Position numbers and translations under genes: made by a program. Below the pieces are notes generated by a model that searched no databases, was not told the DNA's origin, and saw only the letters and a list, made by a program, of their open reading frames with translations. A DNA stretch of 64,000 bases from Stegostoma tigrinum (Eukaryota): the NCBI RefSeq assembly GCF_030684315.1, contig NC_081397.1, forward strand, positions 10,564,421 through 10,628,420, in the 5' to 3' direction. Of the stretch, positions 1-64,000 are shown piece after piece (position 1 is the first letter of the stretch; every line of letters starts with the position of its first letter).

Positions 1-524
1 ATTAATGTGTGCATGCCAGTTTTGGCTATGCGAATATTTTCATCAATCTTTACCTGTCAGTTACTGCAAAGTCAATATGAGAGACTCATCAATCTTTTTT
101 GGTCTGTTTGCATAATATGAATCTGAAAGGTTAGATATCGATCCATGTTTGTTGCTTTCTACTTCTAAAAGTGGTTTAATTGTCAGCAATCAGTAATTTT
201 ATGGGTTGAGATGTGATTCATAATGTGATAGATGTTATTAGAGTCATTTTATGTAGATTTTCTTCAATTTCTGCGTGTATACTTTGGACAAGGAGGTCTA
301 TCCACCTTAAAAATGGTGTAAATATCAATGGGCTATGAATGGTGAAACTTATTGGAACTGGGCATTTTGAATGGAGAGCAAAGAAAAATAAAATTGCATT
401 TTTTATGTGCTGTCTTACTGTTGGTTTGAACAGATCTGTTGGAAATTAAGCTCAATGTGTGACTGACTCGATCCGCTCTGTGACTGTAGAAAGGATGTTC
501 TCTACTCTGACAGTGGGAACATAC

Positions 525-606
525 CTGCTGTTTATTATAATGAGCTGGTCACACTTGGCTTTGATCTGAAGCAATGTTACATTGTCCTGGTCCTTCCAGT
601 GTTTGT
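525..606 (-). other. candidate exon of unidentified gene (duplicated exon module)
   Basis: Minus strand cctacag|...AACAGCAG|gtatgt; 82 nt, open (xKHWKDQDNVTLLQIKAKCDQLIIINS). The exon and its flanks resemble 5495-5570. Confidence 0.35.
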
Positions 607-3600
607 CTGTAGGAAGACGGAACAGATAGCTCCTGTAAACCAACATCAGTTGGGTTTGACAATATTTAACTGATCAATGCAACATTTTGCTAATAGTCAT
701 TTGGATATTTTGTTTATCACCAGGAATTCTAACATAACTATGGGTCAGATTCCAGTCTTGCATTGAGCTGCTTCTTGTCTAATAATTTTTAATGACATCA
801 ACACCATTTGAGTGAGGTCTCAAAAGTAACCAAAACCTGCACAGCTCCATGACTGCATCTACCTTAGACAAACCTGTCTGTGGATATGAGTTTAGTTATT
901 GATTTATTCGTGTCAATTCCTACTTGGCGAATGTGAGAGCGTTGTTGTCAAATTTGGTAAATTATTTATGTATTACACAGCAGAGACTGACAAGGACAGA
1001 ATGGCACAGATCTCTAGACTGACTTAAACGATCCAGCACAGAAGGCATCCATGTGGCTCATCATGTCCATGCTGACCCGAACAACACCAGACAGCCATCA
1101 CCATCCCATTTTCCTGCACACATCCCATAGCCCTGCAGCTTACAGAACTTACGGGGGAGGTTCAGGTTGGTCTTAAAAGAGTTCATGCATTGTGTATTGG
1201 CATCATCTCACTGCATTCGTTGTTGTGTCAGAAAATCAGTTTCCTCAAGTCCTTAATTGCATGAATAAGGAGAATACCTGGTGCTGCCTATTTGGTCTTC
1301 TCTGTTACTTGTTTCTTCCATTCACAGGTACAATTTCTGTATATAGGAATTACTTCTCTACCTGTCAGAATGTGCTATTCAATGGGGCTGCAGGTTTCAG
1401 TCCATTGCCCGTTAAAATTAGACAGACAGTCAACACAGACCAGCGTGATTATTTTGTGAAGAACTTGGAAAATAAAATTTAACACTCAGGACTAGGGCTG
1501 CTCTCATGTGCAAATTCTCAGAATTCATCTGAGAGTTTTTTTGAAAAGAGCTGTTGTGATGAAACAAGATGGACAGCCACACTCAATGGATCCTGTTTCA
1601 CTCTTCCTGCATTATGCGACTGAGCGGTTTAAATGTTTCCTGTAAATTGGAGAACCATTTACCACAGTGGGAGAGGAGAGAGTTTTCAAGTCATCTCTCC
1701 TGTAGTGAATGGGAAAGACCGTATGTTCTTCAGTTGTTTGAGCGTGTAGCTTTCACAGGCAGATGAAAATGCAGGACATTGCAATAGTATGAGTGTTGGC
1801 TTTTCTTCAGAGTTGAGGAGGGAAAAGGAACGGACCTTTGCAACTGCTATATTAGAGTCTAAACAGCAGTGGTGATATCAAGGGACATCTTCGAGTATGA
1901 TATGAGTATTGAGTATTGATATGAGTATTGTTTCATATTGCATAGTGACATACGTTTTGGAATACTGAAGTAAAGGTATTAATTTAATATGTTATAGCCA
2001 AAGGGAAAGTGCCATGAACAAATCAACTGCATTGCAGCTGACTGATCACAATGTTCCTTGTGCAGGAAAGAAAATTGGCTTATTTACTTCTATTTTATTT
2101 TGTGGCTCAGACATTACCCTTGCTGTGTGGGGAGGAAGAAGACAGAATTTTTATTTTCTGTCATGCAGTGGAGAAAACTGCAACAGTCAAACTAAATTTA
2201 CTGAAGAATAAACATTGCTGAACTCTCCTGGCAAACAAAAAAAAAGGAGAATGTTTACTATCTACCTGATTTGGCCAAATCCTTCTTTCTCCACTGTTTT
2301 GAAGAATGGCTTTTTATTGTGTTCCTTATTTGAGAAAATGGCAACTAGTTTTCTATTGTGTGAGATGTAATACTTCAAAGGGAGTGTCATGTGGAACACA
2401 GGGCTATTTGAATAATATTTAAGCTAATTAGAAAAAAAAACGTCCATGATTATAAAGTCCTCCTGCTTAGGACAGAATAAAAGAAAAATATATTTCTGCT
2501 CGGTGACAAAACTGACAACTATCCGGCAATAAAGGTAGGGATGGTAGTTCCTCTACCACCATGATATATTGATGGAAATTGAATGCTGGCTGAATGGATG
2601 TAGAATTGTTGCCTCGTTGTTTCTAACCAGTACAGACTCAGTGAGAGACAGGACTGTTTTCTGTGTCGCAGATGTCTATGACTGTATATGTGTGAGTGAT
2701 AATCATTTTGTGTATATCATTTTCTGTTAGCTGGAGTTTAAATGGAACTCCACAGTTGTTAGTCCTTGCATCATATCTGTAGTTATGGCGTTTGCGCTTT
2801 GAACTAATTCTGGATCAGTCAGTACCTATGTCTGTCAGTCCATCCACATGGAGACAAAGCAGAGTTAATATTATGGGACCTGTGACACTTCTTCAGAACA
2901 CTCATTTCTCTACACAGATGCTGCCAGACTTGCTGAGGTTTTGCGGCAACTTCTACTTTTGTTTCTGATTCCTATCAGCTGCAGTTCCTTGATTTTTCTA
3001 TTTGTCAGGCTTTGACACTAAAAATGCATGTGGAATTCACGTCATTTATTTGTTGTGTTAATGTATGGGATTAATATTTATCAAAGGAGCAATTCTGTCC
3101 TGATCAGTTATTGGTCAACTAAACTTAAGTATCATTCATCATTTATTTCGTTGACTCATGGTGACTGCAGTATTTCCCACATCTGTATTAAACATCGACC
3201 TCTAAGAAGACTGTTGAAACAATGTAACAGTGATCATCTGGATTGTAACTTGAAAAATATGCTTAATAAACATAGAAACTGAATTCAGTCAGAAACTGAA
3301 TTAAATCTAAAACTGACAGACTGATTGAAAAAGACATTTATATATTCAGACAGCCATCCCTACCTCTCTTTTCTGCAATGTCGATATGTGAGTTTAGTCA
3401 TCAATCTGTTCATGTTAGTTTCTGCCACGTGAATGTTTGAGTGCAGTTATCAGTTTGTATCTGTTGGTTTCATGAGCAGTTCATGAGAATTCTGTCACAA
3501 AATCCAACAGTATTTTTCTTCTGAGGGAGCGACCAAATGATATTTAGTTCATGACCACGGCAATTACCATGGATTTAAATGCACGGGAATTGGATGCCTT

Positions 3601-4634
3601 CGCTCACATTCGGTACTGTTTGTCTCTTATGAAAAGGTAGCTCTCTGATCTGAAATCCATGAGGAGAAGCAATTTTGAATGTTACATGCTCTGAGGCTTG
3701 CAGTGTATTTGATCTTCATGCCTGGTACATGTTTAGCACATGTCAGGGCCGTGTATGTATTTGCAAGTCATTGTAAACCACTGTCGTGTGTATGTTGAGA
3801 GTGTGTTTGTGGTGAGACTTCGAGAGCGAAAAAACACATGCACTCAATAAGCATTCTCTGTCAGGCTTTGACACAGGATGTGTGCATTTAAACGTCACAT
3901 TATTTAATTGTCCTGTCTCTGTCTGGAACATGTGTTGGTCAAATGATTAATACTATCCTGCTCAGTTACTGATGTGAATGTTTCCATCCACATCTGTACT
4001 CATTACCTACTTCACATCTGGTTGGCGTAACTATGCAATGGCATGAACTAATTATTCACCTTTAAAGGAATGCTTCGTGCACCTTGTTCTGATATAGGAA
4101 AGCCTCCGGAGACTAATTAACATCTCAATTTGAAGCTTTCCCCCAAATGCTTTTAGTGATTTGTATTTTATTATGTGCATATATTTCTCGATTTCATCAT
4201 AATTATCGGAAGAGTCTTTAAAAGTATTTCTTAATACTATGAATAATATGAAAGAAACAACAAATTGCTGCATAATGGCCTTATCTGCTGTTTTCATGAA
4301 ATTCTAGGCTGACTGTCATCTGGGATCATTCACATCCCTTGCCCTAACCAACTCTGTTCACCCGAAGGGACAATATCCTTTCATTAATGAGATTGGAATT
4401 AATCATGGCTGTAATTTGATGAATGTGTTTGATCCTCTGGTACTTATGCAAACCATTAGTTCATCTGTTTGTTCTTGCAGGAGCTGACTATCCCCTTCAA
4501 TGTTTGTTCCAAATCTTCAAACTGTCTCACACAAACCTTCTCGCAGTTGTTCATACAAATGCTCCCTCTTGTGTCAGAATAACGTCTTCTCTTCTAATAG
4601 TAATACCTGTAATTTTTTATTCATTCACAGCATG

Positions 4635-4967
4635 ATGGTGTTGCTGTCTCAGCTTGCATTTATTGCCTGCACCTAATTGCCCAGAGAGCAGTTCAGAGTC
4701 AACCTCATTGCTGTGGGTCTGGAGTCTCACGTAGGCCAGACCAGGTAAGCATGCCAGTTTCCTTCCCTCAAGGAAACAAGTGAGCCAGATGGATTCTTTT
4801 TCCTGACAGACAATGGACTCATTGTCATCATTAGATTCTTAATTCCAGATCTTTATTGAATTCAAATTCCGCCATTTGCTGTGGGGTGTTCGAAACCATG
4901 TCCCCAGAATGTTGTCTGGTCTCTGCATTAACAGTGCAGTGATACGACCACGAAGTCAATGCCTCCC
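4635..4967 (-). mobile_element. tRNA-derived SINE
   Basis: Minus-strand head with degenerate A box and B box (ggtttcgaacacc). The same body (tgctgtgggtctggagtc...gtaggccagacc) recurs at 36010-36415 and 54730-55010. Confidence 0.6.
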
Positions 4968-5494
4968 AGATCTGGTGGCCTTTGTTCAGAACTGAGGAAG
5001 CGTACCAGGCCTGAAACATTAACTCTGATTTCTCATCACAGATGCTGCCAGACCTGCTGTGCTTTTCCAGAATCTTCTCTTTATTATTTGTCTTCCTCAG
5101 TCACTGATAACATGTAAAGTTTCCTTCCATGTCTGTACCCAATATCCACTCCATATATGGTTACATTGTTACAAGGACAACTTGAACTATTTACATACCT
5201 TGACTGTAACTTTAAAAATGCCCTTCCTCAACATGCATTCAATGCAGTTAGTGAGCATATATTTGTGAAGAAGATTCAATTGATCCCTCTTCAAATGCTT
5301 AAAAGAGACAATGGACTTTCAAAGATGAACTTTACTGGAACTGCACCGGTTTATGGGGAAAGAGATACGTTTGTATTTTGTTGATGTTGTTTGACCCTTG
5401 GATTGAATGTATATATCTGGAATTTGAGCTCAGTGCAAGTCTCACCCCTATGACTGTGGAAAGTAAATTCTCCACTCTGACAGTGCTAACATAC

Positions 5495-5570
5495 CTGCTG
5501 TTTGGTTGGAGCAGCTGGTAGATGCTGTACTGATGAAATATGACACAGTCTTGGCCCATCAAGTATTTGC
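5495..5570 (-). other. candidate exon 2 of unidentified gene (copy A)
   Basis: ttctttcttcctccag acceptor and CAG|gtatgt donor; 76 nt, in frame with exon 1 (CKYLMGQDCVIFHQYSIYQLLQPNS). Confidence 0.4.
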
Positions 5571-5901
5571 CTGGAGGAAGAAAGAACAGAATTCTCCTGT
5601 AAATTAACATCCAACAATTTTGAAAATATTAGAACTGATCAAGGCAAAATTTAATTAATACTCACAATACTTCCTTGTTTTAAAGCCAACAATTCAAACA
5701 GAGAACACTTGGCTCGATAATTTACCTGGACTCCTCCTCATCTTTCTTTGTGCAAAATTCTAAAACAATTTATTAAGATACAAAAACTAACCAACACCTG
5801 TACAGTCCTTGAACTGAATGTTTACACATTTCAATACCCAGCTCCCAATACACTACCTATTTAAGGGAAGAACAACTGGCACTAAAAAAAATACGAGTGC
5901 T

Positions 5902-6031
5902 CTCTGATGAAGGGTTTAGGCCCGAAACGTCAGCTTTTGTGCTCCTGAGATGCTGCTTGGCCTGCTGTGTTCATCCAGCCTCACGTTTTATTATCTCGGA
6001 TTCTCCAGCATCTGCAGTTCCCATTATCTCT
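5902..6031 (+). mobile_element. solo PLE terminal repeat with minimal hammerhead motif and 12-bp TSD
   Basis: CTGATGA(5904)-A-GGGTTTAGGCCC-GAAACGTC. TSD aatacgagtgct at 5890-5901 and 6032-6043. The paralogous site at ~30724-30735 is empty. Confidence 0.88.
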
Positions 6032-6399
6032 AATACGAGTGCTGTGTTTATCCTTTACATGATTAACACGTTTGCATGGACTGTGACTTCTTTACGATTC
6101 AATGCCAATTCGCAACAAACAACGTGAAACAGAAGCTAAACGATGAATTACCATCAGCGTTCGGAGAATTAACTATCACAAGACTGACCCCCAGCAGCAG
6201 CTTCTTGCCGCTGTGTCTCCCTCAGCAGGCCCACACACAGCCCGAGAAAGGCCTCTCTCTCCCCGCCCCCAGGCCGCTCACTCCAAGTTCCGGGACCAGT
6301 TCCTGCTCCGCTCCGCCTCTTACCAACAGCCCCCGGTTCTCCCTGAACTGAGCCCGAATCAATGCCGGTCTCGGAGCCCCCTCTGTGCCCCAGACTCAC

Positions 6400-6463
6400 A
6401 TCTCGATGCGCTGCTGGAAGGAGCCTGCTGTTCCCTCGCTTCCCTGTGCGCTGGTCTCTCCAT
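6400..6463 (-). CDS. candidate first coding exon of unidentified gene (copy A)
   Basis: gcaATGG Kozak context, MERPAHREAREQQAPSSSASR, then a GTGAGT donor. Lies in a GC/CpG-rich region and is conserved in the paralog. Confidence 0.45.
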
Positions 6464-6529
6464 TGCGGCCTGTCTCAAACAAACCTCTCCCACTCACTGA
6501 CTCAATGCTCCTCAATGGCAGCGCTGGTG

Positions 6530-6672
6530 GAGGACCTCACACATGCGCTCCTCCAGTCACAACAAGCAGCATTTTTGTTGCCTTTTGGCGGTTTTGGGAG
6601 GGGGGGCGGCGCGCAGAAACAACATCACGCATGCGCTGCACTTCACAATGCTCCCCAGAAACAAACATCATT
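6530..6672 (-). promoter_or_regulatory. CpG-rich promoter with NRF1-type GCGCATGCG motif
   Basis: cgcatgcgc at 6628-6636 upstream of the candidate exon 1; the paralog has two such motifs (30174, 30221). Confidence 0.5.
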
Positions 6673-6687
6673 TGGTCATTGTCAGTC

Positions 6688-6892
6688 GGAACTGCAGACG
6701 CTGGAGAATCTGAGATAACAAGGTTTGAGCTGGATAAACACAGCAGGCCCAGCAGCATCAGAGGAGCAGGAAGGCTGACATTCCAGGCCTCGACCCTTCC
6801 CTCTGAAATGGCTCCAGGCCCGAAACGTCAGCCTTCCTGCTTTTCTGTTGCTGTTTGACCTGCTATGTTCATCCAGCTCGACACCTTGTTAG
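6688..6892. mobile_element. head-to-head pair of PLE terminal-repeat fragments
   Basis: Minus copy (actgcagacgctggagaatc...) fused to a plus copy (ggcccgaaacgtcagcc...) at the hammerhead region. Confidence 0.75.
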
Positions 6893-6967
6893 AAATTGGT
6901 CATTTCCCTATTCCCTTCACTCTCAGTTAGAGCAAAGCCACTCCGTCCATTTAATGTGCTTCACTAT

Positions 6968-8760
6968 TCATAGAACATAGAACATAACAGCACAGTACAG
7001 GCCCTTCGGCCCTCGACGTTGTGCCGACCTGTCATACCGATTTCAAGCCCATCTAACCTACACTATTCCATGTACGTCCATATGCTTATCCAATGACGAC
7101 TTAAATGTACCGAAAGTTGGCAAATCTACTACTGATGCAGGCAAAGCGTTCCATTCCCTTACTACTCTGAGTAAAGAAACTACCTCAGAAATCTGTCCTA
7201 TATCTTTCACCCCTCAATTTAAAGCTATGCCCCCTCGTGCTCGCCGTCACCATCCTAGGAAAAAGGCTCTCCCTATCCACTCTACCTAACCCTCTGATTA
7301 TTTTATATGTTTCAATTAAGTCACCTCTCAACCTTCTTCTCTCTAATAAAAACAGCCTCAAGTCCCTCAGCCTTTCCTCGTAAGACCTTCCCTCCATACC
7401 AGGCAACATCCCAGTAAATCTCCTCTGCACCCTTTACAAAGCTTCCACATCCTCTCTTATAATGCGGTGACCAGAACTGTACACAGTACTCCAAGTGCGG
7501 CCGCACCAGAGTTTTGTACTGCTTCACCATAACCTCTTGGTTCCGGAACTCAATCCCACTATTAATAAAAGCTAAAACACTGTATGCCGCCTTAACAGCC
7601 CTGTCAACCTGGGTGGCAACTTTCAAGGATCTGTGTACATGGACACTGAGATCTCTCTGCTCATCTACACTGCTAAGAATCTTACCATGAGGCCTGTACT
7701 TTGCCTTCCGGTTACTCCTACCAAAGTGCATCACTTCACACTTGTCTGCATTAAACTCCATTTGCCACCTCTCAGCCCAGCTGTGCAGCTTATCGATGTC
7801 TCTCTGCAACATACAGCATCCTTCGTCACTATCCACAACTCCACCGATCTTAGTGTCGTCTGCAAATTTACTAACCCATCCTTCTACGCCCTCATCCAGG
7901 TCATTTATACAAATGACAAACAGCAGTGGACCCAACACCGACCCTTGCGGTACACCACTCGTAACTGGTCTCCAGGATGAACATTTCCCATCAACTACCA
8001 CGCTCTTTTCTTTCAGCAAGCCAATTTCCGATCCAAACTGCTATATCTCCCACAATTCCATTCCTCCGCATTTTGTACAATAGCCTCTTGTGGGGAACCT
8101 TATCGAATTCCTTGCTGAAATCCATATACACCACATCAACCAGTTTACACTCATCTACCTGTTTGGTCACCTTCTCAAAGAACTCAATAAGGTTTGTGAG
8201 GCACAACCTTCCCTTCACAAAACCGCGCTGACAATCCCTAATCAATTTATTCTTTTCTAGATGATTATAAATCCTATCCCTTATATTGTTTTCCAACACT
8301 TTACCAACAACTGAGGTAAGGCTCAGTGGTCTATAATTACCAGGGTTGTCTCTACTCCCCTTCTTGAACAGGGGAACCACATTTGCTATCCTCCAGTCAT
8401 CTGGCACTACTCCTGTAGACAATGACGAGTTAAAGATCAATGCCAAAGGCTCAGCAATCTCCTCCCTGGCCTCCCAGAGGATCAGAGGATAAATCCCATC
8501 CGGCCCAGGGGACTTATCTATCTTCACCTTCTGAAGAATTTCTAATACCTCTTCCGTGTGAAACTCAATCCCACCTAGTCTCATAGGCTGTATCTCAGTA
8601 TTCTCCTCGATAACATTGTCATTTTCTAGAGTGAACACTGTTGAAAAATATTCATTTAGCGCTTCCCCTATCTCATCTGACTCCACACACAACTTACCAC
8701 TACTATCCTTGATTTGGCCTAATCTTACTTTCCTCATTCTTTTATTTCTTAAATACCTAT
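6968..8760 (-). mobile_element. CR1 LINE, 5'-truncated, frameshifted RT
   Basis: ORFs 7991..8737, 7321..8019 and 7185..7430 give KSPGPDG, YMDFSKEFDKVPH, SGVPQGSVLGP, FADD and LVRPHLEYCVQFWSP. The 3' end has a catagaa short repeat. Confidence 0.93.
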
Positions 8761-8764
8761 ACCT

Positions 8765-8885
8765 CAGCCCGAAATGTCACCTTTCCTACTTCTAAGATGC
8801 TGCTTGGCCTGCTGTGTTCATCCAGCTCCACAGCTTGTTATCTCGGATTATCCAGCATCTGCGGTTCTATTTATTGCTGATACAA
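8765..8885 (+). mobile_element. PLE terminal-repeat fragment
   Basis: gcccgaaatgtca...gatgctgcttggcctgctgtgttcatccagc...ccagcatctgc. Confidence 0.75.
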
Positions 8886-8894
8886 ACAGATCAA

Positions 8895-9110
8895 ATTGTT
8901 ACACAGTTACAATGACCATATATGGAGTAGGTATTGAGTACAAATATGGAAGGTAACTTTTGATGTTATCAGTGACTGAGGAGGACAGAAATAATAAACA
9001 AAAACAGAATTTTCGGGTAGAGCTCAGCAGGCCTGGCAGCATCTGTGAAGAGAAATCAGAATTAATGTTTCGGATCCATGTGACCTTTGTGCAGAACAGT
9101 GGAAGTGTTT
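8895..9110 (+). repeat. third partial copy of segment A intron
   Basis: Matches 35865-36050 and the reverse complement of ~4985-5180 (ccatatatggagt...ggaagg...gatgttatcagtgactgagga). Confidence 0.7.
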
Positions 9111-9984
9111 GAAAAGTTAACTATGATTTCTCTTCACATGCTGCCAGACCTGCTTTGCGTTTCCAGCAAATTCCATTTTTGTTACTGACATACAGCACCG
9201 GAAGTTTTTTTGAATTTTTATTTAGGACTAAAATAATCTTTTGATGAATACATGTCCCATACAAAGACACAGAAATTAAATAATGTGAAATACAAATGCA
9301 CTTTCCCTGCCAAAGCCTGACAAGTAGAGAATGCAACATGGACTGCCAGATGCAGAATAAAACTCTGCAAATAAATAAAACAAAAAATCCTAGTACAAGG
9401 TAAAACTAAGTATCTGTGATACCATAGAACCCTAAAAAACGAAACAGCACACACTGACTCACAGGGCCAGCTTTTTAAAAAGAAAAATTAGCTTGTCTGT
9501 CCATTTCTACATGATATCTTTATCCTGATACACTATACTACAGATGGATAAATGAAAATGCCTCAGAAATACAGACCTGGTACATGTCAGCAGGAGGCCA
9601 TTCAGCCCATTGTGCTTGCTCTAGAACATTTGTACTCTTTGACTGACAGAAAGCTCATAAACAACAAATGGAAATGGGATGAAAGCTCACTCTCTACACC
9701 CTCATAACTATTCTCTCAGATTGAAGCACAGTCACAGAATATCACTGGTGGCCAGAGAATAAAACCACTTTGATGCACAAGAGTAGAAATTGATTATTTT
9801 GGATTGAGAACTTCACTCACACAGTCACACAGCAAAAACTGGTATATTTGCAACAATTACTAAACTCATAAATGGACCTAACAGAAACGGAAAGGCATAC
9901 ATTAATAGTTGCTCTTGTTCACGTTGCAGTAACTGACAAGAAGAGAATGATGATAACAGACACATTCTCATTGTTCAAAACAGG

Positions 9985-10725
9985 AGAGGGGTTCGACAGT
10001 TAATGGGAGGGCCCTGGGAAGTGTTCCCCAACAAAGACACCAAGGTGCTTGTGTGCGTAGTTCATTGAAAGTGGAGTCGCAAGTAGATAAGGTGGTGAAG
10101 CAAGTGTTTGCCTTCATTGGTCAGTGTATTGAGAATAGGAGTTGAGATGTCACGTTGTGGCTGTACAGGAAATTTGTTGAGTCCCACTTTTACTGCTTGA
10201 AGTTGTAGCCAACCTGCCGTGGGAAGGAAGTTGTTGAACTGGAGAGGGTGCAGAAAGTATTTACAAAGATGTTGCCTGGACTAGATGGTGTGAACTGTTT
10301 GGAGAGGGTGAACAGGCTCGGGCTTTCTACCCTGCAGCATCAGAGACTGAGGGGTGACCTTATAGAGGTTTATAAAATCATGAGGGGCATGGATAGGGTG
10401 AATAGCCATGGTCTTTCTTTCTTGGGTGGAGGAGCCCAAACCTTAAGGGCATGGTGAGAGGGTCAATGTTAAAAGAGACCTGAGGGAGATTTCTTTAGTG
10501 CAGAGTGTGCGGCATGTTTGGAACAAGCTGACAGAGGTACACCTTGTGGAGGGTACAATGATAAGTTTTAAACACCATTGGACGGGTAGATGAACAGGTC
10601 GACATGAGAGGGATATGTGCAAAATGCTGGCAAATGGGACGAGATCAGATTGGGATGTTAATCTATTGCAGACCAATTGGATGAAAGGGTCTGTTCCCAT
10701 TCTGTTTCACTCATGGACGCTGTGA
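9985..10725 (+). mobile_element. degenerate CR1 LINE 3' fragment
   Basis: ORF 10248..10457 (RLRGDLIEVYKIMRG) and a CR1-like 3' UTR. Confidence 0.85.
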
Positions 10726-10759
10726 TGCTCGAGCTGATTCTGTACATAAATACAGATAC

Positions 10760-11085
10760 TGCAAGGACAGGTCAGAGTCTGGGTATCCTGCAGTGAGTGT
10801 CTGGTCTCCTGCTTCCCCAAATCCTGTCCAACATCTAATGTGATCAAGTCAGGAATGTGATAGTTTAGCCCCACTTACCCGGATGAATGCAGCTCCAAAA
10901 ACACACCAGAAGCAAGGTACCATCCAGGAGAGTAACACTTGATTGGCTGCACATCCGCAAACGTCCATTCCCTCAAACACCAATGCTCAAGCAGCAATGT
11001 GTACCTTCCAGAAGATGCACAGCTGGAATTCACCAACGCTCCATAGACAGTGCCTTCCAAGCCCACGACCACTTCCATCTAGATA
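10760..11085 (+). mobile_element. degenerate LINE (CR1/L2 group) 3' fragment
   Basis: Decayed RT-tail-like sequence with no intact ORF. Confidence 0.4.
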
Positions 11086-11647
11086 CCACTGTGACACAGG
11101 GTGCCATCCAATACTTATGTGTTGCTTCAGTGAGAATGTCCCATTTCTTTCATTTCTCTGTATGTTCTTTCAACATTGAATTAATATTTACGGGATAAAG
11201 GTCAAGGTGAATGAATACTACAGTTAACAGCTCACTTGGATCAGATATTGTCATTGTACAGTGGAGCAAATTGAATGGGCCAAATTTTAAATCTGCTGCT
11301 TTGATTCCTTGCAGGAGTGAAACTGCAGACCTTGGACAAAGACTCGGGGTACAGTCAGAATTCAGGGCCATCGCAGTATTTCATCAACCAGTCACCAGAT
11401 CATGCGGGGAGAGGGCCACAGCCACCCCTCTTGAAGATGCAGTTACCGCATTAATCTTTAGCTTAGATTGGAAAGCGAGAGTGATGATGCTCTGATTCTT
11501 GCAGTGCAATACATTTTGTGTTACAGTAATCCAATGCAACGGGATCACTGTACCCTTCCCCTTATTCTATATGGCCAATCGTTTGAAACTCCTAATTGGA
11601 GATGGACCCACCAATAGCCAGGCCAAGGTTTGACACAATCTCATAAT

Positions 11648-11739
11648 GAGTTTTGAGAAGATTTGTAGCTCAGGTTGAGGTTCTGGATGTGAGTTGGCTC
11701 ACTGAGCTGGAAGGTTAGTTTTCAGACGTTTCGTCACCC
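11648..11739 (-). mobile_element. second repeat family (probable PLE end) starting in a hammerhead 3' half
   Basis: Minus strand gggtgacGAAACGTCtgaaaactaaccttccagctcagtgagc...; homologous to 16256-16311. Confidence 0.6.
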
Positions 11740-12040
11740 TTTTTTTATTTGAAAAAATATACTTTTTTCATAAGATGTACAAAAAATAACACATTTACAC
11801 ACCTACCCAGTCATGCAGACCGCTTTGAGTTACCCAGGGGGTACATACACCAACTAAAGGAAAAAAAACAAACAAAGAAGAAAAAAAACAAAGCAAAGAA
11901 AATACCCCGGCAGTCGTCCACCCGCACAGTCCCCGTTGGCCCCCTGGCCAGTTGGGGAAGGCTCCAGCTGGGCCCAGTTACCAGATATGGCCCTTTTTAC
12001 CATTCTGGATGAGGGGTTTCATACAGTGGTCTTTCCCCAC
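11740..12040 (-). mobile_element. inverted second 3' end of Tx1/L1-type element (ORF2 end, 3' UTR, polyA)
   Basis: Reverse complement matches 15965-16255 with moderate divergence; encodes ...WGKTTV*; T-run at 11740-11746. Confidence 0.9.
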
Positions 12041-15000
12041 CCCGACAACCCGGAGTCGATGGAGGAGGCGTCAGGTGATCCAGGGATGGGCGACGGTCCG
12101 GAAAGCAAGGAGGAGGGTGCGCCTGCAGGCCCAGTCACCGCAACCATCAGGCGGTAAGAGACAGCTGCAGGGGGGCTATAAGAGCTCCTCTGATGAGGGA
12201 GATTCGGAGGCGGCCCGCCCAAAGCAGAAGCTATAGATCTCAAGGGAGAAGGAAAGCAGCACCCCGCTTCCAGGTGACGGGAGGCGTCCTGAGGCTCTCT
12301 CCGACACCCAGCCACGTGCCGCTGGTGCCCTGGAGGGCCCCCTGGAATTTTCAGGTGGGAAGGAGAAAACAGCATGTCCCCAGCCTGATCCAGAGCCAGA
12401 CTCTCCTGCCTCCCAACCCCCGCCGGGTGGATGCCACCCAGAAGGCAGCACACACGGATTCCTGAGCCTGGAGATCGTCCAGCAGTTATCCCGGGCAATG
12501 GGCATGAAGGGACAGATGGATGGGCTGGACCTTGAACTTGGGGAGGGTACTGTGTTCACTGCCCACAATGGGGGTATGAGTTGCGAGCATTAATGTGCGC
12601 AGCGTCAAGTCCACCGCAAGATGTGTGTCCATGTTGGCCAACCTGACCACCGTCAAGGCGGACCTCCTGTTTCTACAGGACTGTGGGATACTGCACCTCA
12701 GCAGGCACAGGGAAAAGGTCCAGCGCCTGGACCTGTGGGCCTTTGATCTGGTCGGGTGGTAACGACTGTCGCTCCTCGGGCCTGGCTATTCTGCTGCAGG
12801 GGCGCGACTTCGCCATCTCTCAAGTTCAGGAGGTGGTGGGGGGTCGCCACCTAGTGGTTGATGTCACCGACAGGAACGCTCTCCGGAGGCTGATCAATGT
12901 GTCCGCCCCAGCGGTACGGAGTGAGCGGTTGGCCGTCCTGCAGCGGCTTCCACCCCTGCTGGCTACGTCCAGGCCGGTTATCCTAGGTGGAGACTTCAAC
13001 TGCATCATTGATGCAGATGGAAGATCCGGCGTGGGGATAGCGGGTGGGGGGAGTCAACTGGTCGTCATGTCCAGATTCCTGATGGGCACGATGAATGACG
13101 CCAATCTGCTCGACGTCTTCTGTATCCCTGCCGACGGAGCCCAGCGGAGATGCACCTGGTCACGGCCAGACGGGTCTATCCGCTCAAGGATAGACTTCCT
13201 GTTTGTGTCACGGGTGTTCTCGCTCAGCTCCACCGACATCGAGCCGGTGTTCTTCTCTGACCACTGCCTCCTGCTGGCCGACTGTCACTTACAGGATGAC
13301 CAGCAGGCCGGCAAGGGAACGTGGAAGCTCAACACGACTCTGTTGACCCCAGAGAACGTCAAGGAGCTTAAGAGGGAGTACACCAGTTGGAGAACAGTGA
13401 AACCCCTCTTTGAGACTCCGGGCAACTGGTGGGAGACAGTGAAGGAGAACATCAAGAGGTTCTTTGTCCTCAAGGGTGTTCGGAAGGCGAGAGAGAGGCG
13501 GGGAAAGCTGTCACTACTCCAGAAAAGGGTGCAGAACTTACTCCTTCTGCAGTCGATGGCGGTCGAAGTCACGGAGGACCTCCGAGGTGAGGGGCCAGCA
13601 AGTCTCACTCTTTGCCGCGGAGGCCTCCAGGATAAACTTCCAGTCCAGGGTCTGCTCCGTGGAGCAGGACAAGACGTGCTCGCATTTCTTCTTTCAGAAG
13701 GTGCACCAGGAAAGCTCTGTGCTCAGCCGGCTGAAGGAGGATGATGGCTCGGTGACGTCGTTCTTGGCCCGACATTTTGAGGATCAGCAGATCCTTCTAT
13801 GCCGGACTGTACGACGTGAAGCCGACAGACAGCATGGCCTCCAAGTCGTTCCTGTCATCTATCACAGAGGTCTTAGATAACAGCACGAGGGAGTGGCTGG
13901 ACCGGCCGATATCCCTGGATGAGCTGACTAGAGTCCTCAAGTCCTTGGTGTGGAATAAGACTCCTGGGAGCAACGGCTTACCGGTCGTGCTGTATTCCGC
14001 TCTGTGGGACCTGGTCGGCCAGGACATGCTGGAGGTGTACGATAGTGCGCTTCGGGCAGGGGAAATGTGCAAGTCCATGACGAAGGGCATCATCACCCTC
14101 ATTTACAAGAGGAAGGGGGAGAGGGAAGAAATTAAGAATTGGCGTCCCATTTCATTATTGAACATGGACTACAAAATCCTGGCCAAGGCCATAGCCAACC
14201 GGGTCAGGTCTGTCCTGGAGTCGATAATTCACCCGAACCAAACCTGTGCTGTGCCTGGCAGGAAGATCACTGAAAGCCTCACGCTGATCGGGGATATGAT
14301 CGCCTACGTGGAGGACAGGAGGGTGGACACCTGCCTCGTCAGCCTGGACCAGGAGAAGGCCTTTGACAGGGTCTCTCATGCTTACGTGAGGGACATGCTC
14401 TCCAAATTGGGGTTTGGGGCAGGCATCCGCAATTGGATCCGGCTGCTCTACACCAACATCGTTAGCGCAGACTCGATCACCAGGTGGGAATTGGGCAATT
14501 TTCCCGTCAGATCTGGAGTCAGGCAGGGCTGCTCATTCTCTCCTGCCTTGTTCATGAGCTGTATGAAGCCCTTTGCTGCAACATCAGGGAGGACGTGAAT
14601 CTGAAGGGCGTGACTATCCCAGACAGCGGAGGCCTTCAGGTCAAGACCTCCCTGTACATGGACGATGTCGCCATCTTCTGCACTGATCGTTGGTTGGTGG
14701 GGTAGGCTGTTGGACATCTGCGGCCAGTTTGAACTGGCCTCGGGTGCCAAAGTCAATAGGGGTAAGAGCGTGGCCATGTTCTTCGGGAACTGGGACGACT
14801 GCCCCTTCATCCCCTTCACCGTCAGGACAGTCTACCTGAAGGTGCTCTGTGTTTGTTTCAATGGAGCTGGAGCGTTCACTAAGACTTGGGAGGAGCATAT
14901 CACCAAACTGAAGCAGAAGCTGGACAGGTGGACGCTCCGGTCCCCCTCCATCGCGGGTAAGAACCTGTTTTTCAGGTGCGAGGAGCTTTCGGTACTGTTG

Positions 15001-16255
15001 TATGTGGCGCAGGCCTGGCCTATTCTCTGGACCTGAGCCGCTGCGATCACCCGGGCCATCTTCCAGTTCATTTGGGGGTCAAGGATGGACTGGGTCCGTA
15101 GGGACACCATGTACAATAACCTGGAAAACGCGGGAAATGATGTACCGAACGCCACCCTCGCCCTGATGGCTACCTTTGTGTGCGGCTGCATCAAGCTGTG
15201 AGTAGATCCTCAGTACGCAAACACCAAGTGTCACTACTTACTGAGGTTCTACCTGTCCCCGGTGTTGTGAAGGATGGGCCTGGCCTTGTTGCCGCAGAAC
15301 GCTCCGAGTTGTTGTACCGTACCGTACCACCTGTCCTTGGTGGAGAAATTTTTGAAAGGAAACCCCTTTGACCACAAGGCCGTCAGGCAGTGGTCAGCAC
15401 ATAGTATCCTCGAGACTCGTTGGGAAAAGGAGAGGGTGGATCCCGTCGTGTGGTTCCCCATGCAGACTGCCAAAGTGGTTCGGCAGAATGCCTCATCACC
15501 AGAACTTTCAAACAAGCACAAGGACATTGCTTGGCTGGCGGTGAGAGGGGCTCTGCCAGTGAGATCCTTTATGCATGCCCGGAATCTCTGCGCCACCGCA
15601 CGCTGCCCTCGAGGTGGCTGCGGGGGTGCTGAGACTGTCGATCACCTCCTTCTGGAGTGTGCCTATGCACAGGAGGTCTGGAGGGGGATGCAGTGGTATT
15701 TGTCGAGGTTCGTCCCGAGCAGCTCCGTGACATGAGACTCTGTGCTCTACGGGCTGCTTCCCGGGACGCACATTGAGACCAACATCATCTGCAACTGGAG
15801 GACTATCAATGCGGTGAAAGACGCTCTTTGGTCTGCCCGCAACTTGCTGGTCTGCCAGCTGAAAGAACTGACCCTGACTGAGTGTTGCAGACTGGCTCAC
15901 TCCAAGGTCCAGGACTACGTGCTGAGGGACGCTCTAAAGCTCGGGGCAGCTGCCGCGAAGGCGCCGTGGGGAAAACCACCATATGAAACCCCTCGCCCAG
16001 AATAGAAAAAAGGTCCCTATCTGGTAACTGGGCCCAGCTGGTACCTTCCTCAACTAGTTAGGGGGCCAACGGGGACTGTGCAGGGAGACGACTGCCGGGG
16101 TATTTTCTTTGTTTTTTTTTCTTCTTTGTTTTGTTTTTGCCTTTCGTTGGTGTATGTACTCCCTGGCTAACCCGGAGCGGCTTGCATGACTGGGTCAGGG
16201 TATAAGTTTTTTTGTACATTGTATGAATAAAGTATGTTTTCTCAAATTAAAAAAA
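12041..16255 (+). mobile_element. Tx1/L1-clade non-LTR retrotransposon, degenerate (ORF1 end plus ORF2 APE-RT-CCHC)
   Basis: APE motifs ILGGDFN, SRIDF, FSDH. RT motifs LDQEKAFDRVSH, GVRQGC, YMDD. C-terminal CPRGGCGGAETVDHLLLEC. AATAAA at 16226 and an A tail at 16249-16255. Many stops and frameshifts. Confidence 0.92.
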
Positions 16256-16311
16256 GCGACGAAATGGCTGAAAAATGAACCTTCAAGCTCAGTGAGCAAA
16301 CTCACATCCAG
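16256..16311 (+). mobile_element. second-family (probable PLE) end directly after the Tx1 polyA
   Basis: gcgacgaaatggctgaaaaatgaaccttcaagctcagtgagcaaactcacatccag is homologous to the reverse complement of 11683-11737. Confidence 0.6.
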
Positions 16312-16775
16312 GATGTTGCCACAGTTGGAGAGTTTGAGTTTCATGGAGAGAGTGAATAGACAGGGCTTATTGTGGTTTGTTTTGCAGCTTGTTTTCCATG
16401 GAGTGTCAGAGGCTGGGTGGTGACCGTATAGAAGATTATTCACGCTGTCCATGCCCCTCTTAATTTTATAATCAAGTTCTTTTGCCCACGGAAGAGGAGT
16501 CCAAATCTGGAGGGCATGGGTTTTGGATGAGAAAACTATGATTTAAAGGGAACTTAAGGTGGGCAATGTTTGCACACAGAGAGTGGTGCGGAATTGCAGT
16601 GAGCTGCCAGAGGAAGTGGAGGAGTTGAGTACAGCTACAACATTTAAAAGGCATCTGGACGGGTATATGAATAGGAAGGGCTTAGTGTGATGTGGGTCAA
16701 ATGCTGGCAAATAGGACTAGATTAATTTCGGATATCTGGAAGCCATGGATGAGGTGGACCCACGAGTGTTGTACA
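16312..16775 (+). mobile_element. degenerate CR1 3' fragment
   Basis: CR1 3' region (gagctgccagaggaagtgg...acatttaaaaggcatctggacggg); paralog at ~39580-40030. Confidence 0.8.
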
Positions 16776-17119
16776 ATCGTCCACACTGCATGAATAGTGT
16801 CAGGTGGATAACTGCACTCCCATTTTCAGATCGCAGAGACTGACAGATATTCGACAAAGTTTCCCTCATTTAAAATCGAATTCTTAACACAATACAGCTT
16901 ATTGTGTACTGCAGAAATTACAGAGTGAAGAAACAAAATAATGTTATACATGAAACGTTGCTGTGAGCAGAATAAATGCATTGTCGCAAATAAAACCTCT
17001 CAGGTACTGTGTTCATTAAATGGCAACAACTAGTTACATTTAAAGTGATCGGTATACAAAATTTCGTTTGTGTTTCACTTTCCTTTGCATATCCTGGCAG
17101 ATCCACGTTGTGTCCCACA

Positions 17120-17240
17120 GTAACCAATCACAGAAAAGCTAATCACATGGTCTGAGATTCTTCAAAATTGCCCAATCATGAACCAGAGTTTCCCCCATCC
17201 CTCATTAGCATTGCTGACGTGGTCAGGCTATAAAAAGCGA
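17120..17240 (+). promoter_or_regulatory. H2B promoter: two CCAAT boxes, variant octamer ATTAGCAT, TGACG, TATA
   Basis: CCAAT at ~17124 and 17172; ATTAGCAT 17204-17211; TATAAAA 17229. Confidence 0.8.
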
Positions 17241-17288
17241 GCTCCGCGCCCATTTTCCTTTATTGTGTGTCTGGAAGTGATCGTTTCT

Positions 17289-17669
17289 ATGGCCGATGAG
17301 AAGAAAGCGCAGCAAGCCTCCAAGAAGGGCGCTAAGAAAATCATCAAGAAGGCGCCGGGGAAAGCCGGCAAGAGAAGGAAACGGTCCAGGAAAGAAAGTT
17401 ACGGCATCTACATCTACAAAGTGATGAAGCAGGTTCACCCCGACACCGGCATCTCCTCCAAGGCGATGAGCATCATGAACTCGTTCGTCAACGATATTTT
17501 CGAGCGTATCGCGGGGGAGGCTTCCCGCCTGGCCCATTACAACAAGCGCAGCACCATCAGCTCCCGGGAGATCCAGACCGCGGTGCGGTTGCTGCTGCCC
17601 GGGGAGTTGGCCAAGCACGCCGTGTCGGAGGGTACAAAGGCGGTGACCAAGTACACCAGCTCTAAGTGA
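17289..17669 (+). CDS. H2B: histone H2B (126 aa, divergent N-tail)
   Basis: Canonical H2B fold ...[23 protein letters not shown]...TKYTSSK; intronless; stem-loop downstream. Confidence 0.98.
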
Positions 17670-17709
17670 GACCCCACATTGTGCTGAGAAAACACATCCA
17701 AAACCCAAC

Positions 17710-17725
17710 GGCTCTTTTCAGAGCC
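17710..17725 (+). terminator. histone 3' stem-loop
   Basis: GGCTCTTTTCAGAGCC followed by ACCCA and a purine-rich HDE-like element. Confidence 0.97.
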
Positions 17726-18269
17726 ACCCACAACTTCGCTGAAACAGCTGAACCAACTTTGTGCAAATGATTTTCGGTATGTATTAGTAATGTCAGTCGG
17801 CTTTTTAAAAATAATGTAATTGTTTAAGAACTTGATGTGTGGTCCCTCATCTGCCCTTTATTTTAGGTTGCAGCCATACCCTGTCTCGTTTCCCTGTATC
17901 TGCAAAGAGCATAATTATCTCCAATGAATCATTTATCAACAACTTCCACTTTTTGAACCACTTTTCGTTTGTAAATGATTCTCGGTGTCTATAATTAATG
18001 TCTCTAATCTTTATCTTTGTTTACACAAACGTTCTAAACATTAACGTGCGGTCCCTGTCCCTCTGTCGGTTACTTTCGGTTGCCTTCCTACCCAGTCTCT
18101 CTTCCCTCCCTGTACAGAAAGCACATTCATCGTCACTCAGTCATTTTTTTTCAACAACTCCTGTGTTCCAGTTATTATTTACCCCTTGATCAGGAATTTC
18201 ACCCCCTAGAAAGAAAACTAACTGCTCGAGTCCCATGAACAGATCTTGCAGAATACTTGTCATTTCAGG

Positions 18270-19560
18270 ATTTCAGCTGTCGGTGAGAGGCTTTCAAAAT
18301 GAGCTTAGATAAAGCCAGAGCCAGGATTGCAGTCGCAAGTGTGAAACTGTGTTCAAGGAGAATATGGGAGGGCAACTTCCAACTATTGTTTCAAGTTTTA
18401 ACCCGTTCACCCCGAAAAACGTTGTGTAAGTTTTTATAAATACATTAGCGTGCACTTGTAATGTGCAAGTGAATTAAATTCTAAGAAAAATTAAACTGTT
18501 CAATCCTCTTTGTAAAACTTTACCCACTATGTTGAAGGGTTTTTCCAACTTGTCCCAATAGGGTATGAAGGCTGGATTCATCCGTGGTAATGAAAAGTTT
18601 GATCGCTTATTTGAGTCCCATTAAGAGAAATGCCGTGCGATTCCTTTTTCAATTTCCAAATCTGTAAGGGAATTTATCCGATTTTTTTTCAGTTTGCAGT
18701 GTGTGGGGCTTTCTGTTGTCGGTGAGAGTTTCAAAATGAGCCGAGACCGACCGGAAAGACTGATCCAGCACAATAAGTGAGGGCTATTTTACCATGTTTT
18801 CTGAAAACGGTGTTGCTTAGGAAGTGACAGAGATTGTGAAGTGAACATTTTTAACTGAAAGGAAATTAAATCGTAGGCATGAACGCAAAAATCCTGGTTA
18901 AAAACTCTTGGTCGTATTGCCCATGTTGGCGGGCTTTTCAAATCGGACAGAAAACGGTTTATGATTTGGCGCCGGTATTTTCCTACGGTTTCCACGCAGA
19001 GGAATTTTGTTTTATTTTCAAATCTCCCCGCGGGTTCTATCCGGTTTTGCAGAAAGCTGTAAATGAGGCTTTCTGTTGTCGGCGGGAAAATTTCCAAGTG
19101 AACCGAGAGGAAAGCAGAACAGCTGCCGGACTGGCATCGCAAAAGTGGAAATATTGTTGATCTTGTGCAATCGGGAGAGCGATTGTAAAATATTGTTTAA
19201 AGCAGGAATGCGCTCAACGGGAAAGAAACAGTTGTGATACTTTTATCAATATAACCGGGTGCTGATGTGTAATAAATTCAATCTGTGCAGAGAATAACTT
19301 TCGGCGGGCTTTTCTTTCCCGCTTCCACTTATTCTTCAGTTTTTGCGGGGAAAAAAGAACTTCAAGATCAAAAATAGACGGATTCAACTAGGCCGGGGAA
19401 TCAGAGATTGTGTGAAGTATACAGTTGTATTCTAAAAGTAAATTATCTGGAATATGAACGCATTCTTCTTTGTAAATCTTCTACCCGTTTGAAACTATTG
19501 GATGGCTTTTCGAGTTTGAAAGAAAGCGGTTGATGATTTGGTGCCGGGGTTTTCCGGCCT
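18270..19560 (+). repeat. degenerate tandem repeat (~0.4-0.6 kb units) in the H2B-H2A spacer
   Basis: Recurrent tgtcggtgaga..ttcaaaatga/aaccgaga at 18278, 18717 and 19077; ttggcgggcttttc...gatttggcgcc at 18926 with a degenerate copy at 19498. Confidence 0.75.
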
Positions 19561-19574
19561 CCTCCCCGGGCCCT

Positions 19575-19695
19575 CTCCGGATTGGTGAGTGAAGCAGATA
19601 TCTGATTGGACATTGAAACGACATTAGGAGATACTGAAAAATGTGACCAATCAGCAATGGCCGCATCCCCATTCCTCCCGAAGGTATAAGAGGGC
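19575..19695 (+). promoter_or_regulatory. H2A promoter (CCAAT boxes, TATA)
   Basis: ATTGG at 19581 and ~19605, CCAAT at 19647, TATAAG at ~19685. Confidence 0.75.
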
Positions 19696-19737
19696 GGGAT
19701 GTGGCCGCATTGCAGAATTCTCTGTGAAAGTGTTTGA

Positions 19738-20142
<405 letters not shown>

Positions 20143-20789
20143 AGGGGCCGTTCTGTAACCTGACAACCAATGGCTCTTTTCAGAGCCACCCACAAAATCA
20201 GTGCAAAGCAGCTAGACTGTCACTGCTGGTTGATTAATTTTCATTTTATGTGCAAACATAATTCCTTTTATTTTTTCCCTAACCGAGATAAAACTGGAGC
20301 AGCTACCGGACACGACGAATAAAGTCTGAGGTTTTACTGCAGGGACAGCGACTTGAAATAATAACTCAAAGCGGTATCCCCATCAATACGCTGACGGAAC
20401 AAAGGACATGCAATAAGTCGCCGCAACAAAGAGGCCATTCGATACGAAACCGACCCGCCTCAGAGGATCGAATGAATACATTAGTGGGAGATTTGGTCGT
20501 GCAATTGAAATTTTGCCCAACGCATAAAAATTGTTTGTATGTTTTGATGGGCTTTTCGATTTGGTAACCTTTTCCCACCACCCTCCTCCGTCAAGCTCCG
20601 TTATAGCTGGCAATACGCCCAGTGAAGAAATTTGCCCACGTAGGCGTTTCAATCGGAAACTTATAAAATATGGGGTGCAATACTTCAATTGTGTTATGAT
20701 TTCTGAACATTTATGAACCTGATTGCCCCGAGTTACCTTTTGTCTTTAATGTGAATTAGTGTATCTCAGAACCAACAAATTTCTCTAAC

Positions 20790-20945
20790 AGAAATTATGG
20801 GAACTGCAGATGGTGGAGTATCCAAGCTGTGTAGCTAGATGCACACAGCACGCTCAGCAATATCCCGACACGTCAGCTTTTCTGCTTCTGAGATGTTGCT
20901 TGACCTGCTGCGTTCCTCCAGATACACACTTCTGTTGTCTAAGCT
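20790..20945. mobile_element. degenerate head-to-head PLE terminal fragments
   Basis: gggaactgcagatg... on minus joined to acgtcagcttt...gatgttgcttgacctgctg on plus. Confidence 0.6.
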
Positions 20946-20997
20946 TCTGCAACAGCTGTGGCATTGAATCACATCGATAGCTCGCTGTGGGTTTACA

Positions 20998-21336
<339 letters not shown>

Positions 21337-21379
21337 CTAGAGCTGGGATTGGATACAGTCCCGTCCCTCAACCCCTCTG

Positions 21380-21495
21380 AGAAATGGGAACTGCAGATGC
21401 TGGAGAATCCAAGATAATAAAGTGTGAAGTTGGATGAACACAGCAGGCCAAGCAGCATCTCAGGAGCACAAAAGCTGACGTTTCGGGCCTAGACC
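21380..21495 (-). mobile_element. PLE terminal fragment inserted in the H3 promoter
   Basis: aatgggaactgcagatgctgg...gctgacgtttcgggcctagacc lies between two CCAAT boxes (21348 and ~21547). Confidence 0.85.
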
Positions 21496-22297
21496 AAACA
21501 GCTCCGGAAGGTACGGAAAAGGCAATAAAATAATTGTTGAATTCAGATTGGTTAACCTGAAATGACAGTTTGTCAATTTGAAAAAAGCCCGCCGATTTTA
21601 GGTTAAATATTTAAAGGAAAAATAATGTCCGACGACGATAAAATCTGTACTTTGTGGGATTTTTTAAAAACCAAACTTACAGTTAACGCGGAAAAGACGC
21701 GGGTTCATTGCCTGATCTGTCTCTAACAAGCAGGAGTAAAGCGGGGTGTTTTAACAAAGCCCAGATAAACGAATCAACCGGCCGCCTACCCCCCGTTAAT
21801 GAATCTAAAAAACACCGCCGATTTAAGCATATTCAAAGCTAACAGGGTACTAAAGCTACACAATCTCAATTAATCGGCTCATTTTTATTTCACCCAGATA
21901 TAAATAGTCCGAAAACTGTCACAGAGGGTAACAAGTCATTAAAATATCTGCATGCTTCCTTGAATGAAAACTGAACTGAATTCCTGGGAGGAATGAAATA
22001 GAAAAACTGCAATATGTAACATTTAGCATCAGGGCGAAATTACAAATCGAGATCTGAAATCCGGCTGCGGCACAGTACACCCTCGCTGTGTGCTGCCTTT
22101 CCTGTGCTCAGGTCTCCGTTCTCACTGCTTGATCTTTCTCTAACATTGGACACGAAATTAGTGTATTTTTGTAATGGAATGAGCCAAAATTAAAAGTCGC
22201 GAAAAATGTGAAATAACCAGCTGCAGTACACTGTCTCCTCCATATGTGCTGCCTTTTCCCATCCTCGGGTCTCCGCTCTCAATCGGAGGGTTTGGGT

Positions 22298-22313
22298 GGC
22301 TCTGAAAAGAGCC
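22298..22313 (-). terminator. histone 3' stem-loop (H4)
   Basis: Reverse complement GGCTCTTTTCAGAGCC followed by ACCCA. Confidence 0.97.
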
Positions 22314-22343
22314 GTTGGGGTCGCTGGAAAAGGGACGAGTTGC

Positions 22344-22664
<321 letters not shown>

Positions 22665-22709
22665 TCACTGTAATCGCTGCCGAATGAGAGTGGAGCTGCC
22701 TCGCCTTCC

Positions 22710-22750
22710 ATTTTTATACAGCCCGCCCCGACCTGACTGAGAAAGAGCTG
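22710..22750 (-). promoter_or_regulatory. H4 promoter: site II-like element, GC box, TATA
   Basis: Minus strand CTTTCTCAGTCAGGTCGGGGCGGGCTGTATAAAA resembles the vertebrate H4 subtype element; conserved at ~45793-45830. Confidence 0.7.
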
Positions 22751-22853
22751 ACAGAGAGTGTGAGGCGGCCCGGGCAGGAAACTGAGTGACAGACAGTGAA
22801 ATGTCCAGCTCCGCCTCCAGCTTACGCCCGCCCCCAACTGGATCTGGAACTAA

Positions 22854-23398
22854 GATATCAAAGTGTGAAGCTGGATGAACACAGCAGGCCAAGTAGCATC
22901 TCAGGAGCACAAAAGCTGACGTTTCGGGCCTAGACCCTCCATCAGAGAGGGGGATGGGTGAGAGTTCTGGAATAAATTGGGAGAGAGGGGGAGGAGGACC
23001 GAAGATGGAGAGAAAAGAAGATAGGTGGAGAGGAGAGTAGAGGTAGGGAGGTGTGGAGGGGATAGGTCAGTCCAGGGAAGACGGACAGGTCAAGGAGGTG
23101 GGATGAGGTTAGTAGGTAGGAAATGGAGGTGCGGCTTGAGGTGGGGGGAAGGGATGGGCGAGAGGAAGAACAGGTTAGGGAGGCAGAGACAGGCTGGGCT
23201 GGTTTTGGGATGCAGTGGGGGGAGGGGATGAGCTGGGCTGGTTTTGGGATGCGGTGGGGGAAGGGAAGATTTTGAAGCTGGTGAAGTCCACATTGATACC
23301 ATTGGGCTGCAGGGTTCCCACGTGGAATATGGGTTGCTGTTCCTGCAATCTTCGGGTGGTATCATTGTGGCACTGCAGGAGGCCCATGATGGACATGC
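22854..23398 (-). mobile_element. PLE 3' fragment (GIY-YIG tail plus terminal repeat)
   Basis: MSIMGLLQCHNDTTRRLQEQQ...GTLQPNGIN; matches ~29539-30113; hammerhead core mutated (CTGATGG). Confidence 0.92.
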
Positions 23399-25560
23399 AT
23401 TCATCCAGATTGAATTCTCTAAGTCATTTTCCAGCCCATCGAGGTATTTGATCAAGATCCATTTGTAATCTTAGGACACGTTCTCCCCTTAATACTATGC
23501 TACACACTTTGTTATCATCCACAAACGTGTTTACCATGACTTCTCATTCAGATCATTTATATAATGACAAGCAAAAGAGGACTCAGTCCCAATCCCTGGG
23601 GAACACTTCTGGATGACAGGCCTACAGTCCAAAAAGCAACCCTCCATCTTCACTCTCTGTCTCTTGCCATTCAACCAATTATACCTTGCTTCCCTTTGCA
23701 ACAAGTGTGCCACCCTACACCATGCTGAACTCATATAATGTGTTGAATGTGGCTGGTTTCTGTGGTAGGGAATTTCAAAAGATCACCACTTTCTAAATAA
23801 AGAGACTCTCACCTACTCAGCCAGGAATGACTTATCCTTTCTCCTAAAAATATGACTACTAGCAACATGAATATTCTTTTTGCATTTACATTTTCTTGGT
23901 CTGACAGTGTCTTACAGATTTCTAAGAGAATCCCTCATTCTTCTGAATTTCAGCATATTCACAACCAATTCAACCTCTCCTTCATCCCAGTAAGCTGCCT
24001 GTTAAAATTATATTCATAGCAATCTCATCCTTACTCAGTAAGAAGGCCAAACCTGCTCTCAATATTCTAACTGCTGTCTCACAGATGTCATGATAAATTG
24101 TCACAATTCACTGTTTCCCCATGCTCAAATCCACGTTCCACAAAGGCCAACATACCTCTCGCCTTCCTCACTGTCTGCTGCACCTGCATACTTACTTTCA
24201 ATGATTTGTGTATGAGACACACAGGTCTTGTTGCAAATATCACTGTGTCACTTTATCGACATTCAGAAAATGACCTCCCTTCCTTTTATTTTGTTACCAA
24301 ATTGGATAACCAAACAGTTACCCACATTAAACAGTGTCAGATATTCATTTGCCCACTGTCTCGATTTCATCCCACACAATGCATCCTCTTTTAGAGCTGA
24401 CCATCCAACTAACTTTGTGTCATTTTAAAACCTGGAGATATTACATTTGTTTCCCTCATCCAAATCACTGTGAATGTATTGCAAAGAGTTTTCATCCTAA
24501 AACTGATTCTTGCCATTGAGAAAAAAAATCCATTCATTCCCCCTTCGAGTTTCCTATTATCCAGCTAATTAAAAATAAAATCATTCAGAATGCTTTGCAC
24601 CAATCACATTTCCTTGATGTTCACATGCTAATATCTTATGTTGGATTTTGTTAAAAAGTTTTTTCTTGTAAATTAAAATGAACTCATCTGCTTTATCATC
24701 CCTACTCCGGTAGATTTGTCAGGCTGGGAACATAGAACAGTACAGCAGACGAGCAGTTCTTTCAAATCCATGCTGACTTTGTCTGATCGTGATATTTTAT
24801 CCCAATTATCTGCATTTTTTCCCCCTGCAGGCTGACTGGTCTAAAATTACAAGTTTTACCTCTACACACCTCTTACAAATAGATTGTTTACATTAGCTAC
24901 CCTCCAATCTTTGGAAGTTATTGTAGCTCCTATGAAGATCTGGAACATCGCCATCAATACACCCACTATGAGCTCTGGGATATTAGTTATCCGTCCCTGG
25001 TTCCCAGCCTTCAGTCCTATCAATTTTCCCAACACAATTTACTGAACAATACTGACTTGATTCAGTTTCTCCATCTCATTCAACTCTCTTTTCCCCAACA
25101 TTCCTGACGTGTTATGTGTGTCATCCTATGTGAACATAGAACGACAGTGAGTATTCAGTTGGATTTTCATTGTAAGTGAGGTACATTTGTGTTTATCAAC
25201 GTAGGTTTATTTCCATTCTCCTTTTACATATTTATCAAGACATTAAAAGTTAGTTTTTAATGGCTTCTGCAATTATAACCTTTTCCTCATTTCCTCATTC
25301 ATAATCAATGCATTCGTTTATTCCTTCTTTCCTGATTTTAAATTGTTCCCCAGCTTCAGGTACTTTTAATTTTTTTCAAGTTCTTTTTCTCAATTTGTAC
25401 GCCTCTTCCTTGGGTCAAAAACGGTGTTAAATTGACCTCTTAAATGACTGTTTTGTAAACTGTAAAAAGAGCACCTTCCATACTGACGAATACATCCATT
25501 TAAACGGTTTTGGGCAGCTGATGAGGAGGAACACGTTCTTGATATAGAGCAAGTTCTCCT
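23399..25560 (-). mobile_element. old degenerate CR1 fragments
   Basis: WLNGKRQRVKMEGCFLDCRPV in ORF 23531..23734, followed by decayed RT-like sequence. Confidence 0.7.
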
Positions 25561-25667
25561 CCAAGCCACGCACCACACTAACTTAGAAATATATCCGTCG
25601 CTTCACTGTCGCTGGATCAAGACCCTGGAACTTCCTACTAAGGCCAATGTGAGAATACATAGGCTAT

Positions 25668-25750
25668 AAGATAACAAGTTGTAGAGGTGGATGAACGCAG
25701 CTGGCCAAGCAGCTGCTTCGGAGCAGGAAAGCTGACATTTCGGGCCTAGA
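25668..25750 (-). mobile_element. older PLE terminal repeat split by the young PLE (continues at 30114-30140)
   Basis: ...gctgacatttcgggcctaga | atttcgggcgtagacccttcttcag reconstitutes one hammerhead-bearing repeat. Confidence 0.8.
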
Positions 25751-27550
25751 GATAATGGGAACTGCAGATGCTGGAGATTCCAAGATAATAAAATGTGAGG
25801 CTGGATGAACACAGCAGGCCAAGCAGCATCTCAGGAGCACAAAAGCTGATGTTTCGGGCCTAGACCCTTCATCAGAGAGGGGGATGGGGGGAGGGAACTG
25901 GAATAAATAGGGAGAGAGGGGGAGGCGGACCGAAGATGGAGAGTGAAGAAGATAGGTGGAGAGGGTGTAGGTGGGGAGGTAGGGAGGGGATAGGTCAGTC
26001 CAGGGAAGACGGACAGGTCAAGGAGGTGGGATGAGGTTAGTAGGTAGCTGGGGGTGCGGCTTGGGGTGGGAGGAAGGGATGGGTGAGAGGAAGAACCGGT
26101 TAGGGAGGCAGAGACAGGTTGGACTGGTTTTGGGAAGCAGTGGGTGGGGGGGAAGAGCTGGGCTGGTTGTGTGGTGCAGTGGGGGGAGGGGATGAACTGG
26201 GCTGGTTTAGGGATGCAGTGGGGGAAGGGGAGATTTTGAAACTGGTGAAGTCCACATTGATACCATATGGCTGCAGGGTTCCCAGGCGGAATATGAGTTG
26301 CTGTTCCTGCAACCTTCGGGTGGCATCATTGTGGCAGTGCAGGAGGCCCATGATGGACATGTCATCAAGAGAATGGGAGGGGGAGTGGAAATGGTTTGCG
26401 ACTGGGAGGTGCAGTTGTTTGTTGCGAACTGAGCGGAGGTGTTCTGCAAAGCGGTCCCCAAGCCTCCGCTTGGTTTCCCCAATGTAGAGGAAGCCGCACC
26501 GGGTACAGTGGATGCAGTATATCACATTGGCAGATGTGCAGGTGAACCTCTGCTTAATGTGGAATGTCATCTTGGGGCCTGGGATGGGGGTGAGGGAGGA
26601 GGTGTGGGGACAAGTGTAGCATTTCCTGCGCTTGCAGGGGAAGGTGCCGGGTGTGGTGGGGTTGGAGGGCAGTGTGGAGCGAACAAGGGAGTCACGGAGA
26701 GAGTGGTCTCTCCGGAAAGCAGACAGGGGAGGAGATGGAAAAATGTCTTGGGTGGTGGGGTTGGATTGTAAATGGCGGAAGTGTCGGAGGATAATGCGTT
26801 GTATCCGGAGGTTGGTAGGGTGGTGTGTGAGAATGAGGGTGATCCTCTTGGGGCGGTTGTGGCGGGGGCGGGGTGTGAGGGATGTGTCGCGGGAGATGCG
26901 GGAGACGCGGTCAAGGGCGTTCTCAATCACCGTGGGGGGAAAGTTGCGGTCCTTAAAGAACTTGGACATCTGGGATGTGCGGGAGTGGAATGTCTTATCG
27001 TGGGAGCAGATGCGGCGGAGGCGGAGGAATTGGGAATAGGGGATGGAATTTTTGCAGGAGGGTGGGTGGGAGGAGGTGTATTCTAGGTAGCTGTGGGAGT
27101 CGGTGGGCTTGAAATGGACATCAGTTACAAGCTGGTTGCCTGAGATGGAGACTGAGAGGTCCAGGAAGGTGAGGGATGTGCTGGAGATGGCCCAGGTGAA
27201 CTGAAGGTTGGGGTGGAAGGTGTTGGTGAAGTGGATGAACTGTTAGAGCTCCTCTGCGGAGCAAGAGGCGGCGCCGATACAGTCATCAATGTACCGGAGG
27301 AAGAGGTGGGGTTTGGGGCCTGTGTAGGTGCGGAAGATGGACTGTTCCACGTAACCTACAAAGAGGCAGGCATAGCTGGGGCCCATGCGGGTGCCCATGG
27401 CCACCCCCTTGGTCTGTAGGAAGTGGGAGGAGTCAAAAGAGAAGTTGTTGAGTGTGAGGATGAGTTCCGCTAGGCGGATGAGAGTGTCGGTGGAGGGGGC
27501 CTGGTCGGGCCTGCGGGACAGGAAGAAGCGGAGGGCCTTGAGGCCATCTC

Positions 27551-29800
27551 ACCTTTGACCCCCTACAACCACACATTAACGAATACCAGTCACGGTCGGA
27601 CATAGAGCAGTTTTTCCGCCGTCTTCGCCTCCATGCCTACTTCTTCAACCGGGAACCCAACCCTCCTTCCACTGACCCCTTCACCCGCTTCCAACACAAG
27701 TCCTCCTCCTGGACACCACCCCCAGGCCTCCTACCCTCCCTCGACCTCTTCATCTCCAACTGCCGTCGAGACATCAACCGCCTCAACCTCTCCACCCCTC
27801 TCACCCACTCCAACCTCTCCCCCGCAGAACGGGCAGCCCTCCGCTCCCTCCGCTCCAACCCCAACCTCACCATCAAACCCGCAGACAAGGGTGGCGCAGT
27901 GGTAGTATGGCGCACTGACCTCTACATCGCCGAGGCCAGACGCCAACTCTCCGACACCACCTCCTACCGCCTCCTCGATCATGACCCCACACCCGAGCAC
28001 CAAACCATCATCTCCAACACCATTCATGACCTCATCACCTCAGGGGACCTCCCACCCACAGCCTCCAACCTCATTGTTCCCCAACCCCGCACGGCCCGTT
28101 TCTATCTCCTTCCCAAAATCCACAAACCTGCCTGCCCCGGTCGACCCATCGTCTCAGCCTGCTCCTGCCCCACCGAACTCATCTCCACCTATCTGGACTC
28201 CATTTTCTCCCCTTTGGTCCAGGAACTCCCCACCTATGTCCGTGACACCACCCACGCCCTCCACCTCCTCCAGGACTTCCAATTCCCTGGCCCCCAACAC
28301 CTCATATTCACCATGGACGTCCAGTCCCTGTACACCTGCATTCCGCATGGAGATGGCCTCAAGGCCCTCCGCTTCTTCCTGTCCCGCAGGCCCGACCAGG
28401 CCCCCTCCACCGACACTCTCATCCGCCTAGCGGAACTCGTCCTCACACTCAACAACTTCTCTTTTGACTCCTCCCACTTCCTACAGACCAAGGGGGTGGC
28501 CATGGGCACCCGCATGGGCCCCAGCTATGCCTGCCTCTTTGTAGGTTACGTGGAACAGTCCATCTTCCGCACCTACACAGGCCCCAAACCCCACCTCTTC
28601 CTCCGGTACATTGATGACTGTATCGGCGCCGCCTCTTGCTCCCCAGAGGAGCTCGAACAGTTCATCCACTTCACCAACACCTTCCACCCCAACCTTCAGT
28701 TCACCTGGGCCATCTCCAGCACATCCCTCACCTTCCTGGACCTCTCAGTCTCCATCTCAGGCAACCAGCTTGTAACTGATGTCCATTTCAAGCCCACCGA
28801 CTCCCACAGCTACCTAGAATACACCTCCTCCCACCCACCCTCCTGCAAAAATTCCATCCCCTATTCCCAATTCCTCCGCCTCCGCCGCATCTGCTCCCAC
28901 GATAAGACATTCCACTCCCGCACATCCCAGATGTCCAAGTTCTTTAAGGACCGCAACTTTCCCCCCACAGTGATTGAGAACGCCCTTGACCGCGTCTCCC
29001 GCATCTCCCGCGACACATCCCTCACACCCCGCCCCCGCAACAACCGCCCCAAGAGGATCCCCCTCGTTCTCACACACCACCCTACCAACCTCCGGATACA
29101 ACGCATTATCCTCCAACACTTCCGCCATTTACAATCCGACCCCACCACCCAAGACATTTTTCCATCCCCTCCCCTGTCTGCTTTCCGGAGAGACCACTCT
29201 CTCCGTGACTCCCTTGTTCGCTCCACACTGCCCTCCAACCCCACCACACCCGGCACCTTCCCCTGCAAGCGCAGGAAATGCTACACTTGTCCCCACACCT
29301 CCTCCCTCACCCCCATCCCAGGCCCCAAGATGACATTCCACATTAAGCAGAGGTTCACCTGCACATCTGCCAATGTGATATACTGCATCCACTGTACCCG
29401 GTGCGGCTTCCTCTACATTGGGGAAACCAAGCGGAGGCTTGGGGACCGCTTTGCAGAACACCTCCGCTCAGTTCGCAACAAACAACTGCACCTCCCAGTC
29501 GCAAACCATTTCCACTCCCCCTCCCATTCTCTTGATGACATGTCCATCATGGGCCTCCTGCACTGCCACAATGATGCCACCCGAAGGTTGCAGGAACAGC
29601 AACTCATATTCCGCCTGGGAACCCTGCAGCCATATGGTATCAATGTGGACTTCACCAGTTTCAAAATCTCCCCTTCCCCCACTGCATCCCTAAACCAGCC
29701 CAGTTCATCCCCTCCCCCCACTGCACCACACAACCAGCCCAGCTCTTCCCCCCCACCCACTGCATCCCAAAACCAGTCCAACCTGTCTCTGCCTCCCTAA
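27551..29800 (+). CDS. PLE ORF: RT plus GIY-YIG endonuclease (Neptune-like), 5'-truncated but uninterrupted
   Basis: Frame is open from 27551 (FFRRLRL, IKPADKGGAVVVW). Motifs LPKIHK, MDVQSLYT, GVAMG, RYIDD; Cys linker CKRRKCYTC; VIY...YIGETKRRLGDRFAEH. Confidence 0.93.
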   Translation, partial: TFDPLQPHINEYQSRSDIEQFFRRLRLHAYFFNREPNPPSTDPFTRFQHKSSSWTPPPGLLPSLDLFISNCRRDINRLNLSTPLTHSNLSPAERAALRSLRSNPNLTIKPADKGGAVVVWRTDLYIAEARRQLSDTTSYRLLDHDPTPEHQTIISNTIHDLITSGDLPPTASNLIVPQPRTARFYLLPKIHKPACPGRPIVSACSCPTELISTYLDSIFSPLVQELPTYVRDTTHALHLLQDFQFPGPQHLIFTMDVQSLYTCIPHGDGLKALRFFLSRRPDQAPSTDTLIRLAELVLTLNNFSFDSSHFLQTKGVAMGTRMGPSYACLFVGYVEQSIFRTYTGPKPHLFLRYIDDCIGAASCSPEELEQFIHFTNTFHPNLQFTWAISSTSLTFLDLSVSISGNQLVTDVHFKPTDSHSYLEYTSSHPPSCKNSIPYSQFLRLRRICSHDKTFHSRTSQMSKFFKDRNFPPTVIENALDRVSRISRDTSLTPRPRNNRPKRIPLVLTHHPTNLRIQRIILQHFRHLQSDPTTQDIFPSPPLSAFRRDHSLRDSLVRSTLPSNPTTPGTFPCKRRKCYTCPHTSSLTPIPGPKMTFHIKQRFTCTSANVIYCIHCTRCGFLYIGETKRRLGDRFAEHLRSVRNKQLHLPVANHFHSPSHSLDDMSIMGLLHCHNDATRRLQEQQLIFRLGTLQPYGINVDFTSFKISPSPTASLNQPSSSPPPTAPHNQPSSSPPPTASQNQSNLSLPP

Positions 29801-30024
29801 CCGGTTCTTCCTCTCACCCATCCCTTCCTCCCACCCCAAGCCGCACCCCCAGCTACCTACTAACCTCATCCCACCTCCTTGACCTGTCCGTCTTCCCTGG
29901 ACTGACCTATCCCCTCCCTACCTCCCCACCTACACCCTCTCCACCTATCTTCTTTACTCTCCATCTTCGGTCCGCCTCCCCCTCTCTCCCTATTTATTCC
30001 AGTTCCCTCCCCCCATCCCCCTCT

Positions 30025-30052
30025 CTGATGAAGGGTCTAGGCCCGAAACGTC
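30025..30052 (+). ncRNA. minimal type I hammerhead ribozyme motif in PLE terminal repeat
   Basis: CUGAUGA-A-GGGU(CUAG)GCCC-GAAAC-GUC; inverted copy at 25848-25875. Confidence 0.75.
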
Positions 30053-30303
30053 AGCTTTTGTGCTCCTGAGATGCTGCTTGGCCTGCTGTGTTCATCCAGC
30101 CTCACATTTTATTATTTCGGGCGTAGACCCTTCTTCAGAAAATGATTGTTTCTGGAAAATAGTGTGAAAAGCAGCGCATGCGCGATACTGGTTCATTCCC
30201 CACACGAAGATGCTGGAGGAGCGCATGCGTGAGGCTCTCCCCCAGCGCTACCATTGGGGGGCATTGACTCAGTGAGTGGAAGCGGTTTGTTTGAAACACC
30301 GCA

Positions 30304-30367
30304 ATGGAGAGACCAGCGCCCAGGGAAGCGAGGGAACAGCAGGCTCCTTCCAGCAGCGCATCGAGAT
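30304..30367 (+). pseudogene. candidate exon 1 of unidentified gene (copy A', probably inactivated)
   Basis: MERPAPREAREQQAPSSSASR|gtgagt. The matching exon 2 (35465-35544) has an in-frame TAA and a length shift. Confidence 0.4.
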
Positions 30368-30986
30368 GTGAGTCTGGGGCACGGAGGGGGCTCCGAGACC
30401 GGCATTGATTCGGGCTCAGTTCAGGGAGAACCGGGGGCTGTTGGTAAGAGGCGGAGCGGAGCAGGAACTGGTCCCGGAACTTGGAGTGAGCGGCCTGGGG
30501 GCGGGGAGAGAGAGGCCTTTCTCGGGCTGTGTGTGGGCCTGCTGAGGGAGACACAGCGGCAAGAAGCTGCTGCTGGGGGTCAGGCTTGTGATATTTAATT
30601 CTCCGAACGCTGATGGTAATTCCTCGTTTCGCTTCTGTTTCACGTTGTTTGTTGCGAATTGGCATTGAATCGTAAAGAAGTCACAGTCCATGCAAATGTG
30701 TTAATCATGTAAAGGATAAACACAGCACTCGTATTGCTTTTGTTTGAAATAGTGCCTGTTGTTCTTCCCTTAAAGAGGTAGTGTATTGGGAGCTCGGCAT
30801 TGAACTGTGTAAGCATTCAAATCATCGACGGTATAGGTGTTGGTTTCCTTTTGTATCTTAGTAAATTGTTTTAGAATTTCGCACAAAGAAAGAGACGAGA
30901 AGGAGCTCAGGTAAATTATGGAGCCAACTCTTCTCTGTTTGAATTGTTGGCTTCAAAACAAGGAAGTATGATGAGTATTAATTAAT

Positions 30987-33900
30987 GGACAATGGGTGCA
31001 GGAGTAGGCCATTCGGCCCTTCGAGCCAGCACTACCATTGATTATGATCATGGCTGATCATCCACAATCAGTATCCTGTTCCTGCCTTATCCCCATAACC
31101 CTTGATTCCACTATCTTTAAGAGCTCCGTCTATCTCTTTCTTGAAAGCATCCAGAGAGTTGGCCTCCACTGGCTTCTGGGGCAGAGCATTCCATATATCC
31201 ACCACTCTCTGGGTGAAGAAGTTTTTCCTCAATTCTGTTCTAAATGCCCTACCTCTTATTTTTAAACTGTGTCCTCTGGTTCTGGACTCCCCCATCAACG
31301 GAAACATGTTTCCTGCCTCCAGATTGTCCAATCCCTTAATAATCTTATACGTGTCAATCAGATCCCCTCTCATCCTCCTAAACTCAAGTGGAGACAAGCC
31401 CAGTCGCTCCAATCTTTCAACATACGATAGTCCTGCCATTCTGGGAATTGACCTTGTGAACCTACGCTGCACACCCTCAATAGCCAGAATGTCCTTACTC
31501 AAATTTGGAGACCGAAACTGCACACAATACTCCAGGTGCGGTCTCACCAGGGCCCTGTACAGCTGCAGAAGGACCTCGTTGCTGCTGTACTCAATTTCTC
31601 TTGTGATGAAGGCCAGCATGCTATTAGCTTTCTTCACTACCTGCTACACCTGCATGCTTGCTTTCATTGACTGATGTACAAGAACACCTCGATCTCGTTG
31701 TGCTTCCCTTTTACCTAACTTGACTCCGTTGAGATACTAATCTGCCTTTCTGTTCTTGCCACCAAAGTGGATAACCACACATTTATCCACATTAAACTGC
31801 ATCTGCCATGCATCCGTCCACTCACCTAGCCTGTCCAAGTCACCTGTATTCTAATAAGATCCTCCTCACATTTCACACTGCCACCCAACTTTGTGTCATC
31901 AGCAAATTTGCTAATATTACCTTTAATGCTTTTGTCTATATCATTAATATATTTCGTAAACCGCTGCGGTCCCAGCACCGAACCTTGTGGTACCCCACTG
32001 GTCACTGTCTGCCATTCTGAAAGGGACCCGTTTATCACTACTCTTTGCTTCCTGTCAGCCAGCCAATTTTCAATCCAACTCAGTATTTTGCCCCCAATAC
32101 CATGTGTCCTAATCTCGCTCACTAATCTCCTCTGCGGGACTTTATCAAAGGCTTTCTGAAAGTCCAGGTACACTACATCCGTGGGCTCTCCCTTATCCAT
32201 CTTCATAGATACATCCTCAAAAAATTCCAGAAGATTAGTCCAGCACAATTTCCCCTTCGTAAATCCACACTGACTCTGACCTATTCTCTTACTGCTATCC
32301 AAATGAGTCGTAATTTCATCTTTTATAATTGACTCCAGCATCTTTCCCACCACTGACGTCAAGCTAACCGGTCTGCAATTTCCTGTTTTCTCTCTCCCTC
32401 CTTTCTTGAAAAGTGGGAATACATTTGCCACCCTCCAATCCGCAGGAACTGATCCTGCATCTATAGAACCACCTTGGAAAATAATTACCAACGCGTCCAC
32501 AATTTCTATAGCCCACCTCCTTAAGTACCCTGGGATGCACACCATCAGGTCCCGGGGACTTGTGAGCCTTCAGACCTAACAGTCTATCCAACACCATTTC
32601 CTGCCTAATATAAATACTCTTCAGTTCGTCCATTACCCTCGGTCCTTCAGCCACTACTGCATCTGGGAGATTGCTTGCGTCTTCCCTAGTGAAGACAGAT
32701 CCAAAGTACCTATTCAACTCATTTGCCATTTCCTTGTTCCCCATAATAAATTCACCCGTTTCTGACTTCAAGGGCCCAATTTTAGTCGGAAGCATTTTTT
32801 TTCTTTTCACATACCTAAAAAAGCTTTTACTATCCTCCTTTATATTTTTGGCTAGTTTTCCTTCATAGCTCATTTTTTCCTCTGTGTATTGCCTTTTTAG
32901 TTATCCACTGTTGCTCTTTAAAAGCTTCCCAGTTCTCCAGCTTCCCACTCATCTTTGCTATGTTACACTTCTTCTCTTTTATTTTTATCGAGTCCTTAAC
33001 TTCCCTCGTCGGCCATGGCTGCCCCCGCCTCTCCTTTGTATCTTTCTTCCTCTTTGGTATGAACTGATCCTGCACCTTCTGCATTATATCCAGAAATACC
33101 TGCCATTGTTGTTCCACTGCCATCCCTGCTAGGGTATTGAACCACTGAACTTTGGCCAGCTCCTTCCTCATAGCTCCATAGTTCCCTTTATTCAACTGCA
33201 ATACTGACACTTCCGATTCTCCCTTCTCCCTCTCAAACTGCAGATTAAAACTTATCATTTTATGGTCACTACCTCCTAATGGCTCCTTTACTTGGAGGTC
33301 CCTGATCAAATCCGGTTCATTGCACAACACCAGATCCGGAATTGCCTCCTCCCTGGTAGGGTCCAGTACAAGCTGTTCTAAGAATCCATCTCGGAGGCAC
33401 TCTACAAACTCCCTTTCTTGGGGTCCAGTACCATCCTGATTCTCCCAGTCTACCCGCATGTTGAAATCTCCCATAACAACTGTAGTGATACCTTTGTGAC
33501 AGGCCAATTTCAACTCTTGATTCAACCTGCACCCTACCTCCTGACTACTGTTTGGGGGTCTGTAGATAACTCCCATTAGGATCTTTCTACCCTTAGAATT
33601 TCTCAGCTCTATCCACACTGACTCTACATCTCCTGACTCTATGTCCCCCCTTGCAAGGGACCGAATATCATTCCTCACCAACAGGGCTACCCTACCCCCT
33701 CTGCCCACCAGTCTGTCCTTTCGATAGCACGTATAGCCTTGAATATTCATTTCCCAGCCCCTGTCCACTTGAAGCCACGTCTCAGTTATCCCCACAATTT
33801 CATACTTGCCAACTTCCAACTGAGCCTCAAGCTCATCCGCCTTATTTCTTATGCTTCGTGTATTCATATATAATATTTTTAATTTGTTTCTCCCCTCACC

Positions 33901-35380
33901 CTTCCTATCAATCCCTATTTCACTTGGCCATACTGTACAATCCCTTCTTGAGTTTTCTGCTCTGTTGATTCTGTTGTCCTTCTTAACCTCTCTTATTCTC
34001 ACTTTGCCTTTAACTTCTTTCTTAAATTTCCAGCTTGGCCCCTCCCCCCCATGACTGAGTTTAAACACACCTGTGTCGCAGTGGCAAACCTGCCTGCCAG
34101 AAAGCTGGTCCCCCGATTATCAAGATGCAAACCATCCCTCCTGTACAATTTATTCTAACCCCAAAACATACCCCAGTGATCCAAGAATTTAAATCCTTGC
34201 TTCCAACACCAGTCCCACAGCCACATGTTCAGGTCCATTATCTCTCTGTTCCTGCCCTCTCCAGCCCGAAGAACTGGAAGCAAACCAGAGATAACTACCC
34301 TGGAAGTCCTGCTTTTCAGCCTTCTTCCGAGTTCTCTGAAGTCCCGCTGTAGAATGCTCCTCCTTTTCTTCCCGACGTCATTAGTGCCGACATGCACCAC
34401 CACCTCTGGTTCTTCACCTTCACCCTCGAGGATTCTCTGCCCTCTGTCAGTGACGTCCTGGATCCTGGCACCAGGAAGGTAACACAGCATCCTCAAATCT
34501 CGCCTGTTGCCACAGAAACCCTTGTCAGTCCCTCTCACAATGGAGTCCCCTATTACCGCAGCTCTCCATGATGTCTGACTTCTCAGCTCTGCCTCTACAG
34601 CAATTTCTGACTCGCAGACCTGCCCACCTCTCGGACTGGCAGTGTTGTCTGTCTCGGCAGTTTCCAAGACAGACAGCCTGATTACAATAGGTGCTTCCCC
34701 TGGGGTCTCTTGTACTTCATTCATGTCTTCTTTTGTCATCGACAGCCCCCTTCTCTCTTCAGGTATCCTCGGTGTAGTGACCTTGCTGAAGGTCCTGTCC
34801 TGAAAATTCTCATTGTCTCTGATGAGCCTGAGTTCTTTTGTCAGTGCTGCAAAAACTTCCTTCAGAAGCTGAATGTGTACACACTTACCATAGCTATAGG
34901 AGCCAGAAACATCATCAGTGACCCTGATCTCCCACATCATGCATGCAGCACTTTGAATCAGCTTGGCAATCATGCCTGCACAGTCTTCAACAGTGGTGTA
35001 ATCTCCTCACTGAGCCTCTTCACCGAAAACTCGCACTTTACTCACCAGGCACTTCCCTCAGCCCTTGTGTGTTTGCTGTGAGTCTGTGGACTCTTAATTA
35101 GGTTAGAGGAGGAGGGTGGGAGGCAGGCCCTACCATGTAGGACCTGCGGCTGAGAACACACCTACTTAAACAGCACTCCGCTGCAAAAAGGACCCGCTGG
35201 CTTCGAGGTCAGTACTTAAGGAGCACTCACTTATCTTCCCAACTGCCTCTCTGCCCTGACCTCACGTCCGCCCGGCTCGCGCCGCTCTCCGCTGCAAAAA
35301 GGACCCGCTGGCTTCGAGGTCAGTACTTAAGTAGCACTCACTTATCTTCCCAACTGCCTCTCTGCCCTGACCTCATGTCT
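30987..35380 (-). mobile_element. near full-length CR1 LINE (ORF1 esterase, ORF2 APE-RT), frameshifted
   Basis: ORF1 34155..34973 has SGNH motifs VIGDSIVRG, PGARIQD, VHVGTND. APE in 32863..34068 (ITETW, MGDFN, GSDH). RT in 31826..32545 (FADD). Absent from copy A. Confidence 0.95.
35176..35380 (-). repeat. ~111-bp tandem monomers in the CR1 5' UTR
   Basis: ctccgctgcaaaaaggacccgctggcttcgaggtcagtacttaag...ctgacctca occurs twice (~35177 and ~35287). Confidence 0.9.
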
Positions 35381-36009
35381 TGATCAGTTGCCTTGATCAG
35401 TTTTAATATTTTCAAAATCGTTGGATGTTAATTTACAGGAGAATTCTCTTCTTTCTTCCTCCAGGCAAATAATTGATGGGCGAAGACAATGTCATATTTC
35501 CTCAGTACAGCATCGTGTGACCAGCTGCTCCAACCAAACAGCAGGTATGTGAGCACTGTCAGAGTGGAGAATTTACTTTCCACAGTCATAGGGGTAAGAC
35601 TTGCATTGAGCTCAATTTCCAGACACATACATTCAATCCAAGAGTCAAACGCCACCAACAAAATACAAATGTTTCTTTTTGTCTATAAACCAGTGCAGTT
35701 CCAGTAAAGTTCATCTTTGAAAGCCCATTGTTATTCATAGCATTTGAAGAGGGATCAATTGAATCTTCATCACAAATATATGCTCACTAACTGCATTGAA
35801 TGCATGTTGAGGAAGGGCATTTTTAAAGTTACAGTCAAGGTATATAAATAGTTCAAGTTGTCCTTGTAACAATGTAACCATGTATGGAGTGGATACTCGG
35901 TACAGACATGGAAGGAAACATTAGATGTTATCAGTGGCTGAGGAAGACAATTAATAAGCAGAAGATTCTGGAAAAGCTCAGCAGATCTGGCAGCATCTGT
36001 GATGAGAAA

Positions 36010-36415
36010 TCAAAGTTAACGTTTCAGGCCTGGTACACTTCCTCAGTTCTGAACAAAAGCCACCAGATCTGGGAGGCATTGACTTCGTGGTCGTATCACT
36101 GCACTGTTAATGCAGAGACCAGACAACATTCTGGGGACATGGCTTCAATCACCGGCCCAGCAGATGGTGGAATTTGAATTAAAAAAAACATCTGGAATTA
36201 AGAATGTAATGATGACAATAAATCCATTGTCAGGAAAAAAAGAATGCATCTGGTTCACTCATGTCCTTGAGGGAATGAAACTGGCATTCTTAGCTGGTCT
36301 AGCCTACATGCGACTTGACTCCAGACCCACAGCAATGTGTTTGACTCTGAACTGCCCTCTGGGAAATTAGGGGCCGACAATAAATGCAAGCCTAGGCAGT
36401 GACACCCTGATACTG
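36010..36415 (+). mobile_element. tRNA-derived SINE (paralog of 4635-4967)
   Basis: Same sequence inside the duplicated segment. Confidence 0.6.
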
Positions 36416-39289
36416 TGAATGAACTTTTTTAAAAATGAGAAGAGGTTATTCTGAGGCAAAAGGGAGCATTTGCACAAACAACACATGGAAGAAGGTTTGT
36501 GCGAGACAGTTTGAAGATTTGGAACAAACATTGAAGGGCATAGTAAACTCCTGTAATAACAAACAGATGAACTAATGGCATTATGGTTCACATAAGTATG
36601 ACAGGATCAAAGACATTGATTAAATTACAGTTGTGATTGATTCCAATCTCATTAATGAAAGAATGTTGTCCCTTTCGGTGAACAGAGTTAGTTAAGGCAA
36701 GGGATACGAATCATCCCAGAAAGACTGTCAGCCTAGAATTTCATGAAAACAGCAGATAACACCATTATGCAGCAATTTGTTGTTTCTTTCAAATTATTCA
36801 TAGCGTTACGAAATACTTTTAGTTAAAGATTCTTCAGATCATTCTGTTGAAATATATAAATCTACGTACACAATAAAATACAAAGATCACTAAAAGCATT
36901 CGTGAAAAGCTTCAAATAGAGATGTCAATTAGTCTCCGGAGGCTTTCCTATATCACTAAAGGAATGCTTAGTGCACCTTGTAAGGTGAATAATTAGTTCA
37001 TGCCATTGCATAGTTACACCAACCATATGTGAAGTAGATAATGAGTTCAGATATGGACAGAAACATTCACATCAGTAACTGAGCAGGATTGTATTAATCG
37101 TGTTTGACCAACACATCTCTCAGGCAGAGCCAGAACAATTAAATAACGTGACTTTTAAATGCACACATCCTGTGTTAAAGCCTGACAGAGAATGCTTATT
37201 GAGTGCATGTGTTTTTTCGCTGTTGCACTCTCACCACACAAACACACTCTCAACACACACACACACAGTGATTTACAATGGGTTGCAAATACATACGCAA
37301 ACCTGACACGTGCAAAACATGTAACAGCCACTGCAAACCTCAGCACATGTAACATTCAAAATTATTTCTTCTCATGCATTTCATATCAGAGAGCTAGCTT
37401 CTCATGATAAGAGACAAATAGAACGGAATGTGAGCGATGAAATCCAATTCCCATGTATTTAAATCCATGGTAATTGCCGTGGTCATAAACTAAATATCAT
37501 TTGTTCACTCCATCAGAAGAAAAAAATTTGTTGAATTTTGTGACAAAATTCTCATGAACTGCTCATGAAACCAACAGGTACAAACTGATAACTGCACTCA
37601 GACATTCACATGGCAGATACTAACATGAACAGATTGATGACTAAACTCACATATCGACATTGCAGAAACAGACAGGGAGAGATGGCTGTGTGAATATATA
37701 AATGTCTTTATCAATCAGCCTCTGTCAGTTTTAGAAATTGAATTCAGTCAGGAACTGAATTAGATCTATGTTTATTCAGCATATTTTTCAAGTTACAATC
37801 CAGGTGATCACTCTGTTACATTGTTTCAACAGTCTTAGTAGATGTAGATGTAGATGTTTAATACAGATGTAGGAAATACTGCAGTCACCAACAGCCATGA
37901 GTCAACGAAATAAATGATGAATGATACTTAAGTTTAGTTTACCGATAATTGATCAGTACAGAATTGCTCCTTTGATAAATATTAATCCCATACATAAACA
38001 CAACAAATAAATGATGTGAATTCCAAATGCATTTTCAGTGTCAAAGCATGACAAATGGAAAAATCAAGGAACTGCAGATGATAGAAATCAGAGACAGAAG
38101 TAGAAATTGCTGCAAAAACTCAGCAGGTATGGCTGCACCTGTGAAGAGAAACGAGTGTGGTGAAGTTCAACCTCTGTTCTGAAGAAGTGTCACAGGATGT
38201 GTAATATTAACTTTGCTTTGTCTCTGTGTGGGTGGACTGACAGGCACAGGTACTGACTGATTCAGAATTAGTTCAAAACACAAACGCCATAACTACAGAT
38301 GTGATGCAAGGACGAATAGCTATGAAGTTCCATTTAAACTCCAGGTAACAGAAAATGATATATACAAAATGATTATCACTCACACAAACATAGTCATAGA
38401 CATCTGCAGCACCACAAAAAATCCTGCCACTCACTGAGTCTGCACTGGTGAGAAACAACCAGGCAACAATTCTACATCCATTCAGCCAGCATTCAATTTC
38501 CATAAACATATCATGGTGGCAGAGGAACTACCATCCCAACCTTTATCACCGGATAGTTGTCAATTTTGTCATCGAGCGGGAATAGATTTTTCTTTTATTC
38601 TGTGCTAAGCAAGAGGACTTTATAATCATGGACTTTTTTTTCAAATTAGCTTAAATGTTATTCAAATAGCCCTATGTTCCTCGTGACACTCCCTTTGAAG
38701 TATTACATCACACACACTAGAAAATTAGATGCCATTTTCTCAAATAAGGAACATAATAAAAAGCCATTCGTCAAAACAGTGGAGAAAGAAGGATTTGACC
38801 AAATCAGGTAGATAGTAAATATTCTCTCTTTTTTTGTTGGCCAGGAGAGTTCAGCAATGTTTATTCTTCTTTAGTTTGACTGTTGCAGTTTTTTCCACTG
38901 CGTGATAGAAGACAAAAATTCTGTCTTCTTCCTCCCCACACAACGAGGGTAATGTCTGAGCCACAAAATAAAATAGAAGTAAATAAGCCAATTTTCTTTC
39001 CTGCACAAGGAATATTGTGGTCAGTCAGCTGCGATGCAGTTGATTTGTTCATGGCAGTTTCCCTTTGGCTATAACATATTAAATTAATACCTTTACTTCA
39101 GTATTCTGAAATGTATGACACTATGCAATACGAAACAATACTCGTATCATTGTAAAGATGTCCCTTGATATCACCACTGCTGTTGAGACTCTGCAGTATA
39201 GCAGTTGCAAAGGTTCATTGCTTTTCCCTCCTCAACTCTGAAGAAAAGCACAGACTCATAACTATTGTAACTATTTGTAAGGGAAAATC

Positions 39290-40030
39290 AGGGCAGGACT
39301 GGCAGACTCCAGATAAGCTCCAGGGAAGCCAACCCAAATGGTCTTCGAGTGCAGGTTCATAGCTCCTTGCAATGGAATTACAGATAGACAGGTCAGTAAA
39401 GATGGTGTTTGATACACTTGCCTTTATTGATCCGTGCATTGAATGTGTGGTTTGGAAGGTCATGTTGTGAATGTACAGAACATTGGTTCAGTTTCTTCTG
39501 AGAAAATGCATTCGGGTCCAGTGTCCCCTTAAAATGGCAAGGGGTTTTTAAACTTGAAAGGGTTCAGAAAATGTTTAAAAGATTGTTGCCACGGTCAGAG
39601 ACTTTGGTGAAAGACGGTAGAGACAGGGCTTGTTTTCCATGGAGTGTGGGAGGCCGAGTGGTGACCTTCCAGAGGATTATAAAATTATGAGCAGCATGGA
39701 TAGGGTGAATAATCAAGTTCTTTTGCCCAGAGTAGAGGAATCCATAACTCGAGGGCATGGGTTTAAGTGGAGAGATTGAATGTTGAAGAGCAACCTAAGG
39801 TGGGCAACATTAGCTCGCAGCGAGTGGTGCATAACTGGATTGAACTGCCAAAGGACGTGGTGGAGGATACGACAATTACAACATTTAAATGGCTTCTGGA
39901 TGGGCGCAGGATGAGGAATGGTTCAGAGTGATATCGGCCAAATGCTGGTAAATGGGACTAGATTAATTTACGATATCTGATTATTATGGTCGATGTGGAC
40001 ACAAGAGTGCTGTACATCTCTATGACTGTA
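39290..40030 (+). mobile_element. degenerate CR1 3' fragment
   Basis: CR1 RT tail and 3' UTR; the distal part is shared with unit 1. Confidence 0.8.
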
Positions 40031-40592
40031 TGACAGGAACAGATTGTGAGAGAGTGATATTCATTCACACTGCATAAACAGACAGGGACGGATAGATAAC
40101 TGCACTCGCATTTTCACATAGGAGAGACTGACAGATATTGGACAAAACTATCCCTCAATAAGCCTGAATCTCTCAATGACACAAGTGTCCTGCGGAACTC
40201 AGAGAGAGATGAAACAAAATAATATTACACAGAGAGATTACTTTGAGCAGAACAAAACACACTGCCACAATTAAAATCTCTCAGATACTGTGTTCAAGAT
40301 ATCATTAACTGACAATAACCGGTTGATTTGCGAGTGAGCTCGGAGTTTGTTCCGTGTCCAGAATTTGGTTTGTGTCTCGCATTTCATTGAAGATCCTGAT
40401 AGATCCGCATTGTCTCCATAAACTAACCAATCACAGCGAGGCTGATGTCATGCTCCGACATTCTTTTTAACTGTCCAATCAAGAACAAGACTTATCCCTT
40501 ATCCCTCATTAGCATTGCTGACGCGGTAAGGCTATAAAAAGCGAGCTCCGAGGCCGTTTTCGCTTATTCTGTGTCTGAAAGTAACCGTGACG

Positions 40593-40973
40593 ATGGTGGA
40601 TGAGAAGAAAGCGCAGGCAACTTCCAAGAAGGGCGCCAAGAAAGTCATCAAGAAGGCGCCAGCGAAAGGCGGTAAGAAGAGGAGAAAGTCCAGGAAAGAA
40701 AGTTACGCCATCTATATCTACAAAGTGATGAAGCAGGTTCACCCCGACACCGGCATCTCTTCCAGGGCCATGAGTATCATGAACTCGTTCGTCAACGATA
40801 TTTTTGAGCGTATCGCGGGGGAGGCTTCCCGCTTGGCCCATTACAACAAGCGCAGCACCATCAGCTCCCGGGAGATCCAGACCGCGGTGCGGCTGCTGCT
40901 GCCCGGGGAGCTGGCCAAGCACGCCGTGTCGGAGGGTACAAAGGCGGTGACCAAGTACACCAGCTCCAAGTGA
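40593..40973 (+). CDS. H2B: histone H2B (126 aa)
   Basis: [14 protein letters not shown]...TKYTSSK. Promoter has CCAAT, ATTAGCAT (40508) and TATA. Stem-loop at 41014-41029. Confidence 0.98.
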
Positions 40974-42069
40974 GACACCACATTGTGCTGAAAAAACACA
41001 TCCAAAACCCAACGGCTCTTTTCAGAGCCACCCACAACTTCGCTGAAACAGCTGAACCAATTTTCTGCAAATGATTTTCGGTATGTATTAGTAATGTCAG
41101 TCGGCTTTTTAAAAATAACGTAATTGTTTTAGAACTCGATGTGTCGTCCCTCATCTGCCCTTTATTTTAGGTTGCAGCCATACCCTGTCTCGTTTCCCTG
41201 TATCTGCAAAGAGCATAATTATCGCCAATGAATCATTTATCAACAACTTCCATTTTTTTTTCCAAGTTCCTCTTTCACACTTGATGACCCCGGGAAACAA
41301 AGTTAACATCGAATCCCATGAATAGATTTTACAATCTACTTGCTGTTCTGTTAATTTTACAATGAACCGAGATAAAGCCAGAGCAGCTGCCGAATTGCGA
41401 TAGCAAGTGTGAAATTGTGCCTGACGACTGGTCAAGGACAACAGGGGAGGGCAACTTCAAGCTGTTGTTTAAAGTGTGAACGCGTTCACCCAAAAGGACA
41501 TTGTGCGAGGTTTAATCAATATTCGGTGTGCACTTGAAAAGTGAAATAAAAATATGCGCAGAATGCGGTGCTTTTTTTTGCTATTTCCGCTTGTTGCTAA
41601 ATTCAGAAAATTCTATTCAAGTGCAGAAATGGACAGATTCGAGTAGAAGAGAGAATGCAATACAGAAAAATTGTGTAAAGTATTCATTTGCAATGTCAGT
41701 GTGAGTGAGCTTATACAGGATTAAATTATTCACTCCTTTTCCTCTTTTGTGGGTTTGAGCATTTTTCAAACTAATCGCAGTGGGTTCTGAACCCTGAAAT
41801 CCCCCTGCAATTTAATTGCAATTCAATTCCAAATCTCAGCGGGATTTGTGATTTTTGTTTTTTTCAAAATGCAGTATGTGGTACTTTCTGCTGTCGGTGC
41901 GAGAATTTCAAAGTGATTCTTAACGAAACTAGAATAGCTCCCGGACTCGCATCTGCAATGTGGAACTATTGTAGAAGTCCAGTCGAGTGCAATAGGAAAG
42001 GCGATTTTAAAAATATTGTCCAAAGCATTAATACGCTCACCTGAAAAAAGGAGTATTTTATCAATATCA

Positions 42070-42293
42070 GTGATAATGGGAACTGCAGATGCTGGAGAAT
42101 CCAAGGTAATAAAATGTGAAACTGGATGAACACAGCAGGCCCAGCAGCATCTCAGGAGCACAAAAGCTGACGTTTCGGGCCTAGACCCTTCAGCAGAGAG
42201 CTCTCTGAAGGGTCTAGGCCCGTAACGTCAGCTTTTGTGCTCCTGAGATGCTGCTGGGCCTGCTGTGTTCATCCAGCCTCACATTTTATTATC
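42070..42293. mobile_element. hairpin of two head-to-head PLE terminal repeats with 14-bp TSD
   Basis: Arms of ~90 bp centred on gagagctctc. TSD ttttatcaatatca at 42056-42069 and 42294-42307. Confidence 0.9.
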
Positions 42294-43293
42294 TTTTATC
42301 AATATCACCGGGTGCTGATGTGAAATAGTATCTATGCAGGGAACGGATTTTGGCAGGTTTGTTTTTTGCTTCCGTTTATTCGTAAAGTTCGAGCAAACAA
42401 TCCTTTCAAGAACATAAATACAGATGTATGGAGGCTAGGGAATGACTGAGATTGAGTGAAGCATGTCGGTGTAATCTAAAAGTAAATTACTTCAAATACT
42501 TTTGCATTTTTCTTTGTTTGACTTCTTACTGTTTTGTACATATTGGCGGGCTTTTCGAGTTTGAAAGAAAGCGGTTGATGATTTGGCGCCGGCATTTTCC
42601 TCCGGTTTCCACGCAGAGGAATTTTGTTTTATTTTCAAATCTCCCCGCGGTTTTGCAGAAAGCTCATAAATGAGGCTTTCTGCTGTCGGTGGGAAAATTT
42701 CAAAGTGAACCGAGATGAAAGCAGAACAGCTGGCGGACTGGCATCGCAAAAGTAGAAATATTGTTGATCCCGTGCAATAGGGAGCGCGATTGTCAATATT
42801 GTTTAAAACGGTAATGCGCTCAACGGGAAAGAAATAGCTGTGCGATGCTTTTATCAATGTATCCGGGTGCTGATGTGAAATAAAATGAATCTGTTCAGAG
42901 AGTAACTTACGCCGGGCTCTTTTTCTGCCATCTGTTTATTCTTAAGGATCAGGGTAAAAAGCAAAATCATAATCACATCGATTCACTTAGGCCTGGGAAT
43001 CAGAGAGAGATTGTATGAAATATACAGTTGTATTCTAAAAGTAAATTATCTGGAATATGAACGCATTCTTCTTCGTAAAACTTCTTCCCGTTTTGAAACT
43101 ATTGGCGGGCTTTTCGAGTTTGAAAGAAAGCGGTTGATGATTTGGCGCCGGGATTTTCCGGCCTCCTCCCCGGGCCCTCTCCGGATTGGTGAGGGAAGCA
43201 GATATCTGATTGGGCATTGAAACGACATTAGGAGATACTGAACAATGTGACCAATCAGCAATGGCCGCACCCCCATTCCTCCCGAAGGTATAA

Positions 43294-43746
<453 letters not shown>

Positions 43747-45426
43747 AGGGGCCGTTCTGTAACCTGACAACCCAAAGGCTCTTTTGAGAGCCACCCACAA
43801 CATCAATGAAAAGCAGTTAGACTGTCACTGCTGGTTGGTTATTTTTCCTTTTCTGTGAAGTCTGGGGACTGTGTAAATGAAATTGCGATAATTAAACTTT
43901 CCTTTTTTATTTTAGATTTCTTAAAAAATATTTTTTTCTCAGACTTTTATATTGGTTCAATCTCTGGAAAAGCTTCACCAGTCTGGCAAAATTTGTGGAA
44001 GTGAAAACAGGTCACGTTTAGGGTCCGCTCACCGTCACTGAGGGCCTTATCTGGTCAAGATAAAACAAGAACAGCTGTCGCCCTGGAATAGTAAACGTGG
44101 AGTTTTAGCTGTAAGGGACTGCGGCATTAAATAATCAAAATGCTGTCCCCATTGTTCCGTCAGGGAACAACACCGTTGAGTACCTGCACAGGAGAAAAAT
44201 GGCAAATCGATTCTGTACCGACCAAGGGGATCAACCGACAAACACGAGCGGGGACCGGGCCAAAAGGGAGATTGTGTGACCTAAACTTATAAATCCTTTG
44301 TATGTTTTGGCGGGCTTTTCAAATTTAAAAGCAATAATTGTTGAAGGCTGATTGACAAACTCATTTGCAGTTAACCGATTTGAAATAATCCGCTGATTTC
44401 ACCCTGAGAGTGAATAAATATTAAAACGTAAAACACCATTCGTCTGCAACTTGTATTGTGCCGAATACGTTATAGAATTTTCTTTGTAACAGAGATTGCA
44501 GTCTGCGCGGCCAGCACTTTGGATCATTGCCTGAAACAGGCAGGAGCAAAGCGCGGGGTTTGATGCAGTCCAGCGAAACTGATCAACCGAACGTGAAACC
44601 GTGGTTAATCTAAACAACATGCCGATTTAAACATCTTAAAAGCTAGCACAGTATGCGACGGTAAAAATACAAAATGTCACTTTATCGGTACTTTTTTAAA
44701 ATTACACCCAGACCATAATTAGCCCGCACACAACTTGCAATTGCTGCCAGTCCTGTCGGTAACAGGCAGATAGAAAGAATACGGCACGAAAACAGCGGCA
44801 CGGCTGTGAGAGTGAAAACTGAACAACAAATCATTCCTGGAAGGGTCAATGAAGTACAAATACTGTGAAATGTATCATTCGCCTCTGGGTCCCAAAACTC
44901 ATGGAAGAACACATTATTATTCATGGTGTTAACAACTAACTACACATACTGGTATTGTTACCGAGACAGAGAGGTGTTCGTAAGAAAAAGGGTCTAAGGT
45001 CAAGGGGAGAAGGCACATCAGGGTTGAGAAACCAATCAGCCATGATCGAATGACAGAGCCGACTTCTGTATCTTAGTCGCAATGTGATATAATCAGCAGC
45101 AATATCAGTGTATTCTCGAACGGCTGAAAAGCCTCTATCTGCACTGAAGGGATATTTTAAATGTAAAACATTCGTTATAGGAGACAGCAACGAAGTGAAT
45201 GCTCCGCTCTACCTGTTTTCACTCCTGTAGCGCTGAGCGTGAACTTTATGTATTGTCTTTAAAGAGTGATCCAAAATCAAATATCTCGAAATGAAATAAC
45301 CAGCTGCAGTACACTGTCCACTCCCTATGTGCTGCCTTTTCCCATCCTCGGGTCTCCGCTCTCAATCGGAGGGTTTGGGTGGCTCTGAAAAGAGCCTTTG
45401 GGTTCGCTGGAAAAGGGACGAGTTGT

Positions 45427-45747
<321 letters not shown>

Positions 45748-46014
45748 TCACTCCAATCGCTGCGGAATCAGACCCGAGCTGCCTCACCTTCCTTTTTTAT
45801 ACAGCCCGCCCCGACCTGACTGAGAAAGGGCTGACAGAGAGTGAGAGGCGGCCCGGGCAGGAAACTGAGTGACAGACAGAGAAATGTCCAGCTCCGCCTC
45901 CAGAATACTGCCGCCCCCAACTGGATCTGGAACTAAACCTTTTCTCCACAAGGGCAGTGAACACAAGGCCCGGCAGAAAACCTGCAGAATCAAGTTTCAC
46001 GATGAAAGATAGTA

Positions 46015-46106
46015 AAAAGGCGGTGAGCAAGAACACCAGCTCCAAGTGAGACACCACATTCTGCTGAGAAAAACACATCCAAAACCCAAAGGCTCTTCTA
46101 AGAGCC
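46015..46106 (+). pseudogene. H2B: H2B 3' remnant with stem-loop
   Basis: KAVSKNTSSK*, then the H2B 3' UTR and GGCTCTTCTAAGAGCC at 46091-46106. Confidence 0.85.
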
Positions 46107-46162
46107 ACCCACAACTTCATTGAAAGAAGCTGAGCCATTGTCTCTATTACTGGTTTGCTTGA

Positions 46163-46508
<346 letters not shown>

Positions 46509-46804
46509 ACCCACAACATCAGTGAAAGAAACTGGACCCTCACCACAGCCGAGTTAATTTTAATGTCCTCTGTATTACTGGGAGACTGGTAACACAATAC
46601 TCACCCTGCCATTATTGTTAGTGTTATTGAGCTATAATCCGCCCGGACGGAATGTATCCATGAGGTAGTTTCCTGTAATTGTATTGGAAAGATCTGACAC
46701 TGTTAGAGGAATAGCAACAAGTTTAGAAATCGGGTAATAATAACCCCGGAAGCCGTAAAGCAATTCAGTATCCCTTGACATGATGCATTCGACCAGATAA
46801 AACT

Positions 46805-46890
46805 ATCTGTGGTACGGTAGCCCTTCCGCCTGTGCTGTTTTTCCTCTTCTCGGGTCTCCGTTCTCAATGTAAGGTTGTGGTGGCTCTGAA
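46805..46890 (-). pseudogene. orphan histone 3' flank (HDE plus half stem-loop)
   Basis: tgtgctg...cgggtctccgttctcaa...ggtggctctgaa matches the H4 3' flank at 22240-22306. Confidence 0.65.
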
Positions 46891-47429
46891 GGGGGAATGG
46901 AGGCTGCCCGTTTACCACTTAAGCAGTTGTTGACTGCTGTATTTTGTGTTGAATGTTTGATTTTTAAAGATTTGAGATTGTTCAATTTGTTTTATTTCAA
47001 CATTGTTTTTTTTGATGAATAAGCTGAAACGAGTATTTAAAACAAACGAGCATCTAATCGATGGTTCTGGCGATTCCATTCTAGGATGACTGATACCAAT
47101 GCTTATGGGTAGAATTTAATCGAGTGGATTGCCGTGGTTTATATATAGGATACTAAATATGAGTGTGAATGACAGGCTTCGATATCCTTTTGCAATTTAA
47201 TGCTACACTGTTTGAAATGCTCCCTAGGGGGCACTGTATCATATCACATACAATCACGAGGAAATAGTCAATGTGAGACCTGCACCCAACGGTGAGATGG
47301 GAGTGAATGAATCCACCCAAGAGCTTTATTTCATTTGCAATTCTCTTTTATTTTTATATTTAGACAATTGAGATTTGAAAGTCGTAACAATTTAGTATGG
47401 AATTGGAGAAACTGTTAATTTGTTGAATG

Positions 47430-48262
47430 AACTCAAATGAGTGGCAGATGGAGTTTTCATCAAATAATTGTGAGGTGCTTTTTTTTCAGAAAGCCAAATC
47501 AGGTCAGAACTTGCACACCATGATGGGGAATGTTCCTGAACAAAGAGGCGTTGTAGTGCAGATTAATAGTTCCTTGAAAGTGGAGTTGGAAGTAGATGGG
47601 ATAGTGAAGAAGGTATTTGGTACGCCTGTCTGTATTGGTCAGTGCATGGAGTATGGGAGTTGGGAGGTCATGTTGCATCTGGACAGGACATCTGTTTGGC
47701 CACTCTTGCAATACTGTGTGTAATTCTGGTCTCCCTGCTACACAAAGGATGTTGTGAAACGAGAAATGGCTCAGAAAAGATTGACAAGGATGTTGCCAGG
47801 GTTGAGGATTTGAGCTGTTCGGAGAGGTTGAATAGGTTGGGGCTATTGTTTCGTTCAACCCTGGAACCTCGGCAGCTGAAGTGACCTTCTCTAGAGGTTT
47901 AGAAAATCATGAGGGAGATGGATATGGTGAGTATCAAGGTCTTTTCCCTCGGGTGGCAAAATCCAAAAACTGGGGCTGGTGGGGGTACAGTTTTAAGGTG
48001 TGAGGTGGTTAATAAGTGACCAAGATGCAACCTTTTTCAGGGGATCGTGCATGCCTGGAATGAGCTGCCAGAGGAGGTTGTGGAGGCCGGTACAATTACT
48101 GTATTTCAAAAGCATCTGAAAGTGTATATGAATAAGGAAGGGTTTAGAGGAATAAAGGTCAAATTCTGGTAAATGGGACGAGATTAAATTAGGTGGTCTG
48201 GACCAACTCGTCCATGTTGACCAAAGGGCCTGTTTCCAAGCTGTAAAATGCTATGACTATGA
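47430..48262 (+). mobile_element. degenerate CR1 3' fragment
   Basis: EWQMEFSSNNCEVL...WPLLQYCV plus a CR1 3' UTR. Confidence 0.85.
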
Positions 48263-49859
48263 CAAACAAGTAAATGCAGTGGCTGATCTGACATGTAAGC
48301 TTTTCTGTATATTCGTGTGAAGCACAGAAGCAAGTTATGGGAACAGCATTCTTCATCATACAACTCCCCCTATTTTTGTGCCAAACAAACTAACATTTGC
48401 TAAAATGCAAGAATGAATAAAACAGTTCTTAACATGCCTTCCCTGAAAAGACAGAACTCCAGCCTTATTTTTCACATACGTAAGATTCAGTTTAACGTAA
48501 ATTAAGCCAGAACTTTCACTGCCCCTGCACCCATTTCACATCCCACCCATTGGTTTGTTGTCCATTTTATCAGAATCCCTGCATCCTTCTGAAGTTGGCT
48601 CCGTTTCTTTTCCTTGTTTACACCATAGCAGTTTTAGCAATCTCAAAACTCATGCTATGATCTGGGATCCTGTGCACAGTCAGATATTCAAAACAAAAAC
48701 TGACTTTATCCCTGCACCATCAATACATTTGTCCCTCACATGGCCATTTCAGCTCTCCCATCATAATTCTGACAACAACTGGAATAGAGTTACATTTAAA
48801 TAGGGGAGATTATATCAGGGAAAGCTTTGTCTGAATAAATACTTGAAGCATATCCAGGTTAGGTCAGTTAAACCATTGTTATTCTGGGAATGTGCATTGT
48901 GTATTTTACAAATGTTGCATAAATTAACAAGTGATCACTGACCCGATGCACACCTTATTCTCAGATGCATTCACATGCATCCCATTTTCCCTGCATCTCC
49001 AGAGAAAGGGCAAATTACACACCAGAGTGTCATTTTTCAGCTACTTCTGTGTGTTTAAGTTCCTTTTTAATACTCCATTAGTGCAGGAGATTCAAACCCT
49101 GGTGGAATACGAACCCTGAGTTTCACACCCAGCAAACAAGTGTCCCATCCCTTGTCAGCAAGTAAAAGAAAATTGTTTCCCTCCAAGTTCTGCAAATAGA
49201 TTTTATATGTTTCTCTTTTTAAAATTAATTTTGTAACTCTCTGCAGGGGTTCTGCCTGGTGGTAGAATGCTGGAAATGAGGCTTTCTACTGTCAGTGAGA
49301 GGCTTTCAAATTGAACCGAGATACACCAAAACAGCTGCTGGACTTTTCACACCAGCAAAAACATGATGTGACCAGGGCAATAACAACATGAAAAACGTGA
49401 CAGGAAGTAGGGATTAAATTAAAATGGAGTTGGAGGGCTGTTTGAGCTTCATTCACTTTGAAAGTTGCTCTCTGGGAGAGGGAGGGATTTCTTCTGTAAA
49501 TATCCACCTTTAGTCTGGTACGCAAGCGAGACTTTCACTCTGCTTCTGACAGTCTTTGCTCCTGTGAGTAAATATGGGGTAAATTATTGAACAACTAGAG
49601 TATCAGGTGGAATTGAATTTCATTTATTATTTTATACCGGATGACACTTTATTTCCACATCTTCTGGTACATTGGGTGACAGTTTAATTGTGTGTCTGAC
49701 TATCTCCAAGTGAGATACTCTTTTATTTTGGTTGACATGGTGGTCAGTCATGTGACGCTGCAGAGATTCTTCAGCAAAATCAAAAAAGACAAATTGTAAT
49801 TACGCAAGACAAAAACAGAGAGAAAAACAATGTTCCTCAACAATAACAATATTTCTCAA

Positions 49860-50490
49860 CAGCACCAGTTGGTCCCTTGAGCCTGCTCTGCCATTGTACA
49901 GAATCAGGGCTGATCTGACATTCTTCATGGCTGCTTTCCTGTGATTTTCCCATAATTCTTCATCAAGAATCTACATCAGCCTTCATTTTAGACTAGGCCC
50001 GACTTTGCCTCCCTGTTCTGTGGCAACAAGTTCCACAGGCTCCCAACGCTCCACAGAAGAAATTCCTCCTCATCTGTCTTAAATTGGTGGTGGCCCTATA
50101 TTCTGAGACAATGCACTTTGGACAGAGATTCTTCCAGCAAGTGAAAAATCCTCTCAACATTTACCCTTTCAAGCCTAATTTAATACGTTTCATCACTTCT
50201 CATTCTTCTGAACTCCAGTGAGTAGACTCCCACAAAGTTTAGCCTTTGCTCACATGACAGTCCCTCCATACAAAGGAATATCCTGGAGAACATTCTCTGA
50301 ACCACCTCCAATGAAATAATACCTTTCCTTCCATAAGGGGGCCAAAATTATTCCCAGCATTCGAGATGTGGTCTCACCAGCACCTTGGACAGTTGCAGGA
50401 AGACATCCCAACTTTATTTCAAGAAAATTGGAGATTTAAAGTGCCATTGTTCCACAAGCCTTCCTGATTACCTGCTGCAACTGTGTGCCC
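49860..50490 (-). mobile_element. degenerate CR1 3' fragment
   Basis: Similar to 30990-31660. Confidence 0.65.
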
Positions 50491-51397
50491 GTATTTATTT
50501 ACACAGGTTTAAATCCAGAGAAATTACATCAAATATTAAATCTCTAAATTATATCTGAACAGGTTTGGCCCAAACACATCCTGTGAACTATGGAATTTTC
50601 TTTCAGGAATACTCTCAAATTTCAGAGAATAAACATTTTCCGCTTCTAATACCATCACAGCTCAAACCAAACCCTCCTCAGAAGTTCTACTCAGGTAACT
50701 TTTTGTTCTTTTGTTTCCACTGAATTATTCTGAGCTCTCTATAGTAGACAGACTAAACTTGATTCTGATCTTAGTCCTATCTCCAAACTAAACAAAATAC
50801 CTTCTAACCCTGGGTTTATAAAGAAAAATCAATCCTTGATTACTCTGAACTGAAAACAAGATAATGTCCTTTGATGTTTGCTCATCCATTGCAAATCAAC
50901 AAGAGTCTAAACAATTTCCCATTCACTCCACATGGGGCTCCACAGCCACTTGCATTCTGAGCAGTGCTGGAGGAAGGTCACTGTTTCACAAGGATTCACA
51001 CTTTTTCTTTCAAAGAAAACTTTCAGAAAATGAACCAAATTCAGTGTCACTATTATAAAAGCCAACTTCCAAACTGAAATTTATATAAATTATACATCCT
51101 TCATCACGGCAGTTACTCAGGATCTCACTGACATTTCAGCAGTTTCCATAACTCAATGAATCCCTTCCCTGACACAGAGAAAGTGAACAGCCTCTCCCCA
51201 GTGTGAACTGTCCACAAGGTGGCAGATTCAGTGAATCCCCTCACTCAGCTTCTCCACAGACAATCTGCTGATGTACAGTCATTTATCTGAACTGACTCAA
51301 CACTGTCCTACAGTGGGAACAGGTAAACACTCTCTCATCAGTGTGAATTCACCCACGTGTCATCAAGCTGGATGTGTCAAAAAATCCCCCTCCCACA

Positions 51398-51868
51398 CTA
51401 GGAGCTGGTGAATGGCCTCTCCCCAGTGTGAATTCGTTGATGAGTCTGGAGGCTGGAAGCCAAAGTGAATCCCTTGCCGCACGTACAGCAGATGAACGGC
51501 CTCTCCCCAGTGTGAACTCGCTGGTGTATCAGCAGGTTGGAGGAATTAGTGAATCCCTGCCCACACTCAGAGCAGGAGAATGGTCTCTCCCCAGTGTGAA
51601 CTCGCTGGTGTCTCTGCAGGTGGGATTTCTGACTGAATCCCTTGCCACATTCAGAGCAGGAGAATGGTTTCTCCCCAGTGTGACTGCGCCGATGAATTTC
51701 CAGTTCAGTCGAGGATCTGAATCCATTCCCACAGTCCCCACATTTCCACAGTTTCTCCTTGTGACTCCGTTTATGTTTCGAGAGGTCAGATGATCGGCTG
51801 AATGCTCGTGCACACACATCACACATGTACAGTTTCTGACCGCTGTCAACAGTGTATTCTCCTTCCAT
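51398..51868 (-). CDS. C2H2 zinc-finger protein, 5 fingers, premature stop
   Basis: Five CxxC-x12-HxxxH fingers, with TGEKPF/TGERPF linkers after fingers 2-5. Acceptor ttccacag at 51969. Degenerate fingers continue to ~51180 after the TAG. Confidence 0.85.
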
Positions 51869-52252
51869 GTTCAAAACCCAATGAGATTCAGGTTACACCA
51901 AATTGGGCCACACTGAAATCCTGATCGGTTGCAGTTTCCCCGACTGTAAATCCTCTCCTTCCAATATCCTGTGGAATTGATTTAGAACAGAATTAATGGA
52001 AGTGAGAGTCTCCCCATAAAAATACAAAGTCATGCATCTGTCCTGGTATCGCATTTGGCTCCGTGTCAAATGTATGAACACAACGGCTAACATATAAACT
52101 ATCGGGCCGTCCCGCCTGCTCCATCATTCAATACGATGATGACCGATAAGATCATGTTTTGAATCTCTAGCTACACCCAATAAGTTTTGATTCCCTGGCT
52201 GAACAAGTATCTGCCCACCTCTGCCTTAAAAATGTTCAATGATCCAGTCTCG

Positions 52253-52387
52253 GAGATACTGAGAACTGCAGATGCTGGAGAATCCGAGGTAACAAAGTGT
52301 GGAGCTGGATGAAGGGTCGAGGCCCGAAACATCAGCTTTTGTGCTCCTAAGATGCTGCTTGGCCTGCTGTGTTCATCCAGCTCCACA
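52253..52387. mobile_element. head-to-head PLE terminal fragments with 16-bp TSD
   Basis: caatgatccagtctcg at 52237-52252 and 52388-52403. Confidence 0.85.
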
Positions 52388-52643
52388 CAATGATCCAGTC
52401 TCGACTGTCTTTTGAGGCAGAGGGTTCCAAAGTCACACTAATCTTGTATAAAGAACTCCTCTCATGATAAAGCAGTCTTCCCCCATTCTGGACTTAGCCG
52501 GAGGAGAAAATATGTCCACATTCACCTTGTCAAAACCCATTCAGGATATTAAACATGAGGCAAGTCACACCTCACTCTTCTGAACACGTGAGCATTCCCC
52601 ATGCTGTCCAAAATATCCTCAGAAGACAACCCACTCATTCAGG

Positions 52644-52831
52644 GATAACAAGGTGCAGAGCTCAATGGACACAGCATGCTAAGCAGCATCAGAGGAGCAG
52701 GAAGGCTGACATTTCAGTCCTCGACCCTTCATCAGTCTTCCAGCTCCTCTCATGCTGCTTGGCCTTCTGTGTTCATCCAGCTCTACACCATGATATCTCA
52801 GATTCTCCAGCATCTGCAGTTCCTACTATCT
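52644..52831. mobile_element. head-to-head PLE terminal fragments with 13-bp TSD
   Basis: ccactcattcagg at 52631-52643 and 52832-52844. Confidence 0.85.
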
Positions 52832-53099
52832 CCACTCATTCAGGTATCAGTCCACTGAATCTCCACCGCATTTACATCCTTCCTTCAATAATGAGACCAA
52901 AACGGCACATAGTCATGGAGGTGAAGTTTCACTTATTCCCTGTACAACTGAATTATCAAATCCTTACTTTTCTATTCGATTTCACTTGTGATAAACAAGA
53001 ACATTCCATGAGCCTTCATCTTCACTTGTTAATTATATCCCAATCTTTTGTGTATTTCACACCAGATCCCCTTGATATCTAAACCCCAAAAGATTCTGC

Positions 53100-54680
53100 A
53101 CCTGTCTTCTTTTCTCATTTTTCCCGTCAAGCAAACAATTTCACATTTTGTTATATCATAGATCACCTGAAATATTCATTCAAAAAGGCTGCAAACTGTT
53201 GTCGGGAAATTAAGTCTTCACAGCCACCTTTCTTGATAGCTTTGTAGCAACACAAAGTGTACCTACCATGACTTCATTTCCCTCGTCCAAGTCACTGATA
53301 TAAACTGCAAAAGGTTTAGGTTCAGCAGAGCCCTGTGGCTCCCCACTCATCACATTCTGACAATCTGAAACACACCCATTTATGGATATTCTCGGTTTTC
53401 TATCATCCAGCCAATCCAGTATCCAGGCCGGTATGTACCACTAAACTAGTAGCTCCCACTCAAAACAGTCACCTTTTCCATGGTACCTTGTGAAATGCCT
53501 TCAGGAAAGCCAAGAACAAGAGATCATCAGGCTCCCTTTATCCACAGCACATGTCACTCCTCAAAGAATTCCACTAAATTGGAGAAACACAAAGAAGTAA
53601 TTGTTCCCTTAGTTGAAGGGTGAATAACACTGGGCATCATTTTGCAGTGAAAGGCAAGAATTTTACAGGGGAATGGAGGAAAACATTTTTCACCTAAAGG
53701 GTGGTGCAAGTCTGGAATGCACTGCCTGGGACGGCCGTTGATGCGGCAAGCCTCACAAATCAACCTCCACTGCTCCAGGGAAGAAAAGCCCCATCCTTTC
53801 CAGCCCCAACCCACAGCCCAAACCCTCCAATACCGGCAATATCCCTGTGAATCATCTCTGAACACTTTCAGGATTCACAACTTCTTTCCCATAGCAGGGA
53901 GACCTGAACAGAATACAGTATTCTAACTATGTCCTGTACAGTCGCAATATGACATCCCAACTCCAATAACTCAATGCAGTGACAAATGAAGGCGAGCGTA
54001 CCAAATGCCTTCTTCACCACCCTGTCCACCTGCAACTCCGCTTTCAAGGGACTTTGCACCTGCACCCCTAATCCCCTTGTCCGGCTACACTCCCATGGGC
54101 CCTCCCATTAACTGTCTAAATCCTGCCCTGATTTTCATTGTTGAAATGCAACACCTCTCATTTGTCTGAACTCCATCTGCCACTCCTCAGCCCACTGATC
54201 AAAATCCCAAACTACTCAGTGAAGATCACCTTCCTCACTGTCCATGCACCACCAATGTTGGTGTCATCTGCAAACCTATGAACTATACCGTCACATGCAA
54301 ATCATTTGGATAATTACAAAAAGCAGTGGACCCAGAACTGATTCTTATGGCACACCACCTGGTCACAGGCCTCCAGTTCAAAAGACAACCCTCCACCACA
54401 CCCCTCTGTTTCCTACCCTGAATCCATATTTGATTCCAACTGGCTAGTGCTTCCTGTATTCCATATGATCTAACCTTGCTAACCAGTCTACCATGCAGAA
54501 CCTTGTCAAGTGTTTTGCTGAAGTCCATATACACAATGTCTACCGCCCGGCCTTCAATCTTCTTTGCCACATTTTCAAAAAAAATAACACAACCGACAGA
54601 CTGAGACACGATTACTCATGCACAAAGCCATGCTGACTCTCCCTAATCAGTCCTTACCTTTCTAAATGCATTTAAATCCT
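53100..54680 (-). mobile_element. nested degenerate CR1 fragments
   Basis: ORF 54283..54609 has VDIVYMDFSKTLDKVLHGRL; ORF 53868..54065 has QVDRVVKKAFGTLAFI. Confidence 0.8.
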
Positions 54681-54729
54681 TTTGTTCACTTTTATTTCTT
54701 CAGGTTTTTGTTTCAAATTCATGCAGAGG

Positions 54730-55010
54730 TGTTGGGCGGCACTGGCTAGGCCAGCATTCACTGTCATCCATAAACTGCCCAGAAGGCAGTTAACAGTCAA
54801 CATTGCTGTGGGTCTGGACACGTAAACCAGACCCATTCAGGATGGCAGCTTTCTTCCCCAGTGGACCTGAGTGAACCAGATGTTTTGTTCCTAAAAATCA
54901 ACAATGGATTCTTGACCATCGTTCAACTTAAAGCCAGAGTTTTATTCAAGTTCTACCACCTGCCATGGCAGGATCTGAACCCAGGTCCCCAGATTAATAT
55001 TCTGGTGATA
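54730..55010 (-). mobile_element. tRNA-derived SINE, degenerate
   Basis: Homologous to 4635-4967. Confidence 0.55.
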
Positions 55011-55596
55011 TACCACCAAATAATTGATTCTCATTCCCTCCATGACAGGTCACCCTAACTGGCCTGTAGTTTCCTGTTGTCTGCCTTCCTCGCCTCTTCA
55101 ATACAGAGGTTTTATCTGCTATTTTGCAGTGAGACAGAAACTTTCCAGAATCTAATGCATTTTGGAAAGTTAACACCGATGTTTCTACAACAACTGCAGA
55201 ATATTTGTTCGCCAAGCCACTTCTTTTGTTAAACACCGTCTGGAGTGTTTTTTTTTAAGCCACCCGATCTTCCATAGAGTCCAGCTCCCTTTGACAACCT
55301 CACGCTGGAAAGTGTAGGGCCCAGCTGGCTTTGAAAGGACTCAGGGTAAACTCAGCCACTTCGCCTCCATCACCACTCCAGCTCAATCCGATACAGCAAA
55401 GACTTACAAAAGCTAACTGGAATAAGCCCCTGAAGAGGAAAGAAAAAGGCAAATAACAGGAATCGCTGATTTGCTTTTGGGGAAAGGCCAGCACAGGCAC
55501 AATGGATAGAGCAGCCTCCTTCTCCATGGTAATCAGTGACTTTGTGTGACTCAATTAATAGGAACCAATAGGCCACAATATGACCACCACCCACCC

Positions 55597-56786
55597 TGTT
55601 AGAAATGGCCTTTTAATTCATCCATGTGTGTTTCTTGACTTGGTTCTGGGAGGAAGTCCTAGATGGGGTTGAGAAATGTATCAGCCATGACTGACTCTGC
55701 AGACTCTGGTTCTGCTCCTCTGTCTTATGGACTTATCATCAAAAGAGCAGCAAAATACTGTCGCTGCTGCTGCAAGTCTGAAATAAACAGAAAATGCTGA
55801 AAAATCACAACAGGTCGGGCAGTATCTGAGGATAGAGAATCGGTTCATGTTAACAGAGTGCAAGTTACAAGAAAGATAGAGTGCTTTTCTAAGATTGGAG
55901 ATTTATACAGAAGATGGGTCTCTAAATAGTTGCAGATTTCAGGCAGTACCAAAAATGGAAGCATGTACTGATTGGCTGCATAATTGGAATTCTTAGGCTT
56001 GTTATGATGTTTTGGCTATGAGCTGGGAGCAGCAAATTCAGAACCCGAGCAGCCAATGCAACTGTAAGAAAATGGACGGGTCATCAAGGGACAATTGGAA
56101 GAGGACAACTGGAAATTCGGCAGAGAGCCAATGGCCATCTGAAAGGTGTGAGAGCTAACTGCCATTTGAGCTCACATGCACCCAGCTCACACAAGAAATC
56201 ACTAAGTTCTGTGTGAAAGCACCATCCTATCCACTATAGGTCTCACGACGGCACTTCCAGCAAGAGTCTTCACTGAGAAAACATCCCTGACAGCAGAATC
56301 AGTGGAATAGGAGTGTTTATGGCATGAGACAAACAGAAGGAAGAGCGTTTCAGAGACACATTCTATGTGAACTGGGAGAGATTATGTTTTAATTTATTAT
56401 TCTTATTAATTGGGCTTATAATACGTGGGACTTGTGTTTATTTGGACAGCATGCCAGGAGAATTCAGTTCAGTTAGGGAATAGATTGTGCCTGGTCGGTT
56501 GGGGTGGGGTGGGTTGGGGTGGGGATGGTGGGGGCAAAGGTTTTTCTGTTTGTCAGTAATTCTGTTCATTTCGTCATTGTTAGGGCTAAATAAATAAATT
56601 GTTACTTTTACTTGTGACTTATACAGTGGGGATCAGGGATTTTTTTTTAAACCATTCTTCTAACAGCAAGCTTCCCTGTGTGTTAAGGTCACCATTAGAA
56701 AGGAACCTCTACTCCCATAACAACAGATTGGGGCTTGAGTTTTGGGTTAATTATCCAAACGTTCGACCTACCCCTGCTTCATAACA
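55597..56786 (+). mobile_element. possible solo LTR
   Basis: TGTTA...TAACA inverted termini and AATAAA at ~56590; TSD not clean. Confidence 0.35.
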
Positions 56787-56789
56787 CCC

Positions 56790-58660
56790 TGCTCTTGGAA
56801 TCTATGCAATGATCAATAAAGGGAAGCATCCCTTATATGTTCTTAACTGCATGAATTGACCTGTCCTGCCACCCTCAGGAATATGCAGACAAGCACATGT
56901 GAACCTTTTGCTCGTTTGAGCTTCCTAACGTTTTGCCATTCATTGAGTACACCCTTGTCTTGTTCCTTCTGCCAAAGTGCATCACCTCCCATTTATCAGG
57001 GTTAAACTGCAACTGCCACTATTCTGCCTTCTGACCAATCTGTTCATATGTTCCAGTCACCCAACACCTGTCTCCTCACTGTCAAACACCTGACTAATTT
57101 TAGTGTCATTCACAAACTTAGTCATCATCTCTCTCAAGTCTTATCTACTTCACGTACAAATATCACAAAAACACACTGATCCCTGTGGGATGTCACTGCA
57201 CACTGCATTCCAGTCACACAAACTGCCTTCTACCATCGCCCTCTGTTTCCCAGCACTGAGCCAATTTTGGGTCCAGCTTGGCAAGTTACCAGGCATCCCA
57301 TCAAGGATTGATTTCAAAGGACCTGAGGAGCAACATGTTCATGCAGAGAGTGCTAGGTGCACAGAATGAGCTGCTAGAATAAGTGGTGAAGGCTGGTACA
57401 ATTACAACAATTAAAAGGCATCTGGATGGGTACATGAATAGGTATAGTTGAGAGGGATATGGGCCAAATGCTGGCAAATGGGACTTGAATAATTAAGAAT
57501 ATCTGGACAGCATGACCGAGTGTGACCAAAGTGTCTGTTTCCATGCTGTACATCTCTATTGTTCTACATCGACGTTAACTTCATCAGTCGAGGCACGGAG
57601 TATAAGGGCAGGGAGGTTATGTTGAAGCTGTACAGAATTTTGGTCAGACCACAGCTAGAGTACTGTATACAATCCTGGTCACCACATTATCAGACAGACA
57701 TGCAGCTGACAGGAAAAGCAGTCTCATTGGTGATAGTGAGGAGGATGCTCTCAAGCTACAGTCTGATATTGATCAACTGGTAAATTGGGCAGAGGGGGCT
57801 GTGTGGTCATGAATTTGGGAGGTTTCAGGTGTACATAATTCTGAGAGTTAGAGACAATGCAGATCATGACAACCTTTTCCCCATCGCAGACATGTCTAAG
57901 ACCAGTGGGCATAGGTTTAAGGAGAACAATAAGTGGTTTTGACAAGATCTAAGGGAAAGAAAAGAATTCACCCAGAGAGCGGTAGAAATATGGAACGCAT
58001 GGGCTGAGATGGTGATGGAGGCGAGTACTCTCACAACATTTAAAAAGCATCTGAATCAACACTTAAAAAGCCAGAACAGAGTAGTCTATTGACCAAGTGC
58101 AGGTAAATGGGATTAATGTAGTTTCAAGTTTGGTGGTCAGTTTCAACACGGGGACCGAAGGGCCTGTTTCTTTGCTGTATTACTCTATAACTCACTGTAA
58201 CTCAATCCTATGGGCTAAAGGTACTTTTACAGTGTTAGGTGACAGATCAGCATTGAACAATGGAACAGGCTTCAGGGACGGATGGCCTACTCCTGTTGCT
58301 GTAAGGTTATGAGGGTCATAGAGAGGGTGGATAGGAAGCATCTGTTCCCCTTTAATTGAAGGGTCAATAGGACATCATTGAAAAGGGGAAAGACAGAAGA
58401 TTGATGGAATTTGATGAAGTTTATGTTTTTTTCATTCAGAAGGTGGTGGGTATTTGGAATACAACAGCTGGGAGGGTAAGTGAAACAGGAAACTTCACAA
58501 CCTTTAAAAACGTATTTAGCTGAGCACTTGAAACATCACAACTTATAAAACAATGGGCCAAGTACTGCACAGTGGGAACAGTGTAAATTAGGTTTTTTTT
58601 GGTGCAGACTTGATGGATCAAAGTGCCTCTTCTAAACTGTATGATTCTATGACTCTGCAA
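56790..58660. mobile_element. cluster of CR1 fragments on both strands
   Basis: YRILVRPQLEYCIQSWSPHY (57559..57783) and several CR1 3' UTRs. Confidence 0.75.
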
Positions 58661-58963
58661 TTCCTGACGGTGAAAAGTACCGAGGGAAGATGGAGCTGGT
58701 AAGTCAGCAGTGCACACTTGGATGATGGGCAATGACAGAAACTTCAGACATTCAGCAAACAAACACAAACATTAAACAGAGCAGGTTAGACATTGGTAGA
58801 GAGCTGATCAGGGAGGACAGAGGCGACACACAGTAATGGATGGTCATGGCTTCAGATCCACAGTAAAGGAATTACACCAGCCCCAGAGGTATGCATCGTT
58901 CCACAGATAACTGGCACACACCGAAAACCTCAAAATTGTAAAAGAATGGTCAAAGTTACTCAC

Positions 58964-59013
58964 TCAACAGTTTCACCGTCTGCAATTTGGAAATCTCCTG
59001 CTGGAGCCGGCAC
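58964..59013 (-). other. candidate 5' UTR exon of the zinc-finger gene
   Basis: atctttacag| 50 nt |gtgagt on the same strand as the ZF exon. Confidence 0.5.
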
Positions 59014-59239
59014 CTGTAAAGATATCAGAAACGCCAGAGTCAGAAAAATCCCACATTTGAGGAAATCCCCAGGGAGTGGGTGATGTCACTGTGCAATTGT
59101 CAGTTTGTGATGACATCATCACAACAAACAGAGTGCATTCTGGGTCTGTACAAACCAGTGACTACCCACACATTCTGAAGGATGGGCGGGTGGCTTCATC
59201 AGAACGGTTTGAGGGATCGGGGATTTTAGTTGCAAGGCT

Positions 59240-59287
59240 GCATTCAAGAAATGCAGCATTCAAGAAATGCAGCATTCAAGAAATGCA
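59240..59287. repeat. 16-bp tandem repeat x3
   Basis: (gcattcaagaaatgca)3. Confidence 0.95.
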
Positions 59288-60329
59288 TTGCTCCAAAGTG
59301 AATAAAGGACAGAGTGGGGGGTGGGGTGGGGTTGATAACAGTACAAAAGTTATAACAATCATAGAGGTCCACACACAAAGAAAAAGGCCCTTCAGCCCAT
59401 TAAGGCTGTGCCAGTCAGAAACAACGACCTCACCACTTGTCCAGTACAAGACAATCTTGAATCTAACAGAGTTATGATCAATGTCTACAACTGATTCCCT
59501 CACTGATATTTCAACTCCTTGCTCGGCTTCAATTACCTAAAACTCAGTCCAGTACCATTCCCTCTCGTGTAGGATCTTCTTAATACTGGCTTCAAAAGCT
59601 GCCGTGGATGCATGTTGAGAATTTCACTTTCTCTAAATCTTTCACACTATGACTACCCCAGTTGATGTTGGGAATAGTTCTCGCACCTGTTACTTTATGC
59701 CTCATCAATACAGTCAGAGAAACTAACACCAGGAGAAGGCCATTCAGCCCTTTCCTCCAGCTTCAACATTTAAATGATCATGGCCAAACATGCAACTTAG
59801 TACCCTGTTCCTTCTTTCTCTTTGAACATTTCAGTCCTATGTTTTGGCCACAACAATTTGCCGTGGGAGAGAATTCCACAAGCTCACCACTCCCTGGGTG
59901 AAGATCTTTGTGCTCATCTTAGTCTTTCGTCCTACGCTGCATCCTTCAACCTTGAACCTTGGTTCTAGACCCCCCCAGTCATTGGGAACATCGTTTCTGC
60001 ATTTATCTTGTAGGGCCCTAAATTTTATACATTTCTATTGGATGCTCCCTCAGTCTCACAATGACCCTGTGCAATTCCAGCACAATAGTCTTGCTTCTGT
60101 ATTCAAATCATCTCACTGTGAGGGCTAACATACAATCTGCAATCTTCACCGCCTGCTGTGCATACATGCTTACCTTCACAAGCTGGTGTCCCTTCTCAAA
60201 TCCATAACCATTCAGATAATAAACTGGTATAACAGGGTGTAGAGCTGGATGAACACAGCAGGCCAAGCAGCATCAGAGTTATCCTCATTGTAAGCAATTG
60301 ATGGTAAACTTCCAGTCAGGAACAATGTT

Positions 60330-60725
60330 GCCCCCTACAAACATGGCGGCACCTCGAGTGCATTCCCCCAACAAACATTGCCGCCGCACCTGCGCCCTAC
60401 CGCCCGTCATTATCAAACGAAATGGCGGCCATCAATTCAACTTTAAACTCCGGCATTGGCGACAAACGGAAGCATCAGAAGGTCGTGCTGGGATTTACAG
60501 CTTACCGAACAGCTTTACGAAGCTTTTCCGTCCATCTGCTGAATGCAGCGGCCCCGTCGTTCTGTCCGTTTGTTAACGGTCCAAGAGCCGCCTGAAACAA
60601 CGCTCCCCCGTCGCTGTCACCCTGCACAAAGTCCAGTCACACATGGCACTACGCCTGCGCACATTTTCCTGTTCTGTGACTAGGGAACATTTACTGCTCT
60701 TTGGCATTCTGGGTAGCTGTGCCGC
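60330..60725. promoter_or_regulatory. CpG-rich promoter with YY1- and ZNF143-like motifs; candidate ZF first exon
   Basis: ATGGCGGC at 60343 and 60422; gcattctgggtagctgt at ~60704; minus-strand donor G|GTAAGC at 60505. Confidence 0.5.
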
Positions 60726-62289
60726 CATTGACTATTCTCTTTCAAGGATGTTATTTGACCGGTTCTACTGGCTCAATTAACTGCATGATTTCCAATTCTA
60801 ATGTTACTTTTGGGTAAAGGGCATATTTGCAATTCTAATTTTGTTTTCTCACAAAACAAACGCATAAACATTCAGTGCATTCCAAGCATGGCCTGATTAG
60901 TTCCTGGTATAATTGCACAGGATTCGTTGCAAGCCTCAAACTCTCATTTGTTTGATTTTCTATGAACAGATAGGAACTGCAGTGATGGCGAGAAGCAGAA
61001 GAGATGGGAGTAGGAAGAAAACCGGGAATTTTGGAAGGAAACAGGACAGATGGATTTCAACCCAAGGAGGAATGGAAGTGCGTGTGGCCAGCATTTACAA
61101 CTTTGGGACAGCAGGAGGGGAAAATTAAAAGGAAAAAAGTGTGTTCTGAATTTCTACCCTGTCCTGAGAGTGATGCCATTTGCAAACTCCTTTTATATGA
61201 AACTTGAAAGGGAAAGTTTACAGACTTTATCTCAAATCAATTACTACATTAAGATATGACAGTGTCACTTAATTCATCATGACCTACATAGTTTGTAGGT
61301 AAAAGGAGAACTGTTTAACCAGTTAAACAGTGAGAACGATAAAAGTCCAACATTCATGAGCTTTTTGTTTCAGAGTTCCAGCACCTGCAGTTCTTTATTT
61401 TGTTTAAGTATTTTGTTTTCCCTCTGGCTCCGTTTTGTATTGCATAACATTCTAACTGGAGTTTACGGTTGCTCACTTAAATAAGAAGGTCACCAAGAAT
61501 CTGGCAAGAGGAACGTTGCAAAGCAATGGTAAGCTCAGAAATTGCGGATATAAAGCCCAAGATGCTGAAATCAGTTGTCCACCCAGCTGAGCTAACCGAT
61601 CCTCCCAATACAGCAGGTCCAAGAGTCAATCACGACTTAAGTACCCAGGATACCTGGCAGTGGGAACCAAAGATCAAAGGTTCAAACTACTGATGAGGAT
61701 TTATTAAACAAACCTAACATGCTTTTAAATCTTTAGTCAGTTATAAGGTTTTAATTGATTAATCTTTATGTGTAAATCCCCGAATTCCCGTCAAGTCACT
61801 GCCCTGAGAGAACAAAAGGTTTTACAAGAAGTGACATTTTTTGTCGGACAATGCATGTTAGTTGTGAGACCTTGTTCAGAATCTGTTTATGTTTTGGTTT
61901 GGAGTCAGGCTGATTTTATTTCTTCAGCAGCTATTTATAAAACGCCACCATTGACTGACTGTCCATAAATTATGTGCTTTTTGAACAAAATTGAATGTAC
62001 CTGCAAATGCGAATTTTTTCCATACATGCATTCCATTACGTGTGTGTGAGGGAGAGAGAGAGAGAGGTGGATTATAATCTAATATCGTATATTTACTTAT
62101 ACACCGCCCCCCGCCACCCCCAAAACCCCATCCAATAGCGGCACCTCCTCATAATGTGTACAGAAAACAGTGCACAGGCGCCGTACTGAGTCTGACAGGA
62201 GCATGAGCGAGATAGGCAATGGCGAGGGTGATATGTTTCCCTACCGTCTTTGGCAGTGTTCACAATTCAGCATGACGAAGAGAGTGATG

Positions 62290-62460
62290 GACACGGTGGG
62301 TGACGGAAAAGTTTCATAAAAACGTTGGCTAAGACGTAAATCCGAATACGACCTTCGAGTGAAACCGTTTTTCTTCCACTCCCAGAATTTAGGGTTTATG
62401 GCCGCCATCTCGATTTGAAATGAGAGGCCGCAGGGCGCAGACGCGCCGGTATCTTTTTAG
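62290..62460 (-). promoter_or_regulatory. inverted paralog of the 60420-60540 promoter segment
   Basis: Reverse complement agatggcggccataa...gaaggtcgtattcggatttac...cttttccgtc aligns with 60420-60535. Confidence 0.6.
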
Positions 62461-62699
62461 GGGGCAATCTTGCTCATGCCTAAGAGGAGTTTGTGACCAA
62501 TTGCTCAGAATCGGCTAATGCGTGATTTTTCATTTGGACAACTTCTGAGTGAGCTCATGCGTGGCAGATAAAATGTAATGTAGGAATTCTAAAACAAGAA
62601 AATAACTCATGAATGTGGGATTTTTTTGTATTCTCGCTGTGTAACTGGTTATAAACAGTTCTTATTTCAGCTCAAAGCTACATCATATGTAGGCCGTGA

Positions 62700-62843
62700 C
62701 AATAAAACGTGAGGCTGGATGAACACAGCAGGCCCAGCAGCATCTCAGGTTGTGCTCCTGAGATGCTGCTGTGCCTGCTGTGTACATCCAGCCTCACATT
62801 TTATTATCTTGGATTCTCCAGCATCTGCAGTTCCCATTATCAC
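62700..62843. mobile_element. head-to-head PLE terminal fragments with 13-bp TSD
   Basis: atgtaggccgtga at 62687-62699 and 62844-62856. Confidence 0.85.
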
Positions 62844-62991
62844 ATGTAGGCCGTGATGAATTAAGTGGGTGCCAGATCTCAGTGTGGTAATTGATTTGAG
62901 ATGCACATCTGTAAACTTTCCCTTTCAAGTTTCATATAAGAGAAGTTTGCAAATGACATCACTCTCACTACAAAGTGAAAATTCAGAACAC

Positions 62992-63962
62992 AGCAGGCCG
63001 AGCAGGAAAGGTTGACGTTTCGGGTCGGAACCCTTCTTCAGAATGGGAGTGGGGAAGGGGATTCTGGAATTAATAGGGACACGGGGGGGGGGGGGGGGAT
63101 AGAAGATGGATAAAGGAGAAGATAGGTTGAGAGGAGACAGACAGGTCAAAGAGGCGGGGTTAGAGCCAGTGAAGGTGAATGTAGGTGGGGAGTTAGGGGA
63201 GGATAGGTCAGTCCAGGGTGGACGGACAGGTTGGGGGACGGCATGAAGTTAGTGGGTATGGGTTGTGTTGGGGCTTGAGATGGGAGGAATGGTTAGGGAG
63301 GCGCGACGACATGTCCATCCTGGGCCCCCTGCATTGCCACAAAATCGCCACCCGAAAGATGCAGGAACAGCGTCTCATATTTTGCTTGGGAACTCTGCAG
63401 CCCAAGGTTATCAACGTGGACTTCACAAGCTTCAAAATCTCCCCTTCCCGACCACGTGCCAAAACCAGCCCAGCTAGTCCTCGCCTCCCTAACCATTCCT
63501 CTCCCCCTCTCCGTCCCCTACCCCCTAACGCCATCCCACCCCCTGACCTATCCGTCCTTCCTGGACTGGCCTATCCCCCCACCCCCCAACTCCCCACCTA
63601 CATTCACCTTCACTGGCTCTAATCTCGCCTCTTTGACCATCATAAATGCTGTGTGGCCTGCTGTGTTCATCCAGCTCCACACTTTGTTATCATGGATTCT
63701 CCAGCATCTGCAGTTCCCATTATCTTTGAACTTTCTGTCTCCTCTCAACCTATCTTCACCTTCATCCATCTTCTATCCACCTCCCCCATGTCTCCCTATT
63801 TATTTCAGAATCCCCTTCCCTTCCCCCATTTCTGAAGAAGGGTCCTGACCCGAAATGCCAAGCTTGCCTGCTCCTCTGATGCTGCTTGGCCTGCTGTGTT
63901 CATCCAGCTTCCCACCGTGTTATCTCAGATTCTCCAGCATCGGCAGTTCCTACTGTCTGTGG
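62992..63962. mobile_element. inverted pair of PLE 3' ends (related subfamily) with hammerhead motifs
   Basis: GIY-YIG tail (MSILGPLHCHKIATRKMQEQRLIFCLGTLQP). CTGAAGA hammerheads at 63014-63041 (-) and 63832-63859 (+). aaattcagaacac flanks both sides. Confidence 0.85.
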
Positions 63963-64000
63963 AAATTCAGAACACACTGTTTGTGTTTTGATTTATTTGC

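Follow-up and report, generated by a model that had tools for sequence, protein, structure and literature searches.

The two-tailed structure between positions 11648 and 16311 of the window, by which we mean the whole 64,000-nucleotide stretch of Stegostoma tigrinum DNA that was analysed, is very probably what is left of two Tx1-type LINEs that inserted separately, each into one predicted hammerhead of a Penelope-like element (PLE) insertion in head-to-head arrangement, with about 6.4 kb of the centre since deleted. The site was likely reached through sequence-specific nicking and target-primed reverse transcription. More generally, the evidence supports the reading that this LINE family targets the hammerhead of a PLE.

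The locus and its two elements

From left to right, the locus contains the following features:

11648..11739, minus strand: 3′ half of the predicted PLE hammerhead and long PLE end with tail (97% identical to a free PLE end)
11740..12041, minus strand: remnant of Tx1 copy 1, with A7 tail, 3′ UTR and last ORF2 codons (paralogue comparison)
12039..12041, no strand: deletion junction with 3-nt microhomology (window junction compared with both parental sequences in L233)
12039..12593, plus strand: C-terminal part of Tx1 copy 2 ORF1 (tblastn with intact ORF1, residues 317-485)
12568..15986 (end approximate), plus strand: Tx1 copy 2 ORF2, with APE endonuclease, RT and zf-RVT (Pfam PF03372, PF00078, PF13966)
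15966..16255, plus strand: Tx1 copy 2 3′ UTR and A7 tail (direct sequence comparison)
16256..16311, plus strand: 3′ half of the predicted PLE hammerhead and short PLE end (87% identical to a free PLE end)

The earlier note on this DNA had described a tail and a 3′ UTR at both ends, inverted and diverged, with the same foreign repeat behind each tail in a register that agrees to about 2 nt. We confirm this description. The left tail is a T7 at 11740-11746, with the inverted 3′ UTR reaching to about 12041, and the right tail is an A7 at 16249-16255, with a 3′ UTR starting around 15966; aligned across 301 columns, these UTRs show 83% identity. Behind the left tail the repeat runs from 11739 to 11648 on the minus strand (92 nt, long form) and includes the stem II 3′ strand, the GAAA core, the predicted cleavage triplet and the stem I 3′ strand. 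Behind the right tail it runs from 16256 to 16311 (56 nt, short form), and the two junctions are 2 nt apart in target register. The segments 11648..11739 and 16256..16311 are the left and right arms of the original inverted PLE insertion, and their pairing of a long with a short end is also seen in free PLE insertions of the inverted kind.

The same note had attributed both 3′ ends to a single element, and here it was mistaken: the undeleted paralogues described below indicate two. Paralogues L230 and L233 retain the left element in full length, and its 3′ end matches what is left of copy 1 at 98% identity; the remaining ~5.0 kb of copy 1 is deleted in the window. Copy 2 has lost the RNA-binding and zinc-knuckle part of its ORF1, and its ORF2 is interrupted by frameshifts and stops (four tblastn pieces in three frames, 80-88% identical to intact ORF2). 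Within the window alone, a scan for a 13-nt motif gave 2 matches, a number that 17 of 100 shuffles also reach, and so provides no evidence. An Rfam scan of the window returned histone stem-loops only.

The LINE ORF2 has an N-terminal APE endonuclease, an RT and a C-terminal zinc domain, as seen with Pfam both in the window pieces and in an intact copy. The intact ORF1 of L148 carries ZCCHC3-type RBD1 and RBD2 domains followed by zf-CCHC; an ORF1 with RNA-binding domains and CCHC knuckles is typical of Tx1. Over the RT region, identity to a zebrafish protein that bears the annotation 'transposon TX1 149 kDa' is 45% (E 1.7e-98), with human L1 ORF2 being more distant (E 4e-73, whole ORF2), and the best protein matches are unnamed or amphibian, at 54-58%. 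By domains and similarity, the LINE is probably of the Tx1 type. Many copies have an intact ORF2, and near-identical recent insertions exist.

The predicted hammerhead as a target

The earlier note had read the foreign repeat as the 3′ half of a PLE minimal hammerhead, and proposed that a target consensus devoid of a hammerhead core would count against this. Uninterrupted copies bear the reading out: upstream of the repeat they have both the CUGAUGA half and stem II, and the motif lies where an ORF encoding an RT and a GIY-YIG-like domain ends. Free target copies fit the minimal PLE descriptor found in the available text of PMC4209133, with a CUGANGA and GAAA core and an extra base between 9 and 10.1, and they also have the G10.1-C11.1 pair, the palindromic 15.2-16.2, a long helix II (6 bp) and a short helix I, which has 3 bp beside the core compared with the 4-5 bp given there for Schistosoma. 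Stem II appears in the predicted fold. Because Rfam gave no hammerhead match at gathering score in the window and none at E up to 10 on a free copy, and because the monomer fold is no better than shuffles (z -1.13), the identity of this predicted hammerhead rests on the published minimal descriptor.

In the host ORF, RVT_1 passes the Pfam cut-off (E 2e-9) and GIY-YIG lies below the gathering score (E 0.002-0.004); the order RT, GIY-YIG, hammerhead was pieced together across PLE fragments. An inverted partner lies at most 1.5 kb upstream in 13 of 30 free PLE loci, long and short ends are both present, and the host thus shows the inverted terminal arrangement with an optional tail. As in the metazoan PLEs with minimal hammerheads and the inverted-pLTR insertions covered by the available parts of PMC4209133, PMC11167929 and PMC3846280, the target ends an ORF with RT and GIY-YIG-like domains, and occurs in head-to-head pairs with an optional tail of ~35 nt. 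A LINE that targets PLE hammerheads is not described in those parts.

Across the genome, where a first look gave 2386 candidates for the right-copy 3′ UTR and tail and where exact tails number 1642, the earlier note had foreseen unrelated 3′ flanks at other copies as the outcome that would speak against targeting. The flanks are alike: a genome-wide tabulation shows one and the same 3′ flank in 24 of 24 non-paralogous copies, all 30 position-ordered tails end in loop II of the minimal hammerhead or in the LINE's own copy of that loop, and a pattern-based count places 115 of 116 tails on target, the sole miss being a target with a 1-nt deletion. These counts leave out the C56 paralogues, and genomic duplicates were dropped by identical sequence. 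The agreement is far beyond chance, with specificity based on samples, and the recurrence of one flank at independent insertions far exceeds the >20% of flanks of one kind by which PMC4494074 defines a target-specific non-LTR retrotransposon. The LINEs join their target where loop II ends on its 3′ side, a few bases past the PLE stop codon, with five junction classes (72, 35, 4, 3 and 1 of 115). On their 5′ side, the heads adjoin the PLE 5′ half (27/30), another tail (2/30) or other sequence (1/30).

Single insertions can also be followed. L158, L161 and L162 lie on three contigs, with bodies that differ by 0-0.04%, in three different pre-existing targets, one of them an older LINE's head; all three carry one rare base 4 nt upstream of the junction, and they differ from each other farther out on either side. 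Of 12 tandem pairs, 10 have the smaller number of private changes in the upstream member (one tie, one reversed). We found no target-site duplication beyond chance from +4 onward, since downstream variants recur upstream at chance level, with the sole exception of +3 in L139. A distant ORF2 query (P0007) for other Tx1 families in this genome returned only 1159-aa-type frames, the 12 fetched loci all being the window's LINE family. Elsewhere, in run contigs from organism A (X1, 82% likeness), 69 tail ends continue into mixed sequence and may belong to other families or off-target copies. In a comparison under a 31-letter rule, two short contigs from organism C (X10; 59 and 49 nt) appear to span the tail-target joint, and head sequence is present there; no listed contig from organism E bridges that joint.

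Every full-length copy seen begins with a diverged target copy that extends to ~57 nt past the junction. This raises the possibility that the LINE borrows a live hammerhead, a chimeric 5′-junction ribozyme freeing its RNA from a PLE co-transcript as that of R2 does in rRNA. A whole hammerhead-like stretch does precede full-length copies, the head changes at +18 and +19 would be compatible with stem I pairing, and 3 of 74 heads keep an intact core. Nonetheless, we regard this scenario as very unlikely: the core is broken in 71 of 74 heads against 33 of 61 free sites (p 4e-9; allele counts leave out the pattern-selected free sites, 27/88), and cleavage would strip the RNA upstream of +16, yet there are element-specific alleles at +13, -4 and -16. 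With so few intact cores in its own 5′ copy, the LINE does not appear to use the ribozyme. A further alternative, which on the adaptive question alone we hold to be about as likely as not, is that site choice has nothing to do with the ribozyme, the target simply being abundant conserved DNA and the broken head core the result of neutral decay. The 43-nt site has 5875 exact copies in the genome, ribozymes play no part when known Tx1 families target other transposons (PMC4494074), and a test for selection of a dead ribozyme found no core enrichment of lineage-fixed head changes (2/14 vs 13/62, p 0.72), one of the two core changes being a CpG transition; against this, older heads show several different non-CpG core-breaking variants. 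The core change A6-to-U, 16 nt upstream of the junction, is found in 26 of 74 heads and in 1 of 61 free sites (p 4e-7). Among 39 young copies its presence does not follow how closely the bodies are related: of 33 nearest-neighbour pairs, 16 are concordant, where 15.6 would be expected. Among the upstream alleles, linkage to body relatedness is significant at -4 only (p 0.015) and not at -16, -30, -31, -68 or -69. Neutral decay is compatible with the two-insertion explanation and would remove an adaptive reading only.

Origin of the two-tailed structure

Paralogues on the window's contig keep an earlier state, in which two Tx1-type LINEs lie head-to-head, one per hammerhead, in an inverted PLE insertion. 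These head-to-head copies are located at 9.557-9.572 Mb and 11.07-11.086 Mb of C56. L230/L236 and L233/L235 have the left flank of the window (97-98%), the left target and a full-length left LINE; they also contain a fold-back centre of PLE sequence and, in inverted orientation, the head of a second LINE. The first 2.3 kb of this second LINE is 97% identical to the right element of the window and 88% to the left one, and rare variants are common to it and the right element from element positions 1100 to 3200, beyond which paralogues and window are divergent. As the undeleted paralogues contain neither the 3′ end of the right element nor the right flank, our reading of the right junction's ancestry draws on rare variants shared with the left arm. 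Copy 1 lost most of its length, copy 2 its first 1.1 kb, and the PLE insertion its two 5′ halves along with the fold-back centre, which together make up the ~6.4 kb missing from the window; the ends are joined at the microhomology of 3 nt, or of up to 7 nt should a short repeat unit be allowed to differ. The two-tailed shape is thus, as far as such comparisons tell, the remainder of a palindrome of ~11 kb after its middle was deleted; the same contig holds undeleted copies, 6 centre-deleted copies and 2 that are otherwise rearranged. Moreover, the arms differ at 10 of 32 subfamily-diagnostic columns, where 1.4 would be expected for one template (P 2.5e-6; the median for random old pairs is 35%), which argues for separate insertions.

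A single event producing both tails, whether twin priming or a pair of simultaneous primings with cDNAs joined mid-way, is hardly credible. Such joints would show short microhomology, as the junction does, and in 6 loci the arms of old inverted pairs have about 2.6-10 rare variants per kb in common, where the background is 0.07. However, both heads and the PLE centre are present in the paralogues, which makes the joint in the window secondary, and the shared variants also occur between arms that are not mutually close relatives (L098, L099), are densest beside the palindrome centre (the arms differ by 4.5% over the first 800 nt and by 5-18% farther out) and are absent from inverted pairs of unequal age (L082, L143, L163, L166), a pattern that fits later conversion between arms. 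The undeleted paralogues likewise bear out the earlier note's view that twin priming is not the explanation: an L1-type insertion of that kind, a single event with an inverted internal segment and one 3′ end, is rejected by the 3′ ends of two elements. We consider it very improbable, too, that one LINE inserted into a PLE and that the composite spread as cargo of the two-ended PLE machinery, making tail-out pairs directly. The long and short PLE ends in the window recall free inverted PLE insertions, the PLE protein cleaves and extends both strands with internal starts at two sites (PMC11167929, available part), PLEs can carry foreign DNA in trans (PMC3846280, available part), and the truncated arms of L079, L084, L090 and L279 lack a PLE 5′ half and adjoin the opposite arm. 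As a general explanation, cargo is nonetheless refuted by near-identical bodies in different targets, including older LINE heads, by the five junction classes, by the polarity of tandem arrays and, for the present locus, by the survival of the full double insertion in paralogues; five truncated copies (L064, L074, L087, L098, L099) also join same-strand PLE upstream of the site.

Proposed mechanism, precedents and significance

For the two-insertion explanation, we propose that the APE endonuclease would nick the bottom strand at the site, the 3′ edge of loop II, and that reverse transcription, needing hardly any pairing or none, would begin at the short A tail. The 5′ end of the LINE RNA would carry PLE sequence from upstream of the nick, so that the cDNA end could anneal to the upstream flank of the target and overwrite it up to a distance of at least 16 nt, as likewise proposed for R2. 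The excess of A6-to-U in heads speaks for such overwriting, and its independence of body relatedness counts against the explanation. Such annealing would give precise full-length joints and rebuild a usable target at the LINE head, which would account for tandem arrays that are led by their newest copy. Each insertion would leave a split ribozyme half behind it and a mostly broken ribozyme in front. Since PLE insertions often have two outward-facing hammerheads, double occupancy would create palindromes of ~11 kb, which would undergo arm-to-arm conversion and deletion.

R2 elements use a restriction-like endonuclease and have their own live HDV-like ribozyme in 28S rRNA, whereas the LINE described here has an APE-type enzyme, a dispersed mobile element as its target, and a ribozyme that belongs to that target and is mostly broken in its head. 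Nonetheless, it resembles R2, and especially earwig R2, in its uniform 5′ junctions and in the downstream-target copy at its 5′ end: in earwig R2 a diverged copy of 22 bp is fixed there, and R2 RNA with target sequence gives uniform junctions whose variants can propagate through RNA (PMC3774820, available part). Among Tx1-clade LINEs, Xenopus Tx1 targets the piggyBac element Tx1D, crocodilian Tx1-Mar targets Mariner-N4_AMi, Tx1-9_AMi a Harbinger, and Tx1-8_Crp and Tx1-4_AMi LTR retrotransposons (PMC4494074). They share with the present LINE two ORFs, APE and RT, a short A tail, a strong preference for a site in another mobile element, and a similar worry about hitchhiking. Unlike those described in the available part of that paper, the present LINE targets a PLE hammerhead loop, with a specificity that is essentially complete in our samples and fixed to 1-2 nt, and has a ~57-nt diverged downstream-target copy at its head and no target duplication. 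A literature search covering sources outside subscription journals and Repbase brought up no study of a LINE with a PLE hammerhead as its target, and the available main text of a 2026 retrozyme preprint (10.64898/2026.07.22.740005) does not mention Tx1.

A bolder and rather doubtful reading is that the LINE is a hyperparasite of the PLE, transcribed from the terminal repeat of its host, selected for a dead hammerhead copy that spares its 5′ homology arm, killing each ribozyme it enters and, by filling both hammerheads, seeding palindromes that would be hot spots of conversion and deletion across a vertebrate genome. The targeting itself would add a new target class to the Tx1 group, the ribozyme of another retroelement. 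An APE-type LINE with single-site precision would offer natural replicates for target recognition and homology-guided 5′ joining, open to in vitro tests, and the series of paralogues along a single contig documents, as nature rarely does, what becomes of a long palindrome. For annotators, tail-out LINE pairs are not necessarily the product of twin priming.

Landing site and specificity of the LINE

The window, which starts at C56:10564421 in a 3.2-Gb genome, holds the inverted 3′ UTR, the plus-strand LINE and the foreign repeat common to both tails, as the earlier note had described. The left and right UTRs are 83% identical. Judging by its repeats, the host is probably a cartilaginous fish. 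The locus lies within a histone cluster, which is itself a segmental duplication with at least ten copies on C56.

Sequence features of the window, with window ORFs and Rfam matches
11648-11739, minus strand: foreign repeat after the left tail, long form
11740-12041, minus strand: inverted LINE 3′ UTR with T7
~12039-16255, plus strand: LINE starting at about 12039, with an A7 tail ending at 16255
16256-16311, plus strand: foreign repeat after the right tail, short form
~17124-17669: H2B-like ORF
17705-17750, 20167-20211, 41009-41054, 43772-43817, 46086-46131 and 46488-46533: six histone 3′ stem-loops (Rfam)

The 20 best non-paralogous matches of the left repeat comprise 14 uninterrupted copies and six preceded by a LINE tail. 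The CUGANGA half of a hammerhead, missing from the window, is found as CUGAUGA in the uninterrupted copies. These also have a single additional U, a stem II of 6 bp with G10.1-C11.1 as its closing pair, a loop of 6 nt, GAAA, ACGU as a palindrome, C17 and a stem I of 3 bp. By the trait list within PMC4209133, this target is a predicted type I minimal hammerhead. An Rfam search gave it no hammerhead score and folding prediction of the monomer showed nothing unusual; PMC4209133 describes minimal motifs as acting as dimers, with low activity. The ORF upstream has an RT and a weak GIY-YIG match. An inverted partner lies at most 1.5 kb upstream in 13 of 30 position-ordered target copies, and the ends of this Penelope-like element (PLE) come in a long and a short form, both as in the PLE layout outlined in parts of PMC3846280 and PMC11167929. 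The genome contains 5875 exact 43-nt target copies and 1642 exact 30-nt LINE tails. A whole inverted PLE pair has inserted into a LINE copy at L067:3503-3886, which shows PLE activity later than the insertion of that LINE. At L073:6620-6653 the descriptor also fits a different minimal hammerhead family, whose stem II is shorter; no tail of the Tx1-type family was seen in it.

The candidate ribozyme-targeting element proposed earlier was borne out by the 3′ flanks of other genomic copies, which are the same: tails end on the target at 24/24 non-paralogous loci fetched by UTR similarity and at 30/30 in genome order (26 at PLE ends, four at the target-like head of another LINE). A pattern match found the target after 115 of 116 distinct tails from 109 loci, six of which had been picked by target; the remaining tail is followed by a target with a 1-nt deletion. 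The sequences after these tails are long PLE ends (58), short ends (38), LINE heads (15) and shortened targets (4). In target positions, the tail joins at +2 in 72/115 and at +3 in 35/115, and the usual joint form lacks the last loop base. A PLE 5′ half precedes 27 of the 30 heads in genome order, with a PLE length that differs case by case. We conclude that the LINE is highly specific, and that its landing site is loop II of the predicted PLE hammerhead. In run X10 (organism C), contigs include this hammerhead in its free form and the LINE head, as well as two short pieces spanning the joint between tail and target, which hints at the pairing in a second organism.

The LINE family and its 5′ end

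Intact copies are ~5.35 kb long, with an ORF1 bearing ZCCHC3-type RNA-binding domains and CCHC knuckles, and an ORF2 of ~1140 aa with APE, RT and zf-RVT domains; a 1159-aa frame is open in many of 138 scored matches. Judged by named relatives, the family probably belongs to the Tx1 group. At L147:7068-8070, two tandem ~500-nt derivatives each have a short head fused to the last 480 nt; their breakpoint is identical while their sequences are 4.5% apart, and they are possibly a short non-autonomous form.

At the start of full-length copies stands target sequence from +1 to ~+57, in diverged form. We rejected a target duplication as the source of this head, since downstream variants are echoed upstream no more than expected by chance. 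An A6-to-U change at -16 occurs in 26/74 heads versus 1/61 free sites, and the hammerhead core is intact in 3/74 heads versus 28/61 free sites. These counts suggest that the LINE RNA probably includes sequence that lies upstream of the nick and would overwrite the target. Such overwriting is a model proposed for R2 in the portion of PMC3774820 that treats it, where earwig R2 also carries a copy of the downstream target, like the LINE head. Fixed changes in the head show no enrichment at core positions (2/14 versus 13/62), which counts against an adaptive reading of the broken head core. Head stem II and loop show 0/19 fixed changes, and this stretch may be partly target-derived.

Origin of the two-tailed shape

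The left junction is found at ten C56 loci, six of which have the right junction at the same spacing. Two of the other four, the undeleted sister loci L230/L236 and L233/L235, retain the left flank, the left target and a full-length left LINE, then a central PLE fold-back of ~270 nt including both hammerhead 5′ halves and, beyond it, a second LINE in inverted orientation, represented by its head and body. The left remnant of the window differs from the paralogues' left LINE by 2.2-2.5%, and its right element from their second LINE by 0.5-3.8% over element positions 1100-3200, with many rare variants in common. At the window junction both parents are joined with a 3-nt overlap, and ~6433 nt are missing. 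The window arms differ at 10/32 subfamily columns and thus come from different sources. The earlier view of one element with two 3′ ends is therefore abandoned, as the paralogues show two LINEs: the two-tailed shape results from the collapse of a double insertion and does not reflect a new mechanism of insertion.

In the undeleted paralogues the 3′ end of the right LINE is gone, and past element position 3200 their sequence diverges from that of the window. From there on, the 3′ part of the window's right LINE has 11 rare variants in common with the left arm, which suggests that it is this arm's original partner. The right LINE of L235 contains an insertion of 2.4 kb resembling the window repeat at 6969-8749, and the LINE itself stops at element position 4635 (L235:4899-7300 and 7955). 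A third state of the locus is seen at L231:6380-6500 and L232, where the left LINE, from element position 2806, is joined to an unrelated repeat; the second LINE was not found within the 9 kb fetched beyond the joint.

Double occupancy is common (5/17 visible partner arms adjoining young heads), and window-like tail-out pairs occur at L084 and L090. Old inverted pairs (L069, L074, L087, L094, L098, L099 and L233/L235) share rare variants at ~2.6-10 per kb, the background between loci being 0.07 per kb. This sharing, present even between arms that are not closely related, points to gene conversion between the palindrome arms.

Repeated insertion and comparison with known elements

LINE copies could also have spread as PLE cargo, and PLE-driven transport may have moved some shortened arms. 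As a general account, cargo is contradicted by three sister copies (L158 on C9, L161 on C18 and L162 on C51) whose bodies are 0-0.04% apart, with a common rare base at -4, but which occupy different targets: their flanks are unlike one another from ~-37 outward and downstream, and L162 is inserted in an older LINE head. Judged from these flanks, the three represent repeated insertion rather than cargo. Five shortened copies likewise speak against cargo: each is joined to PLE sequence of its own strand, 60-800 nt upstream of the site. Tandem pairs, most from loci chosen for a young main copy, are also polar, the front copy having fewer private changes in 10 of 12 (one tie, one reversal). At 40 young loci, the sole LINE tail seen directly upstream of a main copy is that of an equally young neighbour.

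The LINE resembles R2 in the behaviour of its 5′ end and other Tx1 elements in its choice of a mobile-element target, Tx1 families that target other transposons being known from the relevant part of PMC4494074. Searches of the open-access literature, without Repbase, turned up no LINE described as targeting a PLE hammerhead. What the present analysis adds is the undeleted paralogues, the test on three sister copies and the negative outcome of the selection test. In free targets (e.g., L179:1500-1525), the stop codon of the PLE ORF lies inside hammerhead loop II, so that a LINE landing just past it would spare the ORF of its host while splitting the ribozyme.
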